Assembly: GCA_001790095.1 (NCBI GenBank)
Contig: MGBH01000001.1
Location: 300,001 to 332,000, forward strand
Source of the DNA: Candidatus Saccharimonadota bacterium
GTDB lineage: Bacteria > Patescibacteriota > Microgenomatia > UBA1406 > GWC2-37-13
Direction: 5' to 3'
Length of the DNA stretch: 32,000 nt
Shown here: positions 1 through 32,000 of the stretch, one piece after another
Numbering within the stretch: position 1 is the first letter of the stretch
How the letters are laid out: every line of letters begins with the position of its first letter
The notes under the pieces: generated by a model
Told to the model about the DNA's origin: nothing
Seen by the model: the letters and a program-made list of their open reading frames with translations, nothing else
Database searches by the model: none
Translations under genes and position numbers: made by a program

Positions 1-63
1 AGCTAAACGATGTAGTGGTGAGTCAACTGAAACGGACAAAACTTATGGATTTATTCTAGACAT

Positions 64-774
64 ATGCTTGAGGTAACAAATCTTAGTGTTTCTGTGGGAC
101 GCAAACTTATTTTACAGAACCTTTCATACATATTTGAGCAAAATAAAACGTATGTTTTAATGGGGCCAAATGGATCTGGAAAATCGACCTTTGCCCAAAC
201 GATCATGGGACACCCTCAATATGAGATAGATACTTATAGTAGAATTTTTTTTAATAAAGAGAATATAACGTCTTACCCCGTAGAGAAAAGAGCAACAAGC
301 GGAATCTTTCTTTCATTACAGACGCCCCTTAGTCTTGGTGGAATCACTGTTTTTCAATTGCTACGTGTTGTTTTGAAGGGTAAGAAAGACGCACTTTCCT
401 TGAAAAGAGAAATCATGAAGTTGGCTAAACGGCTTAATATTAGTCAAGAAGTACTGAATAGATCTCTTAATCAAGGAGCTTCAGGAGGAGAAAAGAAAAA
501 GATGGAAGTACTACAAGCCGGGATATTAAAACCAAAACTTGCGATTTTTGATGAGGTTGATACGGGGGTTGACATAGACGCCTTAAAGACGATATCTTCT
601 TATTTGCGACATTTTAAGAAAAATAAAACAATAATTTTTATTACTCATAATTCACGGATTCTGGATTATATTCAACCGGACAAAGTTTTGATTCTGAAGA
701 ACGGTTTGATAATTAAAGACGGTGATGCAGATCTTCTTTCCTTCATTGAAAAAAAGGGATTTGATAAATTATAA
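64..774 (+). CDS. sufC: Fe-S cluster assembly ATPase SufC
   Basis: 236 aa ABC ATPase with Walker A GPNGSGKST, SufC-type signature GASGGEKKKMEVLQ and Walker B IFDEVDTGVDID. ATG start. It sits first in a suf cluster. Confidence 0.9.
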   Translation: MLEVTNLSVSVGRKLILQNLSYIFEQNKTYVLMGPNGSGKSTFAQTIMGHPQYEIDTYSRIFFNKENITSYPVEKRATSGIFLSLQTPLSLGGITVFQLLRVVLKGKKDALSLKREIMKLAKRLNISQEVLNRSLNQGASGGEKKKMEVLQAGILKPKLAIFDEVDTGVDIDALKTISSYLRHFKKNKTIIFITHNSRILDYIQPDKVLILKNGLIIKDGDADLLSFIEKKGFDKL

Positions 775-785
775 AAAATTGAGAT

Positions 786-2186
786 ATGCAAGATAATAAT
801 CATCAATTTGATTCTGAAGTAAAGTATGGTTTTTCCATGCCAGAGAAACATGTTTATAGAGCAAAAAAAGGATTAAATATAAGCGTTGTAAAGTCAATTT
901 CAAAACTAAAGCGTGAACCACTTTGGATGCTTGAAAAAAGACAAAAAGCATACCAATATTTTCTTTCAAAGAGTATGCCAAACTGGGGTGCTGATCTATC
1001 TCTACTTGACTTTGATGATATTACTTATTTTATTCGCTCGACCGATAAGCAAGTTTCTTCATGGGAAGATTTGCCTAGTGAGATCAAAATGACTTACGAC
1101 AGAATTGGCGTACCTGACGCAGAGAAGAATTTTTTAAGCGGGGTAAGTGCTCAGTATGAATCGGAAGTAGTCTATGAAAGCATTCAAAAAGAATTGAAAA
1201 AAAAAGGCGTGATATTTTGCGATATGGACACAGGGCTAAAGATGTATCCAGACATAGTAAGGAATTATTTTGGAACACTTATCCCCCACACGGATAATAA
1301 ATTTGCCGCATTGAATACCGCAGTTTGGTCAGGTGGATCCTTTGTGTATGTCCCCAAAGGTGTAAGGGTAGAATTACCACTTCAGGCCTATTTTAGGATG
1401 AATGCAGAACGTTTTGGACAGTTTGAACGTACTCTTATAATCGCTGATGAAGGATCCTATGTACACTATATTGAAGGTTGTACGGCGCCTATTTATACTA
1501 CAAGTTCTCTTCACAGCGCAGTTGTTGAAGTATTTGTAAAGAAGGGTGCCCGTGTTCGATATACAACAGTTCAAAATTGGAGTAAAAACGTGTTTAATCT
1601 CGTGACAAAGCGTGCACAAACAGATGAGAATGCCATTATGGAATGGGTAGACTGCAATTTAGGAAGTCAAGCTACTATGAAATATCCATCAGTTTATTTG
1701 AAGGGCGAACACTCAAAAGGCGAAGTATTATCGATCGCTTTTGCTGGAAAAAATCAGCATCAAGATGCGGGTGCGAAGATGATTCATTTTGCGCCCCATA
1801 CTTCCTCTCGTATAATTTCTAAATCAATCTCAAAAGAAGGGGGAAGGACTTCATACAGAGGTCTTATACAGATTCTTAAGGGTGCACATGATACCCACTC
1901 TTACGTATCTTGTGATGCACTGTTGCTTGATGAAAAATCTCGTTCAGATACATATCCAACGATGCGTACGAAAGAACAAGAAGTAGAGGTACAACATGAA
2001 GCAACGGTTGAAAAGATAGGTGAGGAAAAGTTATTTTATTTACAGTCACGAGGGATCAATAAATATGATGCTGAAGGTCTACTTGTCAATGGTTTTATTG
2101 ACCCAATCGCTAAAGAGATACCACTGGAGTATTCAATTGAACTAAATAGATTAATCAATTTAGAAATGTCAGGCAGTATAGGTTAA
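786..2186 (+). CDS. sufB: Fe-S cluster assembly scaffold SufB
   Basis: 466 aa, a typical SufB length. The C-terminal SufB/D motif LFYLQSRGINKYDAEGLLVNGFIDP is present. It lies directly between sufC and a SufD-like gene. Confidence 0.9.
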   Translation: MQDNNHQFDSEVKYGFSMPEKHVYRAKKGLNISVVKSISKLKREPLWMLEKRQKAYQYFLSKSMPNWGADLSLLDFDDITYFIRSTDKQVSSWEDLPSEIKMTYDRIGVPDAEKNFLSGVSAQYESEVVYESIQKELKKKGVIFCDMDTGLKMYPDIVRNYFGTLIPHTDNKFAALNTAVWSGGSFVYVPKGVRVELPLQAYFRMNAERFGQFERTLIIADEGSYVHYIEGCTAPIYTTSSLHSAVVEVFVKKGARVRYTTVQNWSKNVFNLVTKRAQTDENAIMEWVDCNLGSQATMKYPSVYLKGEHSKGEVLSIAFAGKNQHQDAGAKMIHFAPHTSSRIISKSISKEGGRTSYRGLIQILKGAHDTHSYVSCDALLLDEKSRSDTYPTMRTKEQEVEVQHEATVEKIGEEKLFYLQSRGINKYDAEGLLVNGFIDPIAKEIPLEYSIELNRLINLEMSGSIG

Positions 2187-2202
2187 TAAATAGACAGTTA
2201 CC

Positions 2203-2817
2203 ATGGAGCATACAATATTTACGTTAATAACCAATATAACCAAAACGTCAAAAAAAAATCTTTCCTTTTCAAAAAGCGGAAAGTATATAGTTTTTTTTTA
2301 TAACCTGTCAGGGGAACTTACGTTTAGGATTAAAAGCAGGGGTGTTGAATTATACATATTTGGATTATATACAGGAGCTAAAAAAAACACTTTTAGGCTT
2401 AAGACGATCCAACATCACCTTGCACCAGAATCAAAATCTGACCTGTATATTGGAGGGGTGTTTGGCGATTCTTCGACTTTTTTCCATGAAGGTCTTATCA
2501 AAGTTGATAGAGATGCACAGAAAACTCATGCATACCAAATAAATCAAAATATTATTTTATCCAAAGAAGTATTTATTAGTTCCAAACCAGACCTGGAGAT
2601 ACTAGCAAACGATGTGTTTTGTACTCATGCTTCAACCACCGGTAAACTGAATAAAGAAGAACTTTTTTCTATACAATCAAGAGGGGTAGATAGAAACAAT
2701 TCGGAGCGACTGATGATAAATGGATTTATCAAAAATATCTTTAGAAACATAGAGACAAATGGAAGATTCGATGAGTTGGAAAAAAATAAGAAAACTATAT
2801 TAAAACAATATGCTTAA
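2203..2817 (+). CDS. sufD: Short SufD-like Fe-S assembly protein
   Basis: 204 aa. The C-terminus ELFSIQSRGVDRNNSERLMINGFIKNIF parallels the SufB/SufD C-terminal motif. It sits between sufB and sufS and overlaps sufS by 8 nt. It is roughly half the usual SufD length. Confidence 0.6.
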   Translation: MEHTIFTLITNITKTSKKNLSFSKSGKYIVFFYNLSGELTFRIKSRGVELYIFGLYTGAKKNTFRLKTIQHHLAPESKSDLYIGGVFGDSSTFFHEGLIKVDRDAQKTHAYQINQNIILSKEVFISSKPDLEILANDVFCTHASTTGKLNKEELFSIQSRGVDRNNSERLMINGFIKNIFRNIETNGRFDELEKNKKTILKQYA

Positions 2818-4030
2818 TACAACCACCATAAAAAAGGATTTTCCTATTTTTCGGAACCAGCAAGATTTCGTTTATCTGGATTCTGCTGCTATGTCTCTTA
2901 AACCCAGATCGGTTATAGATGCCGTTGAAGCATATTACGAACAGTACAGTGCAAACGTATTTAGAGGAATCTATAAAATATCAGAAAAAGCCACAAAAAT
3001 ATATGAGCAAACAAGGGAAAAAGTAGCAGTGTTTATCAATGCGAAAAGTGAAAAGGAAGTAATCTTTCTTCGCAACTCAACTGAAGCGATCAATCTTGTA
3101 GCTTATACATGGGGAAGAACGCACATTGATAAGAAAAGCGAGATTGTCACAACTATTTTAGAACATCATTCAAACTTTGTTCCTTGGCAGCAGTTAATTA
3201 TAGAAAACGGTGCTGTACTAAAAATCATTAATATTGATGAGTCCGGAAAACTCATACTTGATCAAGTAGGCCAAATTATTACAAAAAAAACTAAATTATT
3301 AGCAATAACATATGTCTCAAATGCACTTGGGACTATCAATCCATTGCGTGAAATCATCAAAGAGGTAAAAAGAAAAAACTCAGACATTATTGTATTGGTA
3401 GATGGAGCTCAAGCAGTACCCCACATTAAAGTAGACGTTCAAGATTTGGGATGTGATTTTTTTGTCTTCTCTGGCCAAAAGATGCTAGGTCCAACTGGGG
3501 CTGGAGTATTGTGGGGAAGAGAAGAGCTACTGGAAGAAATGTCTCCTTTTTTATTTGGAGGAGAAATGATAAAAGAGGTTTATTTGGACAGAACGGTATT
3601 TGCAGATTTACCTCATAAATTTGAGGCGGGTACTCCTCATATTGCAGGCGTTATTGGATTGGGAGCTGCTATTGACTACCTTACGCAAATAGGTATGGAT
3701 CAAATAAGATTACATGAAAAAAAGCTTTATTCATATGCTCAAGAAAAACTACGTAAGCTGGACACAGTTGTTTTATACGGTCCAAACAGCCAAGAAGAAC
3801 GAAGTGGAGTTATATTGTTTACCATGAAAAGCGCAGTCCATCCTCATGACGTAGCGCAGATTTTAGATGAACTAAATATTTGCGTACGGTCTGGACATCA
3901 CTGTACCATGCCGCTTCATGAAAGACTGGATCTTTCATCAACCATAAGAGCAAGTCTTTATTTGTATAATACTATGGATGATATTGATAAATTAGTTAAA
4001 GGATTACAAAGAGTAGATGAAGTTCTATGA
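2810..4030 (+). CDS. sufS: Cysteine desulfurase SufS (class V aminotransferase fold)
   Basis: 406 aa. Motifs seen are HHSNFVPWQ, the PLP-lysine context FSGQKMLGPTG and the catalytic Cys context RSGHHCTMPL. It is coupled to the next gene by an ATGA stop/start overlap. Confidence 0.9.
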   Translation: MLNTTTIKKDFPIFRNQQDFVYLDSAAMSLKPRSVIDAVEAYYEQYSANVFRGIYKISEKATKIYEQTREKVAVFINAKSEKEVIFLRNSTEAINLVAYTWGRTHIDKKSEIVTTILEHHSNFVPWQQLIIENGAVLKIINIDESGKLILDQVGQIITKKTKLLAITYVSNALGTINPLREIIKEVKRKNSDIIVLVDGAQAVPHIKVDVQDLGCDFFVFSGQKMLGPTGAGVLWGREELLEEMSPFLFGGEMIKEVYLDRTVFADLPHKFEAGTPHIAGVIGLGAAIDYLTQIGMDQIRLHEKKLYSYAQEKLRKLDTVVLYGPNSQEERSGVILFTMKSAVHPHDVAQILDELNICVRSGHHCTMPLHERLDLSSTIRASLYLYNTMDDIDKLVKGLQRVDEVL

Positions 4031-4386
4031 GCATATATCAGGAGATCATACTTGATCATTTTCAACAACCAAGAAATGCCGGTAATATAAAAAACCCAAC
4101 GAAGACAACGACAGTAAACAACTCTTTGTGTGGTGACAAAATCAAAATGGATATATGTATAAAAGGAGATAAAATTATAGATATAAAATTTTTTGGTAAA
4201 GGTTGCGTAATATCTCAAGCTTCTGCTTCACTTTTAACAGAACATGCTAAGGGGAAAACAAAACAGGAGTTGAAGAAGATGACAAAAACAGATATTATAA
4301 ATCTATTAAAAATTGATCTTGGTCCAAACAGGATCAAATGCGCACTTTTGCCGCTTGAGGCATTGCATAAATTATTAATTGAATAA
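4027..4386 (+). CDS. sufU: SufU/IscU-type Fe-S scaffold / sulfur acceptor
   Basis: 119 aa with the three conserved Cys contexts NSLCGDKI, GKGCVISQASAS and RIKCALLPLEAL. Confidence 0.8.
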   Translation: MSIYQEIILDHFQQPRNAGNIKNPTKTTTVNNSLCGDKIKMDICIKGDKIIDIKFFGKGCVISQASASLLTEHAKGKTKQELKKMTKTDIINLLKIDLGPNRIKCALLPLEALHKLLIE

Positions 4387-4394
4387 ATATATAG

Positions 4395-4670
4395 ATGGAT
4401 CAAACAAAGGTTATTGACTCAAACAATCCGTCAGGCCCAGTTAAAATAAAAAAGCTTAAGATTACCGTAGATCGCAACTTATGTATTGGTGCTGCCACAT
4501 GTATTGCTGTTGCGCCAAAGACTTTTCTTCTTGATTCGGACGCAAAAGCGATCATATTGGAAACAGCCACAGAAGAAACGGAACAAACTATTATTGATGC
4601 AGCAAAAGCCTGTCCAGTTGCAGCCATTATAATTGAGGACGAAAAAGGGCAAAAAGTTTTCCCGAGCTAA
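4395..4670 (+). CDS. Small single-cluster ferredoxin (three-Cys CxxAxxC...CP type)
   Basis: 91 aa. It has LCIGAATCIAVAP plus a distal ACPVAAI. The middle Cys of the canonical CxxCxxC is Ala, which suggests a [3Fe-4S]-type or non-Cys-ligated cluster. It lies immediately upstream of the OFOR genes. Confidence 0.75.
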   Translation: MDQTKVIDSNNPSGPVKIKKLKITVDRNLCIGAATCIAVAPKTFLLDSDAKAIILETATEETEQTIIDAAKACPVAAIIIEDEKGQKVFPS

Positions 4671-4674
4671 AAAT

Positions 4675-6393
4675 ATGGAACAATTCCTTTGGAAGATTGG
4701 TGGAGAAGCGGGTTTTGGTATCCTGACTACAGGTACGATGTTTTCCAAGATAGTATCTCGTTTAGGATATTACATCTTTGACTATATTCAATATCCCTCC
4801 CTCATAAGAGGTGGGCATAACACATATGATGTGGGGTTTTCCGATGCACCCGTTCACGATCTGAAGGCCAATATCGACATGTTGGTTTGTCTCAATAAGG
4901 AAACATTTGATAATCATAAAGAAAGGTTAAGATCCGACAGCTTTGTTATATATGATAGCAAGGAGTTTATACCTGATGGACCTTATATCAACATAGAAGT
5001 TCCATTTAACGAAATACTTACCAAGCTAAAAGGACAAGTAATTATGAAAAACACCATTGCCTTGGGAGCCTCTCTTGCTCTTCTTGGCGCTGATCTAGCC
5101 ATTCTTAATGACCTACTTAAGTCACAGTTCAAAAAAAAGGGAGAAGACGTGGTTCGTTTCAACCAACAGTTTGCTCAAGCAGGATACGATCATATTCTAA
5201 AACAGCACAAAGCACATATTAAATCTATTCTATTACGAAGAGATAACCCAAAACAGCTTGTCATAACGGGAAATGAAACATTTGCGCTTGCCTCTTCCAT
5301 TGCAGATTGTTGTTTATATGTAGCTTACCCTATGACACCGGCTTCCTCAGTGCTTTCTGTGCTTGCAAATTGGCAAATGCAAACCGGTATGGTGGTTCGT
5401 CATGCTGAAGATGAGATTGCAGTTATCAATACTGCAATTGGGGGATCATTAGCCGGAGTAAGGAGTGCGGTTGGAACTTCAGGAGGAGGATTTGCTCTTA
5501 TGGTTGAATCGATATCTTTTGCCGGAATAGCTGAAATTCCACTTGTTATTTTTCTTTCCCAACGCCCAGGTCCTGCCACAGGTATGCCTACATGGACAGA
5601 GCAAGGAGATCTTCTTTTTGCAGTGCACGCAGGACATGGTGAATTTCCCAAGATAGTTCTTGCTCCAGGGAGCATTGATGAGATGTTTAAGCTGACGCTT
5701 AAAGCATATGATTTGGCTGACATTTACCAGACTCCGGTCATTGTTCTTTCTGATATGTTACTTTCAGAATCACACAGAAGTTTGTCAAAAGACCTGGTTG
5801 AAACACAGATAAAAGAATACAAGCCAAATCGTGGAAAGCTTATAGAAAAGCCTGATAAGGAGCCCTATTTGCGTTACAAGATGACAGAAGATGGGGTATC
5901 GGCTCGTCTTATTCCAGGATTTGAGGGGTCCTATTATCAATCAAACTCATACGAACATTTGGAAGACGGTCACACGACTGAGGAAAGTATTGAACGAATT
6001 AACCAAGTTGACAAGCGATCACAAAAAATTCAAACCTATTTTGAGTCACATTTTGTTGGACCAACCATTATAGGAGATATAGAAAAAGCCGAAGTAATAT
6101 TTGTAACCTGGGGCTCGACAAAAGGCGCTACTTTGAGAGCGCAACAAGAGCTTGATAAAAAAGGGAAAAACACAGCCCAGCTTCATTTTACACATGTGTT
6201 TCCTTTATCAGAAAAGATTGTAGCGCCCTATTTAACAAAAAAGAAAAGATATATATTGGTTGAAAACAACTCACATGGTCAGTTTGGAAAGCTCTTGAGA
6301 CAAGAAATAGGAGTGTCTATCATGGAAAAAGTTCTTAGGTATGATGGGAGGCCAATTACAAGTGAAGAAATTGTTCAATCAGTTTTTACATAA
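4675..6393 (+). CDS. 2-oxoacid:ferredoxin oxidoreductase, fused gamma-alpha subunit
   Basis: The N-terminal gamma-type domain begins MEQFLWKIGGEAGFGILTTG. It is followed by an alpha-type domain (GNETFALASSIADCCLYVAYPMTPAS, GTSGGGFALM). The ORF-track start at 4633 is a TTG inside the ferredoxin gene, so ATG 4675 is preferred. Substrate (pyruvate, 2-oxoglutarate or other) cannot be told from sequence alone. Confidence 0.85.
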   Translation: MEQFLWKIGGEAGFGILTTGTMFSKIVSRLGYYIFDYIQYPSLIRGGHNTYDVGFSDAPVHDLKANIDMLVCLNKETFDNHKERLRSDSFVIYDSKEFIPDGPYINIEVPFNEILTKLKGQVIMKNTIALGASLALLGADLAILNDLLKSQFKKKGEDVVRFNQQFAQAGYDHILKQHKAHIKSILLRRDNPKQLVITGNETFALASSIADCCLYVAYPMTPASSVLSVLANWQMQTGMVVRHAEDEIAVINTAIGGSLAGVRSAVGTSGGGFALMVESISFAGIAEIPLVIFLSQRPGPATGMPTWTEQGDLLFAVHAGHGEFPKIVLAPGSIDEMFKLTLKAYDLADIYQTPVIVLSDMLLSESHRSLSKDLVETQIKEYKPNRGKLIEKPDKEPYLRYKMTEDGVSARLIPGFEGSYYQSNSYEHLEDGHTTEESIERINQVDKRSQKIQTYFESHFVGPTIIGDIEKAEVIFVTWGSTKGATLRAQQELDKKGKNTAQLHFTHVFPLSEKIVAPYLTKKKRYILVENNSHGQFGKLLRQEIGVSIMEKVLRYDGRPITSEEIVQSVFT

Positions 6394-6397
6394 ACCT

Positions 6398-7249
6398 ATG
6401 TTAACTGTTCAAGATTTTACTGGTTATCAGCCCACTTGGTGTCCCGGGTGTGGTAACTGGGCAATTGGAGCAGCTATAAAGACTGCACTTGTTCAGTTGG
6501 GGCTATCTCCATCCAATGTATTTCTGTCGTTTGGGATAGGGTGTTCTGGTAATATGAATGATTTTGTCAATGCCTATGCAAGTCATGGATTGCATGGCCG
6601 TGCCCTACCTGTTGCTATTGGATTTAAACTTGCAAATCACCACATGAAGACTATAGTAGTTGCAGGAGATGGGGATTTTTATGGAGAGGGAGGAAACCAT
6701 TTCCTTCACGCCGCAAGAGGCAATCACGATATCTGTGCAATCATTCACGACAATCGTGTATATGGTTTGACCACTGGACAGGTAGCGCCAACTGCACAAA
6801 AAGGCTATCGCTCAAAATCAACACCAGCGGGAATAATAGAAGTTCCTCTTGATCCTTTGGGGCTTGCAGTAGCCCAAGGAGCAACTTTCGTCGCTCAAGC
6901 TTTTGCTGGCGATACTATGCATCTTGTTGGACTATTAAAAGACGCCCTACAGCATAAGGGCTTTTCACTTGTGAATGTTTTGCAACCGTGTGTGACATTC
7001 AACAAAATTAACACTTTTTCCTATTACATACAACGTTCATATAAATTACCTGCTGAGTACGATGCGACTAATATTCAAGAAGCGCAGAAGAAAACCCTTG
7101 AACTCCATGAGGAAAAATTTCCGCTTGGTATTATTTACAAAAAAGATAAACCAGCATATCATGAGCAAATTTCGCAAATTGCCGAAACGTCACTTCTTAA
7201 GCGAAAAGTACCAAGGAATTTTACCGAATTGTTAACAGATTTTGTTTAA
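6398..7249 (+). CDS. 2-oxoacid:ferredoxin oxidoreductase, beta (TPP-binding) subunit
   Basis: The typical N-terminus PTWCPGCGNW and the TPP motif VVAGDGDFYGEGGNH are present. ATG 6398 begins 4 nt after the alpha stop. The ATG at 6341 would overlap the alpha gene by 53 nt. Confidence 0.85.
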   Translation: MLTVQDFTGYQPTWCPGCGNWAIGAAIKTALVQLGLSPSNVFLSFGIGCSGNMNDFVNAYASHGLHGRALPVAIGFKLANHHMKTIVVAGDGDFYGEGGNHFLHAARGNHDICAIIHDNRVYGLTTGQVAPTAQKGYRSKSTPAGIIEVPLDPLGLAVAQGATFVAQAFAGDTMHLVGLLKDALQHKGFSLVNVLQPCVTFNKINTFSYYIQRSYKLPAEYDATNIQEAQKKTLELHEEKFPLGIIYKKDKPAYHEQISQIAETSLLKRKVPRNFTELLTDFV

Positions 7250-7275
7250 CAAATACAAGTTAGTTGAACATATAT

Positions 7276-7304
7276 TTGATATTGGGTTGATATAACAATA
7301 TAAT
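7276..7304 (+). promoter_or_regulatory. Candidate sigma70-type promoter P1 upstream of lon
   Basis: TTGATA (7276-7281), a 17-nt spacer, then TATAAT (7299-7304). Confidence 0.4.
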
Positions 7305-7315
7305 TTAAAAAACAT

Positions 7316-7344
7316 TTGACAGTTAGCAGATATTCTGCTATACT
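7316..7344 (+). promoter_or_regulatory. Candidate sigma70-type promoter P2 upstream of lon
   Basis: TTGACA (7316-7321), a 17-nt spacer ending in TGC (extended -10 TGn), then TATACT (7339-7344). The lon ATG at 7355 lies only 10 nt after the -10. Confidence 0.5.
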
Positions 7345-7349
7345 GCTAA
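7323..7349. promoter_or_regulatory. CIRCE-like 27-bp inverted repeat overlapping lon P2
   Basis: TTAGCAGAT-ATTCTGCTA-TACTGCTAA compared with the CIRCE consensus TTAGCACTC-N9-GAGTGCTAA. The 9-9-9 geometry is the same and the outer TTAGCA/TGCTAA arms are conserved, giving 13 of 18 arm positions. Confidence 0.3.
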
Positions 7350-7354
7350 TACAT

Positions 7355-9751
7355 ATGATATTTCTATCTGGGCCGTCAAATCAATCCGTTCTACCTATTA
7401 TTGCCGTTCGAGATGGGATTGTGTTCCCAAAGACAGAAAACGTATTAACATTCGGAAGATCCAAAAGTATTTCTACCATAAATGAAGCACTCAAAAAAGA
7501 TAAAAGGGTTGTGCTTGTTATGCAAAAAAATTCGGCGGTTGAGGATCCAAAAAAAGATGATCTCTATGAAGTTGGAGTGATAGCCTCAATTGAAAAAACG
7601 GTTATTGGTGAAAAAGGAGAAATCAATGCCTTAGTCAAGGGGATAGAAAAAGTCAAAATAGTTGAAATAGTTAACGAAGTCCCATTTTTTGAGGGTAAGG
7701 TAGAAAAAATAGAAGAGACTCTTGTCAGCGACAATGAAGTACAGGCCATGGTGAAACACATCTCGCTTCAAGTTAAGAAAGCCATAAATCTTGGCAAAGC
7801 GGTTGATTTTGTATTTCTCATGAATATATTAAATGTTGGTACCCCGCAGGATTTTTCGTATCATATTGCCATGGTGTTGGACATAAAAGAAAAAGAAAAA
7901 CAGAATTTGCTTGAAGAGAACGATCTGAAAAAACGTCTTGTCAAAGAAGTCGAATATATAAATAAAGAAGTAAAGATACTTGAGATCGAACAAAACATTT
8001 CAGCAAAGACTCAACGTAAATTTGAAAAAGGAATGAAGGAAACTTTTTTAAAAGAAAAGATGAAGACGATAGAGGAAGAGTTGGGAGGTGGGGAAGACAG
8101 AGACATAAAAGAATATAGAGATAAAATAGTAGCAGCTTCTATGCCAAAAGCAGTTGAGGAAAAGGCTCTCAAAGAGCTTAAACGTTTGAGTCAAATGTCT
8201 CAGTATAATCCCGAGGCATCCTACGTGAAGACATATCTTGATTGGTTGGTAGATCTTCCCTGGTCTACTGTATCGACAAACAGTATTGATATCAAACAAG
8301 CTGAAAAAATTCTTAATGAAGATCACTTTGGGTTAAAAAAAATTAAGGAGCGAATACTTGAGTATTTAGCGGTTATTGAACTGCGTAAGCGAAAAGAGGA
8401 AAAAGAAAAAGACAAAAAAGGAGAGAAAAAAAATAAAGAATACCAACCAACCATCATCTGTTTTGTGGGTCCTCCTGGAGTGGGAAAGACTTCCCTAGGT
8501 CGTTCGATTGCGCGTGCTTTGGGGCGAAAATTTGTAAAAATGTCTCTCGGAGGGATACGAGATGAAGCGGAGATAAGAGGTCATAGACGTACTTATGTTG
8601 GTGCTTTACCTGGTAGAATAATCCAAGGTGTTAAGCAAGCGGGTACAAGAAATCCCCTCTTTATGCTTGATGAAATAGATAAAATTGGAAGAGATTATCG
8701 AGGAGACGCTTCTGCTGCCTTACTTGAAGCGCTTGATCCAGAGCAGAATCATGCATTTTCAGATCACTATCTTGAGGTGCCATTTGACCTGTCGGATGTA
8801 TTTTTCATTACAACAGCTAATATGCTTGATACCATACCCGAGGCGCTTCTTGATAGATTAGAGATAATAAATTTCCCCGGATATACAGAGGATGAAAAAT
8901 TTCATATTGTAAAAGACCATCTTATAAAGAAACAAATCGATGCTCACAGTTTGACATCAGAAGAAATAAAAATAAACGATGCAGCGGTTAAAACTATTAT
9001 ACGGCGCTATACAAGGGAAGCTGGTGTGCGTGAGCTTGAACGACAAGTAGCTGGAGTTTTTAGAAAAATAGCAAGAGAGATAGTAGAGAAAAAAACAAAA
9101 GAGAAAACAGTTACGACAACCGATATACCAAAATATTTAGGACCATATAAATATTCAAATCAAATAATTGAAGGGAAAAATACAATAGGTATCTCAACGG
9201 GTCTAGCATGGACACAAGCAGGAGGAGACATCTTGTTTATTGAGGTAGCTATCATGCCAGGTAAAGGAAGTTTGACCTTAACGGGTCATCTTGGGGATGT
9301 AATGAAGGAATCCTGCCAAGCAGCGCTTTCCTATATCAGATCACGTTGGGAAAAATTTAATCTAAAGAAAGACTTTTTTCATAGCTATGATATCCACGTA
9401 CATGTGCCCGAAGGAGCTGTGCCAAAGGATGGTCCATCAGCTGGATTAGCAATCGCAACGGCAATGTTGTCTGCACTGACAAAAACACCGTTTAAAAGAG
9501 ACGTTGCGATGACGGGGGAGATTACACTGCGTGGAAGAGCACTTGAAATAGGGGGAGTAAAAGAAAAAGTAATTGCCGCGCATCGAGCTGGAATAAAAAC
9601 AGTAATAATACCAAAGGATAACAAGAAAGATTTGGAAGACATACCTGCTTATGTATTAAACGGATTGAAATTTGTCTTCGTAGAACACATGGACGATGTT
9701 TTAAATGTCGCCCTTGTACATCCACCCGTTGCCAAGAACAAAGATAAGTAG
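7355..9751 (+). CDS. lon: ATP-dependent Lon protease
   Basis: It has the Lon N-domain, Walker A GPPGVGKTS, Walker B LFMLDEIDK, the protease Ser context PKDGPSAGLAIATAM and the Lys context GGVKEKVIAAHRAG. The ORF-track start at 7316 is the TTG of the -35 box, so ATG 7355 is preferred. Confidence 0.93.
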   Translation: MIFLSGPSNQSVLPIIAVRDGIVFPKTENVLTFGRSKSISTINEALKKDKRVVLVMQKNSAVEDPKKDDLYEVGVIASIEKTVIGEKGEINALVKGIEKVKIVEIVNEVPFFEGKVEKIEETLVSDNEVQAMVKHISLQVKKAINLGKAVDFVFLMNILNVGTPQDFSYHIAMVLDIKEKEKQNLLEENDLKKRLVKEVEYINKEVKILEIEQNISAKTQRKFEKGMKETFLKEKMKTIEEELGGGEDRDIKEYRDKIVAASMPKAVEEKALKELKRLSQMSQYNPEASYVKTYLDWLVDLPWSTVSTNSIDIKQAEKILNEDHFGLKKIKERILEYLAVIELRKRKEEKEKDKKGEKKNKEYQPTIICFVGPPGVGKTSLGRSIARALGRKFVKMSLGGIRDEAEIRGHRRTYVGALPGRIIQGVKQAGTRNPLFMLDEIDKIGRDYRGDASAALLEALDPEQNHAFSDHYLEVPFDLSDVFFITTANMLDTIPEALLDRLEIINFPGYTEDEKFHIVKDHLIKKQIDAHSLTSEEIKINDAAVKTIIRRYTREAGVRELERQVAGVFRKIAREIVEKKTKEKTVTTTDIPKYLGPYKYSNQIIEGKNTIGISTGLAWTQAGGDILFIEVAIMPGKGSLTLTGHLGDVMKESCQAALSYIRSRWEKFNLKKDFFHSYDIHVHVPEGAVPKDGPSAGLAIATAMLSALTKTPFKRDVAMTGEITLRGRALEIGGVKEKVIAAHRAGIKTVIIPKDNKKDLEDIPAYVLNGLKFVFVEHMDDVLNVALVHPPVAKNKDK

Positions 9752-9759
9752 TTTTAAGA

Positions 9760-10761
9760 CTATTTCCGGAACGACAGATAGAGCTCTCTTATAGTATGAG
9801 CTGCATTATACAGATGATAAAGAAAAGGGGAAATGACAAGGTCAAAGCTCCCCACCATCTCCACAAACTTTGTACCATATCCTTCTTTAAAACGGGTAAA
9901 ACCAGCCCATGAATGTTTTTCAGAATAGACGGGCGGCATTGAACCCCACATATCAAACTTTTTCGCGCCAAGTTTTTTACCCAGCAATATGGTGCGCCAC
10001 ATTAAGAGATTTGCAGCCATGAAGTTGCGGTAAAGAGGAGATGTTCCACCATAAGGATAATAAAATACACCGTTAAAATAAAAAAGCTCATACGCGGCAA
10101 GTGGTATATCTTTAAAATACGCAATCAAAATATGGGCAATATCATTACTTAAGCTATCCCATACTATCTTATGATAATGATAATTATGACCAAAATATTT
10201 TTGACGCTTACAGGTGGCAAAGTATAGTTTTTGGAAAACTTCAAAGCCTTCTTTATTTGACATTTCTTTGATCGCAATCCCTTTTTTCTGAGCGAGGCGG
10301 ATGTTATACCTTGTCTTTGGCTTCATTTGCTTTAAAAGATCATCTTCGGTCTTGGTTAAATCTAGCTCTTGAGTCCAAGAAGGAAAAAGTGGGTGAGGGG
10401 ACGGATATACTTTACTTTCTTTATCTATCCGATGTTGTGGATCGTTTTTCAAAACATAGGGTTCAAGCTTAACAAATATAAGACCTTCTTTTTTCCCAAA
10501 ATCCAGTAAAAAATGGACAACATCCTTAGAAAGGTTCGCTGATCTTGGAATATATCCAATTCTTAATCCAAAAGGAAGCAAATGGATAGTCATTTGAAAT
10601 GAATGACAAAGTTCTGTTCCGTCAAACTCACCAAATCTCAACACGCGGACTCCTGTTTTTTTTCGAGCTTCTCCCCACGCCCATGATTGAAGCGGATGAA
10701 CTGCCCTACTGTCAAAAAGATTTTTATTGAAATTATCCTCGATGATTTTCACTTTGTGCAT
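9760..10761 (-). CDS. FemAB-family peptidoglycan interpeptide-bridge aminoacyltransferase
   Basis: 333 aa with the FemAB-like N-terminus HPLQSWAWGEARKKTGVRVLRF and overall Fem/MurM-like length. It is the last gene of the minus-strand envelope operon. Confidence 0.75.
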   Translation of the reverse strand: MHKVKIIEDNFNKNLFDSRAVHPLQSWAWGEARKKTGVRVLRFGEFDGTELCHSFQMTIHLLPFGLRIGYIPRSANLSKDVVHFLLDFGKKEGLIFVKLEPYVLKNDPQHRIDKESKVYPSPHPLFPSWTQELDLTKTEDDLLKQMKPKTRYNIRLAQKKGIAIKEMSNKEGFEVFQKLYFATCKRQKYFGHNYHYHKIVWDSLSNDIAHILIAYFKDIPLAAYELFYFNGVFYYPYGGTSPLYRNFMAANLLMWRTILLGKKLGAKKFDMWGSMPPVYSEKHSWAGFTRFKEGYGTKFVEMVGSFDLVISPFLYHLYNAAHTIRELYLSFRK

Positions 10762-10780
10762 AAGACTATATTATAGTTTA

Positions 10781-12289
10781 TTATTGGTAGGATGATCTAA
10801 TCATTTCAAATACTGTAGCCATATCACTATTTTTCTCTAATTTTTCCGCAACCTGCTTGATATCGGTGATGATAAACGGCTTTGTCATTTCTCCATAAAA
10901 TCCACCATGGGTTCCCTTATGTTCTTCAAAAGCAAATAAAGTACCATTATGGTCTACATCTCCAAACAACACTATATCGCCATTATTTTGGAATGTTGAA
11001 TAGTGAGCAAGAGATTGAATAATGCGTTCATTAACATGAAATTGATGAAGTTGTGCAAAGGGTTTGCCAGTAGTTGTGACTATTTTTCCGTTTACAAACT
11101 CAACATTACCATGTTTCCCAAAAAGCACTCTTTTTTCATGATCAACTCTTACAAGAACCCAACCAACCTCTTTCATATTGAGTAGTTTTGAGATCAATGC
11201 TGGATAGAGTTTTGATATTTCATCCAAAATATATGGTTTTTGCAACCGTTCAGAAAAATAAACCTGCATAGATGATCCAGCCGGAACAAGATAAACATCT
11301 TTCCCTAGTTTTATTGAAGCATTCATATATGAACAAGTAATATTTCTTGATTTATCATCAAGCGCCAAGGAAAACATCTGCTCAAATGTGATGTTACGAG
11401 GGGTATTGATTGGTTTTGAAGGGGTTTGACCGTGGTCTGACATGATGATGACATCATAATGTCGCTTCGTTTTTTTGGTAGCTTTATAGAGAGATTTGCA
11501 ATACCAATCGATAAGCCGCAGGGAAGAGAAGGATGTTCTGTTGTCAACCCCATACTCATGTGCAAATTCGTCATATAATACAAAATCAATAAAAAGTATT
11601 GGTGTCTCTCTCAGTATTTCTATTTCACCAATATAGCTTCCTATATTGCCAAGAAAGATTCGTGAAAAAGAATCTTTCAGAAGGGAGACGGATAGTTTCA
11701 ATGAACCCATTTTTATGAGAGTTAAAAAGCTTTGAAGAAAGCTTTTTAATATGAGATAGAGAATATAAAAAAAACGGACAGGATTTAAAAAGATAATAAG
11801 GACATACTGCATTTTTTTTAAAATATGAAACGGGGAGCGCATAGTTAGTTCTTTTCCAGACAGACTATACTGTGTTGCTCCGGCGTTATAAACTCCGAAA
11901 ATACAAGTACCGCCTTCAAGGAGATTGGTTTTCTTTGGAATAATATTCTCAAATAAATCAATTACCTCACCACGATTACCTCTGATAAAACGCATAAGAG
12001 TACGGTCAAACCAGGCAAACCCAGGAATATTGTTGCTTTCACCAAAAAAAAGTTCGGCTTCAGTTGCGGCAGTTGAGGCAGGAGGTGGGCAGTAGTAATC
12101 ATGCAGATGATAGTTTTTTGTCAAAAGTCCCTTAATGAAAGAACAGTATTTTTTACGTATGGCCTGTCTTAATATGTTATGACTTAGTCCATCAATCAGA
12201 ATAATGATCAAACCTTTTTTATGAGCTGGGACAGTGCTTTTAGAAAGACCAAATACTTTTAAAATAAGAAAAAAGAGGGTTTTACGCAT
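10781..12289 (-). CDS. Alkaline-phosphatase superfamily (NPP / type I phosphodiesterase-like) membrane-associated enzyme
   Basis: It has an N-terminal hydrophobic segment, a metal-site context LIIILIDGLSHN, a candidate nucleophile region PPPASTAATE, and the motifs DEFAHEYG and IIMSDHGQTP. Confidence 0.6.
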   Translation of the reverse strand: MRKTLFFLILKVFGLSKSTVPAHKKGLIIILIDGLSHNILRQAIRKKYCSFIKGLLTKNYHLHDYYCPPPASTAATEAELFFGESNNIPGFAWFDRTLMRFIRGNRGEVIDLFENIIPKKTNLLEGGTCIFGVYNAGATQYSLSGKELTMRSPFHILKKMQYVLIIFLNPVRFFYILYLILKSFLQSFLTLIKMGSLKLSVSLLKDSFSRIFLGNIGSYIGEIEILRETPILFIDFVLYDEFAHEYGVDNRTSFSSLRLIDWYCKSLYKATKKTKRHYDVIIMSDHGQTPSKPINTPRNITFEQMFSLALDDKSRNITCSYMNASIKLGKDVYLVPAGSSMQVYFSERLQKPYILDEISKLYPALISKLLNMKEVGWVLVRVDHEKRVLFGKHGNVEFVNGKIVTTTGKPFAQLHQFHVNERIIQSLAHYSTFQNNGDIVLFGDVDHNGTLFAFEEHKGTHGGFYGEMTKPFIITDIKQVAEKLEKNSDMATVFEMIRSSYQ

Positions 12290-13424
12290 ATCTGAATCTC
12301 AATACATCATAATAAACCTTTTCTGTAGCTTTGGCAACTTTATCCCATGAATATTTTTTGCTTTCATTTATACACCATTTCCGAATTTCTTGGCGTAAGG
12401 ATTGATCAAGTATTGTTTTTTTAAGAGCCATTGCAAGTTCTTTAGTATTCTTTTGTTCGACAAGGAGGTCTGCATAATGAGGATAAAGTTTAAGTGATTC
12501 TTTAGCTGCTTCGTTTTGAAATCCAACTATAGTGCAACCACAACTCATTGCTTCAAGTATAGTAAGAGGGGATGCTTCATCAAAATAAGGAGCACAAAAA
12601 ATGTCTGCTTGCTGAAAATAAGGTACTCTTTTTGCTCCTGTTATTTCTCCACGATATGTAACTTGTTTTTCCAAGTTGTTTCGATTTATGTAACGGATCA
12701 TATTCCCCGTTTCTGCACCAGCCCCAACTATATCAAGCTTGACATGGGGAAGTTCCTTGGCAATCATATTGAAGGCTCTAAGTAGATATAGTATTCCTTT
12801 TCTTGAGACAATGCGACCGAGAAACAGTAGTTTTACCGTCTGTGATTTTTTTTTCTTGATGGGAAAAAATAGATTATGATCTACTGCATTATATATGACA
12901 TACTTCTTTACTTTTTTTGTGCAGATGCTTTCCCATCTTTTTTGGGTAATTTGAGATACAAAGATTGAAGCGTCCATATTCTCCGAAAATTTCATTTTAA
13001 AAAGCGGTAAGACACTATTTAGTGTGTTTATGACTGAGCTATTATCCCAAGCAGAATGAAAAGTACTTACTTTTGGAATCTTAATTTGTTCAACCAGACT
13101 CCATGCAAGAAGCGGAATATATGGCTCTTGAACATGGAGAATATCGAACTTATCCCTTGTGAATATTTTTTTTAAATCAACAAATGGCTTTAACATTTGG
13201 ACGCTTGCCCAGTTACCATTAGGCAGAGGGACCTCGATGGTATTACCAATTTCATGATAATTTTTATACTGTTTTGTTTTACCTGAGGGGCCATATATGG
13301 TTATTTTATGCCCTCTTTTTCGTAGTTCTTTCGAGAGGTTTAATACGTGTTCCTGTACCCCTCCAGCTGAAGATGGATTTGAGGAAAAAAAAAGTGCAAT
13401 ATTCAGTTTTTTAGGAGCGGTCAT
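12282..13424 (-). CDS. GT4-family (GT-B) glycosyltransferase
   Basis: 380 aa. It has the N-terminal GGVQEHVLNL motif and the C-terminal E-x7-E region FDEASPLTILEAMSCGCTIVG. Confidence 0.85.
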   Translation of the reverse strand: MTAPKKLNIALFFSSNPSSAGGVQEHVLNLSKELRKRGHKITIYGPSGKTKQYKNYHEIGNTIEVPLPNGNWASVQMLKPFVDLKKIFTRDKFDILHVQEPYIPLLAWSLVEQIKIPKVSTFHSAWDNSSVINTLNSVLPLFKMKFSENMDASIFVSQITQKRWESICTKKVKKYVIYNAVDHNLFFPIKKKKSQTVKLLFLGRIVSRKGILYLLRAFNMIAKELPHVKLDIVGAGAETGNMIRYINRNNLEKQVTYRGEITGAKRVPYFQQADIFCAPYFDEASPLTILEAMSCGCTIVGFQNEAAKESLKLYPHYADLLVEQKNTKELAMALKKTILDQSLRQEIRKWCINESKKYSWDKVAKATEKVYYDVLRFRYA

Positions 13425-14538
13425 GAATTTGAGCTTTGAGCACTGTTAATGTTTCTTTTGCACAAGTGGTCCAAGAGAACTGTTTAATACGTCCTATTCC
13501 ATTTTTTATGAGATTTGCACGGAGTTTTTCATCAGAGTTAAGTAGTTCTAGTTTGGCAACAAGATCATGGAAATCATGGGGGTTAAAATACAAAGATGCT
13601 TCTCCACCAACTTCAGGTAAACTCGATGAGAATGATGATATCACGGGGCAATTAAAGCTCATTGCTTCCAAAATAGGAATCCCAAAACCCTCATAAAAGG
13701 AGGGTAGAACAAAGCAAAAAGCTTCTTTATAAAGGGAAACTAATTCTTCATCAGTGACGTATCCTGTAAAAATAATCTTGTTTTCAAGATAGAGATTCTT
13801 TGCCTCCTTAAATATCTGGTCAAACAGCCAACCTTTTTTTCCCGTAATCACGAGTTTGTAATGAGGATGAGTTTGATTGAAAACAGCAAATGCCTTTATT
13901 AAAGTAACAATATTTTTTCTCGATTGAATAGTCCCGACATAGAGGATATAGGGGGGGTCAATTTTGGGAACCATATTTTGTATTTTGACTGGAGAACTTG
14001 GTTCTCCAATCTCTTTCTCAAATCCATTGTAAATTACTTCAATCCTATTGTCTGCTATATGATAATGACTCATAATGTCTTTTTTTGTGGTTTTGGATAC
14101 CGCTATAATCTTATTAGCTTTTCTAAGAGAATAGTGAGTCCAGTTTTGAAGTTGGTATAGATCCTTTTTCAAGAATTCGTCTGGATAGTGAAGATAAGCT
14201 ACATCATGGATCGTAACAACAGTCGGACATGGACAGAGGCGCGGTATGTAGTGAGCAGGAGAGAAGAACACACTGATTCTTTCTTTTGAAAACATGTTTT
14301 TTATTAATTCAAAAGGTAAAAAAAGCTGGGACCAGAGAAAAGATCCATGAATAAGTTTATATTTGAAGTATAGTGTTTCATCAGGAAGATCATTGAGAGG
14401 AGGCTTTCTTAAATAAATAATAAACTTAAGGTCTTTGTTTGCTTTTTTTTGAAAGTAAGATAAATGTTTATACGTATATACGGATACTCCGACTTTTTCT
14501 CGAACATTTGCTTCATTTCCATCTACTCCGATTATCAT
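13411..14538 (-). CDS. GT4-family glycosyltransferase
   Basis: The motif PSFYEGFGIPILEAMSFNCPVI is present. The ORF-track start at 14553 is TTG. ATG 14538 gives the typical MIIGVDGNEA N-terminus. Confidence 0.85.
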   Translation of the reverse strand: MIIGVDGNEANVREKVGVSVYTYKHLSYFQKKANKDLKFIIYLRKPPLNDLPDETLYFKYKLIHGSFLWSQLFLPFELIKNMFSKERISVFFSPAHYIPRLCPCPTVVTIHDVAYLHYPDEFLKKDLYQLQNWTHYSLRKANKIIAVSKTTKKDIMSHYHIADNRIEVIYNGFEKEIGEPSSPVKIQNMVPKIDPPYILYVGTIQSRKNIVTLIKAFAVFNQTHPHYKLVITGKKGWLFDQIFKEAKNLYLENKIIFTGYVTDEELVSLYKEAFCFVLPSFYEGFGIPILEAMSFNCPVISSFSSSLPEVGGEASLYFNPHDFHDLVAKLELLNSDEKLRANLIKNGIGRIKQFSWTTCAKETLTVLKAQIHDRS

Positions 14539-14556
14539 ATATAGACATGGCAAATA

Positions 14557-15660
14557 CTAATGATGTACGGTTAAGACCTGGGTCATATTATCAATATATT
14601 TTTTCCATGAAAAGTCTTGACTCTTTATTATACCCTGTTTTTTTAATTTGTTTCGAATATCATAGTTTGTAACAAGAAGACTGAGTGCTTTTTTTATATC
14701 GCTTGTTTTATGAGGATTAAAGAGGTACGATGCACCATCGCTTATCTCTTTCAATGATGAGGTATTTGAAGTTGCAACCGCAGCTCCAAGTCTCATTGCT
14801 TCAATTACAGGATATCCAAACCCTTCATAGAAAGAAGGATATATAAAAAAAAGACATGATTTATAAAGACAAGACAATTTAACATCAGCAATGTAGTCTA
14901 AAAATAAAACCCGTTCTGTCCCAGATTGCTTTTTTGAAGTAGTTTTATCCCAACCCTGTGAACCAACGATAACAAGAAGCATGTTTTTGACATTTAATTG
15001 TTTAAATGCCTCAATAAGTCCTCCAATATTTTTTCTTGGTTCAATTTTGCCAACAGTTAGTATAAATGGTTTATTGATATGGAACATTTCTTGTGTTTTT
15101 TTAACCATATCATCGGTTGGGGGTTGTATATCTACGCCTGGATAGTTAACAAATATTTTTTGTTTGTCAATACAAAGCAGTTCGGAAATATCTTTTCTTG
15201 TTGATTGAGAGTCGGTGAAGATTACAGTTGATTCTTTTTTTACCCAATGCATTCTACGATTCTGAGTTTTACGGATCATTGAATGCACGGTCTCAGGATA
15301 TCGAAGATAGACAAGGTCGTGGATTATGGTCGCTTTTTTCATGTTTGAAGGAGGTTCGGTCCAGTCAGAGCTTATAAACCAGTCCAAATTACCGACAAGT
15401 TTTTCAACCTTCATACGATGCATAGTGTTCCAAACAAAGGAGAGGGTAGTGGGTGGTAATTTGTATTCAAATAAGCGGTGATGTTTTTGGCCAATCAACT
15501 GTTTAATCTTAGGATCAATACGTTGTCGAAGAGAAGAAAAAAAGAAGAACCACTCATTTTGATTATCATGTGTGAGGATTCCTTGAATCAAACCGTGTAC
15601 AAATCTTGAGACACCTGTTCCTTCATATACCATTTGTGAGATATCAAGGCCAATTTTCAT
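14557..15660 (-). CDS. GT4-family glycosyltransferase
   Basis: The N-terminus is MKIGLDISQMVYEGTGVSRF and the motif PSFYEGFGYPVIEAMRLGAAV is present. Confidence 0.85.
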   Translation of the reverse strand: MKIGLDISQMVYEGTGVSRFVHGLIQGILTHDNQNEWFFFFSSLRQRIDPKIKQLIGQKHHRLFEYKLPPTTLSFVWNTMHRMKVEKLVGNLDWFISSDWTEPPSNMKKATIIHDLVYLRYPETVHSMIRKTQNRRMHWVKKESTVIFTDSQSTRKDISELLCIDKQKIFVNYPGVDIQPPTDDMVKKTQEMFHINKPFILTVGKIEPRKNIGGLIEAFKQLNVKNMLLVIVGSQGWDKTTSKKQSGTERVLFLDYIADVKLSCLYKSCLFFIYPSFYEGFGYPVIEAMRLGAAVATSNTSSLKEISDGASYLFNPHKTSDIKKALSLLVTNYDIRNKLKKQGIIKSQDFSWKKYIDNMTQVLTVHH

Positions 15661-15667
15661 AGATAGA

Positions 15668-16867
15668 TTATGCTTTTTTAATGCGTTGATATGCTATTTC
15701 CAAATTTTGGGCTATTTTTTTCCAGTTATATTTTTTCTTTACCAACCCATATGCATTTTTTCGTATGCGATCATATAATGGTTTGTTTGAAAGAATAAAC
15801 TGTATTTGCTTGATAAACTCACTGGCACTGTTAGCAATAAGGACGTGGGTATTGTCTTTAACATCAAGCCCTTCTATACCGGTTTGCGTTGTGATAATTG
15901 GTAGTCCACTGGACATAGAAGCTAAGATTTTTAATCTTGTTCCGCCTGGTCCAAAGATGGGAGCGACAAAGAGAGTCGCTTGGGTATATGCTTTTCTAAC
16001 GAGTTGTGAGTTGTTTGGGTCAATGTCAATTATTTTAATGCTTTTGGAGTCTTTAATTTGAAGTTTTTTTCTAGCGTTTTGGCCGGCGACAATAAGTTTA
16101 ACATCAGGCATAAGCGTCATAAGGTGAGGATATATTTTTTCGATAAGATATTTAGCCGCCTCAGTATTTTGCAACCAGAAAAAGTTACCTACAAATAATA
16201 ATACAGGGTTCTTGATAGGTTTAGGATCAAGCTTTTTAACAATCATTTCCTCGCCAGCTCCATTCGGAATAATAACGGGTTTAATGCTGGGTTCAAGCTC
16301 TGCAATTGTTTTTCGATCAGACTCAGATACCGCTCCGACAAGAAATGCTTTTCTCCAATAAAATCGCTCCCAATATTTAAGCTTGATAATATCAAAAGAA
16401 AACAGAAAACGTATGAAAAAAGGAAGAGAATTTACGTAATGTTGATATACTTTATATTCGATCGTTTGTTCAACAAGTAGAATGGGTATATCAGTGTCTA
16501 AGATATGAGGCATGATATAAAATGTTTCCGCATGAATTACATCGAAACGCTCTTTTCGGATCAATTCTTTCAATGTTTCTGCTGCTTGAAGTGAATAATT
16601 CCGGACAACGAGAAATGGATTTAAAGAAAAAATTGATCTTAATATATTTTCAGGTTGCCATGGCTTTTCAGGTCGCTTACAAAGATACACTTCTTTACAA
16701 TATGGTTTTAGATAAGGGAGATATTTTTTTTCCTCATCGTTTTTATATAAAGCAATAAGTGTTATTTCATTTTTTGAACGTAGATATTTAAGAAGGTTTA
16801 AAGTTCTAATTTGCCCGCCTGATGCCGGTGGATAGGGAAGATAAGGTGTCAGCATCAAAATCTTCAT
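15668..16867 (-). CDS. GT4-like (GT-B) glycosyltransferase
   Basis: The N-terminus is MKILMLTPYLPYPPASGGQIRTLNL and the C-terminal region is GPGGTRLKILASMSSGLPIITT. There is a 4-nt start/stop overlap with the upstream GT-C gene. Confidence 0.8.
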   Translation of the reverse strand: MKILMLTPYLPYPPASGGQIRTLNLLKYLRSKNEITLIALYKNDEEKKYLPYLKPYCKEVYLCKRPEKPWQPENILRSIFSLNPFLVVRNYSLQAAETLKELIRKERFDVIHAETFYIMPHILDTDIPILLVEQTIEYKVYQHYVNSLPFFIRFLFSFDIIKLKYWERFYWRKAFLVGAVSESDRKTIAELEPSIKPVIIPNGAGEEMIVKKLDPKPIKNPVLLFVGNFFWLQNTEAAKYLIEKIYPHLMTLMPDVKLIVAGQNARKKLQIKDSKSIKIIDIDPNNSQLVRKAYTQATLFVAPIFGPGGTRLKILASMSSGLPIITTQTGIEGLDVKDNTHVLIANSASEFIKQIQFILSNKPLYDRIRKNAYGLVKKKYNWKKIAQNLEIAYQRIKKA

Positions 16868-18324
16868 AGTTTGAAAAGCGTAAATTGATTGTTTTCAAAC
16901 AAGACGAGATATTGTTTTTGTTGCTTCAAATCTTCTATTATTTCCTTTTTATCAGTCATGTAGAAAGAATATCCGTCTTCGCGTAGTTGCTCAACGGTTT
17001 TATAAAGCATAGGAGCTCCCTTGCGTGAAGCAAGATATAAAAGAGTTGTATCACCAAGTCTGTCTGTTATGATTTTGTCATCTTCTGAAGTAAATGTCAT
17101 AAGTATCTTTGCCATTTGGTTTAGATCCTGCGGATAGGTATAGAAATCCTTTACTTTATAATAATAGGAAAATGAAAAAGAAAAAAGGAGAGCACATATA
17201 ATCGTTGGATAGACTAGAAATGGAGTAAATATACGTTTTCCCTCTTGAATAAGCAGTGCAATCCCAATACCCGTAAACATAGCAAGAGGGGGGAGAAGAA
17301 CTGTTTGATAATATTCATGCTGGACATTGCCACCTTGAAATACGAAAAGATACATGAGACTGGACAAAAGGATAAAATGAAGGAAATATTTTTTTAATTT
17401 AGCAAGCATACCAAAAATAAAGAAGCCTGTTAGGAATCCGCCAAAGATCATGACGTTTAAGCGTTCGTAAAAAATCCAACGAAAAAAAGCAGGTTTCATA
17501 AAAATGTTTTTTTGTCCTTCAAATGTATTTACGCTTGAAATAAGCCAACCGCTTGATGGTATGCCTTCTGGAAACTTTTGGATATACAATCTCCATGCAA
17601 TAAGTGGGAGTAAAGAAAGAAAAAAATAAAAATAAATTTCAAATCTCTTCAATGATGAGAATCTATAGCGTGAAATGAAAAGATAAAAAAGTGTCAGTCC
17701 ATAAAAAATTACTGTTGGTTTTATAAGGATACTGATAGAAAAACAAACAAGTGAAACGATTAAAAAAGCAAGGGACAACAAACGCCTTTTTTGGAAGTAC
17801 CACCAATAGAGAAATAATATTGAAAGAAAAGAAAACGCAACTGCAGTGGTTTCGGGTAACACAACCCTTGAAAAGAAAATAAAGGCAGGCATAACAGCAT
17901 AGATCAAAGATCCAAAAAAAGCACTTGTTCTTGAGTGCTCACGTAATAATAAATAATAGATTATTGAGATTATTATCAAGGAAAAAAAGATAGTTGTAAT
18001 TCTTCCGTAAACTTCTATCGGTGTAAGGGGAGCGATTTTGTAAAGTATTGCAAACATTGCGTTATAAAGGGGTAATTCGACAAATCTCAGTCCCTTGGGG
18101 TTTTCAGATCCCGACTGAATACTTGAAAGGTCATCATAATGAGGTTCAAATATGTCAAATTTTTCTCTAACAAAATTGCGAGCAACCGCAGCGGTATCGG
18201 CTTGCCGCCATGAATGAAAGTCAGAAAGCGGAGCTCCTATTTTATATAGGCGTAAAACAAGAGCGATAAGTATAATACATCCCAAGATAAGAAGGTCTTT
18301 TTTTTGGACACTTTTTTTTCCCAT
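16864..18324 (-). CDS. GT-C fold (ArnT/PMT, GT39/83-like) polytopic membrane glycosyltransferase
   Basis: It has many predicted TM helices and an N-terminal loop FHSWRQADTAAVARNF typical of ArnT-like enzymes. The track start at 18381 is GTG. ATG 18324 (MGKKSVQKKDLLILG...) lies 1 nt after the upstream TGA stop. Confidence 0.7.
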   Translation of the reverse strand: MGKKSVQKKDLLILGCIILIALVLRLYKIGAPLSDFHSWRQADTAAVARNFVREKFDIFEPHYDDLSSIQSGSENPKGLRFVELPLYNAMFAILYKIAPLTPIEVYGRITTIFFSLIIISIIYYLLLREHSRTSAFFGSLIYAVMPAFIFFSRVVLPETTAVAFSFLSILFLYWWYFQKRRLLSLAFLIVSLVCFSISILIKPTVIFYGLTLFYLFISRYRFSSLKRFEIYFYFFLSLLPLIAWRLYIQKFPEGIPSSGWLISSVNTFEGQKNIFMKPAFFRWIFYERLNVMIFGGFLTGFFIFGMLAKLKKYFLHFILLSSLMYLFVFQGGNVQHEYYQTVLLPPLAMFTGIGIALLIQEGKRIFTPFLVYPTIICALLFSFSFSYYYKVKDFYTYPQDLNQMAKILMTFTSEDDKIITDRLGDTTLLYLASRKGAPMLYKTVEQLREDGYSFYMTDKKEIIEDLKQQKQYLVLFENNQFTLFKL

Positions 18325-18325
18325 A

Positions 18326-19879
18326 TCAAGTCTTACTCTCCTTCGAGCTCTTTTTAAGACATGCATATCCCATAAAGACACCTATGATCATCCAAAAATT
18401 ATATGCTATCTTGGACGCCTCAAAGACATCAATATAGGTAGCATTGATGAGTAAACCGAAGAGGGAGAAAAGAATTGCATAGAAAAAAATATTTTCCTCA
18501 TTTTTGTTTGTTCGTGCAGCGATCCATGCTTGTTTTGAAATGAGAAATAATATAGCGAGAAAGCTAAGCGTACCAAAAAGACCAAACTCGCCAAGCCACC
18601 TTAAGAAATCATTATCAGTTGCTTCAGTGATGGAAGAGGGACCGCGACCAAGGATGGGGTTTTTCAAAAAGGCACTAATGGCTCTTGGCCACTCAACCTG
18701 GAGCCGAGTAGAGAAAGATATATCAGGCAGCATGGTTGTAATAACCTTGAGATTTCGGAATGCTTGTTCAACAAGAGCATCTTCTTCCGCCTTAGAAAGA
18801 GTTTTCCCACTTCTCCTTGCCTCTGCTTTAATGTCTTCTCTAATCTGTTCGAGTGCTTCTTTAGCATCTTTTGTATTAAGATTTATGCTGGTGTTTTTTG
18901 TGCCATTAGTGTATATATCTGTGGCTTTTTTTTGGGTGAGGGTTTTGTTTGGAATATAATCACCAACAGGAAGTTCATCAGGATTTAATCTTCTAGGTAC
19001 AGTAGTTTGGCCTGTTTTTTTATCAATGAATATTTGTTTTTGTTGGAATGTTCGAGTAAGGCGACTGGTTAGATTGCCTGATGTTAGAGTGAGCCCAATC
19101 GTCAAAAGAACAACCACTAAAAACATTTTAAATTTTCGCATGGCTAAAAGGAATAAAAGCGTAGATACGACATAGGCTCCATAGGAAACGCGAGAAGCCG
19201 TCAAGACAAGTGAAAAAAGAGAAATAACAAAAACAAGGAAATACCACCACTTTGCTTTAAAATAAAAAAAGCTTGCGAGAAGAATGGGTATAAGAAAAAC
19301 AAGATATGCAGCTAAGTCATAATGTCCCCCAAAGGTTGAAGAGATACGTGCGTTGGCATCCAGTATGAGAATATACCCTTTAGCATATTCGGGATTCATG
19401 GTTTGCACTGCTGGCCAACCCAAGAATTTTTGTCCTATTCCATATGTGCCAACTATGAAAGCAGCAAGAATAATGAATCTCAAATAAAAAAAGAAATCTT
19501 TTTTCGACTGGATGGAGGACATAAAGATAAAAAACATGCTCATATACTCAATCCTGCGAAGTGAATGGAGAAGGCCTAGATGTCTGAAAATAATCGTTTT
19601 TTGAACAAGATAGCCCCATAAAAAAGAGCTAAAAACTGCAACCCAAAAGATGACAAAAGGAATAATAAATTTTTTCTGCAACTGAATTTTTTTCCTTGCA
19701 AGTTGTACTAAAAAAACCAAAGCAAGAGCAACAACATAAAAATCTTCAACACGGACCGCAATATAAGTATAATTAATCATCTTTACTGGCAGCTTGGGAT
19801 ATAGGGGTATGACAAAAATATATCCGATACACATCAGTTTGATGAGATTATTGTCGAGCCATTTTAAAAGCTTCTGCAT
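18326..19879 (-). CDS. Wzy_C / O-antigen ligase-polymerase-like membrane protein
   Basis: Polytopic membrane protein with the Wzy_C-type motif SLVLTASRVSYGAYVVS. A hydrophilic, charged loop of about 130 aa precedes PILGRGPSS. An alternative ATG at 19834 would remove the overlap with the GT2 gene. Confidence 0.7.
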   Translation of the reverse strand: MQKLLKWLDNNLIKLMCIGYIFVIPLYPKLPVKMINYTYIAVRVEDFYVVALALVFLVQLARKKIQLQKKFIIPFVIFWVAVFSSFLWGYLVQKTIIFRHLGLLHSLRRIEYMSMFFIFMSSIQSKKDFFFYLRFIILAAFIVGTYGIGQKFLGWPAVQTMNPEYAKGYILILDANARISSTFGGHYDLAAYLVFLIPILLASFFYFKAKWWYFLVFVISLFSLVLTASRVSYGAYVVSTLLFLLAMRKFKMFLVVVLLTIGLTLTSGNLTSRLTRTFQQKQIFIDKKTGQTTVPRRLNPDELPVGDYIPNKTLTQKKATDIYTNGTKNTSINLNTKDAKEALEQIREDIKAEARRSGKTLSKAEEDALVEQAFRNLKVITTMLPDISFSTRLQVEWPRAISAFLKNPILGRGPSSITEATDNDFLRWLGEFGLFGTLSFLAILFLISKQAWIAARTNKNEENIFFYAILFSLFGLLINATYIDVFEASKIAYNFWMIIGVFMGYACLKKSSKESKT

Positions 19880-20753
19880 ATGTTTTTTTGAGATAATTAC
19901 TATTTATAATATAACCTATAATAATGGATGCTACTGCTTTTAATTGTAACATAATTTTGAGGCAAAAGAGCGCGAAATGAGAATGGTGTTTTTTATAAAA
20001 ATAGATAAGACCCTTATAAACCTGAATGATAGGGTATGTCTTACCGCTGCTTGAAGCGCTTCCCAGATGAATAAAGCGTGCATGAGGATAAAAAAAGGTA
20101 TTTAATCCTGCTTTTTTTGCCCGATATAGCATATCTACCTCATCCATGTACATAAAGATATTTTCATCAAACCCATGTATTTTTTCATAATATTCTTTTT
20201 TTGTAAGCATGCAAGCACCCGAAACCCAATCTGTTTTTATGGTGTTTGTGGGAGAGGACCGTGTTAATCCCCAATAGTCACCCCTTAGGAATAGTGCTCC
20301 AAATACTACATTCAACGTATAAAAAGGAGCAGAAGATGCCTGTGGTGTCATGTCTTTATTGAGTAGTTTTGCACCAAGAAAATGCATGTGATTATTTTTT
20401 AAAAAATAGTTATACATGTTTTCGATTGCATCTTCAAGGACAAGGATATCCGAATTCAACAGGAGTATAGAACCTCCTTCTGCTATCTTAACTGCTTGAT
20501 TGTTTGCTTTGGCAAAACCGATGTTTTCGGAATTCTGAATGATATGAATATAAGGTTTGGTTTGAAATTTGAGTTTGAATTTCTGAATCTCCTCAATTGA
20601 TCCATCAGTTGACGCATTGTCAACAACGATTATCTCATAAGCAAGATCTGATCTATTGAGGGACTTGGTAATTGAGAGGAGACAATCAATGGTGGTATTT
20701 TTTGTGTTGTAGGATACAATAACAATCGATAAATCTACAGAATTTGTGGCCAT
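19848..20753 (-). CDS. GT2-family glycosyltransferase
   Basis: Motifs seen are LSIVIVSYNTKNTT, VVDNASTDGS and the DxD-like NSDILVLED. It is the first gene of the minus-strand operon. Confidence 0.85.
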   Translation of the reverse strand: MATNSVDLSIVIVSYNTKNTTIDCLLSITKSLNRSDLAYEIIVVDNASTDGSIEEIQKFKLKFQTKPYIHIIQNSENIGFAKANNQAVKIAEGGSILLLNSDILVLEDAIENMYNYFLKNNHMHFLGAKLLNKDMTPQASSAPFYTLNVVFGALFLRGDYWGLTRSSPTNTIKTDWVSGACMLTKKEYYEKIHGFDENIFMYMDEVDMLYRAKKAGLNTFFYPHARFIHLGSASSSGKTYPIIQVYKGLIYFYKKHHSHFALFCLKIMLQLKAVASIIIGYIINSNYLKKTYAEAFKMARQ

Positions 20754-20758
20754 ATAAT

Positions 20759-20770
20759 GTATAATTATAC
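20759..20770. promoter_or_regulatory. 12-bp perfect palindrome GTATAATTATAC giving a TATAAT on both strands
   Basis: It sits in the 30-bp gap between the GT2 ATG (20753) and the tRNA 5' end (20784). The plus-strand TATAAT is at 20760-20765. The minus-strand TATAAT is at 20769-20764, 10 nt from the GT2 ATG. No convincing -35 was seen on either strand. Confidence 0.3.
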
Positions 20771-20783
20771 AAAACTTAAGAAT

Positions 20784-20855
20784 GGCTGGGTAGCTCAGAG
20801 GTAGAGCACACGTTTCATAAGCGTTAGGTCGTGGGTCCGAATCCCGCCCCAGCCA
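20784..20855 (+). tRNA. tRNA with CAT anticodon (elongator Met or lysidine-dependent Ile2; not initiator)
   Basis: Manual cloverleaf: acceptor GGCTGGG/CCCAGCC, D arm GCTC-AGAGGTA-GAGC, anticodon loop TTCATAA, variable AGGTC, T arm GTGGG-TCCGAAT-CCCGC, discriminator A. No CCA is encoded. G1-C72 is paired and the anticodon stem lacks the 3 G-C pairs, which argues against an initiator. Confidence 0.85.
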
Positions 20856-20859
20856 CTAT

Positions 20860-21465
20860 ATGATTTCCGAAGAAAGAAAAAAAAGGTTTCAAGAAGTGAC
20901 CTCTCACCGCCTGCAGGATGTCATAGTTCTTGAAAACATCCATGACCCACACAACGCCCTTGCTGCTGTTCGTAACTGTGATGCCTTTGGTATTCAAACA
21001 GCTCACATAATCTTTGAGACAGAGAAGATTTTTAACCCAAAAGAGCTTGGAAAGGTGACATCATCCTCTGCTAACAAATGGGTTGACACTATTTGTTGGG
21101 AGAAAACTTCAGAATGCATAACAGCCCTAAAGAAACAAGGATTTCATATTATCTCAACAATACTTGATCCAAAAGCAAAACAACCCTCGAAGATAGATCT
21201 TAATGACAGCAAAAATGCGATTGTCTTTGGTAACGAAGGGTTTGGAATTTCAGAGACAGCCAAAATAATGGCCGATGAGCTTGTTTATATCCCAATGTGT
21301 GGTTTTGTAGATAGTATTAATTTATCAGTTACAGTTGGTATTATGTTATACGAATTAAGTCGTCAAAGAAAAGAAACAGATACATTCTATCTATCGCAAG
21401 AAGATCAAAACAGTCTTCTAAAAAAATGGATTGATGTGGAAATTAAAAAGAAACATAGATTATAA
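20860..21465 (+). CDS. SpoU/TrmH-family RNA 2'-O-methyltransferase
   Basis: 201 aa. The N-terminus ...RLQDVIVLENIHDPHNALAAVRNCDAFGI matches the TrmH motif 1 region. VFGNEGFGIS and the C-terminal SLNLSVTVGIMLYE fit the SPOUT knot motifs. The ATG begins 4 nt after the tRNA discriminator. Confidence 0.8.
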   Translation: MISEERKKRFQEVTSHRLQDVIVLENIHDPHNALAAVRNCDAFGIQTAHIIFETEKIFNPKELGKVTSSSANKWVDTICWEKTSECITALKKQGFHIISTILDPKAKQPSKIDLNDSKNAIVFGNEGFGISETAKIMADELVYIPMCGFVDSINLSVTVGIMLYELSRQRKETDTFYLSQEDQNSLLKKWIDVEIKKKHRL

Positions 21466-21475
21466 TAGAAAATAT

Positions 21476-22021
21476 ATGAAACCAAACGGTCCGGAAACAA
21501 CTCCTAATTGTTATTCAAGGCTAGTTGGGCCTATCGATGAAAAATCAGTTAAGGAGGTTCTCAAAGATATTGATGGAGCAAACAATAATGACCAAAAAAA
21601 ACTCATTATATTAACCCTTGCTTCAAGCGGAGGGCTATTATACTATGCGCAGGTATTGTACGATGCGATAAAGGCATCGAAAAAGCCCATCGTCTGTATT
21701 GTGTCAGGCTCTTGTATGTCTGCTTCATTGATGATACTGCAGGCTGCCTCAAAGCGGATCTCAAGACCCAATACCATATTTATGCTGCATCAAAGCACTT
21801 ACTGGACTGAACAACACACATATATGGATGAGATAAACGTGATGAATAAGGAATGGAATAGATTATATAAGCAGTTTGTTACTCAATCGATTAGCAGATC
21901 TACTATTACCCTTGAGGAATTTGAAAAAATTGCTAAACCAAGAAAATATTTCTCCGCAAAAGAAGCTTTAGATATGAAGTTTATTGACACAATCAGTGAT
22001 AAATGGATTGATAGTTACTAA
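21476..22021 (+). CDS. Divergent ClpP-family (S14-like) serine protease homolog
   Basis: LTLASSGGLLYYAQVLYDAIK parallels the ClpP INSPGG..aIYDtm region. SGSCMSASLMILQA parallels GQAASMG (Ser present). IFMLHQS parallels IMIHQP (His present). I could not place the third catalytic Asp. The track starts at 21431 (TTG) and 21434 overlap trmH, so ATG 21476 is preferred. Confidence 0.6.
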   Translation: MKPNGPETTPNCYSRLVGPIDEKSVKEVLKDIDGANNNDQKKLIILTLASSGGLLYYAQVLYDAIKASKKPIVCIVSGSCMSASLMILQAASKRISRPNTIFMLHQSTYWTEQHTYMDEINVMNKEWNRLYKQFVTQSISRSTITLEEFEKIAKPRKYFSAKEALDMKFIDTISDKWIDSY

Positions 22022-22034
22022 TTAAATAATTACT

Positions 22035-22586
22035 ATGAAAGATCTGACGATAGATGACGTTATGGTAAAGGTAAAAAATGATATTTTTGTCCAAGATTAC
22101 TCAAAAAAGCAAGTTATTGAAGGAGTGAAGGTCCTCGAGGTTAAACGTATGGTGGGGGAGGACGGAACGTTTGAAGATTTATTGCACGTAAAGGAAGATG
22201 GGTTTTTTGAACTGTTTCCCGAGATTAAAATCCGACAGATAAATAGATCAAAGCTGCTCCCCGGCTCCATAAAAGCATGGCATCTACATTTCAAACAAGA
22301 AGATATATGGTATATTCCACCCGAAGATCACATGATCTTGGGATTATGGGATACGCGCGAAGCATCAATCACCAAAGACATTACTATGAAAATCGTGATG
22401 GGAAATGGATCATCAAGGGTTGTGCTCGTACCACGTGGGGTAGCACATGGGGTGGTCAACCTTGCTAAAACCCCTGGTAATATATTTTATTTTGTCAATA
22501 ATCAATACAACCCCACCGATCCTGACGAGCGGCGTCTTCCTTGGGATAAACTGGGCGCTAGTTTCTGGGAAATAGAAAAAGGATAA
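22035..22586 (+). CDS. RmlC-like cupin (dTDP-4-dehydrorhamnose 3,5-epimerase family)
   Basis: 183 aa. IEGVKVLEVKRMVGEDGTFEDLL, IKAWHLHFKQEDIWYIP and LVPRGVAHGVVNL match the RmlC-fold pattern. Confidence 0.7.
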   Translation: MKDLTIDDVMVKVKNDIFVQDYSKKQVIEGVKVLEVKRMVGEDGTFEDLLHVKEDGFFELFPEIKIRQINRSKLLPGSIKAWHLHFKQEDIWYIPPEDHMILGLWDTREASITKDITMKIVMGNGSSRVVLVPRGVAHGVVNLAKTPGNIFYFVNNQYNPTDPDERRLPWDKLGASFWEIEKG

Positions 22587-23251
22587 GTAATCTGGTTGTA
22601 GATTGCACAGGGCTTTTTGTAATAAAAAGCCCACTCACGATCTCCATAAGAAAAATGCCACCACTCTCCGTCAAATGGGGCAAAACCTGCACCCATCATA
22701 ACTTTGCGCAATATCATTCGATCTCCTTTTTGCTTATTTGTTATTTCACCTGAAAAAACGTAGTATTTCAGTGTTGAGTAATCATAAATAGGCGATCCAA
22801 AATCAATCTGTTTTCCAGTTCTATTATCAATGATATACAGATCAACAGCTCCACCTGTTGGATGACCTGCAACTGATGGAACTGCAACAGATCTGTGCAC
22901 AGATTCATACAAATCTACTGGGTTTGCATAATATTTTTGGTTAACTATTGCAAGGCGTTTAAGAAATCTTAAGATTTGTATCTTGAGTGATCGATAACCG
23001 TATACTACATACAAAGAATAATTCTGATTAATTTTTAACAGTGTTCGCTGCGCTTTTAGTAGACGGTTATAAACGTCTTTTCTTACCAAAATATCGTTTC
23101 CTGTAACTCGTTTCATATCCTGCATTTCAGGCAGATAGCCATTTGGAATATTGACGATCTTTATAAGCGGCTCGTTACACTCTTTGGACGGGACGTTTAT
23201 TAACTGTGTATATTTCACCATTGTGTCCTCGAGCCGCTTTATTTTTCTCAT
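22502..23251 (-). CDS. VanX/DdpX-like D-Ala-D-Ala dipeptidase (peptidase M15D)
   Basis: VVYGYRS corresponds to the DdpX YDAYRP region. The zinc-site motif is SVAGHPTGGAVDLYI (H-x6-D) and EWWHFSYGD is present. The C-terminal ~28 aa are antisense to the RmlC-like gene and may be a non-conserved tail. Confidence 0.8.
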   Translation of the reverse strand: MRKIKRLEDTMVKYTQLINVPSKECNEPLIKIVNIPNGYLPEMQDMKRVTGNDILVRKDVYNRLLKAQRTLLKINQNYSLYVVYGYRSLKIQILRFLKRLAIVNQKYYANPVDLYESVHRSVAVPSVAGHPTGGAVDLYIIDNRTGKQIDFGSPIYDYSTLKYYVFSGEITNKQKGDRMILRKVMMGAGFAPFDGEWWHFSYGDREWAFYYKKPCAIYNQITYPFSISQKLAPSLSQGRRRSSGSVGLY

Positions 23252-23255
23252 AGTT

Positions 23256-24695
23256 TTACACTATTTTTTTAAAGAATATCCGCCTATCTCTTTCAAACTC
23301 TCCACTCGTTCTTTTTTGTCTTACTTCCTGTTGCATTTCGCGGTCTTGATCAGTAACCTGAATAAACCCAAGTTTTTTGTAAAGTCTTTGTGAGGCCGTA
23401 TTACTTTCTGAAGTACGCATAAGTACAGTTGTTCCTTTGGCAAAAGACTTTATGCGTTCTTTTACTAATACTTCAGCTATTGATTTTCTTCTCCATTCAC
23501 TAAGAACTCCAAGATCGGCCATATACTGTGTTGATTCAATGGGTATACCAAACTGTTTTGCAATTTCTGCAATCTCCTTTTTTTTCGAAAGAGGGACTGC
23601 AGCTCCAAATCCGATAAGGCCATTTTTATTTCTGGCAAAAAACAGTGTGCCGTCCTTTTGGTATTCGTTAAAATCCGTCGCCACTTCTTCGTAGGAAAAT
23701 ACTTCATCGTATGGAGGTCCTCCGAAGATAATATTGTATGCACTCAGGAGTTCTCCATTTTCCAGATATTGACCTAACTGTTGAGAGGTATATATTCTTT
23801 CAATAACGATAGGGCCATCATCAGTTTCAATTAATGTCCCCATATTTAATATTTCTACTAGTCCCTGTATTTGTGCATAATTGAACCGGGTTCCATCAAA
23901 GTTTATAGATACCTTAATAGTTTGCCCAGAAGGTTGAATAATAGGTTCCTCAATAATTGAATTTCCTGAATTTTTTGCAAGTACCATGCCGACGGCAGTT
24001 GTTCCGCTTCCACAAGCTGTTTCTAAAAATAGAGTATTACTATTTTTTACATAAACAACTGGAGTAATCTCTATTCCCTTTCGAGTTCGTTTAGCAAACA
24101 TTACGCCTGCAGCCGGTTCGGTATCAAGCCCATTTTTACGGATTATATCCATCCCAATTTTTTTTATTTCCTCTTCATCTTTGCCTTTAATTTGAGTTGT
24201 ATTCCAATCAACATACTGGGTTATGCCTTCCATATATACGAAGTTGTTTTCCGGATTTGAAGAGTCTATCTGTACTCTGTCAGGGTCAGAATAGATTGGC
24301 ATTTGAGCATATGATTCACCATCAGTGGTTACTCCTGCTATTAATGCGTCTTCTACTCCACCTGCTTTTATGCGTATTTGTCCTGGCATACCTTTGAGAG
24401 CAAGGTATGCGGCGCTTCTTGTGGCATTTCCGCAAAACTCACCTCCAGCCATCATAAGTTCCGTGCTGTTAGGCTTAAAGTCAACAAATCCCACCTGTTC
24501 TATTTGATTTGGAGATCCAGATGGATATAAAGACATTATTTCATCATTAATTTTTATTCGTTCAAACGGATCTTTTACGATACCCATTATTAATGACGTA
24601 TCATTACCGCCTGGGCGCATATTAATGAAGCGGTATTGGTTATTTGAACTCGCTAATTCTTTTGGTTTTAATTGTGGTTCCATAATTTTTTTCAT
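23256..24695 (-). CDS. Fusion protein: DapF/CntK-like PLP-independent two-cysteine amino-acid racemase/epimerase (N) + GNAT N-acetyltransferase (C)
   Basis: N-terminal ~300 aa: RPGGNDTSLIMG, EQVGFVDF, AGGEFCGNATRSAAYLA (first catalytic Cys context) and ETACGSGTTAVGMVLA (second Cys context). C-terminal ~170 aa: ADLGVLSEWRRKSIAEVLV (motif A-like) and ASQRLYKKLGFIQV (the classic GNAT ...lYek.GF ending). Confidence 0.6.
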   Translation of the reverse strand: MKKIMEPQLKPKELASSNNQYRFINMRPGGNDTSLIMGIVKDPFERIKINDEIMSLYPSGSPNQIEQVGFVDFKPNSTELMMAGGEFCGNATRSAAYLALKGMPGQIRIKAGGVEDALIAGVTTDGESYAQMPIYSDPDRVQIDSSNPENNFVYMEGITQYVDWNTTQIKGKDEEEIKKIGMDIIRKNGLDTEPAAGVMFAKRTRKGIEITPVVYVKNSNTLFLETACGSGTTAVGMVLAKNSGNSIIEEPIIQPSGQTIKVSINFDGTRFNYAQIQGLVEILNMGTLIETDDGPIVIERIYTSQQLGQYLENGELLSAYNIIFGGPPYDEVFSYEEVATDFNEYQKDGTLFFARNKNGLIGFGAAVPLSKKKEIAEIAKQFGIPIESTQYMADLGVLSEWRRKSIAEVLVKERIKSFAKGTTVLMRTSESNTASQRLYKKLGFIQVTDQDREMQQEVRQKRTSGEFERDRRIFFKKIV

Positions 24696-24728
24696 AGAAT
24701 TACTAAATACTAAAATCAGGCAGGATAT

Positions 24729-24754
24729 AAAAAACCCCGCCTTTAAGCGGGGTT
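24729..24754 (-). terminator. Intrinsic terminator hairpin in the 5' leader of the racemase-GNAT operon
   Basis: Minus-strand RNA reads AACCCCGC-UUAAAG-GCGGGG-UUUUUU. It has a 6-bp all-GC stem (extendable by A-U pairs), a 6-nt loop and a U6 tract. It ends 33 nt upstream of ATG 24695. Confidence 0.6.
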
Positions 24755-24775
24755 AATGAAGTGAGACCAAACAAA

Positions 24776-24841
24776 TTACCCCGCAACAAGCGGGTGATGA
24801 TGGAGAATATCAGTTATAAAATTATAAAGTTTAAAGTCCAT
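24776..24841 (-). CDS. Candidate 21-aa leader peptide MDFKLYNFITDILHHHPLVAG
   Basis: Hand-translated: ATG GAC TTT AAA CTT TAT AAT TTT ATA ACT GAT ATT CTC CAT CAT CAC CCG CTT GTT GCG GGG TAA. The ATG lies 14 nt after the predicted -10. The three His codons abut the first GC-rich hairpin arm, and the stop codon directly follows the second arm. Confidence 0.35.
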   Translation of the reverse strand: MDFKLYNFITDILHHHPLVAG

Positions 24842-24850
24842 AAAGTTATA

Positions 24851-24870
24851 TTAGTATATTACCATACTAA
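24851..24870. promoter_or_regulatory. Inverted repeat TTAGTAT-N6-ATACTAA (candidate operator)
   Basis: It has perfect 7-bp arms and overlaps the -10 and spacer of the minus-strand promoter. Further (A)TACTAA copies occur at 24701-24706 and 24707-24713. It is adjacent to the TrpR-like yerC-family gene. Confidence 0.35.
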
Positions 24871-24884
24871 TACATCATTGTCAA
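24856..24884 (-). promoter_or_regulatory. Candidate sigma70-type promoter of the leader and racemase-GNAT operon
   Basis: On the minus strand: TTGACA (24884-24879), a 17-nt spacer ending TGG (extended -10), then TAATAT (24861-24856). Confidence 0.5.
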
Positions 24885-24906
24885 GAGAGACTTATCATGT
24901 TACAAT
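24878..24906 (+). promoter_or_regulatory. Candidate sigma70-type promoter of the yerC-like gene
   Basis: TTGTCA (24878-24883), a 17-nt spacer ending TGT (extended -10), then TACAAT (24901-24906). The ATG at 24913 is 6 nt after the -10, so the mRNA would be leaderless. The -35 overlaps the minus-strand -35 by 5 of 6 bp. Confidence 0.5.
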
Positions 24907-24912
24907 GTTTGT

Positions 24913-25230
24913 ATGAAAAAGATGAAAGACAATTTTTCAAAACCTACTCCCTATAAACCCGCAAATGCTAAAGAAAAAAGATTAATGAAGATCCTTGCTT
25001 TACTTAACAACGAGCAGGATGTAGCAAACTTGTTTCGAGACCTGCTAACACATTCTGAAATTGAAGAATTTGCCAATAGAATAGAGATACTTAGATTGCT
25101 CAAAAAAGGATTTTCCTATCAAAAAATCGCGCATGAAATTGGTTCCTCAACAACTACTGTTACACGGGTTGCTCATTGGCTATACCATGGGTCAGGTGGA
25201 TATCAAAAAATCATTGACTTTCTTGACTGA
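24913..25230 (+). CDS. TrpR-related YerC/YecD-family DNA-binding protein
   Basis: 105 aa. ILALLNNEQDVANLFRDLLTHSEIEEFANRIEILRLLKKGFSYQKIAHEIGSSTTTVTRVAHWLYHGSGGY aligns by eye along the whole length of B. subtilis YerC (..FFEDICTINEL..SQRFEVAKML...TYLDISEKTGASTATISRVNRSLNYGNDGY). Confidence 0.85.
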   Translation: MKKMKDNFSKPTPYKPANAKEKRLMKILALLNNEQDVANLFRDLLTHSEIEEFANRIEILRLLKKGFSYQKIAHEIGSSTTTVTRVAHWLYHGSGGYQKIIDFLD

Positions 25231-25248
25231 TTCTCCTATCATAAAAGT

Positions 25249-27297
25249 ATGGATACAACCAAAAGAACGTTCTTTATAACCCTTTCAGGTATACTTGTAG
25301 CGGTAGCCTCCTTTTTTGTCATTATAGCCATAATAAGAAGGTTTAATCCAGCTATTTTGCAGCCAAGGATAAACCCCCCTTCATCTATCGACGTTTCAAC
25401 CATTACTCCTCGATTTGATTCATTTAAACAGTTTGCCTCAGACGAAGAATTTATCGAGTACGTCTCATCAAACCAAGCACGTTCGAATATGGATTATTCA
25501 ACCCTTAAGATGTCAGAATCAAGAGTGATGAATGCTCCGATGACAGGTGGGGGAGATGTTGAAAGAGTGTCAGAAACAAATACTCAAGTATTTGGCATAG
25601 ACGAACCAGATATTGTGAAGACCGATGCAGAAAGTCTTTATTATTCTTTGCCATATAGATATCCATACAGAATATTGCCCCAAAAGGATGAGATCCAGTC
25701 ATTACCAGAACCAATGGTTGAACAACAGACTAAGGTAAAAAGTATAATGCCGCCTATGCCCCCCAGGGAGCAAACAGGTGGTATAGCTGTAATAGATACA
25801 TTACCTGTTGATGAGTTAAAAAAATTGACGAGTCTCAATGTATCCGGCGATCTCTTATTAGCAAAAAATATATTAGTAGTGTTTGATGAACAAAACTACG
25901 AAAAAAAGGTGATCCTAGGTTATGATGTGACCGATCCTTCAAATCCAAAAAAGAAATGGAGTATTGCTATGAAAAAAAATGTGGAAAGGGTATCTGCTCG
26001 CTTATACGGAAACAAAGTATATCTCATTAGTAAAACATATGCGCAGTCTTCAGGACCCTGTCCTATATTGTTTATGGATATTCCAGGCGGCAAGGGCATA
26101 ATACCGTGCACTGATATTTACCGTCCTCCAATGACAGTTAATGCCGATTCAGTTTATACTGCTTTTGTCATCAATCCCGTTGATGGAGAAGTAGAAAAAA
26201 ACATGTCATTTGTCGGATCGTCCAATGAGGCAACCGTATATATGTCACGCAATGCATTATATATAGGATATTATTATTCTGGAGACATGGTTGCCATAAT
26301 GTATGGTTTTATGCTGGAGAATAAAGACATGTTTTCAAACACACTCATTGAAAAATTGGGGAAAATCAAAGACTATGACATCTCACAAAGCTCAAAACTA
26401 AGCGAATTAACACAACTGCTTTCAAAGTTTACCTCATCATACGATGAAGATAAAAAATTAGCTTTTGAGAACAATCTACAAAACAGAATGAAGAAGTTTA
26501 TGGAGCTTCATAGTCGAGAGCTTGAAAGAACAGGTATTGTCAAAATTGATCTTGATTCATTTAGAATTGACGCAACTGGAGATATACCGGGAAAGGTCTT
26601 AAATCAGTTTGCCTTTGACGAATATAAAAACAATCTTCGAGTTGCAACAACCATTGGTCAAAACAGCTGGTTTGGACAATTTGGTCAGCTAACCCAATCA
26701 TTCAGTGATGTATATGTATTAAACAACTCACTAAAAGAACAAGGAGTAGTTAAAGATCTTGGAAAAACAGAAAGGATCTACTCAGTTCGCTTCATCGCTG
26801 ACAAAGGATATGTGGTGACATTTCGCCAGACAGATCCTCTCTATGTGATTGATTTGTCAAGGGCATCAAACCCCTATGTGGCTGGGCAGTTGAAGATCCC
26901 TGGATATTCAGCATATCTTCACCCCCTCACAGAAACTCTTCTGCTTGGTGTTGGAAAAGAAGGTTCTAATGTCAAGTTATCTTTATTTGATGTATCTGAT
27001 TCATCCAATCCAACAGAACTTGATACCTATATGATGAATGAGTATTGGTCAGAGGCTCTTAATAATCATCATGCCTTTTTGAGCGATGAAAAACATAGTG
27101 TAATTTTTATCCCCGGATCAAAAGGAGGATATGTGATAAGTTATTCAGACAATAAACTTTCCATGAAGAAAGCTGTTGCAGATACTCAGGTCAAGAGAGC
27201 TGTTTATATCAATGATTATTTATATGTCATTGGTGAGAATAAGATAGTAGTACTTGATGAAAACAGTTGGGATAAAGTAAAAGAACTGGAGTTATAG
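25249..27297 (+). CDS. Membrane-anchored or secreted beta-propeller domain protein (PF09826/COG4880-like)
   Basis: 682 aa with an N-terminal TM helix FFITLSGILVAVASFFVIIAII. The C-terminal region VYVLN...ERIYSVRFIADKGYVVTFRQTDPLYVIDLSRASNPYVAGQLKIPGYSAYLHPL...VKLSLFDVSDSSNP matches my recollection of the Beta_propel family signature. Confidence 0.7.
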   Translation: MDTTKRTFFITLSGILVAVASFFVIIAIIRRFNPAILQPRINPPSSIDVSTITPRFDSFKQFASDEEFIEYVSSNQARSNMDYSTLKMSESRVMNAPMTGGGDVERVSETNTQVFGIDEPDIVKTDAESLYYSLPYRYPYRILPQKDEIQSLPEPMVEQQTKVKSIMPPMPPREQTGGIAVIDTLPVDELKKLTSLNVSGDLLLAKNILVVFDEQNYEKKVILGYDVTDPSNPKKKWSIAMKKNVERVSARLYGNKVYLISKTYAQSSGPCPILFMDIPGGKGIIPCTDIYRPPMTVNADSVYTAFVINPVDGEVEKNMSFVGSSNEATVYMSRNALYIGYYYSGDMVAIMYGFMLENKDMFSNTLIEKLGKIKDYDISQSSKLSELTQLLSKFTSSYDEDKKLAFENNLQNRMKKFMELHSRELERTGIVKIDLDSFRIDATGDIPGKVLNQFAFDEYKNNLRVATTIGQNSWFGQFGQLTQSFSDVYVLNNSLKEQGVVKDLGKTERIYSVRFIADKGYVVTFRQTDPLYVIDLSRASNPYVAGQLKIPGYSAYLHPLTETLLLGVGKEGSNVKLSLFDVSDSSNPTELDTYMMNEYWSEALNNHHAFLSDEKHSVIFIPGSKGGYVISYSDNKLSMKKAVADTQVKRAVYINDYLYVIGENKIVVLDENSWDKVKELEL

Positions 27298-27298
27298 T

Positions 27299-28486
27299 TT
27301 ACTTCCAATCTGGTTTATAGTATTTTTTTCCCTTAAGGTTTTTAGGGAGATATTCTTGATCAACCACTCGCTCCACCTTCCAAGGATATCGTACATGTCC
27401 CTTACCATAACCTAATTGTTTCATGATTTTGTTTGAGGCGTTTCGTAAGTGAAGAGGAATGGGGTCGAGGTTTTTTTCATCTATATCGGAAAGCGCTTCA
27501 AAGATAGCGCTTGTTGAGGCTATAGATTTTTTTGCTGTTGCTAAATAGGTTGCGGTTTGAGCAAGTATGAGTTGCGCTTCCGGCCAACCTATCATGTGTA
27601 CCGCCTGCATACATGATGTTGCAACGACAAGCGCTGTTGGGAGTGCATTGCCGATGTCTTCACTTGCAAATATAAGCATTCTTCTTGCGATGAAAACGGG
27701 GTCTTCTCCCGCCTTTATCATCCGCGCAAGATAATGAAGAGTAGCGTCGGGATTTGATCCACGCATGGATTTGATGAATGCAGAGATAGTATCATAGTGC
27801 CAGTCACCTTTCTTATCATAATAAATAGCTTTTCGTTGAATAGCTTCCTCAGCTACTTTTAATGTGATATTTTTTGCCATTGAGGTTGCTAGCTCAACTG
27901 CATTTATAACGGTGCGCGCGTCTCCATTACTGCTTTTGACAAGGTGTTTTATAGCATCTGGAGACCATTTATGTTTTGGAAAAAGTTTAACTGCGTTTGT
28001 AATGATAGTTGTTATATCTTCATCAGACAAAGAGTTTAAGACGTATACCTGTGCTCGCGAGATAAGAGGGGCATTTACTTCAAATCCTGGGTTTTCGGTA
28101 GTCGCACCAATGAGGATGATGGTTCCATTTTCTACATGTGGCAAAAAAGCATCTTGTTGTCCTTTGTTAAAACGATGGATTTCATCCACAAATAAAATAG
28201 TTTGTTTTTTGAATAATGTTTTTTCCTTTGCATGTTTTACTATTTCACGTACTTCTGACACTCCTCCTGTGACAGCAGAAAATGAGACAAAATCTGCATC
28301 CACATAATAGGCGATAAGACGGGCAAGCGTGGTTTTACCACATCCTGGAGGCCCCCATAATATCATAGAGGTAACCTTTCCGTTTTCCAGCATTTTTCTG
28401 AACGGTTTATTTTTACCTACAAGATGTTGTTGTCCGATCACCTCAGCAAGTGTTTTGGGGCGAAGCTGTTCTGCAAGAGGGATCAT
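27299..28486 (-). CDS. rarA: Replication-associated recombination protein A (RarA/MgsA AAA+ ATPase)
   Basis: Walker A LWGPPGCGKTTLARLIA, Walker B ILFVDEIHRFNKGQQDAFLPHVENG, and the MgsA C-domain SAFIKSMRGSNPDATLHYLARMIKAGEDP. The track start at 28522 is the TTG of a -35 box. ATG 28486 (MIPLAEQLRP...) is preferred, with ATG 28495 as an alternative. Confidence 0.9.
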   Translation of the reverse strand: MIPLAEQLRPKTLAEVIGQQHLVGKNKPFRKMLENGKVTSMILWGPPGCGKTTLARLIAYYVDADFVSFSAVTGGVSEVREIVKHAKEKTLFKKQTILFVDEIHRFNKGQQDAFLPHVENGTIILIGATTENPGFEVNAPLISRAQVYVLNSLSDEDITTIITNAVKLFPKHKWSPDAIKHLVKSSNGDARTVINAVELATSMAKNITLKVAEEAIQRKAIYYDKKGDWHYDTISAFIKSMRGSNPDATLHYLARMIKAGEDPVFIARRMLIFASEDIGNALPTALVVATSCMQAVHMIGWPEAQLILAQTATYLATAKKSIASTSAIFEALSDIDEKNLDPIPLHLRNASNKIMKQLGYGKGHVRYPWKVERVVDQEYLPKNLKGKKYYKPDWK

Positions 28487-28493
28487 GACTTGC

Positions 28494-28522
28494 ATGTTAC
28501 ATGAAAAATAAAGACATGTCAA
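28494..28522 (-). promoter_or_regulatory. Candidate sigma70-type promoter of rarA
   Basis: On the minus strand: TTGACA (28522-28517), a 17-nt spacer, then TAACAT (28499-28494). ATG 28486 follows after 7 nt, so the mRNA would be leaderless. Confidence 0.5.
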
Positions 28523-28537
28523 GAACGATTGTTCACT

Positions 28538-28575
28538 AACGGGGTGCTGTCAGCAACAGAAGATTGCACCCCGTT
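28538..28575 (-). terminator. GC-rich stem-loop between trpB and rarA (possible terminator without a U-tract)
   Basis: AACGGGGTGC (28538-28547) pairs perfectly with GCACCCCGTT (28566-28575) across an 18-nt loop. It lies 11 nt after the trpB stop on the minus strand. No T-run follows it on either strand. Confidence 0.3.
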
Positions 28576-28586
28576 TGAATAGTCGA

Positions 28587-29798
28587 TTATTTTAAGAACG
28601 TTTCATATACGTGTTCAACGTCTTTATCTCCTCGTCCTGATAGATTAATGATAATTACATCATCTTTCTTCATTTTTTTTGCAAGTAGTACCCCATAATG
28701 TACCGCGTGAGCTGATTCAAGAGCGGGGATAATACCTTCTGTTTTTGAAAGCTCAACAAATGCGTTTACTGCCTGTTTATCTGTTGCGTTAACACACGTC
28801 AATCTCTTAGTGGTTTTCAGAAAAGATAATTCTGGTCCAACTCCAGGATAGTCTAGTCCTGATGCGGCACTGTAAGATTCAGCTATGTTTCCATCTTTAT
28901 CCTGTAAGGTCAAGGTTTTGAATCCATGGATTAAGGTCACTTTGCCCTTTCCTAGCGATAAACCATGACGATTGGAGTCTTCTCCTTTTCCTGCGGGTTC
29001 AACAGCAATTAAGACAACTTCTTTATCAGGTAAAAATGCGAAAAAAGCCCCCATTGCATTGCTACCTCCGCCAACACAGGCAACAACAGCCTTTGGAAGT
29101 TTACCCTCTTTTTTTAATATCTGAATCCTCGCTTCCTTCCCTATTATTTTCTGAAAGTCACGTACCATAACGGGATAGGGGTGTGGTCCGACAGCTGATC
29201 CCAAAAGATAATATGAATCAGGCTCTTTGACGTATGCGGTAAGAGCTGCGTCTACTGCGTCTTTTAGTGTACTTTGACCTTGGGTAACAGTAATTACGTT
29301 TGCCCCCAGGATTTTCATACGGTATACGTTTGGTTTTTGTGCGTCTATATCACGTGCACCCATATAGATATCGCACCTCATTCCAAAGTATGCAGCAATC
29401 GTTGCGGTTGCCACTCCGTGTTGTCCTGCTCCTGTTTCGGCAATGAGTTTCTTTTTACCCATATGATAGGCGATCAATCCTTGGCCTATACAATTGTTTA
29501 TTTTATGTGCCCCCGTGTGGTTTAAGTCTTCTCGCTTGAGGTATATCTTTGCTCCCCCTATTTTATTGGTCAGGTTTTGGGCAAAGTAAAGATTGCTTGG
29601 TCGACCTGCATATTCTTTATACATAGCATGAAGCTCATTTTGAAAAGACCTGTTTTTTCGCAATTGGTAATATTTTTGTGTGAGAATTTTTAACGCGCTT
29701 TCAAGCTCAGGTGGAACAAAACGCCCGCCAAATTCTCCAAAATAACCGTTTTTATCAGGTAAAGAATGTGTTTGCATAGTTAATTGTTTAGTTGTCAT
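28587..29798 (-). CDS. trpB: Tryptophan synthase beta chain (TrpB1-type)
   Basis: Motifs seen are GYFGEFGGRFVPPEL, the PLP-lysine motif HTGAHKINN, and GGGSNAMG. The track start at 29852 is a TTG inside a palindrome. ATG 29798 or ATG 29777 gives a normal ~400-aa TrpB. Confidence 0.9.
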   Translation of the reverse strand: MTTKQLTMQTHSLPDKNGYFGEFGGRFVPPELESALKILTQKYYQLRKNRSFQNELHAMYKEYAGRPSNLYFAQNLTNKIGGAKIYLKREDLNHTGAHKINNCIGQGLIAYHMGKKKLIAETGAGQHGVATATIAAYFGMRCDIYMGARDIDAQKPNVYRMKILGANVITVTQGQSTLKDAVDAALTAYVKEPDSYYLLGSAVGPHPYPVMVRDFQKIIGKEARIQILKKEGKLPKAVVACVGGGSNAMGAFFAFLPDKEVVLIAVEPAGKGEDSNRHGLSLGKGKVTLIHGFKTLTLQDKDGNIAESYSAASGLDYPGVGPELSFLKTTKRLTCVNATDKQAVNAFVELSKTEGIIPALESAHAVHYGVLLAKKMKKDDVIIINLSGRGDKDVEHVYETFLK

Positions 29799-29823
29799 TC
29801 CCGTAAAGACGGGAACCCAGACT

Positions 29824-29870
29824 AGAATATTAATAACAATTATTTGTTTCAATTTAATATTAAATTGAAA
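29824..29870 (-). promoter_or_regulatory. 24-bp perfect palindrome overlapping a candidate trpB promoter
   Basis: The palindrome TTTCAATTTAAT|ATTAAATTGAAA spans 29847-29870. On the minus strand its TTGAAA (29852-29847) is followed by a 17-nt spacer and TATTCT (29829-29824). Confidence 0.3.
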
Positions 29871-29915
29871 CTGAGGGTTTAGATGCGCCAGCAGTATTTG
29901 GAGTAGAGGAAGGGT

Positions 29916-31436
29916 TTATTTTTCATAGGAAAAGGAAGAATATTTATTTGTAATCCCAATTTTTTCCCTTACCTCCATCATTTTCTTTGATGCCTGTAAT
30001 CGGGCTTTTGCAGCACCTGATTGTAATATCATTTTTATTCTTTCGGGATTTGTTTTCAATTGGCTATATAATTCTCGTTCTTTTTTAAACTTTGTAAGTA
30101 TTGCTTGAAAAAGTTTTTCTTTTACTTCTACATCTGCCACCGTTCCTTTTTCATATCTATTTTCAAGATCTTTAACTTCTTTTTTGTCATCGTTAAGCAA
30201 GCGATGATAAGTGAATATTGGGTTACCGTCAACTCGTCCAGGATCTGTCGCTTTAATACGATTTGGGTCAGTAAAGCAACTCATGACTTGTTTACGAATT
30301 ATTTTTTCCTCAGCAAAAACAGCGATGTAATTATTCAAACTTTTACTCATCTTGCGCTTGCCATCAGTACCAATCAAACGAGCACTTTCCTTCATATTAA
30401 AGATGTCAGGAAGGTTAAATGTTTTCCCATATGTTTTGTTGAAAAATCCTCCAACATCTCTTGTGATTTCAATATGTTGTTTCTGATCGTCTCCAACAGG
30501 CACATAGTCAGGGTCATACAAAAGAATGTCTGCGGCCATAAGGATGGGGTAACTGAAAAGTCCCATATTTATATCTTCCGGATTGGTTCCTTTTTGGAGT
30601 TTGTCTTTATACGCGTGTGCACGCTTGATAAGAGAAAGTGGAGTAATATTGTTTAAAATACTTTGTAGTTCAGTGTGCTGGGGTATGTCAGATTGTCGAT
30701 AAAAAACTACTTTGTTTGTATCAATCCCAAATGCTAAATAAGACAACACAAGATTTTCAACGTTTCGTTGCATTTCATCTCTTTTTTGTATGGTTGTGAG
30801 AGCATGAAGATCAGCGATAAAAAAATACACCTTATCAGCTTGCTTTTGCAATTCCAAGAATGGAACTACGGCTCCTAGATAGTTACCTATGTGTACTTCC
30901 CCGCTTCCTGATGGAGTAATGCCAGTTAAAATTGAGTAATGAGATTTAAGTATAGAATCAGAAGCTGATTTGATGAATCCAACATCCACTATGGTCGAAT
31001 TTGGCAGATTGATGAGATCTGATGTTTTATAGTTAATACTTGAAGTAAAGCTTCCTGAACCTGCCTGAACATATTTTTTTTCAAATATTTTTTTATCAAG
31101 AAATGTTTTTACGACTTGAGGTATATAAATACGCGCACTTCCAGGCTCAAGTCCTGTAAGAGAAGAAAACTCTTTATTGGTTGCCATAGTTAATAAAGTG
31201 GTTTTGGCAGCTTTTTTAAGTTTCTCCAAGTTTACTTTGCAATCATCTCTTCTAATAACAGCGATATATCCATAATCAACTTTAAAGATCAACGTTGAAG
31301 CTCCATTTTCAAAGGTAAGCTTGCAGTAATTGAGAACATCCTCAACTTCTTTAAAATATGGGTGTTCAACCACATAGTGATCGACATTCAGTTCCTTGAG
31401 CTTGTTTGAGTATTCTTTTACGTTTAGTTCTATCAT
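29916..31436 (-). CDS. trpS: Tryptophanyl-tRNA synthetase with N-terminal YbaK/ProX-like (aminoacyl-tRNA deacylase-type) domain
   Basis: The C-terminal ~335 aa is class I TrpRS: ITPSGSGEVHIGNYLGAV (HIGH-type), GDDQKQHIEITRDV and KMSKS. The N-terminal ~165 aa (..ASTLIFKV..VNLEKLKKAAKTTLLTMATNKEFSSLTGLEPGSARIYIP..YVQAGSGSFTSSINYKTSDL) resembles YbaK/EbsC-type editing domains. Confidence 0.8.
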   Translation of the reverse strand: MIELNVKEYSNKLKELNVDHYVVEHPYFKEVEDVLNYCKLTFENGASTLIFKVDYGYIAVIRRDDCKVNLEKLKKAAKTTLLTMATNKEFSSLTGLEPGSARIYIPQVVKTFLDKKIFEKKYVQAGSGSFTSSINYKTSDLINLPNSTIVDVGFIKSASDSILKSHYSILTGITPSGSGEVHIGNYLGAVVPFLELQKQADKVYFFIADLHALTTIQKRDEMQRNVENLVLSYLAFGIDTNKVVFYRQSDIPQHTELQSILNNITPLSLIKRAHAYKDKLQKGTNPEDINMGLFSYPILMAADILLYDPDYVPVGDDQKQHIEITRDVGGFFNKTYGKTFNLPDIFNMKESARLIGTDGKRKMSKSLNNYIAVFAEEKIIRKQVMSCFTDPNRIKATDPGRVDGNPIFTYHRLLNDDKKEVKDLENRYEKGTVADVEVKEKLFQAILTKFKKERELYSQLKTNPERIKMILQSGAAKARLQASKKMMEVREKIGITNKYSSFSYEK

Positions 31437-31456
31437 ATAATTGATTATACAAAAAT

Positions 31457-31999
31457 TTATAAATCTTGTAATATGTCAGGTCGTGGAGGGCCCGCAAAAA
31501 TCATTGCGTCCCCCCTCGCATAATCGACATCAGTTATGGCACATGGTGCAAATGCTTCTATATCACCATATAAGCAGTTATGCCCATATCTGCCCCTATC
31601 CACATCACCTAATTGATTACCCGTGTTGATAAAAACACCAAGACGGACAGCATCATCAATATTTAAATCTGCCACCTTTAGACCCAATCTCTTCATTTTT
31701 TCAGACTGGGTATGAAAAGCGATAAAATCAGGGCGTGTTTCTTGTACCTCTTTTTTTAGGAGATGAAAGCCAAGTCCAGGAAAGCCGGGATCGCATATAA
31801 TACCTTCTACATGCAGGATTTTTTCATGTAAATCAGACCCTCGAATAGTTGTAGCTAAGAATCCCGTTGCACACTCATCCATCATCGCAACGGTTAAGCG
31901 TTGACAACCAAACACATGATCTGCTACGTCTTTTCGTAATCCCTCGGTAACTTCATTTCTTAAGAAACCAACTGCTGTTAATCTCGATAGTGATTCCAA
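31457..31999 (-). CDS. Partial CDS (N-terminus beyond the window), function unknown, possibly GNAT-like
   Basis: The ORF is open to the window edge, and the apparent start is only a TTG at the edge. ICDPGFPGLGFHLLKKEV and FHTQSEKMKRLGLKV weakly resemble GNAT motifs A and B. It is visibly richer in G+C than its neighbours. Confidence 0.35.
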   Translation of the reverse strand: MESLSRLTAVGFLRNEVTEGLRKDVADHVFGCQRLTVAMMDECATGFLATTIRGSDLHEKILHVEGIICDPGFPGLGFHLLKKEVQETRPDFIAFHTQSEKMKRLGLKVADLNIDDAVRLGVFINTGNQLGDVDRGRYGHNCLYGDIEAFAPCAITDVDYARGDAMIFAGPPRPDILQDL

Positions 32000-32000
32000 C

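Follow-up and report, generated by a model that had tools for sequence, protein, structure and literature searches.

A histidine racemase-acetyltransferase and VanX-like peptidase operon with predicted histidine control suggests a route for recovering histidine from D-histidine compounds

The locus examined here lies in a 32-kb window (the whole stretch of DNA that was analysed) from a tiny-genome groundwater bacterium, Candidatus Roizmanbacteria. It consists of two minus-strand genes, A and B, both annotated in databases as hypothetical and separated by a gap of four nucleotides (23252..23255), together with an upstream leader and a divergent gene (Table 1). A preliminary description had portrayed this operon as a D-amino-acid module composed of an attenuator, a racemase-acetyltransferase (GNAT) fusion and a VanX-like dipeptidase that follows 4 bp later, and every feature that it named for the module, including this spacing, is present where it was placed. 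Its attenuator and the conservation of its gene pair have held up, but its peptidoglycan source, its cell-wall alternative and its use of complete His biosynthesis as a refuting observation have not. It also overlooked the HisR-type repressor encoded divergently and did not recognise the DapF-fold domain as a histidine racemase. An alternative start would shorten gene B to 239 aa, and the C-terminal ~25 aa of gene B, which overlap a convergent gene, are not conserved.

Table 1. Positions of genes, domains and candidate regulatory elements in the 32-kb window.
Feature	Positions	Strand	Details
Gene B, VanX-like M15D zinc peptidase	22502..23251	-	249 aa
Gene A, histidine racemase-GNAT fusion	23256..24695	-	479 aa
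Gene A, alternative start	24683	-	gives 475 aa
GNAT acetyltransferase domain	23259..23825	-	aa 291-479; PF00583 36 bits, cut-off 20.7
Racemase domain, DapF fold, CntK_N/HisR type	23835..24635	-	aa 21-287; catalytic C88 and C228
Intrinsic terminator	24727..24754	-	segment 3, segment 4 and U-run
Terminator U-run	24734..24729	-	
Attenuator segment 4	24740..24735	-	GCGGGG
Attenuator segment 3	24752..24747	-	CCCCGC
Attenuator segment 2	24784..24779	-	GCGGGG; ends at leader stop codon
Attenuator segment 1	24794..24790	-	CCCGC
Leader His codons	24802..24794	-	CAT CAT CAC, consecutive
Leader peptide ORF, including stop codon	24776..24841	-	MDFKLYNFITDILHHHPLVAG; 21 codons
Candidate repressor operator	24851..24870	.	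20-bp palindrome TTAGTAT-GGTAAT-ATACTAA over -10 box; from sequence
Operon promoter-like site	24856..24884	-	-35 TTGACA 24884..24879, 17-nt spacer, TG-extended -10 TAATAT 24861..24856
Promoter-like site of divergent repressor gene	24878..24906	+	back-to-back with operon promoter
YerC/HisR-type (TrpR-family) histidine repressor gene, divergent	24913..25230	+	PF01371 69.5 bits; TIGR02531 56 bits, cut-off 42.2
FemAB-family gene	9760..10761		12 kb from module

The name HisR has been given to a racemase and to a repressor, and both are relevant to this locus. The best NCBIfam and PDB matches of the N-terminal domain of gene A are the histidine racemases HisR from Fusobacterium nucleatum (9CR1) and CntK from S. 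aureus (6JIW), with NCBIfam scores of 74 and 70 bits that are far under the respective equivalog cut-offs of 400 and 300. The domain has the DapF fold, two catalytic cysteines and the proposed His-binding residues of these enzymes, such that N31, E66, E86, C88, G89, N90, E225, C228 and S230 align with N18, E49, E65, C67, G68, N69, E206, C209 and S211 of HisR racemase (PMC11602996). With the catalytic pair and all proposed His-binding residues kept, the domain is, as judged from its sequence, a cofactor-independent histidine racemase of the HisR/CntK type. It differs from its relatives in carrying a fused GNAT domain and in its association with M15 peptidase, hisS and HisR repressor genes, whereas CntK belongs to the staphylopine cluster and HisR racemase, to which no role has been assigned, is encoded among folate genes (PMC11602996).

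The GNAT domain is predicted with high confidence (AF2 pLDDT 97) and resembles a generic N-alpha-acetyltransferase-like fold. The motifs PPYxE..., RT(S/T)..N and D.R(I/V)(F/Y)L are common to C-terminal, N-terminal and free-standing versions, and the domain is by these sequence features one subfamily dedicated to this module in either domain order.

Gene B matches Pfam Peptidase_M15 (PF01427) with 61.8 bits (cut-off 27) and carries H130-x6-D137 (AGHPTGGAVD) and E196-W-W-H-F200, which bears out its earlier description as a VanX/DdpX-type M15D enzyme with these two motifs. Its nearest folds are VanX, VanXY and VanY, and the nearest solved structure is VanX (1R44; 24% identity, TM-score 0.52-0.64). 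The VanX catalytic set is kept (the Arg71 equivalent, the His/Asp/His zinc ligands and the catalytic Glu), as is the equivalent of Asp142, but gene B falls far short of the cut-offs of the VanX and DdpX equivalog models. We regard gene B as a divergent VanX-type M15D peptidase whose catalytic residues appear intact. It shares PF01427 membership and the catalytic residue set with the D-Ala-D-Ala dipeptidases VanX, DdpX and PcgL (MEROPS M15D). In contrast with these, it is linked to His racemase, hisS and hisG genes rather than to van genes or the ddp transporter, and its expression is probably induced by His limitation rather than by vancomycin or stationary phase.

Evidence for such control begins in the leader. 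As in the hisL attenuator of E. coli and Salmonella (RF00514), a short ORF containing consecutive His codons precedes segments that can form 1:2, 2:3 and 3:4 pairings, with a terminator and U-run ahead of His-related genes. Segment 1 directly follows the His codons, and segment 2 is directly followed by the stop codon. Computed energies of the mutually exclusive pairings are -10.1 (1:2), -11.9 (2:3, antiterminator) and -15.0 kcal/mol (3:4, terminator). The His-codon attenuator proposed previously is real, and its geometry and energetics fit the classical type. Counting against it, the full leader is most stable as a nested fold with 1:4 and 2:3 pairing, so the switch must act kinetically, like classical attenuators.

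Comparisons with shuffled sequences and with related loci (labelled L001 and so forth) support this architecture, from which we infer its regulatory function. Only two occurrences of (CAY)3 are present on both strands of the window, and HHH is found in just one of its 885 small ORFs, which is the leader ORF. Just 3 of 500 shuffles attain the complementarity of segment 2, and that between segments 2 and 3 exceeds shuffles in the window, L001, L082, L083, L088 and L009 (in each, no more than 10 of 500 do as well). Segments 2, 3 and 4 co-vary in L083 and L001. Leaders encoding HHH lie 5′ of racemase genes on the sense strand in 6 of 49 loci and on the antisense strand in none, and His ranks top when upstream leaders are tested for all 20 residues. 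His leaders with terminators are also present in L008, L014, L016, L017, L018, L023, L029, L031, L032, L051, L058 and L089.

Two further observations count against the attenuator, namely that no Shine-Dalgarno sequence is visible ahead of the leader ORF and that there are just three His codons, or two in some relatives. This small number, a lack of sequence or structure match to RF00514 and a position before a racemase-GNAT/M15 operon instead of biosynthetic genes distinguish the leader from hisL. Firmicutes His-leader attenuators, predicted in the B. cereus group, Peptostreptococcaceae and Erysipelotrichales, likewise have 3-5 His codons (PMC9413887). Unlike known His attenuators, the leader shares its intergenic region with HisR-type repressor control, and no description of an attenuator of this kind in Patescibacteria was found in the literature searched.

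The one promoter-like site and leader ahead of both genes agree with the preliminary description. The site is a consensus-level match only, and its TTGACA and extended -10 elements are kept 5′ of orthologous operons in L001, L082, L083 and L088. The candidate operator over its -10 box, TAGTAT-N6-ATACTA, has 0.0 matches expected in shuffles and recurs in the close relatives L001 and L086, as well as in L082 with one mismatch. The divergent gene scores above the cut-off of the YerC/YecD model, and its best PDB matches are the HisR-type proteins 3KOR, 3G1C and 3FRW, above E. coli TrpR. HisR-like repressor genes are present in 20 of 86 related loci, and perfect copies of the published repressor box, ACTTTA-N6-TAAAGT (PMC9413887), occur nine times (0.3 expected), every one at promoters of these modules. 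Counting against the repressor model, the palindrome in the window differs from this published consensus. The published HisR (YerC) regulon, from a survey that did not cover Patescibacteria, differs in its targets, which are the his operon, hisXYZ*, yuiF and hisR, and the words 'racemase', 'dipeptidase' and 'acetyltransferase' do not occur in the text (PMC9413887).

The 86 distinct related loci come from Patescibacteria, Clostridia, predatory Proteobacteria and one DPANN archaeon (L038). An M15 gene adjoins the racemase gene in 39 of them, and look-ups started from the M15 side find an adjacent racemase in three of three, so the pairing that the preliminary description had wanted checked is strongly conserved. 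The hisS gene adjoins the racemase in 25 of 86 loci, and further neighbours include histidine ABC transporters, hisZ/hisG/hisIE and histidine ammonia-lyase; the window itself lacks hisS, and its operon has no transporter gene beside it, which counts against the salvage route preferred below. M15-HisG fusions are found in L019 and L045. In L050, L041, L059 and L067, an M20 deacylase is fused to the racemase (once) or encoded next downstream. The M15 position is taken by an S12 D-aminopeptidase-like protein or an M29-like peptidase in L008, L014, L020 and L043, and beside M15-hisS in L089 the CntK-type racemase gives way to a protein with an Asp/Glu-racemase fold. His-codon leaders or HisR repressor boxes precede many related operons. 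The HisR repressor, hisS, the hisG fusions, the His transporters and the His leaders in other phyla all indicate histidine as the amino acid of the module. These data make it extremely unlikely, and the idea was already disfavoured, that an ordinary D-Ala-D-Ala dipeptidase adjoins an unrelated racemase-acetyltransferase by chance behind a chance HHH ORF and a plain terminator. The best family names of gene B are indeed D-Ala-D-Ala dipeptidases, the region shows no enrichment of promoter-like sites (12 versus 10.3 in shuffles) and an Rfam search of the leader returned no matching family. Nevertheless, the pair persists in different phyla, where it also shows fusions to HisG and M20 and, once, a racemase of another fold, the HHH leader is unique in the window, His leaders and repressor boxes recur at orthologous positions, and gene B scores far under both equivalog cut-offs.

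Peptidoglycan contains no His, and we found no tie that supports peptidoglycan-derived dipeptides as the substrate. A VanC-like scheme, wherein the racemase makes D-His for envelope remodelling, M15 removes competing D-Ala-D-Ala and GNAT modifies the product, is very unlikely in our judgement. VanC-type clusters combine the VanT serine racemase, the VanXYc D,D-peptidase and the VanC ligase; the co-encoded racemase and M15 D,D-peptidase follow the same gene logic, and VanX, VanXY and VanY as the closest folds to gene B also favour the scheme. The present module has no ligase and uses another racemase family and amino acid, and both of its predicted regulators would turn the operon on at low His, which is the wrong sign for wall building or any other process that consumes His. 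Ligase, Mur and Fem genes are conserved neighbours in none of the 86 loci, and one locus is archaeal. The FemAB-family gene on which the preliminary description had based a cell-wall alternative does exist in the window, but it lies 12 kb from the module and adjoins it in no related locus, which leaves that alternative unsupported. The window also carries many glycosyltransferases, which would suit an envelope function.

We lean, with a little more confidence than doubt, towards a route induced by His limitation in which D-His is freed from small conjugates and inverted to L-His for HisRS. There is good support for the regulation and for the link to histidine; the enzyme families are clear, and the substrates of M15 and GNAT are proposed from them. 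Transcription would start at the sigma-70-like promoter, which a HisR-type repressor with L-His as corepressor probably shuts off via the -10 palindrome. Started transcripts would then reach the attenuator. With ample His-tRNA(His), the ribosome would reach the UAA abutting segment 2, the 3:4 terminator would form and transcription would stop. With scarce His-tRNA(His), it would stall at CAU-CAU-CAC and mask segment 1, permitting 2:3 pairing in place of the terminator and transcription of A and B. D-His would be freed from a small D-His dipeptide or conjugate by the M15D hydrolase, as it would be by the M20, S12 and M29 enzymes that stand in for it elsewhere. The racemase domain would turn free D-His into L-His, and HisRS, whose gene many relatives carry in this operon, would draw this off. 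The least certain step is acetyl-CoA-dependent N-acetylation of a co-product or surplus D-amino acid by GNAT; a detoxification role is a guess, and it is hard to see what N-acetylation would contribute to salvage. Also counting against salvage, D-His dipeptides are not known as common natural compounds, and under His starvation the racemase would turn scarce L-His into D-His as well. Because the same genes and wiring recur across many phyla, they point to an undescribed recovery of usable histidine from D-His compounds. As noted previously, no described system matches; the closest precedents are partial, and no paper describing such a module was found in the literature searched.

One such precedent comes from Geobacillus kaustophilus, in which Sakai and co-workers (2006) reportedly found irreversible D-to-L conversion by a GNAT N-succinyltransferase, an N-succinylamino acid racemase and an M20 desuccinylase. 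By analogy (a Sakai/Gerlt-like scheme), GNAT would N-acylate D-His, the racemase would epimerise N-acyl-His and M15, or M20 elsewhere, would release L-His in an irreversible, acyl-CoA-driven shuttle induced by His limitation. Both operons combine GNAT, racemase and metallo-amidohydrolase, presumably to make D-amino acids usable as L-amino acids. In favour of this scheme, fusion of GNAT and racemase in both orders hints at consecutive steps, all 24 assessable GNAT loci have a hydrolase (the remaining one of 25, L053, ends at a contig edge), and M20 ArgE/DapE-like and aspartoacylase-like deacylases replace or accompany M15. We nevertheless consider this shuttle unlikely. The Geobacillus racemase belongs to the enolase superfamily and acts on N-acyl substrates, whereas gene A has a DapF fold apparently built for free His, and the window module has an M15D rather than M20 hydrolase and appears His-specific and His-regulated. 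The residues of HisR racemase that hold the free alpha-amino group (N18 and E206) are kept as N31 and E225, and this enzyme tolerates no backbone modification of its substrate (PMC11602996). Furthermore, 16 of the 39 M15 loci lack GNAT, and many racemases stand by themselves with a transporter. VanX, the only solved relative, is D,D-specific and requires a free N-terminal amine, and the equivalent of its Asp142 is conserved in gene B.

Finally, the operon might serve quality control, clearing D-His that competes with scarce L-His at HisRS. It would do so by racemisation, by N-acetylation and by hydrolysing D-His dipeptides that D-Ala-D-Ala ligase has made in error. The D-His would be taken up or arise from side reactions, and stalling at His codons would be the inducer. 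We judge this quite improbable. Inhibition of, or charging by, HisRS with D-His in these organisms lacks support, and linkage to His uptake systems suggests acquisition. This proposal shares its D-to-L direction and its regulatory and neighbourhood evidence with the salvage route, and sequence does not separate the two. N-acetylation is a known means of D-amino acid detoxification, as by yeast Hpa3. The hisS linkage and the location of the module within his biosynthetic operons of prototrophs (L015, L017, L019 and L045) agree better with a role in protecting HisRS than with scavenging alone. Since modules in Clostridia occupy such operons, complete His biosynthesis, which the preliminary description had held to make salvage needless, is not a valid refutation, and the distribution of the module extends beyond His auxotrophs.

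Gene A, a racemase-GNAT fusion, and gene B, a VanX-like M15D peptidase, lie as the preliminary description had placed them, with a 4-nt gap between two minus-strand ORFs that together fill positions 22502..24695. An exact-sequence look-up finds both in Candidatus Roizmanbacteria under the deposited names 'hypothetical protein' or 'N-acetyltransferase domain-containing protein'. The gene list of that description lacked a divergent repressor gene, and we found one, which encodes a HisR-like protein (YerC/YecD, TrpR family). Two proteins bear the name HisR, and we therefore write 'HisR racemase' for the histidine racemase of Fusobacterium nucleatum (PDB 9CR1) and 'HisR-type repressor' for the TrpR-family protein.

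Coordinates of the operon, its leader and other features of the window
Feature	Position	Strand	Details
Gene A	23256..24695	-	479 aa ORF
Gene B	22502..23251	-	249 aa ORF
HisR-like repressor gene	24913..25230	+	TIGR02531 56 bits, cut-off 42.2
Promoter-like region of the HisR-like gene	24878..24913	+	-10-like TACAAT ends 6 nt before ATG
Described leader region	24884 down to 24696	-	
Promoter-like site	24884..24856	-	-35 TTGACA, 17-nt spacer, TG-extended -10 TAATAT
Candidate operator	24870..24851		20-bp palindrome TTAGTAT-GGTAAT-ATACTAA
ACTTTA cluster	24825..24846	-	three half-sites within 22 nt
Leader ORF MDFKLYNFITDILHHHPLVAG	24841..24776	-	21 codons
Segment 1	24794..24790	-	CCCGC, begins within last His codon
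Segment 2	24784..24779	-	GCGGGG, ends at UAA stop
Segment 3	24752..24747	-	CCCCGC
Segment 4	24740..24735	-	GCGGGG
U-run	24734..24729	-	six U
Intrinsic terminator	24754..24727		9-bp stem, 6 GC pairs, followed by TTTTTT
RmlC-like cupin gene	22035..22586		convergent; 85-bp 3' overlap with gene B (22502..22586)
FemAB gene	9760..10761		
trpB and trpS	28587..31436	-	
tRNA-Met	20784..20856	+	CAT anticodon

The leader had been called an attenuator in front of the two genes, and each of its parts was recovered: an ORF with a run of His codons, mutually exclusive pairings (1:2, 2:3 and 3:4) among four RNA segments, and a terminator. Among 885 small ORFs of the window, HHH is confined to this leader, where three tandem His codons (CAT CAT CAC) encode it, and (CAY)3 occurs just twice in the 64 kb of both window strands. 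Segment 1 begins inside the last His codon, segment 2 runs directly up to the stop codon, and gene A starts 31 nt beyond the terminator. Pairing energies are -10.1 kcal/mol for 1:2, -11.9 kcal/mol for the antiterminator (2:3) and -15.0 kcal/mol for the terminator (3:4), which are similar to the values given for the Escherichia coli trp attenuator, and the antiterminator complementarity is matched by 3 of 500 shuffles. A ribosome stalled at the His codons would mask segment 1, leaving segment 2 free and segment 3 sequestered; a ribosome at the stop codon would instead mask segment 2, such that the terminator is able to form. With its codon run, terminator, antiterminator layout and retention in relatives, the leader answers to the description of an attenuator as judged from its sequence.

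Several points weaken this reading. The leader holds only three His codons, and no Shine-Dalgarno sequence is visible at the leader ORF. Folded without constraints, the complete leader (24729..24794) reaches its energy minimum of -30.3 kcal/mol with a 1:4 pairing nested around the 2:3 helix rather than with 1:2 and 3:4 combined, and two related loci, L001 and L082, have the same nested minimum fold. Because this nested structure is the global energy minimum, attenuation would be kinetic. The leader matches no Rfam family at the gathering threshold and does not match His_leader (RF00514) even at E<=10; Trp_leader comes closest with 23.6 bits, short of its threshold of 41. We rejected an anti-hemB or Trp_leader identity, as such weak scores reflect merely two hairpins and a U-run. 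A T-box regular expression found no match upstream of any racemase.

Scanning one genome per species yielded 581 relatives, and the best-scoring 80 loci were kept. Nine more came from contig look-ups and a metagenome scan, the latter run with a single protein query and yielding one locus, a duplicate of L001; with duplicates removed and the window included, 86 distinct loci remained. At least 14 loci from several phyla carry a His-run leader ORF and a terminator ahead of a racemase operon or of an operon containing the racemase. Small ORFs with HHH lie upstream of the racemase in the sense direction at 6 of 49 loci and in the antisense direction at none of the 49, and His ranks first among all amino acids in this test. 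The four-segment layout is common to L001, L082, L083, L088 and L009, and segments 2, 3 and 4 vary together among related leaders, as in L083, where CG is inserted in all three. Because MAFFT did not bring the stems of five leaders into register, complementarity was compared with shuffles one sequence at a time. By this measure, the stretch of Patescibacteria-type leaders that can pair with the terminator's 5' arm exceeds in length that of at least 98% of shuffles, and it is placed at the end of the leader ORF; in several Firmicutes leaders with three-hairpin layouts, the script mis-called or missed terminators. In L001 and L082, the leader-peptide ORF begins about 6 nt past the -10 box.

The divergent gene supplies a second candidate layer of control. 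Its product matches the solved structures 3KOR, 3G1C and 3FRW at E-values of 1e-11 to 2e-8 and E. coli TrpR at about 3e-3, so that HisR-type proteins are favored by five to eight orders of magnitude. Of these, 3G1C is given as HisR in the regulon study, where YerC is the TrpR-family histidine repressor of Firmicutes, with histidine as corepressor and a 20-bp palindrome as operator (PMC9413887). The published operator, cacTTTA-N6-TAAAgtg, is absent from the window with up to 2 mismatches allowed. The window instead carries a 20-bp palindrome of different sequence, which overlaps the -10 box, is kept in the closest relatives and is a candidate operator. Elsewhere among the loci, perfect ACTTTA-N6-TAAAGT boxes number 9 against 0.3 expected, each of them at the promoter of the module or of a HisR-like gene, and perfect published boxes are present in L002, L043, L048, L053, L062, L071, L073 and L087. 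Only perfect boxes were counted because the motif with 2 mismatches is no commoner than in shuffles. A second palindrome, ATTAAC-N2-GTTAAT, occurs upstream of racemases 4 times against 0.2 expected. Taken together, membership of the operon in a histidine regulon, in which His limitation would switch on expression through both repressor and attenuator, is well supported by these sequence features.

Two smaller observations concern the same promoter region. Three ACTTTA half-sites of the published HisR box form a cluster that spans the leader start codon, a short way downstream of the -10 box; ACTTTA has 21 copies in the whole window on both strands, and the cluster is not kept in L001 or L082. 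On the opposite side, the HisR-like mRNA is probably leaderless, since its -10-like element lies so close to the ATG.

The N-terminal ~290 residues of gene A match the NCBIfam models for the HisR racemase (1.3e-20) and CntK (2.6e-19) and no other racemase or epimerase model in that collection, and homologues of gene A carry precomputed Pfam CntK_N (PF26317) annotation. Neither equivalog cut-off is reached (74.2 bits against 400 for HisR, 69.7 against 300 for CntK). The domain is thus a member of the HisR/CntK family and not an equivalog, and scores so far under the cut-offs place it on a branch of its own. Its catalytic cysteines are C88, within GGEFCGN, and C228, within ETxCGSGT; they align with C67 and C209 of the F. 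nucleatum enzyme and are unchanged across 21 homologues. The residues proposed to bind His in the HisR racemase (N18, E49, E65, G68, N69, E206, A210 and S211; PMC11602996) correspond to N31, E66, E86, G89, N90, E225, G229 and S230, the sole change being A210 to G229. All catalytic and His-binding equivalents are invariant or nearly so among the 21 homologues. The assignment of the first domain of gene A as a histidine racemase is well supported.

The C-terminal ~190 residues form a GNAT domain (PF00583 36.3 bits, cut-off 20.7) whose AF2 model has a pLDDT of 97 and generic N-alpha-acetyltransferases as its structural neighbors; Foldseek returns only generic GNATs (PaiA, RimI, Ard1/Naa and BAR among them), with no clue to substrate. 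The acetyl-CoA loop (R/Q-x-x-G-x-G/A) has the family consensus RRxGIG and reads RRKSIA in the window, a G-to-S change, and the catalytic-Tyr position Y439 is invariant in the homologue alignment. More than 100 full-length racemase-GNAT fusions exist, chiefly in Microgenomates. The GNAT subfamily, recognizable by the motifs F..PPYxE.F, RT(S/T)..N and D.R(I/V)(F/Y)L, can be fused to the C-terminal end of the racemase, to its N-terminal end (in Saccharibacteria and Micavibrio), or encoded by a separate adjacent gene.

Gene B had been called a VanX/DdpX-type M15D dipeptidase, and its family, fold and catalytic residues agree with that. The protein scores 61.8 bits against 27 for Peptidase_M15 (PF01427), its AF2 model has a pLDDT of 93, and its nearest solved structure by far is VanX (1R44; Foldseek E 6e-11, 24% identity, TM-score 0.52-0.64). 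Residues R87, H130, D137, E196 and H199 are invariant across 88 homologues and align with the catalytic set of VanX (R71, H116, D123, E181 and H184), made up of the transition-state Arg, the His/Asp/His zinc ligands and the catalytic Glu. Similarity does not extend to the equivalog level: scores of 44.3 bits for the VanX equivalog model (cut-off 320) and 44.6 bits for DdpX (cut-off 176) reach roughly one seventh and one quarter of the cut-offs. Because the catalytic set is kept and the equivalog scores are low, gene B encodes an active-looking but divergent M15D enzyme. Its 3' end overlaps the convergent cupin gene, where the last ~25 residues are not conserved, the overlapping tail has a pLDDT of 59-77, and homologues lack this tail (coverage ~84-92% in most cases).

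Neighbor calls were made by simple ORF finding and BLAST clustering. Across the 86 loci (the best 80 of 581 plus look-ups), the racemase is accompanied by an M15 peptidase in 39, GNAT and hisS in 25 each, a HisR-like repressor in 20, and a polar amino-acid ABC transporter in seven. EamA-type transporters, M20 deacylases and S12 β-lactamase/D-aminopeptidase-like proteins each occur in five, hisG and histidine ammonia-lyase each in four, and an aspartoacylase-like protein in three. The racemase-M15D pairing is thus kept in relatives, and when look-ups began at M15 homologues, a racemase lay immediately upstream in 3 of 3. Gene orders include HisR-like, racemase-GNAT, M15, hisS (L002, L003, L013); racemase, hisS, M15 (L023); hisZ, hisG, racemase-GNAT, hisIE, hisS, M15 (L017); and ABC transporter, racemase, HisR-like (L062, L079). 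Hosts are Microgenomates, Saccharibacteria, Peribacteria, Clostridia, Micavibrio, Bdellovibrionales and a Micrarchaeota archaeon.

Gene fusions and replacements add to this picture. M15 is fused in a single ORF to HisG, the ATP phosphoribosyltransferase that begins His biosynthesis, in two unrelated Clostridia (L019:5810-7597, a Lachnospiraceae MAG, and L045:4806-6572, an Oscillospiraceae MAG). An ArgE/DapE-like M20 deacylase replaces or accompanies M15, either fused to the racemase (L050:2605-4437) or following it (L041:5664-6782, L059:4759-5805, L067:4742-5770, L009:4633-5847). In L089 (3288-5918), the place of the racemase is taken by a protein of the Asp/Glu-racemase fold (PF01177); M15, hisS and EamA come after it, and a leader, MRNVNTLNHYHVRLNGGCDFRV, and a terminator lie ahead of it. 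This is a non-orthologous displacement of the racemase, so that two unrelated folds have filled the role there. Fusions of M15 to HisG, of the racemase to M20, and of GNAT to the racemase in either order give experiments a strong starting point.

Other neighbors were noted in passing. A Micrarchaeota (DPANN) MAG has racemase, GNAT and M15 followed by histidine ammonia-lyase (L038:4007-8081), and its M15 is 56% identical to that of the window, which implies either that the genes crossed from one domain of life to another or that the contig was mis-binned. Histidine ammonia-lyase also lies beside the module in L005, L041 and L049, and an AstE/AspA-family (aspartoacylase-like) deacylase in L005, L040 and L049; these neighbors link the module with the breakdown of His and perhaps with the turnover of N-acyl-His. 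Four conserved neighbor families of the racemase match nothing in Pfam, NCBIfam or PDB sequences: c7 (L008, L010, L014, L020, L024, L043), c18 (L036, L064, L074), c35 (L028, L052) and a 434-aa Saccharibacteria protein (L058:2113-3417, L073:2154-3458), which in L058 is the first gene after the His leader.

What might such a module do? We infer that the racemase runs from D to L, given the direction in which the operon is regulated and its association with HisRS and with uptake systems. The M15 enzyme would release D-His from a small conjugate, as suggested by its family chemistry, its interchange with four other small-substrate hydrolase families, and the coupling of racemase and hydrolase. The GNAT step may remove a D-amino-acid co-product. 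Alternatively, GNAT, racemase and hydrolase could work as an acyl shuttle, by analogy with the D-to-L pathway of Geobacillus that Sakai reportedly described in 2006 and that is said to consist of GNAT, NSAR and M20. The likeness, however, is in gene composition only, as the racemase here is of DapF/CntK type; its conserved free-amine-binding residues and the many pairs that occur without GNAT speak against a shuttle. Conversely, GNAT lacks a nearby hydrolase only in L053, which ends at a contig edge (25 GNAT loci among the 86; best 80 of 581 plus look-ups). A role in cell-wall remodeling, which the preliminary description had raised on the strength of a FemAB gene in the window, is disfavored. 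That gene is 12 kb off and adjoins the module in no other examined locus, the sign of regulation opposes such a role, and there is no ligase, Mur or Fem neighbor in the loci examined.

Extending the proposed D-to-L route, we put forward, as a speculation we consider rather unlikely, that D-His (free, in small D-peptides or as N-acyl conjugates) is an unrecognized source of His on which genome-reduced symbionts, predators and gut anaerobes draw. Three dedicated enzymes would capture it, namely the His racemase, a GNAT particular to the module and a hydrolase of the M15D or M20 type, in an acetyl-CoA-assisted and effectively one-way stereoinversion that feeds HisRS and belongs to the histidine regulon of Patescibacteria, Firmicutes, Proteobacteria and DPANN archaea. 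If true, the module would be the counterpart in function of the Geobacillus N-succinyl pathway, though assembled from unrelated folds, and would give the orphan HisR racemase a physiological role.

Candidate Phyla Radiation bacteria are thought to depend on scavenged amino acids. Our literature search found no leader-peptide attenuation or HisR-type repression described in these organisms, no link of Patescibacteria with attenuators or of D-histidine with VanX-type enzymes, and no description of racemase-GNAT plus M15 under His regulation. The component families and this kind of attenuator are already known, and the combination appears new as far as the literature was searched. The words 'racemase', 'dipeptidase' and 'acetyltransferase' are absent from the HisR regulon paper, and three enzyme families would now join the histidine regulon as defined there by comparative genomics (PMC9413887). 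The 2024 characterization of the HisR racemase left its physiological role open, and its sequence network left out proteins longer than 308 aa (PMC11602996); the module offers such racemases a physiological context that is open to test. D-His compounds may likewise matter in microbial nutrient exchange, and the label 'D-Ala-D-Ala dipeptidase' attached to M15D proteins in hundreds of genomes may name the wrong substrate.

Elsewhere in the window, trpS, whose N-terminus (aa 25-143) bears a tRNA_edit domain of the YbaK/ProX type, is directly followed by a stand-alone trpB (TIGR00263 567 bits, cut-off 392), and the window has no further trp genes. As in the His module, a salvage enzyme for the last step seems here to be paired with the tRNA synthetase for the same amino acid. 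No RNA gene other than that for tRNA-Met was found in the window.

Follow-up and report, generated by a model that had tools for sequence, protein, structure and literature searches.

A predicted racemase–GNAT acyltransferase fusion encoded with a VanX-like dipeptidase in a putative histidine-limitation operon

A gene for a racemase–GNAT fusion protein was found in the window (the whole 32,000-nucleotide stretch of DNA analysed here), followed by a gene for a VanX-like M15 dipeptidase and preceded by a leader region, with the gene of a YerC/HisR-type regulator of the TrpR family transcribed divergently (Table 1). A two-domain protein of 479 residues had been described at this position in the first-pass annotation, and both the ORF and all the motifs quoted there were recovered: GGNDTSLI, EQVGFVDF, GGEFCGNATRS, ETACGSGTTA and IQPSGQTI as well as SEWRRKSIAEVLV and SQRLYKKLGFIQV. 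In the public gene calls the start was placed 4 codons later (24683), giving a protein of 475 aa. The start codon of the dipeptidase gene lay 4 nt past the stop of the fusion gene, in the same operon. The strand, the dipeptidase and the histidine-regulon context had not been given in the annotation; the minus strand, the co-translated M15 gene and that context are more informative on function than the fusion itself.

Table 1. Features of the locus, in window coordinates
Feature	Coordinates	Strand	Basis or remark
Racemase–GNAT fusion gene	23256–24695	minus	ORF, 479 aa from first ATG; >120 full-length homologue clusters; public gene call
Histidine-racemase-like domain, aa ~20–290, CntK_N/DapF fold	23826–24638	minus	NCBIfam, PDB sequence and profile searches, Foldseek, invariance
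Catalytic Cys88 codon	24432–24434	minus	alignment to HisR C67
Catalytic Cys228 codon	24012–24014	minus	alignment to HisR C209
GNAT acyltransferase domain, aa 296–479	23259–23810	minus	Pfam, alignment, domain model, Foldseek
VanX-like M15 Zn dipeptidase gene	22502–23251	minus	Pfam PF01427, 61.8 bits; alignment to VanX 1r44
Leader ORF MDFKLYNFITDILHHHPLVAG (then stop), three consecutive His codons at 24794–24802	24776–24841	minus	sequence scan
Attenuator RNA	24727–24794	minus	terminator scan and folds
Attenuator segment 1, CCCGC	24790–24794	minus	
Attenuator segment 2, GCGGGG	24779–24784	minus	
Attenuator segment 3, CCCCGC	24747–24752	minus	
Attenuator segment 4, GCGGGG, then U-run	24736–24741	minus	
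Sigma-70-like promoter TTGACA-17-TAATAT, TG-extended, for leader and operon	24856–24884	minus	-35 conserved in L001
Perfect palindrome TTAGTAT-N6-ATACTAA, candidate operator	24851–24870		overlaps promoter
YerC/HisR-type (TrpR-family) regulator gene	24913–25230	plus	Pfam Trp_repressor; divergent from fusion gene

A frameshift or assembly artefact, the possibility raised in the annotation, was ruled out by the more than 120 clusters of full-length fused homologues (~450–510 aa, 40–72% identity, largely from Microgenomates within the Candidate Phyla Radiation, CPR) and by the identical protein present on 24 contigs; the two halves form a natural, conserved fusion. The AF2 model of the fusion had a pLDDT of 92.9 and a pTM of 0.87. 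In other genomes the same two families occurred as clean neighbouring genes or were fused in reverse order, with about 30 racemase–GNAT versus about 11 GNAT–racemase clusters (50% identity) among the top 150 representatives. Since the families were found fused in either order and also as adjacent split genes, at least three independent fusions are indicated by the neighbour-joining tree. The GNAT was repeatedly fused to the racemase and never to M15. A literature search returned no publication on the racemase–GNAT fusion or its gene module, in line with the earlier remark that this was not a characterised architecture. The sequence-similarity network of the study describing the histidine racemase HisR was limited to proteins of 250–308 aa (PMC11602996), so that such fusions would have been excluded from it.

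The N-terminal domain was compared with known racemases by sequence and by fold. The NCBIfam model HisR-Fuso was matched with an E-value of 1.3e-20 and the CntK model with 2.6e-19 (aa 21–287), but the equivalog cutoffs were missed: 74.2 versus 400 bits for NF052224 (HisR) and 69.7 versus 300 bits for NF033599 (CntK). The sequence search against the PDB matched the histidine racemases 9cr6/9cr1 and CntK 6jis, and the profile search reached E-values of ~1e-31 to histidine racemases (7e-32 to HisR) with no DapF in its match list. PF26317 CntK_N was the precomputed Pfam label on the N-domain of the public copy, and a local search of the fusion protein with Pfam DAP_epimerase gave no match. The best nine Foldseek matches were all CntK and HisR chains, and target-normalised TM-scores (TMt) were 0.73–0.79 for CntK/HisR versus 0.57–0.66 for DapF. 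The annotation had placed the domain nearer to CntK than to DapF; the Foldseek TMt and profile E-values agreed, and the CntK motifs quoted there were borne out by the alignments to 6jis and 9cr. PhzF, proline racemase, hydroxyproline epimerase and DapF were rejected, being more distant by fold and missing among the sequence matches. Judged by its sequence, the N-domain is a separate clade and an orthologue of neither HisR nor CntK.

The assignment as a PLP-independent two-cysteine racemase with the DapF fold held as well, the two cysteines C88 and C228, which align with HisR C67 and C209 at the N-terminus of the helix in each lobe, being invariant across 35 homologues of the fusion and across 81 domains of the racemase. 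Glu66, Glu86 and Glu225 aligned with HisR Glu49, Glu65 and Glu206, and imidazole binding has been proposed for E49, E65 and E206 of HisR and for E46 and E208 of CntK (PMC11602996). Residues E66, Q67, E86, E225 and N31 were invariant in the same two sets of sequences. The 80 related loci had been retrieved with patterns containing E86, C88, E225 and C228, so the 100% conservation of these four residues is partly circular; E66, Q67 and N31 lay outside the patterns, and the alignment of 35 sequences came from an independent HMM search. Fold, catalytic residues and family place the N-domain among the amino-acid racemases of the CntK/HisR type, which work without a cofactor and with two thiols, here Cys88 and Cys228. 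The substrate of the N-domain is most likely histidine, interconverted between the D and L forms; because the scores fell far under the HisR and CntK equivalog cutoffs, this specificity is inferred from the conserved residues and the gene context only. D-histidine is considered rare in nature (PMC6955911).

The C-terminal domain had been called GNAT-like, and Pfam thresholds, the profile search and Foldseek all agreed. Over aa 335–448, gathering thresholds were passed by PF00583 (36.3 versus 20.7 bits) and PF13508 (33.6 versus 27 bits), and PF08445 and PF13673 were above cutoff too. The domain model had a pLDDT of 96.8 and gave 433 GNAT-type matches in the PDB at E<=1e-3. The Foldseek neighbours included PaiA, RimI, NAA30/60, Ard1, BAR/PAT, TTR and ArsN. 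An acceptor assignment from these neighbours was uninformative, as the matches were generic GNATs with TM values of 0.6–0.77; the best NCBIfam match was RimI at 23 bits versus its 86-bit cutoff. The family consensus of motif A, RRxGIGK, fits the pyrophosphate-binding loop Q/R-x-x-G-x-G/A of GNATs; the window protein reads R402-R-K-S-I-A407, where Ser replaces the first Gly of the consensus, likewise in the closest relative (P0002). Residues F324, P328, Y329, E331, F333, Y391, R427, T428, N432, D470 and R472 were invariant in the alignment.

Gene neighbourhoods were compared in 81 loci, namely the 80 related loci and the window. The M15 protein of the window keeps R71, H116, D123, E181 and H184 in the alignment to VanX 1r44, and an M15 homologue followed the racemase in 34 of the 81 loci. 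All evaluable loci that contained a GNAT also contained M15 (21/21). A linked GNAT was missing in 13 M15 loci and in every locus with an M20 enzyme, and most racemase+M15 and racemase+M20 loci were without GNAT. ArgE/DapE-type M20 deacylases were the alternative partner in 11 Clostridial loci, and in some CPR loci M15 was replaced by a protein, c13, that had no match in Pfam, NCBIfam or the PDB. The histidyl-tRNA synthetase gene hisS was nearby in ~23/81 loci, often adjacent and on the same strand; these copies exceeded the hisS equivalog cutoff and mostly kept the RGLDYY and GGRYD motifs. No hisS was found within the 32 kb of the window. Genes for tRNA-His(GTG) stood directly upstream in four loci (L019, L040, L011 and L013), HisRS was fused to the racemase in L062 and L064, and M15 was fused to HisG in L019 and L040. 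The gene order hisZ-hisG-[racemase-GNAT]-hisIE-hisS-M15 was found in L015 and L017. A histidine-type polar amino-acid ABC transporter was encoded upstream in Firmicutes loci, and EamA-type exporter genes came after hisS in L003 and L014. A metallophore cluster of the staphylopine type was rejected, as neither the window nor the recurrent neighbour families of the 80 loci contained cntL/cntM-type genes.

The regulator scored 56 bits with the NCBIfam model yecD_yerC (cutoff 42.2), and its best PDB matches were 3kor, 3g1c (the HisR of E. eligens) and 3frw, far ahead of true TrpR. A homologue was encoded upstream of the racemase in 18 loci. YerC (HisR) is a histidine repressor with L-His as co-repressor (PMC9413887). 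A link to tryptophan, to which the Pfam name "Trp repressor" and nearby TrpB/TrpRS genes might point, was rejected for this operon because the adjacent regulator is of the YerC/HisR type; the same genome has another paralogue, of the TrpR type, that heads the trpS/trpB cluster and has a classical ACTAGT-type operator. The candidate operator of the YerC/HisR-type regulator was the sole exact match to its palindrome in the window, where 0.24 matches were expected at <=2 mismatches. In the nearest relative, L001, a related palindrome occupied the same place and was accompanied by a second perfect copy. The window palindrome differs from the Firmicutes HisR consensus cacTTTA-N6-TAAAgtg (PMC9413887).

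The leader ORF lay only ~8 nt from the predicted transcription start and had no obvious Shine–Dalgarno sequence. In the attenuator RNA, pairing of segments 3 and 4 would form a terminator and pairing of segments 2 and 3 an antiterminator, the two being mutually exclusive. Folding gave -15.5 kcal/mol (z -3.8) for the terminator, -13.1 kcal/mol for the 2:3 pairing and a z of -3.5 for the whole leader. The same attenuator design was present in L001, whose equivalent leader has HHPH. Leader ORFs with a run of His codons were found upstream of 17/81 loci versus 1.2 expected by chance (P ~2e-14), and a Clostridial family of such leaders was conserved, with compensatory base changes in the terminator stem. 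A T-box or another known RNA leader was rejected, since an Rfam search at gathering thresholds over the window and four loci returned tRNAs only; the His-leader attenuators are not an Rfam family.

Based on these data, it was proposed, with a probability of about 0.55, that the gene encodes a bifunctional enzyme within a histidine-limitation regulon. The fusion gene would be co-transcribed, and probably translationally coupled, with the VanX-like M15 zinc dipeptidase gene, under two predicted layers of control, a YerC/HisR-type repressor and a ribosome-mediated attenuator with a His-His-His leader peptide. Given a His-codon attenuator together with a HisR-type repressor, the operon should be induced when L-His is scarce; we infer that it is on at low levels of charged tRNA-His and L-His. 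Most likely the module would provide HisRS with L-His: a conjugate about the size of a dipeptide would be split by the dipeptidase to free histidine, probably as D-His, which the racemase would then turn into L-His. VanX-type enzymes cleave D,D-dipeptides; to our knowledge, there is no natural D,D-dipeptide that contains histidine. The GNAT half would act as an acetyl-CoA-dependent N-alpha-acyltransferase on an amino-acid-sized acceptor tied to the chemistry of the racemase and dipeptidase. The best single guess for this acceptor is the D-enantiomer of histidine, acetylated as a control or detoxification valve. Against this main model stand the rarity of D-His, the D,D-dipeptides as VanX substrates, the Ser in motif A of the window GNAT, the lack of hisS in the window and the missing Shine–Dalgarno sequence of a leader ORF so near the transcription start; to acetylate histidine, in whatever form, would also seem wasteful for a cell starved of it.

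The channelling idea of the first-pass annotation, applied to histidine, was judged unlikely. The fusion would be an N-acetyl-D-histidine synthase, in which the racemase makes D-His from L-His and a D-specific GNAT acetylates it at once, pulling the equilibrium and keeping free D-His low, with N-acetyl-D-His or a derivative as the product. Independent fusions that recur in both orders are what one typically sees with enzymes for successive steps of a pathway. The GNAT is similar to alpha-amine acetyltransferases, among them the amino-acid N-acetyltransferases BAR/PAT, TTR and ArsN, and the invariant charged residues E331, R427, D470 and R472 would suit a zwitterionic acceptor. There is a precedent in S. 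aureus, where CntK makes D-His for a product (PMC11602996), and the exporters found after hisS would fit as well. However, the predicted induction by histidine shortage is ill-suited to a pathway that drains L-His. Direct channelling into N-acylation is in some tension with the His-leader attenuator and the HisR-type repressor, because acetylating histidine away under L-His scarcity would be counter-productive. A synthase would also leave the M15 dipeptidase and hisS without a role, most of the racemase loci with M15 or M20 have no GNAT to complete it, and N-acetyl-D-histidine was not mentioned in the literature searched.

Starvation induction would be compatible with a GNAT that acts off histidine, a reading given a low probability. 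The acceptor would be the second product released by the dipeptidase, such as a D-amino acid, or a macromolecule linked to histidine charging (D-His-tRNA or a protein), and the fusion would serve only for co-expression or sensing. D-amino acids are acetylated by the yeast D-amino-acid N-acetyltransferase. The strict co-occurrence of GNAT with M15, which itself is often found without GNAT, would be explained; the nearest relatives include the protein and peptide N-terminal acetyltransferases RimI, Ard1 and NAA30/50/60, and the two domain orders argue against a single fixed channel geometry. On the other hand, the repeated fusion partner is the racemase and not M15, and the pTM of the model suggests a fixed two-domain assembly.

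Quite improbable, too, is a three-enzyme stereo-inversion like the D-to-L pathway of Geobacillus, in which the GNAT would N-acylate one enantiomer of histidine, the DapF-type domain would racemise N-acyl-His, and M15 or M20 would deacylate the other enantiomer, irreversibly and at the cost of one acyl-CoA. The known pathway is built from these three types of enzyme, its members being a GNAT succinyltransferase, a racemase and an M20 L-desuccinylase (10.1101/2022.03.03.481873). GNAT, racemase and metallo-amidohydrolase are co-operonic here as well; the GNAT is never found without M15, M20 deacylases are the alternative partner in the Clostridial loci, and conversion from D to L would agree with an operon switched on by histidine starvation. 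Against this, every contact that HisR and CntK make to the free alpha-amino and alpha-carboxyl groups (N31, Q67 and two helix N-termini) is conserved, and HisR accepts no substrate with a modified backbone (PMC11602996). The linked GNAT is also missing from the 13 M15 loci and from all M20 loci. Characterised M15 enzymes such as VanX select specifically for a D-residue at the amine side of the bond that they cleave. Such specificity would give an L-to-D conversion, the wrong way for a starvation regulon.

Cofactor-independent histidine racemases have been characterised only recently, and the locus offers a testable frame for the bacterial use of D-histidine. It ties a racemase to hisS, tRNA-His, hisZ/hisG and hisIE, with a histidine repressor and His-codon attenuators as the predicted control. 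CPR bacteria, whose handling of amino acids is little understood, commonly carry the module, and it would add enzyme members and phyla to the published HisR regulon. Its three enzymes are small, soluble and directly assayable. If the GNAT and its M15 partner act on histidine derivatives, the module would represent a new way for cells to salvage amino acids or to convert their stereochemistry. We tentatively suggest, as a possibility with the odds against it, that the histidine racemases include a third, far larger clade, and that this clade belongs, unrecognised so far, to the core of a histidine-starvation regulon shared by Firmicutes, CPR and further lineages with small genomes or a predatory lifestyle; with an M15 (or M20) hydrolase and often a fused GNAT, it would form a pathway turning D-His or D-His conjugates into L-His for HisRS. 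By analogy, this pathway could be an acetyl-CoA-driven stereo-inversion like the NSAR pathway. If the D-His-to-L-His reading is true, D-histidine would be a real nutritional currency or hazard for the carriers, and the HisR-type racemases would gain a physiological role. Literature searches on D-histidine with HisRS and racemase, and on N-acetyl-D-histidine, returned nothing relevant.

Among known systems, the best match in both sequence and fold was HisR of Fusobacterium nucleatum (PDB 9CR1/9CR6; PMC11602996; E 7e-32, TMt 0.73–0.79), which is ~26% identical to the window racemase and shares its two catalytic cysteines, EQVGF, GGEFCGNA, E-x-x-C-x-SGT and the three glutamates proposed for imidazole. 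HisR is a single-domain protein of 271 aa whose gene stands in an "orphan operon" and to which no physiological role has been assigned (PMC11602996), whereas the window protein carries a GNAT and is encoded with an M15 dipeptidase in a predicted histidine-regulated operon. CntK of S. aureus (PDB 6JIS) has the same fold and motifs and was the top Foldseek match (E 3.7e-19, TMt 0.75). It makes D-His for the opine metallophore staphylopine, and its gene is accompanied by cntL, cntM and exporter genes (PMC11602996); in contrast, no genes like those of nicotianamine synthase or opine dehydrogenase were seen in the 81 loci. DapF shares the two-lobed fold and the class of two-thiol mechanism but differs in its lower TMt (0.57–0.66), in its motifs and in context, which in the window is histidine metabolism and not lysine or peptidoglycan synthesis. 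In the Geobacillus pathway (10.1101/2022.03.03.481873), likewise, one operon encodes a GNAT, a racemase and a metallo-amidohydrolase for the stereo-conversion of amino acids. There the enzymes are separate proteins, and N-succinyl amino acids are the substrates of a racemase from the enolase superfamily, while the window has a DapF-fold racemase with binding residues of the free-histidine type, a fused GNAT and an M15 hydrolase.

The predicted regulation resembles that of the Firmicutes HisR (YerC) regulon (PMC9413887). A regulator of the same family adjoins the module, some loci share a histidine ABC transporter with it, and the design matches that of the Firmicutes His-leader attenuators, where terminator and antiterminator hairpins come after 3–5 His codons (PMC9413887). 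The listed members of that regulon are histidine biosynthesis genes and transporters; the main text of the study mentions no racemase, hisS, dipeptidase or acetyltransferase and does not cover CPR (PMC9413887). The downstream partner is closest in kind to the D-Ala-D-Ala dipeptidases VanX/DdpX (M15D) and keeps all the catalytic and zinc-binding residues of VanX. It scored 44 bits versus the 320-bit cutoff of the VanX equivalog, and it is linked not to van or ddp genes but to histidine genes, two loci having it fused to HisG.

The first-pass annotation had described a 479-aa protein in which a two-cysteine racemase is joined to a GNAT acetyltransferase. The ORF proved to be real and of that length, and lies on the minus strand, which had not been stated; all motifs quoted for it were found in the translation. 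The C-terminal third (aa 335-448) passed four Pfam GNAT models, as had been proposed for this domain. The N-terminal part gave no match in the local Pfam search, and the public copy of the protein bears the precomputed Pfam label PF26317 'CntK_N'. Residues 21-287 matched both NCBIfam histidine-racemase models (Fusobacterium HisR, E 1.3e-20; CntK, E 2.6e-19) with scores far under the equivalog cutoffs. Searches of PDB sequences with the racemase domain returned histidine racemases only, namely 9cr1/9cr6 (HisR) and 6jis/6l4l/6jiw (CntK), at E ~1e-12 for the single sequence and ~1e-31 with the family profile, and the alignments bore out the CntK motifs cited in the annotation.

An AlphaFold2 model of the fusion protein, built from 35 homologues, was of very high confidence (pLDDT 92.9, pTM 0.87), with disorder limited to residues 1-16. 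Only CntK and HisR chains stood among the nine best Foldseek matches of the model in the PDB (TMt 0.73-0.79), and DapF, hydroxyproline epimerases and proline racemases scored clearly lower, which upheld the earlier view that the N-domain is nearer to CntK than to DapF. Residues 296-479, modeled separately, formed a standard GNAT (pLDDT 96.8). Its structural neighbours were RimI, Ard1, NAA30/50/60, PaiA and the amino-acid N-acetyltransferases BAR/PAT, TTR and ArsN, none of these Foldseek neighbours being near enough to assign an acceptor.

The fusion is natural: a search of 5.8 billion proteins found more than 120 full-length fused clusters of 40-72% identity, assigned, where named, to Roizmanbacteria, Gottesmanbacteria or Microgenomates. 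Searching the 50%-identity representatives exhaustively gave 2,073 relatives at E<=1e-3, and the best 150 of these included ~30 racemase-GNAT clusters, ~11 with GNAT ahead of the racemase and many racemases standing alone. A further scan, which combined patterns with tblastn and took one genome for each species, yielded 573 relatives, of which the best 80 loci (designated by L numbers) were analysed by calling ORFs, comparing them with the window proteins and clustering all neighbours. Because the retrieval patterns contained E86, C88, E225 and C228, the 100% conservation of these residues in the 80 loci is partly circular; E66, Q67 and N31 were absent from the patterns. In a 35-sequence alignment from an HMM search independent of those patterns, C88, C228, E66, Q67, E86, E225 and N31 of the racemase half and F324, P328, Y329, E331, F333, Y391, R427, T428, N432, D470 and R472 of the GNAT half were invariant; GNAT motif A read RRxGIGK in the family consensus and RRKSIA in the window protein.

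Among the 81 loci (the 80 and the window), GNAT was fused C-terminally to the racemase in ten, including the window, fused N-terminally in L036, L043, L054, L063, L067 and L076, and encoded by a separate adjacent gene in L010, L016, L019, L034, L047 and L074. In a rough neighbour-joining tree of racemase domains, without support values, the Clostridial (L015, L017), Saccharibacteria GNAT-racemase and alphaproteobacterial fusions fell into clades apart from those of the Candidate Phyla Radiation (CPR), which indicates that fusion happened independently at least three times.

Coordinates of features in the window and in related loci
Feature	Location	Strand	Remarks
Racemase-GNAT fusion ORF	23256..24695	minus	479 aa; public gene callers start 4 codons later, 475 aa
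M15 dipeptidase gene	22502-23251	minus	Pfam Peptidase_M15; ATG 4 nt past fusion stop codon
dTDP-sugar-isomerase-like (cupin) gene	22035-22586	plus	convergent with M15 gene
His-type attenuator region ahead of fusion gene	24727-24884	minus	promoter-like site, leader ORF, four complementary segments
Candidate operator	24851-24870		TTAGTATATTACCATACTAA
YerC/HisR-type (TrpR-family) repressor gene	24913-25230	plus	105 aa, divergent from fusion gene; Pfam 'Trp_repressor'
TrpB, standalone	28587-29852	minus	follows TrpRS gene
Tryptophanyl-tRNA synthetase (TrpRS)	29916-31436	minus	N-terminal tRNA_edit domain
TrpR-type paralogue	L081 2183-2496, just outside window		operator-like sequence ACTAGTGTACTAGTATACTAGTA
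Clostridial His-leader loci	L027, L030, L045, L046, L048, L050, L052, L058, L064, L068 (e.g. L068 4256-4440)
HisRS-racemase fusion	L062 1765-3876; L064 3508-5619		703 aa; HisRS part with catalytic and anticodon-binding domains
M15-HisG (ATP phosphoribosyltransferase) fusion	L019 9810-11597; L040 8806-10572		588-595 aa
HisRS paralogues of L015	4243-5574; 10131-11450
EamA/DMT-family transporter gene	L003 11461-12396; L014 11367-12272
c13 proteins	L009 8804-10366; L011 8104-8925; L020 9246-10151; L023 8786-9601; L038 3781-5364

The gene downstream of the fusion encodes a VanX-like dipeptidase (M15) retaining VanX R71, H116, D123, E181 and H184. A homologue adjoined the racemase in 34 of the 81 loci including the window, usually on the same strand and overlapping or a few bases apart, in CPR lineages, Saccharibacteria, Clostridia, Alphaproteobacteria/Micavibrio, one Bdellovibrionales MAG and one Micrarchaeota MAG. 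It was present in all 21 evaluable GNAT-containing loci, where it is an obligatory partner, and occurred without GNAT in 13. An ArgE/DapE-type M20 deacylase took its place directly downstream in 11 Clostridial loci. In several CPR loci an unannotated family (c13, ~270-520 aa), with no sequence match in Pfam, NCBIfam or PDB, occupied the M15 position directly after a standalone racemase and before the histidyl-tRNA synthetase (HisRS) gene hisS. In the window, the 3' ends of the M15 and cupin genes overlap by 85 nt (22502-22586). Beyond CPR, the module was also seen in MAGs from lineages that are host-dependent or predatory (Micrarchaeota L034, Micavibrio L043/L051, Bdellovibrionales L070), which could reflect horizontal transfer or mis-binning; the DPANN archaeon L034 is expected to lack peptidoglycan.

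Several lines of evidence connected the module with histidine. The residues E65 and E206, proposed to hold the imidazole in the HisR racemase, and E49, a CntK-style alternative (PMC11602996), aligned with the invariant E86, E225 and E66 of the fusion. Homologues of hisS were found in the flanks of ~23 of the 81 loci; the tested copies passed the hisS equivalog cutoff, and most retained the HisRS motifs RGLDYY and GGRYD. The order repressor, racemase-GNAT, M15, hisS was found in the CPR loci L002, L003 and L014, and hisS, racemase-GNAT, M15 in L005. HisRS-racemase and M15-HisG fusions were also recorded, and the order in L015 and L017 was hisZ-hisG-[racemase-GNAT]-hisIE-hisS-M15. Genes for tRNA-His(GTG) lay directly upstream in L019, L040 (two copies), L011 and L013, and upstream of hisS in L019 and L040. 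Polar amino-acid ABC transporter genes preceded the racemase in several Firmicutes loci.

The Clostridial locus L015 contains two HisRS paralogues. The in-module copy formed a tight group with those of L013, L017, L019, L022, L029 and L040 (50-68% identity to the L019 copy), the other being only ~29% identical to the L019 copy, which suggests a module-specific HisRS lineage. In the CPR loci L003 and L014 an EamA/DMT transporter gene stands right after hisS, past racemase-GNAT and M15, and could encode an exporter or importer of the pathway substrate or product.

Between the fusion gene and the divergent 105-aa gene lie 217 bp with sequence elements of a putative histidine-responsive control. 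The fusion strand has a promoter-like site (TG-extended TTGACA-17-TAATAT), a 21-codon leader ORF, MDFKLYNFITDILHHHPLVAG, closed by a stop codon, and four G+C-rich segments that are complementary to one another. A predicted terminator hairpin with a U-run, ~40 nt before the fusion start codon, arises from segments 3 and 4 (-15.5 kcal/mol, z -3.8), and segments 2 and 3 can alternatively pair (-13.1 kcal/mol). Segment 1 adjoins the His codons, and segment 2 is followed by the leader stop codon, the same geometry as in the attenuators of the classical his and trp type. Stalling of a ribosome on the His codons would leave segment 2 free, allowing the antiterminator to form.

This design recurs in the nearest relative, L001 (71% protein identity), where the leader reads H-H-P-H. 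All loci were also scanned blind for short ORFs in which three or more of four residues are His; this found 88 in 2.2 Mb, 17 of them just upstream of a racemase operon on the coding strand (1.2 expected, P ~2e-14). Ten Clostridial loci have in common, ahead of racemase, M20 or hisS operons, the leader MKxxIFLNxLHHHRRSL; after it come GTAGG-type hairpins and a terminator with compensatory substitutions in its stem. A His leader also precedes hisZ in L015 and L017, and the CPR locus L010 has an HHHH leader. An Rfam search at gathering thresholds, covering the window and four loci, returned tRNAs only and no model for the His-leader attenuators.

The 105-aa regulator scored above the cutoff of the YerC/YecD model, and its closest structures were the YerC-type 3kor, 3g1c and 3frw, ahead of TrpR. 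YerC is a histidine repressor, also named HisR, which needs L-His for DNA binding in vitro (PMC9413887). In 18 loci a homologue of the regulator stood immediately upstream of the racemase. A perfect palindrome (TTAGTAT-N6-ATACTAA), the sole exact match in the window, overlaps the promoters of both genes as a candidate operator, and L001 has related palindromes. The main text of the 2022 regulon paper makes no mention of a racemase, hisS, dipeptidase or acetyltransferase (PMC9413887); the locus is a candidate extension of that regulon to CPR bacteria and new target genes. A second, TrpR-type paralogue in the same genome, with an ACTAGT-type operator, heads a trpS/trpB cluster; thus, in this organism, operons that supply one particular amino acid appear to be headed by TrpR-family regulators. 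The TrpRS carries a ~165-aa N-terminal YbaK/ProRS-editing-like (tRNA_edit) domain, an unusual feature for this enzyme.

We infer that the racemase half acts on histidine and that histidine limitation turns the operon on; therefore, the module probably serves L-His supply. The dipeptidase would split a small conjugate to give histidine, probably D-His, which the racemase would turn into L-His for HisRS, although D-His is regarded as rare (PMC6955911). A further, conjectural reading has GNAT dispose of the other product of the dipeptidase or act on a macromolecule, in agreement with all of the context evidence. Alternatively, an acetyl-CoA-driven stereo-inversion by GNAT, racemase and metallo-hydrolase would account for the co-travel of the three enzyme types, but conflicts with the known D-specificity of M15 enzymes and with the conservation of the free-histidine-binding residues. 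It would parallel the Geobacillus route through GNAT, NSAR and M20 desuccinylase (10.1101/2022.03.03.481873), but the HisR racemase does not tolerate backbone-modified substrates (PMC11602996). The channelling into N-acylation proposed at first, which for histidine would run from L-His through D-His to N-acetyl-D-His, agrees with the fusion itself but fits poorly with induction by starvation and leaves no role for M15 and hisS.

The first-pass annotation had not recognised the architecture as characterised, and a literature search likewise found no description of a racemase-GNAT fusion or of the module; the similarity network of the HisR racemase paper left out proteins >308 aa (PMC11602996). 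The proteins would represent a third histidine-racemase clade in which both the fused partner and the regulated pathway context are new, histidine being the presumed substrate.

Follow-up and report, generated by a model that had tools for sequence, protein, structure and literature searches.

What occupies the 217-bp gap between the racemase-GNAT gene (ATG at 24695) and the divergent yerC-like gene, and how might it control the genes behind it? For the elements of this gap, which are read on the minus strand, an earlier note had proposed a ribosome-mediated attenuator with a His-His-His leader peptide. This proposal held on every computational test applied, there being no experimental data, and each element was found on the minus strand exactly where the note had placed it (all positions refer to the window, i.e. 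the whole stretch of 32,000 nucleotides that was analysed). The support from comparative evidence is strong. The elements in the sequence are shown, as are their energetics, conservation and co-variation. It is likely that transcription of the operon formed by the racemase-GNAT gene and an M15 peptidase gene is controlled in this gap by a ribosome-mediated attenuator that responds to histidine, whereby it is inferred that the small ORF is translated, that the ribosome stalls, that transcription terminates and in which direction the system responds. Probably, this attenuator is layered on repression by the divergent HisR-like repressor.

The regulated gene (23256..24695, minus strand, 479 amino acids, alternative start at 24683) encodes a CntK_N domain (PF26317, histidine-racemase family) fused to a GNAT acetyltransferase. 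The best PDB matches of the N-domain were the histidine racemase of F. nucleatum (9CR1, 6.6e-13) and CntK of S. aureus (6JIS, 9e-10), and both catalytic-Cys motifs are invariant. The domain, previously described as resembling a histidine/diaminopimelate-type racemase, can be refined to the CntK/HisR-type histidine-racemase family; the family likeness is shown, while the specificity for histidine is inferred. The role of such racemases outside staphylopine synthesis has explicitly been called unclear (PMC11602996). A gene for an M15 D-Ala-D-Ala-dipeptidase-like peptidase follows downstream (22502..23251, minus strand), and since the gap between the two genes is only 4 nt, it presumably belongs to the same operon. 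An M15 homolog was adjacent in 65 of the fetched loci.

The divergent gene (24913..25230, plus strand; Pfam Trp_repressor, 2.6e-19) belongs to the TrpR family, and its earlier designation as yerC-like could be narrowed to the YerC/HisR (histidine repressor) type. Its closest structures were 3KOR (1e-11) and 3G1C (1.7e-9), compared to approximately 3e-3 for true TrpR, and YerC has been identified as HisR, the histidine repressor (PMC9413887). The gene is leaderless, with TACAAT at 24901-24906 followed by 6 nt and the ATG. Since the target belongs to the racemase family and the divergent gene is of the HisR type, the operon is probably under dual control, like trp of E. coli.

The promoter of the leader comprises the -35 hexamer TTGACA (24884-24879, minus strand) and, after a spacer of 17 nt, the -10 hexamer TAATAT (24861-24856) within the extended -10 box TGgTAATAT (24856..24864, minus strand). 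Both boxes were read from the sequence and recovered in the promoter scan, with 10 of 12 consensus matches in addition to the TG of the extended -10. In the absence of transcription start site data, the promoter remains a consensus match inferred from sequence alone. Its -35 hexamer overlaps, back to back, with TTGTCA (24878-24883), the -35 of the divergent hisR-like promoter, and a near-duplicate of the -10 box comprising 8 nt, TAATATAA, is located at 24853-24846. Beyond the window, metagenome and genome scans gave just two lineages with a protein identity of about 71-72%, namely the closest relatives L001 and L161, with the next nearest at 55%. In both, the block TTGACAATG at the -35 is kept.

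A perfect 9+9 palindrome, TATTAGTAT-GGTAAT-ATACTAATA (24849..24872, no strand assigned), lies across the -10 box and the site where transcription is likely to start. In the repeat search its extended arms span 24842-24879, and it is partly kept in L001 and L161. Judged by its sequence only, it is a possible operator for the divergent HisR-like repressor. Since the palindrome does not match the published HisR box, this assignment is an inference only. With up to two mismatches allowed, the window contains no copy of the published consensus ACTTTA-N6-TAAAGT, and at three mismatches 27 matches were found versus 38.5 expected, which is no higher than chance. Perfect consensus HisR boxes occur in nine related loci of the Candidate Phyla Radiation (CPR). 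In the alignment with L001 and L161, the promoter/operator block was the best-conserved portion of the intergenic region.

The ORF list contains a leader ORF of 21 codons plus stop at 24841-24776 (minus strand), MDFKLYNFITDILHHHPLVAG, with three consecutive His codons, CAT CAT CAC, at 24802-24794 (minus strand). These codons are proposed to sense the supply of His-tRNA, with translation and stalling again inferred. An ORF in the same frame is retained in L001 and L161 with a diverged sequence; the stretch from the ATG to the His codons is largely different in these relatives, while the His run is kept. In both relatives TGGTACCAT is followed by 6 nt and the ATG of the small ORF, i.e. the ATG lies exactly 6 nt past the -10 box in a leaderless layout, and the ATG of L124 is also at a leaderless position. 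The small ORF of the window starts 14 nt past the best -10 box and is therefore not strictly leaderless. It also lacks a Shine-Dalgarno (SD) sequence. Since such a sequence was found for 0 of the 28 genes of the window, its absence is no objection to translation and was rejected as an argument against it. The C-terminal part of the ORF, HHHPLVAG-stop, shows the same layout as the HisR tail HHHLAHAG-stop in L088.

Four short segments on the minus strand form the switchable part of the leader. Seg1, CCCGC (24794-24790), starts in the third His codon and is the 5' arm of the anti-antiterminator. Seg2, GCGGGG(U) (24784-24778, with GCGGGG at 24784-24779), can pair with seg1 or seg3 and both abuts and overlaps the stop TAA at 24778-24776. 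Seg3, (A)CCCCGC (24753-24747, with CCCCGC at 24752-24747), serves the antiterminator as its 3' arm and the terminator as its 5' arm, and seg4, GCGGGG (24740-24735), is followed by a U6 tract (24734-24729) that ends 33 nt from the ATG at 24695. The pairings proposed before, namely 1:2 with 5 bp, 2:3 and 3:4, all held. In the repeat search the 2:3 pairing extended to 7 nt (seg2 versus 24747-24753, 100% complementary) and the stem of the terminator to 8 perfect nt. The complete terminator, AACCCCGCU-UAAA-GGCGGGGUU (24729..24754, minus strand), comprises 9 pairs, 6 of them G-C, the last two U of the stem being the first two of the U6 tract.

The 3:4 hairpin with U6 was the top-ranked terminator-like site across the 32-kb window, and a window-wide terminator scan detected no canonical terminators at gene 3' ends. 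The terminator is conserved in L001 and L161. An assignment of this terminator to an upstream gene was rejected because the neighbouring gene is divergent. At the level of the sequence, 24754-24729 qualifies as an intrinsic terminator, while actual termination, including that by a CPR RNA polymerase, is inferred.

The leader folded with a z-score of -3.2, and 0 of 200 shuffles folded as well. The helix energies were -10.4 kcal/mol for 1:2 (only 5 bp), -10.5 kcal/mol for 2:3 and -12.4 to -15.5 kcal/mol for 3:4. The earlier claim that masking by a ribosome decides between 2:3 and 3:4 held with nascent-RNA folds. A ribosome masked on any of the His codons led to the 2:3 antiterminator, while a ribosome masked on the stop codon left seg3 unpaired. 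The ribosome footprint in these masked folds is an assumption; seg1 falls within the footprint that was modelled for a ribosome stalling on the His codons. Equilibrium folds of the full leader with ribosome masks gave the terminator every time, even with the region of the His codons masked. Equilibrium folding was therefore dropped as non-discriminating, and nascent-transcript folds were used instead. Since the terminator is more stable than 2:3 at equilibrium, the antiterminator must win kinetically, and read-through depends on kinetics. Without a ribosome, the minimum free energy folds of the nascent RNA already preferred 2:3 over 1:2, so that default termination would depend on 1:2 forming first.

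The proposed mechanism would proceed as follows. Transcription would start at the TTGACA/TGgTAATAT promoter, and translation of the 21-codon leader ORF would begin behind a minimal 5' UTR or none at all. A shortage of charged tRNA-His is predicted to stall the ribosome on CAU-CAU-CAC, where it would cover seg1 and leave seg2 free to pair with seg3 as the latter emerges from the polymerase, so that no terminator would form and the operon would be transcribed. When His-tRNA is plentiful, the ribosome would reach the UAA abutting seg2 and mask this segment, and in the absence of translation the 1:2 helix would form first and sequester it. With seg2 either masked or sequestered, seg3 would pair with seg4, and the hairpin with U6 would terminate transcription 33 nt before the gene.

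The comparative analysis covered the regions upstream of homologous genes in 143 non-redundant loci. The expected conservation of the small ORF, the His run and the four segments in homologous loci held in L001 and L161, where the promoter, the ORF with its His run and both hairpins have been preserved, and the arrangement recurs in distant homologs. Runs of at least three His codons occurred in 21 of the 143 upstream regions, compared to 0.98 +- 0.92 in shuffles, 2/129 in far-upstream controls and 6/143 on the reverse strand. Several CPR phyla as well as Clostridia showed leaders with His runs and terminators in front of homologs that share 30-55% protein identity. In total 24 leaders were annotated, each followed by a terminator, and leaders are also present without a nearby hisR (L010, L097 and loci of Clostridia). 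Every His run shared its frame with a start codon or, in 10/10 cases, with an upstream HisR ORF, while the peptide outside the His run is not conserved among leaders. As a more unusual variant, the His run is carried in related genomes by the C-terminal tail of the repressor's own ORF.

A MAFFT alignment of the three close leaders was discarded, since hairpin 1 of the window was misaligned and column-wise co-variation requires more than three sequences. In place of alignment columns, co-variation was measured by cross-locus permutation of duplex energies. The native seg2:seg3 pairing showed a mean of -12.86 kcal/mol, compared to -8.15 +- 0.55 kcal/mol in the permutations, none of which (0/5000) reached the native value. 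The complementarity of seg2 and seg3 co-varies with the lineage-specific terminator stems. For seg1:seg2 the permutation signal was significant but weaker (33/5000). In 13 of 19 CPR leaders the stop codon was located -6 to +15 nt from the 3' end of seg2, and in many leaders, e.g. L096 and L010, seg1 overlaps the His codons or directly adjoins them. At the level of sequence and model, an ORF with regulatory codons, a terminator, a co-varying antiterminator and the placement of codons and stop are thus all in place for a His attenuator, the placement with an assumed footprint.

Some observations limit this picture. The stop codon of L001 and L161 is found 17 nt downstream of seg2, and a ribosome that terminates at it would therefore leave seg2 uncovered. 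The sensor is weak in some relatives, with one His codon in L083 and H-P-T-S-H in L081, and among the upstream regions examined the leader was absent for some homologs, e.g. L074, L085 and L090. The window leader itself contains only three His codons, and 1:2 is a short stem of 5 bp, so that both of these earlier caveats stand.

Among the known systems, the enterobacterial hisL attenuator has in common with the window a short ORF with consecutive His codons, mutually exclusive helices ending in an intrinsic terminator, and a read-through that is expected when His-tRNA is limiting. In hisL of E. coli the His codons are followed by Pro, as they are in the window ORF. In contrast to these similarities, hisL shows no homology to the window leader in sequence or structure, contains seven His codons instead of three, and controls histidine biosynthesis rather than a racemase-GNAT/peptidase operon. 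The window leader further differs in its minimal four-segment layout, its SD-less, near-leaderless small ORF and its CPR host. The trp operon of E. coli shares the 1:2 / 2:3 / 3:4 geometry of four segments, an antiterminator weaker than the terminator, and a stop codon placed such that a terminating ribosome masks segment 2. It also combines a TrpR-family repressor at the promoter with an attenuator in the leader, as proposed for the window. However, in the window His would be sensed instead of Trp, and the repressor, a HisR/YerC-type protein, is encoded divergently beside its target.

Candidate His attenuators have also been described for Firmicutes (B. cereus group, Peptostreptococcaceae, Erysipelotrichales; Ashniev et al. 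2022, PMC9413887), where a leader peptide with a run of 3-5 His codons directly precedes the attenuator, antiterminator and terminator helices. Like the one in the window, they are predicted by comparative genomics only. They control operons of his biosynthesis or transport, and the search was limited to his genes not assigned to HisR or another known RNA motif (PMC9413887), whereas the window contains a racemase-family target with an adjacent HisR-type gene and belongs to the phylum Patescibacteria, outside the coverage of that study. His T-boxes, like the proposed leader, sense the charging of tRNA-His and switch from terminator to antiterminator; they bind the tRNA directly, while the proposed sensor of the window is the translating ribosome. 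In Rfam, His_leader (RF00514) gave no match to the window leader at E <= 10, Trp_leader (RF00513) remained below threshold with 23.6 bits against a gathering score of 41, mostly originating from the terminator, and T-box (RF00230) gave neither a match nor a core or stem I in the window leader. For the whole window and the leader, no family reached the gathering threshold, and the matches at E <= 10 were driven by the terminator hairpin. Membership in His_leader, Trp_leader, T-box or any sRNA family was rejected on the basis of these merely sub-threshold matches.

Three other explanations of the gap have to be considered. One possibility would be that the HisR-like protein on the palindrome at the -10 box is the sole histidine sensor, with the His codons being incidental and the hairpins acting either on RNA stability or as a constitutive partial terminator. 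This is supported by the adjacent, divergent HisR-type gene with overlapping promoters, the perfect 9+9 palindrome, the perfect HisR boxes in related operons and the strong conservation of the promoter/operator block. Nevertheless, it leaves unexplained the approximately 20-fold enrichment of His-codon runs, their constant location in an open frame ending near seg2 and the lineage-specific seg2:seg3 complementarity, and it does not account for leaders without a nearby hisR. HisR control and attenuation are not mutually exclusive. The repressor-only explanation is considered unlikely. Equally improbable appears a translation-independent riboregulator, in which tRNA-His (T-box-like) or an RNA-binding protein would read the CAU/CAC run and select between 2:3 and 3:4. 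In its favour, homologous genes in L087, L011 and L023 use a T-box of the tRNA-His type, many leaders have His codons that overlap or adjoin seg1, and the small ORF has no SD. Against it, the T-box core and all Rfam families stay below threshold in the window leader, the His runs keep the frame of a start codon or of the upstream HisR ORF, the stop codons cluster at seg2, and the ATG is at a leaderless position in L001, L161 and L124; the missing SD is no argument, as it is missing from all window genes.

Least probable of all is a stand-alone gene for an sRNA or small protein, with the downstream operon having its own promoter. Although a strong promoter and a strong terminator bound a unit with a transcript of about 120 nt, and weak sub-threshold sRNA matches in Rfam, driven by hairpin and U-tract, were obtained, the promoter scan revealed no promoter-like site on the minus strand between 24729 and 24695. 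Moreover, across phyla the unit always immediately precedes a CntK-family gene in the same orientation, its peptide is unconserved outside the His run, and a T-box substitutes for it in some lineages. Altogether, ribosome-mediated attenuation remains the preferred reading.

Histidine control of this gene family is also indicated by other elements. T-boxes with a His specifier replace the leader in L087 (E-value 5.8e-10), L011 (4.3e-5) and L023 (1.2e-3), all below the gathering score, and all three contain the loop GUCACGA, on three different stems. A tRNA-His gene adjoins the gene in L099, L124 and L011. Since His T-boxes, tRNA-His genes and the HisR-type repressor associate with the family, they show, independently of the leaders, that it is under histidine control. 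A bolder reading, which as a joint claim may as well prove wrong as right, would be that Patescibacteria and some Clostridia run a histidine-starvation regulon of a CntK-type racemase and a peptidase, which salvages L-His from D-His or His-containing peptides. In this view, His leaders, His T-boxes and HisR would switch the regulon interchangeably, the C-terminal tail of HisR would serve as leader peptide, tRNA-His genes would lie behind His attenuators or T-boxes, and the HHHPLVAG-stop of the window ORF would be a relic of a HisR tail such as that of L088. The peptidase of the proposed regulon is M15 in CPR and M20 in Clostridia. Patescibacteria are expected to be histidine auxotrophs.

The gene regulation of the Candidate Phyla Radiation is almost unexplored, and no report of leader-peptide attenuation in this group was found in the literature searched. 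If the attenuator reading is true, sensing by coupled transcription and translation would work in tiny, SD-less genomes, and E. coli trp, with its two layers of repressor and attenuator, would have a counterpart rebuilt for histidine. The use of a HisR tail as leader peptide would, if true, be a previously undescribed design. Three independent histidine sensors, namely leaders with His codons, T-boxes with a CAC specifier and HisR boxes, were found on one gene family, and their convergence places the CntK/HisR-type racemases in the response to histidine limitation. The salvage of L-His would thereby be a possible, testable physiological role for this enzyme family. An attenuator in Patescibacteria, and on an enzyme family of unclear role, would, if true, extend a textbook control mechanism.

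All elements of the leader lie on the minus strand of the 217-bp intergenic gap (24696-24912) upstream of the racemase-GNAT gene (23256-24695). The promoter scan returned a -35 box TTGACA (24884-24879), a 17-nt spacer and a -10 box TAATAT (24861-24856) preceded by TG, which corresponds to a 10/12 match with an extended -10. The leader ORF of 21 codons, MDFKLYNFITDILHHHPLVAG, follows at 24841-24776 and contains the His codons CAT CAT CAC (24802-24794). Four GC-rich segments were located: seg1 CCCGC (24794-24790), seg2 GCGGGG (24784-24779), which abuts the TAA stop, seg3 CCCCGC (24752-24747) and seg4 GCGGGG (24740-24735), the last running into a U6 tract (24734-24729) 33 nt upstream of the ATG at 24695. 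The earlier note had listed this promoter, ORF, His codons, segments, U-tract and distances, all of which held exactly. The 3:4 hairpin with its U-tract was the top-ranked terminator-like site of the entire 32-kb window, and the terminator scan showed nothing comparable at any gene 3' end in the window. According to the repeat search, the terminator stem is perfect over 8 nt and the seg2:seg3 complement over 7 nt, while the leader fold (z = -3.2) beat 200 of 200 shuffles.

No Shine-Dalgarno motif was found at any of the 28 gene starts in the window, and several window genes showed a TATAAT-like -10 box followed after 6-8 nt by ATG (e.g. 24901-24915, 31436-31460, 10761-10780). A small ORF without Shine-Dalgarno motif is therefore plausible as a leader, its translation being inferred. 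Leaderless mRNAs may well be widespread in the source genome, which remains an inference. In the closest relatives, the loci L001 and L161, whose proteins are about 71% identical, the leader ORF begins exactly 6 nt past TGGTACCAT; the ATG of the window leader lies 14 nt past its -10 box, owing to an 8-nt near-duplication. In addition, the hexamer ACTTTA, a half-site of the published HisR box, occurs as three direct repeats within 25 nt at the 5' end of the window ORF (24822-24846, minus strand: aACTTTAtggACTTTAaACTTTAtaa); these copies are not conserved in L001 or L161.

Both loci keep the synteny of a beta-propeller gene, the hisR-like gene and the divergent racemase-GNAT and M15 genes. They retain the promoter/palindrome block, the ORF in the His frame (leader peptides MLMKTIIDIRTGFKPVPTNSIFHHPHTKRDNCMLD in L001 and MFNIVYLTRNPLTRNSLTGFLHHPHTKRAHCLLD in L161), hairpin 1 and the terminator. 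The DNA from ATG to His codons is largely divergent among the three lineages; the frame is nevertheless open. Unlike in the window, the stop codon lies 17 nt past seg2 in L001 and L161. The comparison of relatives for the small ORF, the His run and the stems, as proposed in the earlier note, showed all of them retained in these loci; co-variation was seen across 24 leaders by cross-locus permutation.

For these 24 leaders, the 5' arm of the terminator was paired computationally with the stretch between His run and terminator, and the best duplex was taken. The native seg2:seg3 mean was -12.86 kcal/mol compared to -8.15 +- 0.55 for cross-locus permutations, and 0 of 5000 reached the native value. 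Terminator stems vary by lineage and seg2 tracks them (GCGGGGU/ACCCCGC; UCAGCGAGGUG/CAUCUCGCUGA; UGGCGGUG/CACCGCCG; UUUGGAGG/CCCUCCAAA). The seg1:seg2 pairing also exceeded the permutations, but with a weaker signal (33/5000). Seg2 of the CPR leaders begins 13-30 nt past the first His nucleotide, and in 13 of 19 the stop codon lies -6 to +15 nt from the seg2 3' end.

The helix energies in the window were -10.4 kcal/mol for 1:2, -10.5 for 2:3 and -12.4 to -15.5 for 3:4. At equilibrium the terminator was favoured even with the His region masked, so that the claim of a stalled ribosome releasing 2:3 and a ribosome at the stop codon covering seg2 was not discriminated. It held in nascent folds, modelled with the RNA outside the polymerase while the latter is on the U-tract. 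With a ribosome placed at any His codon, the 2:3 antiterminator formed; with one at UAA, seg2 was masked and seg3 left free. Therefore, the switch must be kinetic; the E. coli trpL switch is likewise kinetic. A weakness is that the nascent minimum-energy fold without ribosome prefers 2:3, so default termination needs 1:2 to form first.

From 165 fetched loci encoding homologs, 143 non-redundant 350-nt upstream regions were obtained, among which 21 runs of at least three His codons were counted, compared to 0.98 +- 0.92 (max 4) in shuffles, 2/129 far upstream and 6/143 on the reverse strand. The runs occur in two settings. Free-standing leader ORFs (type A) include L010 (MLINIALYQNNHHHHAISEVI), L097 (MIFSQNNHHHHAISGVI), L009 (...SSYHHHNFI), L101 (MTFRFTQNHHHEPA) and a tightly conserved Clostridial family, MKLxIFLNxLHHHRRSL. 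In type B, a co-directional hisR carries the run in its own C-terminal tail, always in frame (10/10), e.g. ...NHHHLAHAG-stop in L088 (~1606-2013), ...KRHHHTSLVAV-stop in L008 and ...NSHHHTRTNSLEFTS-stop in L042. Downstream of the His run, each of these loci has a terminator followed by the racemase gene. The window end HHHPLVAG-stop and the L088 tail HHHLAHAG-stop have equal length and the same layout. In the HisR-tail loci, the repressor ORF appears, from sequence alone, to serve also as attenuator leader peptide. These loci, with hisR directly upstream, are L088, L089, L096, L008, L006, L038, L042, L044, L054 and L078; seg2, stop codon and terminator follow the tail run, and several have perfect HisR boxes at the hisR start. 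The Clostridial leader was observed in L052 (2780-2985), L030, L045, L046, L050, L058, L065 and L068, where the CntK-like genes behind it have no GNAT domain and the leaders contain long AT-rich alternative helices; in L052 an M20 peptidase gene follows.

As exceptions, some homologs have no leader or a single His codon. In the racemase-GNAT homologs L074, L085 and L090 (45-52% identity), neither a His leader nor a T-box could be recognised and no hisR is adjacent, so the regulation is not universal in the family. L074 has a promoter followed by a hairpin and U-tract without His ORF. In L003 (Gottesmanbacteria) and the similar loci L084, L091, L009 and L095, an HH or HHH ORF and the first hairpin occur ~60-160 nt upstream of the gene without a U-tract terminator; a C/U-rich stretch and a hairpin lie beside a strong AAGGAGG Shine-Dalgarno. 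Translational rather than transcriptional attenuation is conceivable for such leaders.

Independent links to histidine were found in other loci. A T-box leader with ultrashort stem I and 7-nt loop replaces the His leader in L087 (335-521, E = 5.8e-10), L011 (2645-2835, 4.3e-5) and L023 (2711-2915, 1.2e-3). The scores (49, 31 and 25 bits) are well below the Rfam gathering score of 93, and standard annotation would therefore miss them, yet the core AGGAUGGGACCGCG is present. The stem-I loop GUCACGA is identical in all three, on three different, co-varying stems; CAC is a His codon. Furthermore, a tRNA-His(GTG) gene immediately precedes the racemase gene in L099 (5-81), L124 (1599-1795) and L011 (2645-2963). 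In L124 a leaderless MLNIVCNSNHHHTN-stop ORF comes before it, followed by a 2:3 helix of 11 pairs and a terminator; in L011 it lies behind the His T-box. In both, the tRNA-His gene appears, from sequence alone, to be controlled by the charging state of the same tRNA. All three kinds of sensor (His leaders, T-boxes and HisR) are predicted to turn the operon on under histidine limitation.

The product of the divergent gene belongs to the TrpR family and is much closer to the YerC/HisR-type structures (3KOR, 3G1C) than to true TrpR. YerC is HisR, a histidine repressor with histidine as co-repressor (PMC9413887). The plus-strand promoter of the divergent gene (TTGTCA 24878-24883, TACAAT 24901-24906) and that of the leader overlap in back-to-back orientation, and since the ATG lies only 6 nt past the -10 box, the gene is leaderless. 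A perfect palindrome, TATTAGTAT-GGTAAT-ATACTAATA (24872-24849, repeat search), spans the -10 box of the leader. Perfect HisR boxes (ACTTTA-N6-TAAAGT) occur at the hisR start in 9 CPR loci, while the box scan found none in the window lineage.

The regulated gene of this Microgenomates (Roizmanbacteria-like) CPR bacterium encodes PF26317 (CntK_N) fused to a GNAT domain. Among solved structures it comes closest to the histidine racemase of Fusobacterium nucleatum (9CR1, E = 6.6e-13) and to CntK of S. aureus (6JIS, 9e-10), and both catalytic-cysteine motifs are invariant across 30 homologs. An M15 dipeptidase-like gene lies 4 nt downstream; such a gene accompanies the racemase in 65 fetched CPR loci, and an M20 peptidase is paired with it in one Clostridial operon (L052). 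The M15 ORF (22502-23251, minus) and a convergent dTDP-sugar-epimerase-like ORF (22035-22586, plus) share their last 85 nt (22502-22586), without a terminator-like structure between them. For histidine racemases other than those of staphylopine synthesis, the literature describes the physiological role as unclear (PMC11602996). Racemases work in both directions; together with the peptidase pairing and the predicted induction under histidine limitation, this suggests that the operon may serve L-His salvage from D-His or His-containing peptides, with the role of the GNAT domain unexplained.

Altogether, the window leader is likely a His-responsive ribosome-mediated attenuator, probably of the classical leader-peptide type, with translation, stalling and termination inferred; the observation of the earlier note is confirmed and its interpretation supported on sequence analysis alone. 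Among known systems it most resembles hisL of the enterobacteria, trpL with its four segments together with TrpR, and the His attenuators predicted in Firmicutes, which have 3-5 His codons (PMC9413887). Membership in Rfam His_leader or Trp_leader was ruled out by covariance search: no family reached threshold in the window or leader, Trp_leader scored 23.6 bits versus a gathering score of 41, owed mostly to the terminator, and His_leader did not match the window leader at all. The limited literature corpus searched yielded no paper that connects attenuation with histidine racemases or with CPR bacteria. The new aspects would be the phylum, the near-leaderless leader without Shine-Dalgarno motif, the non-biosynthetic target, the pairing with HisR and, in related genomes, the HisR-tail variant.
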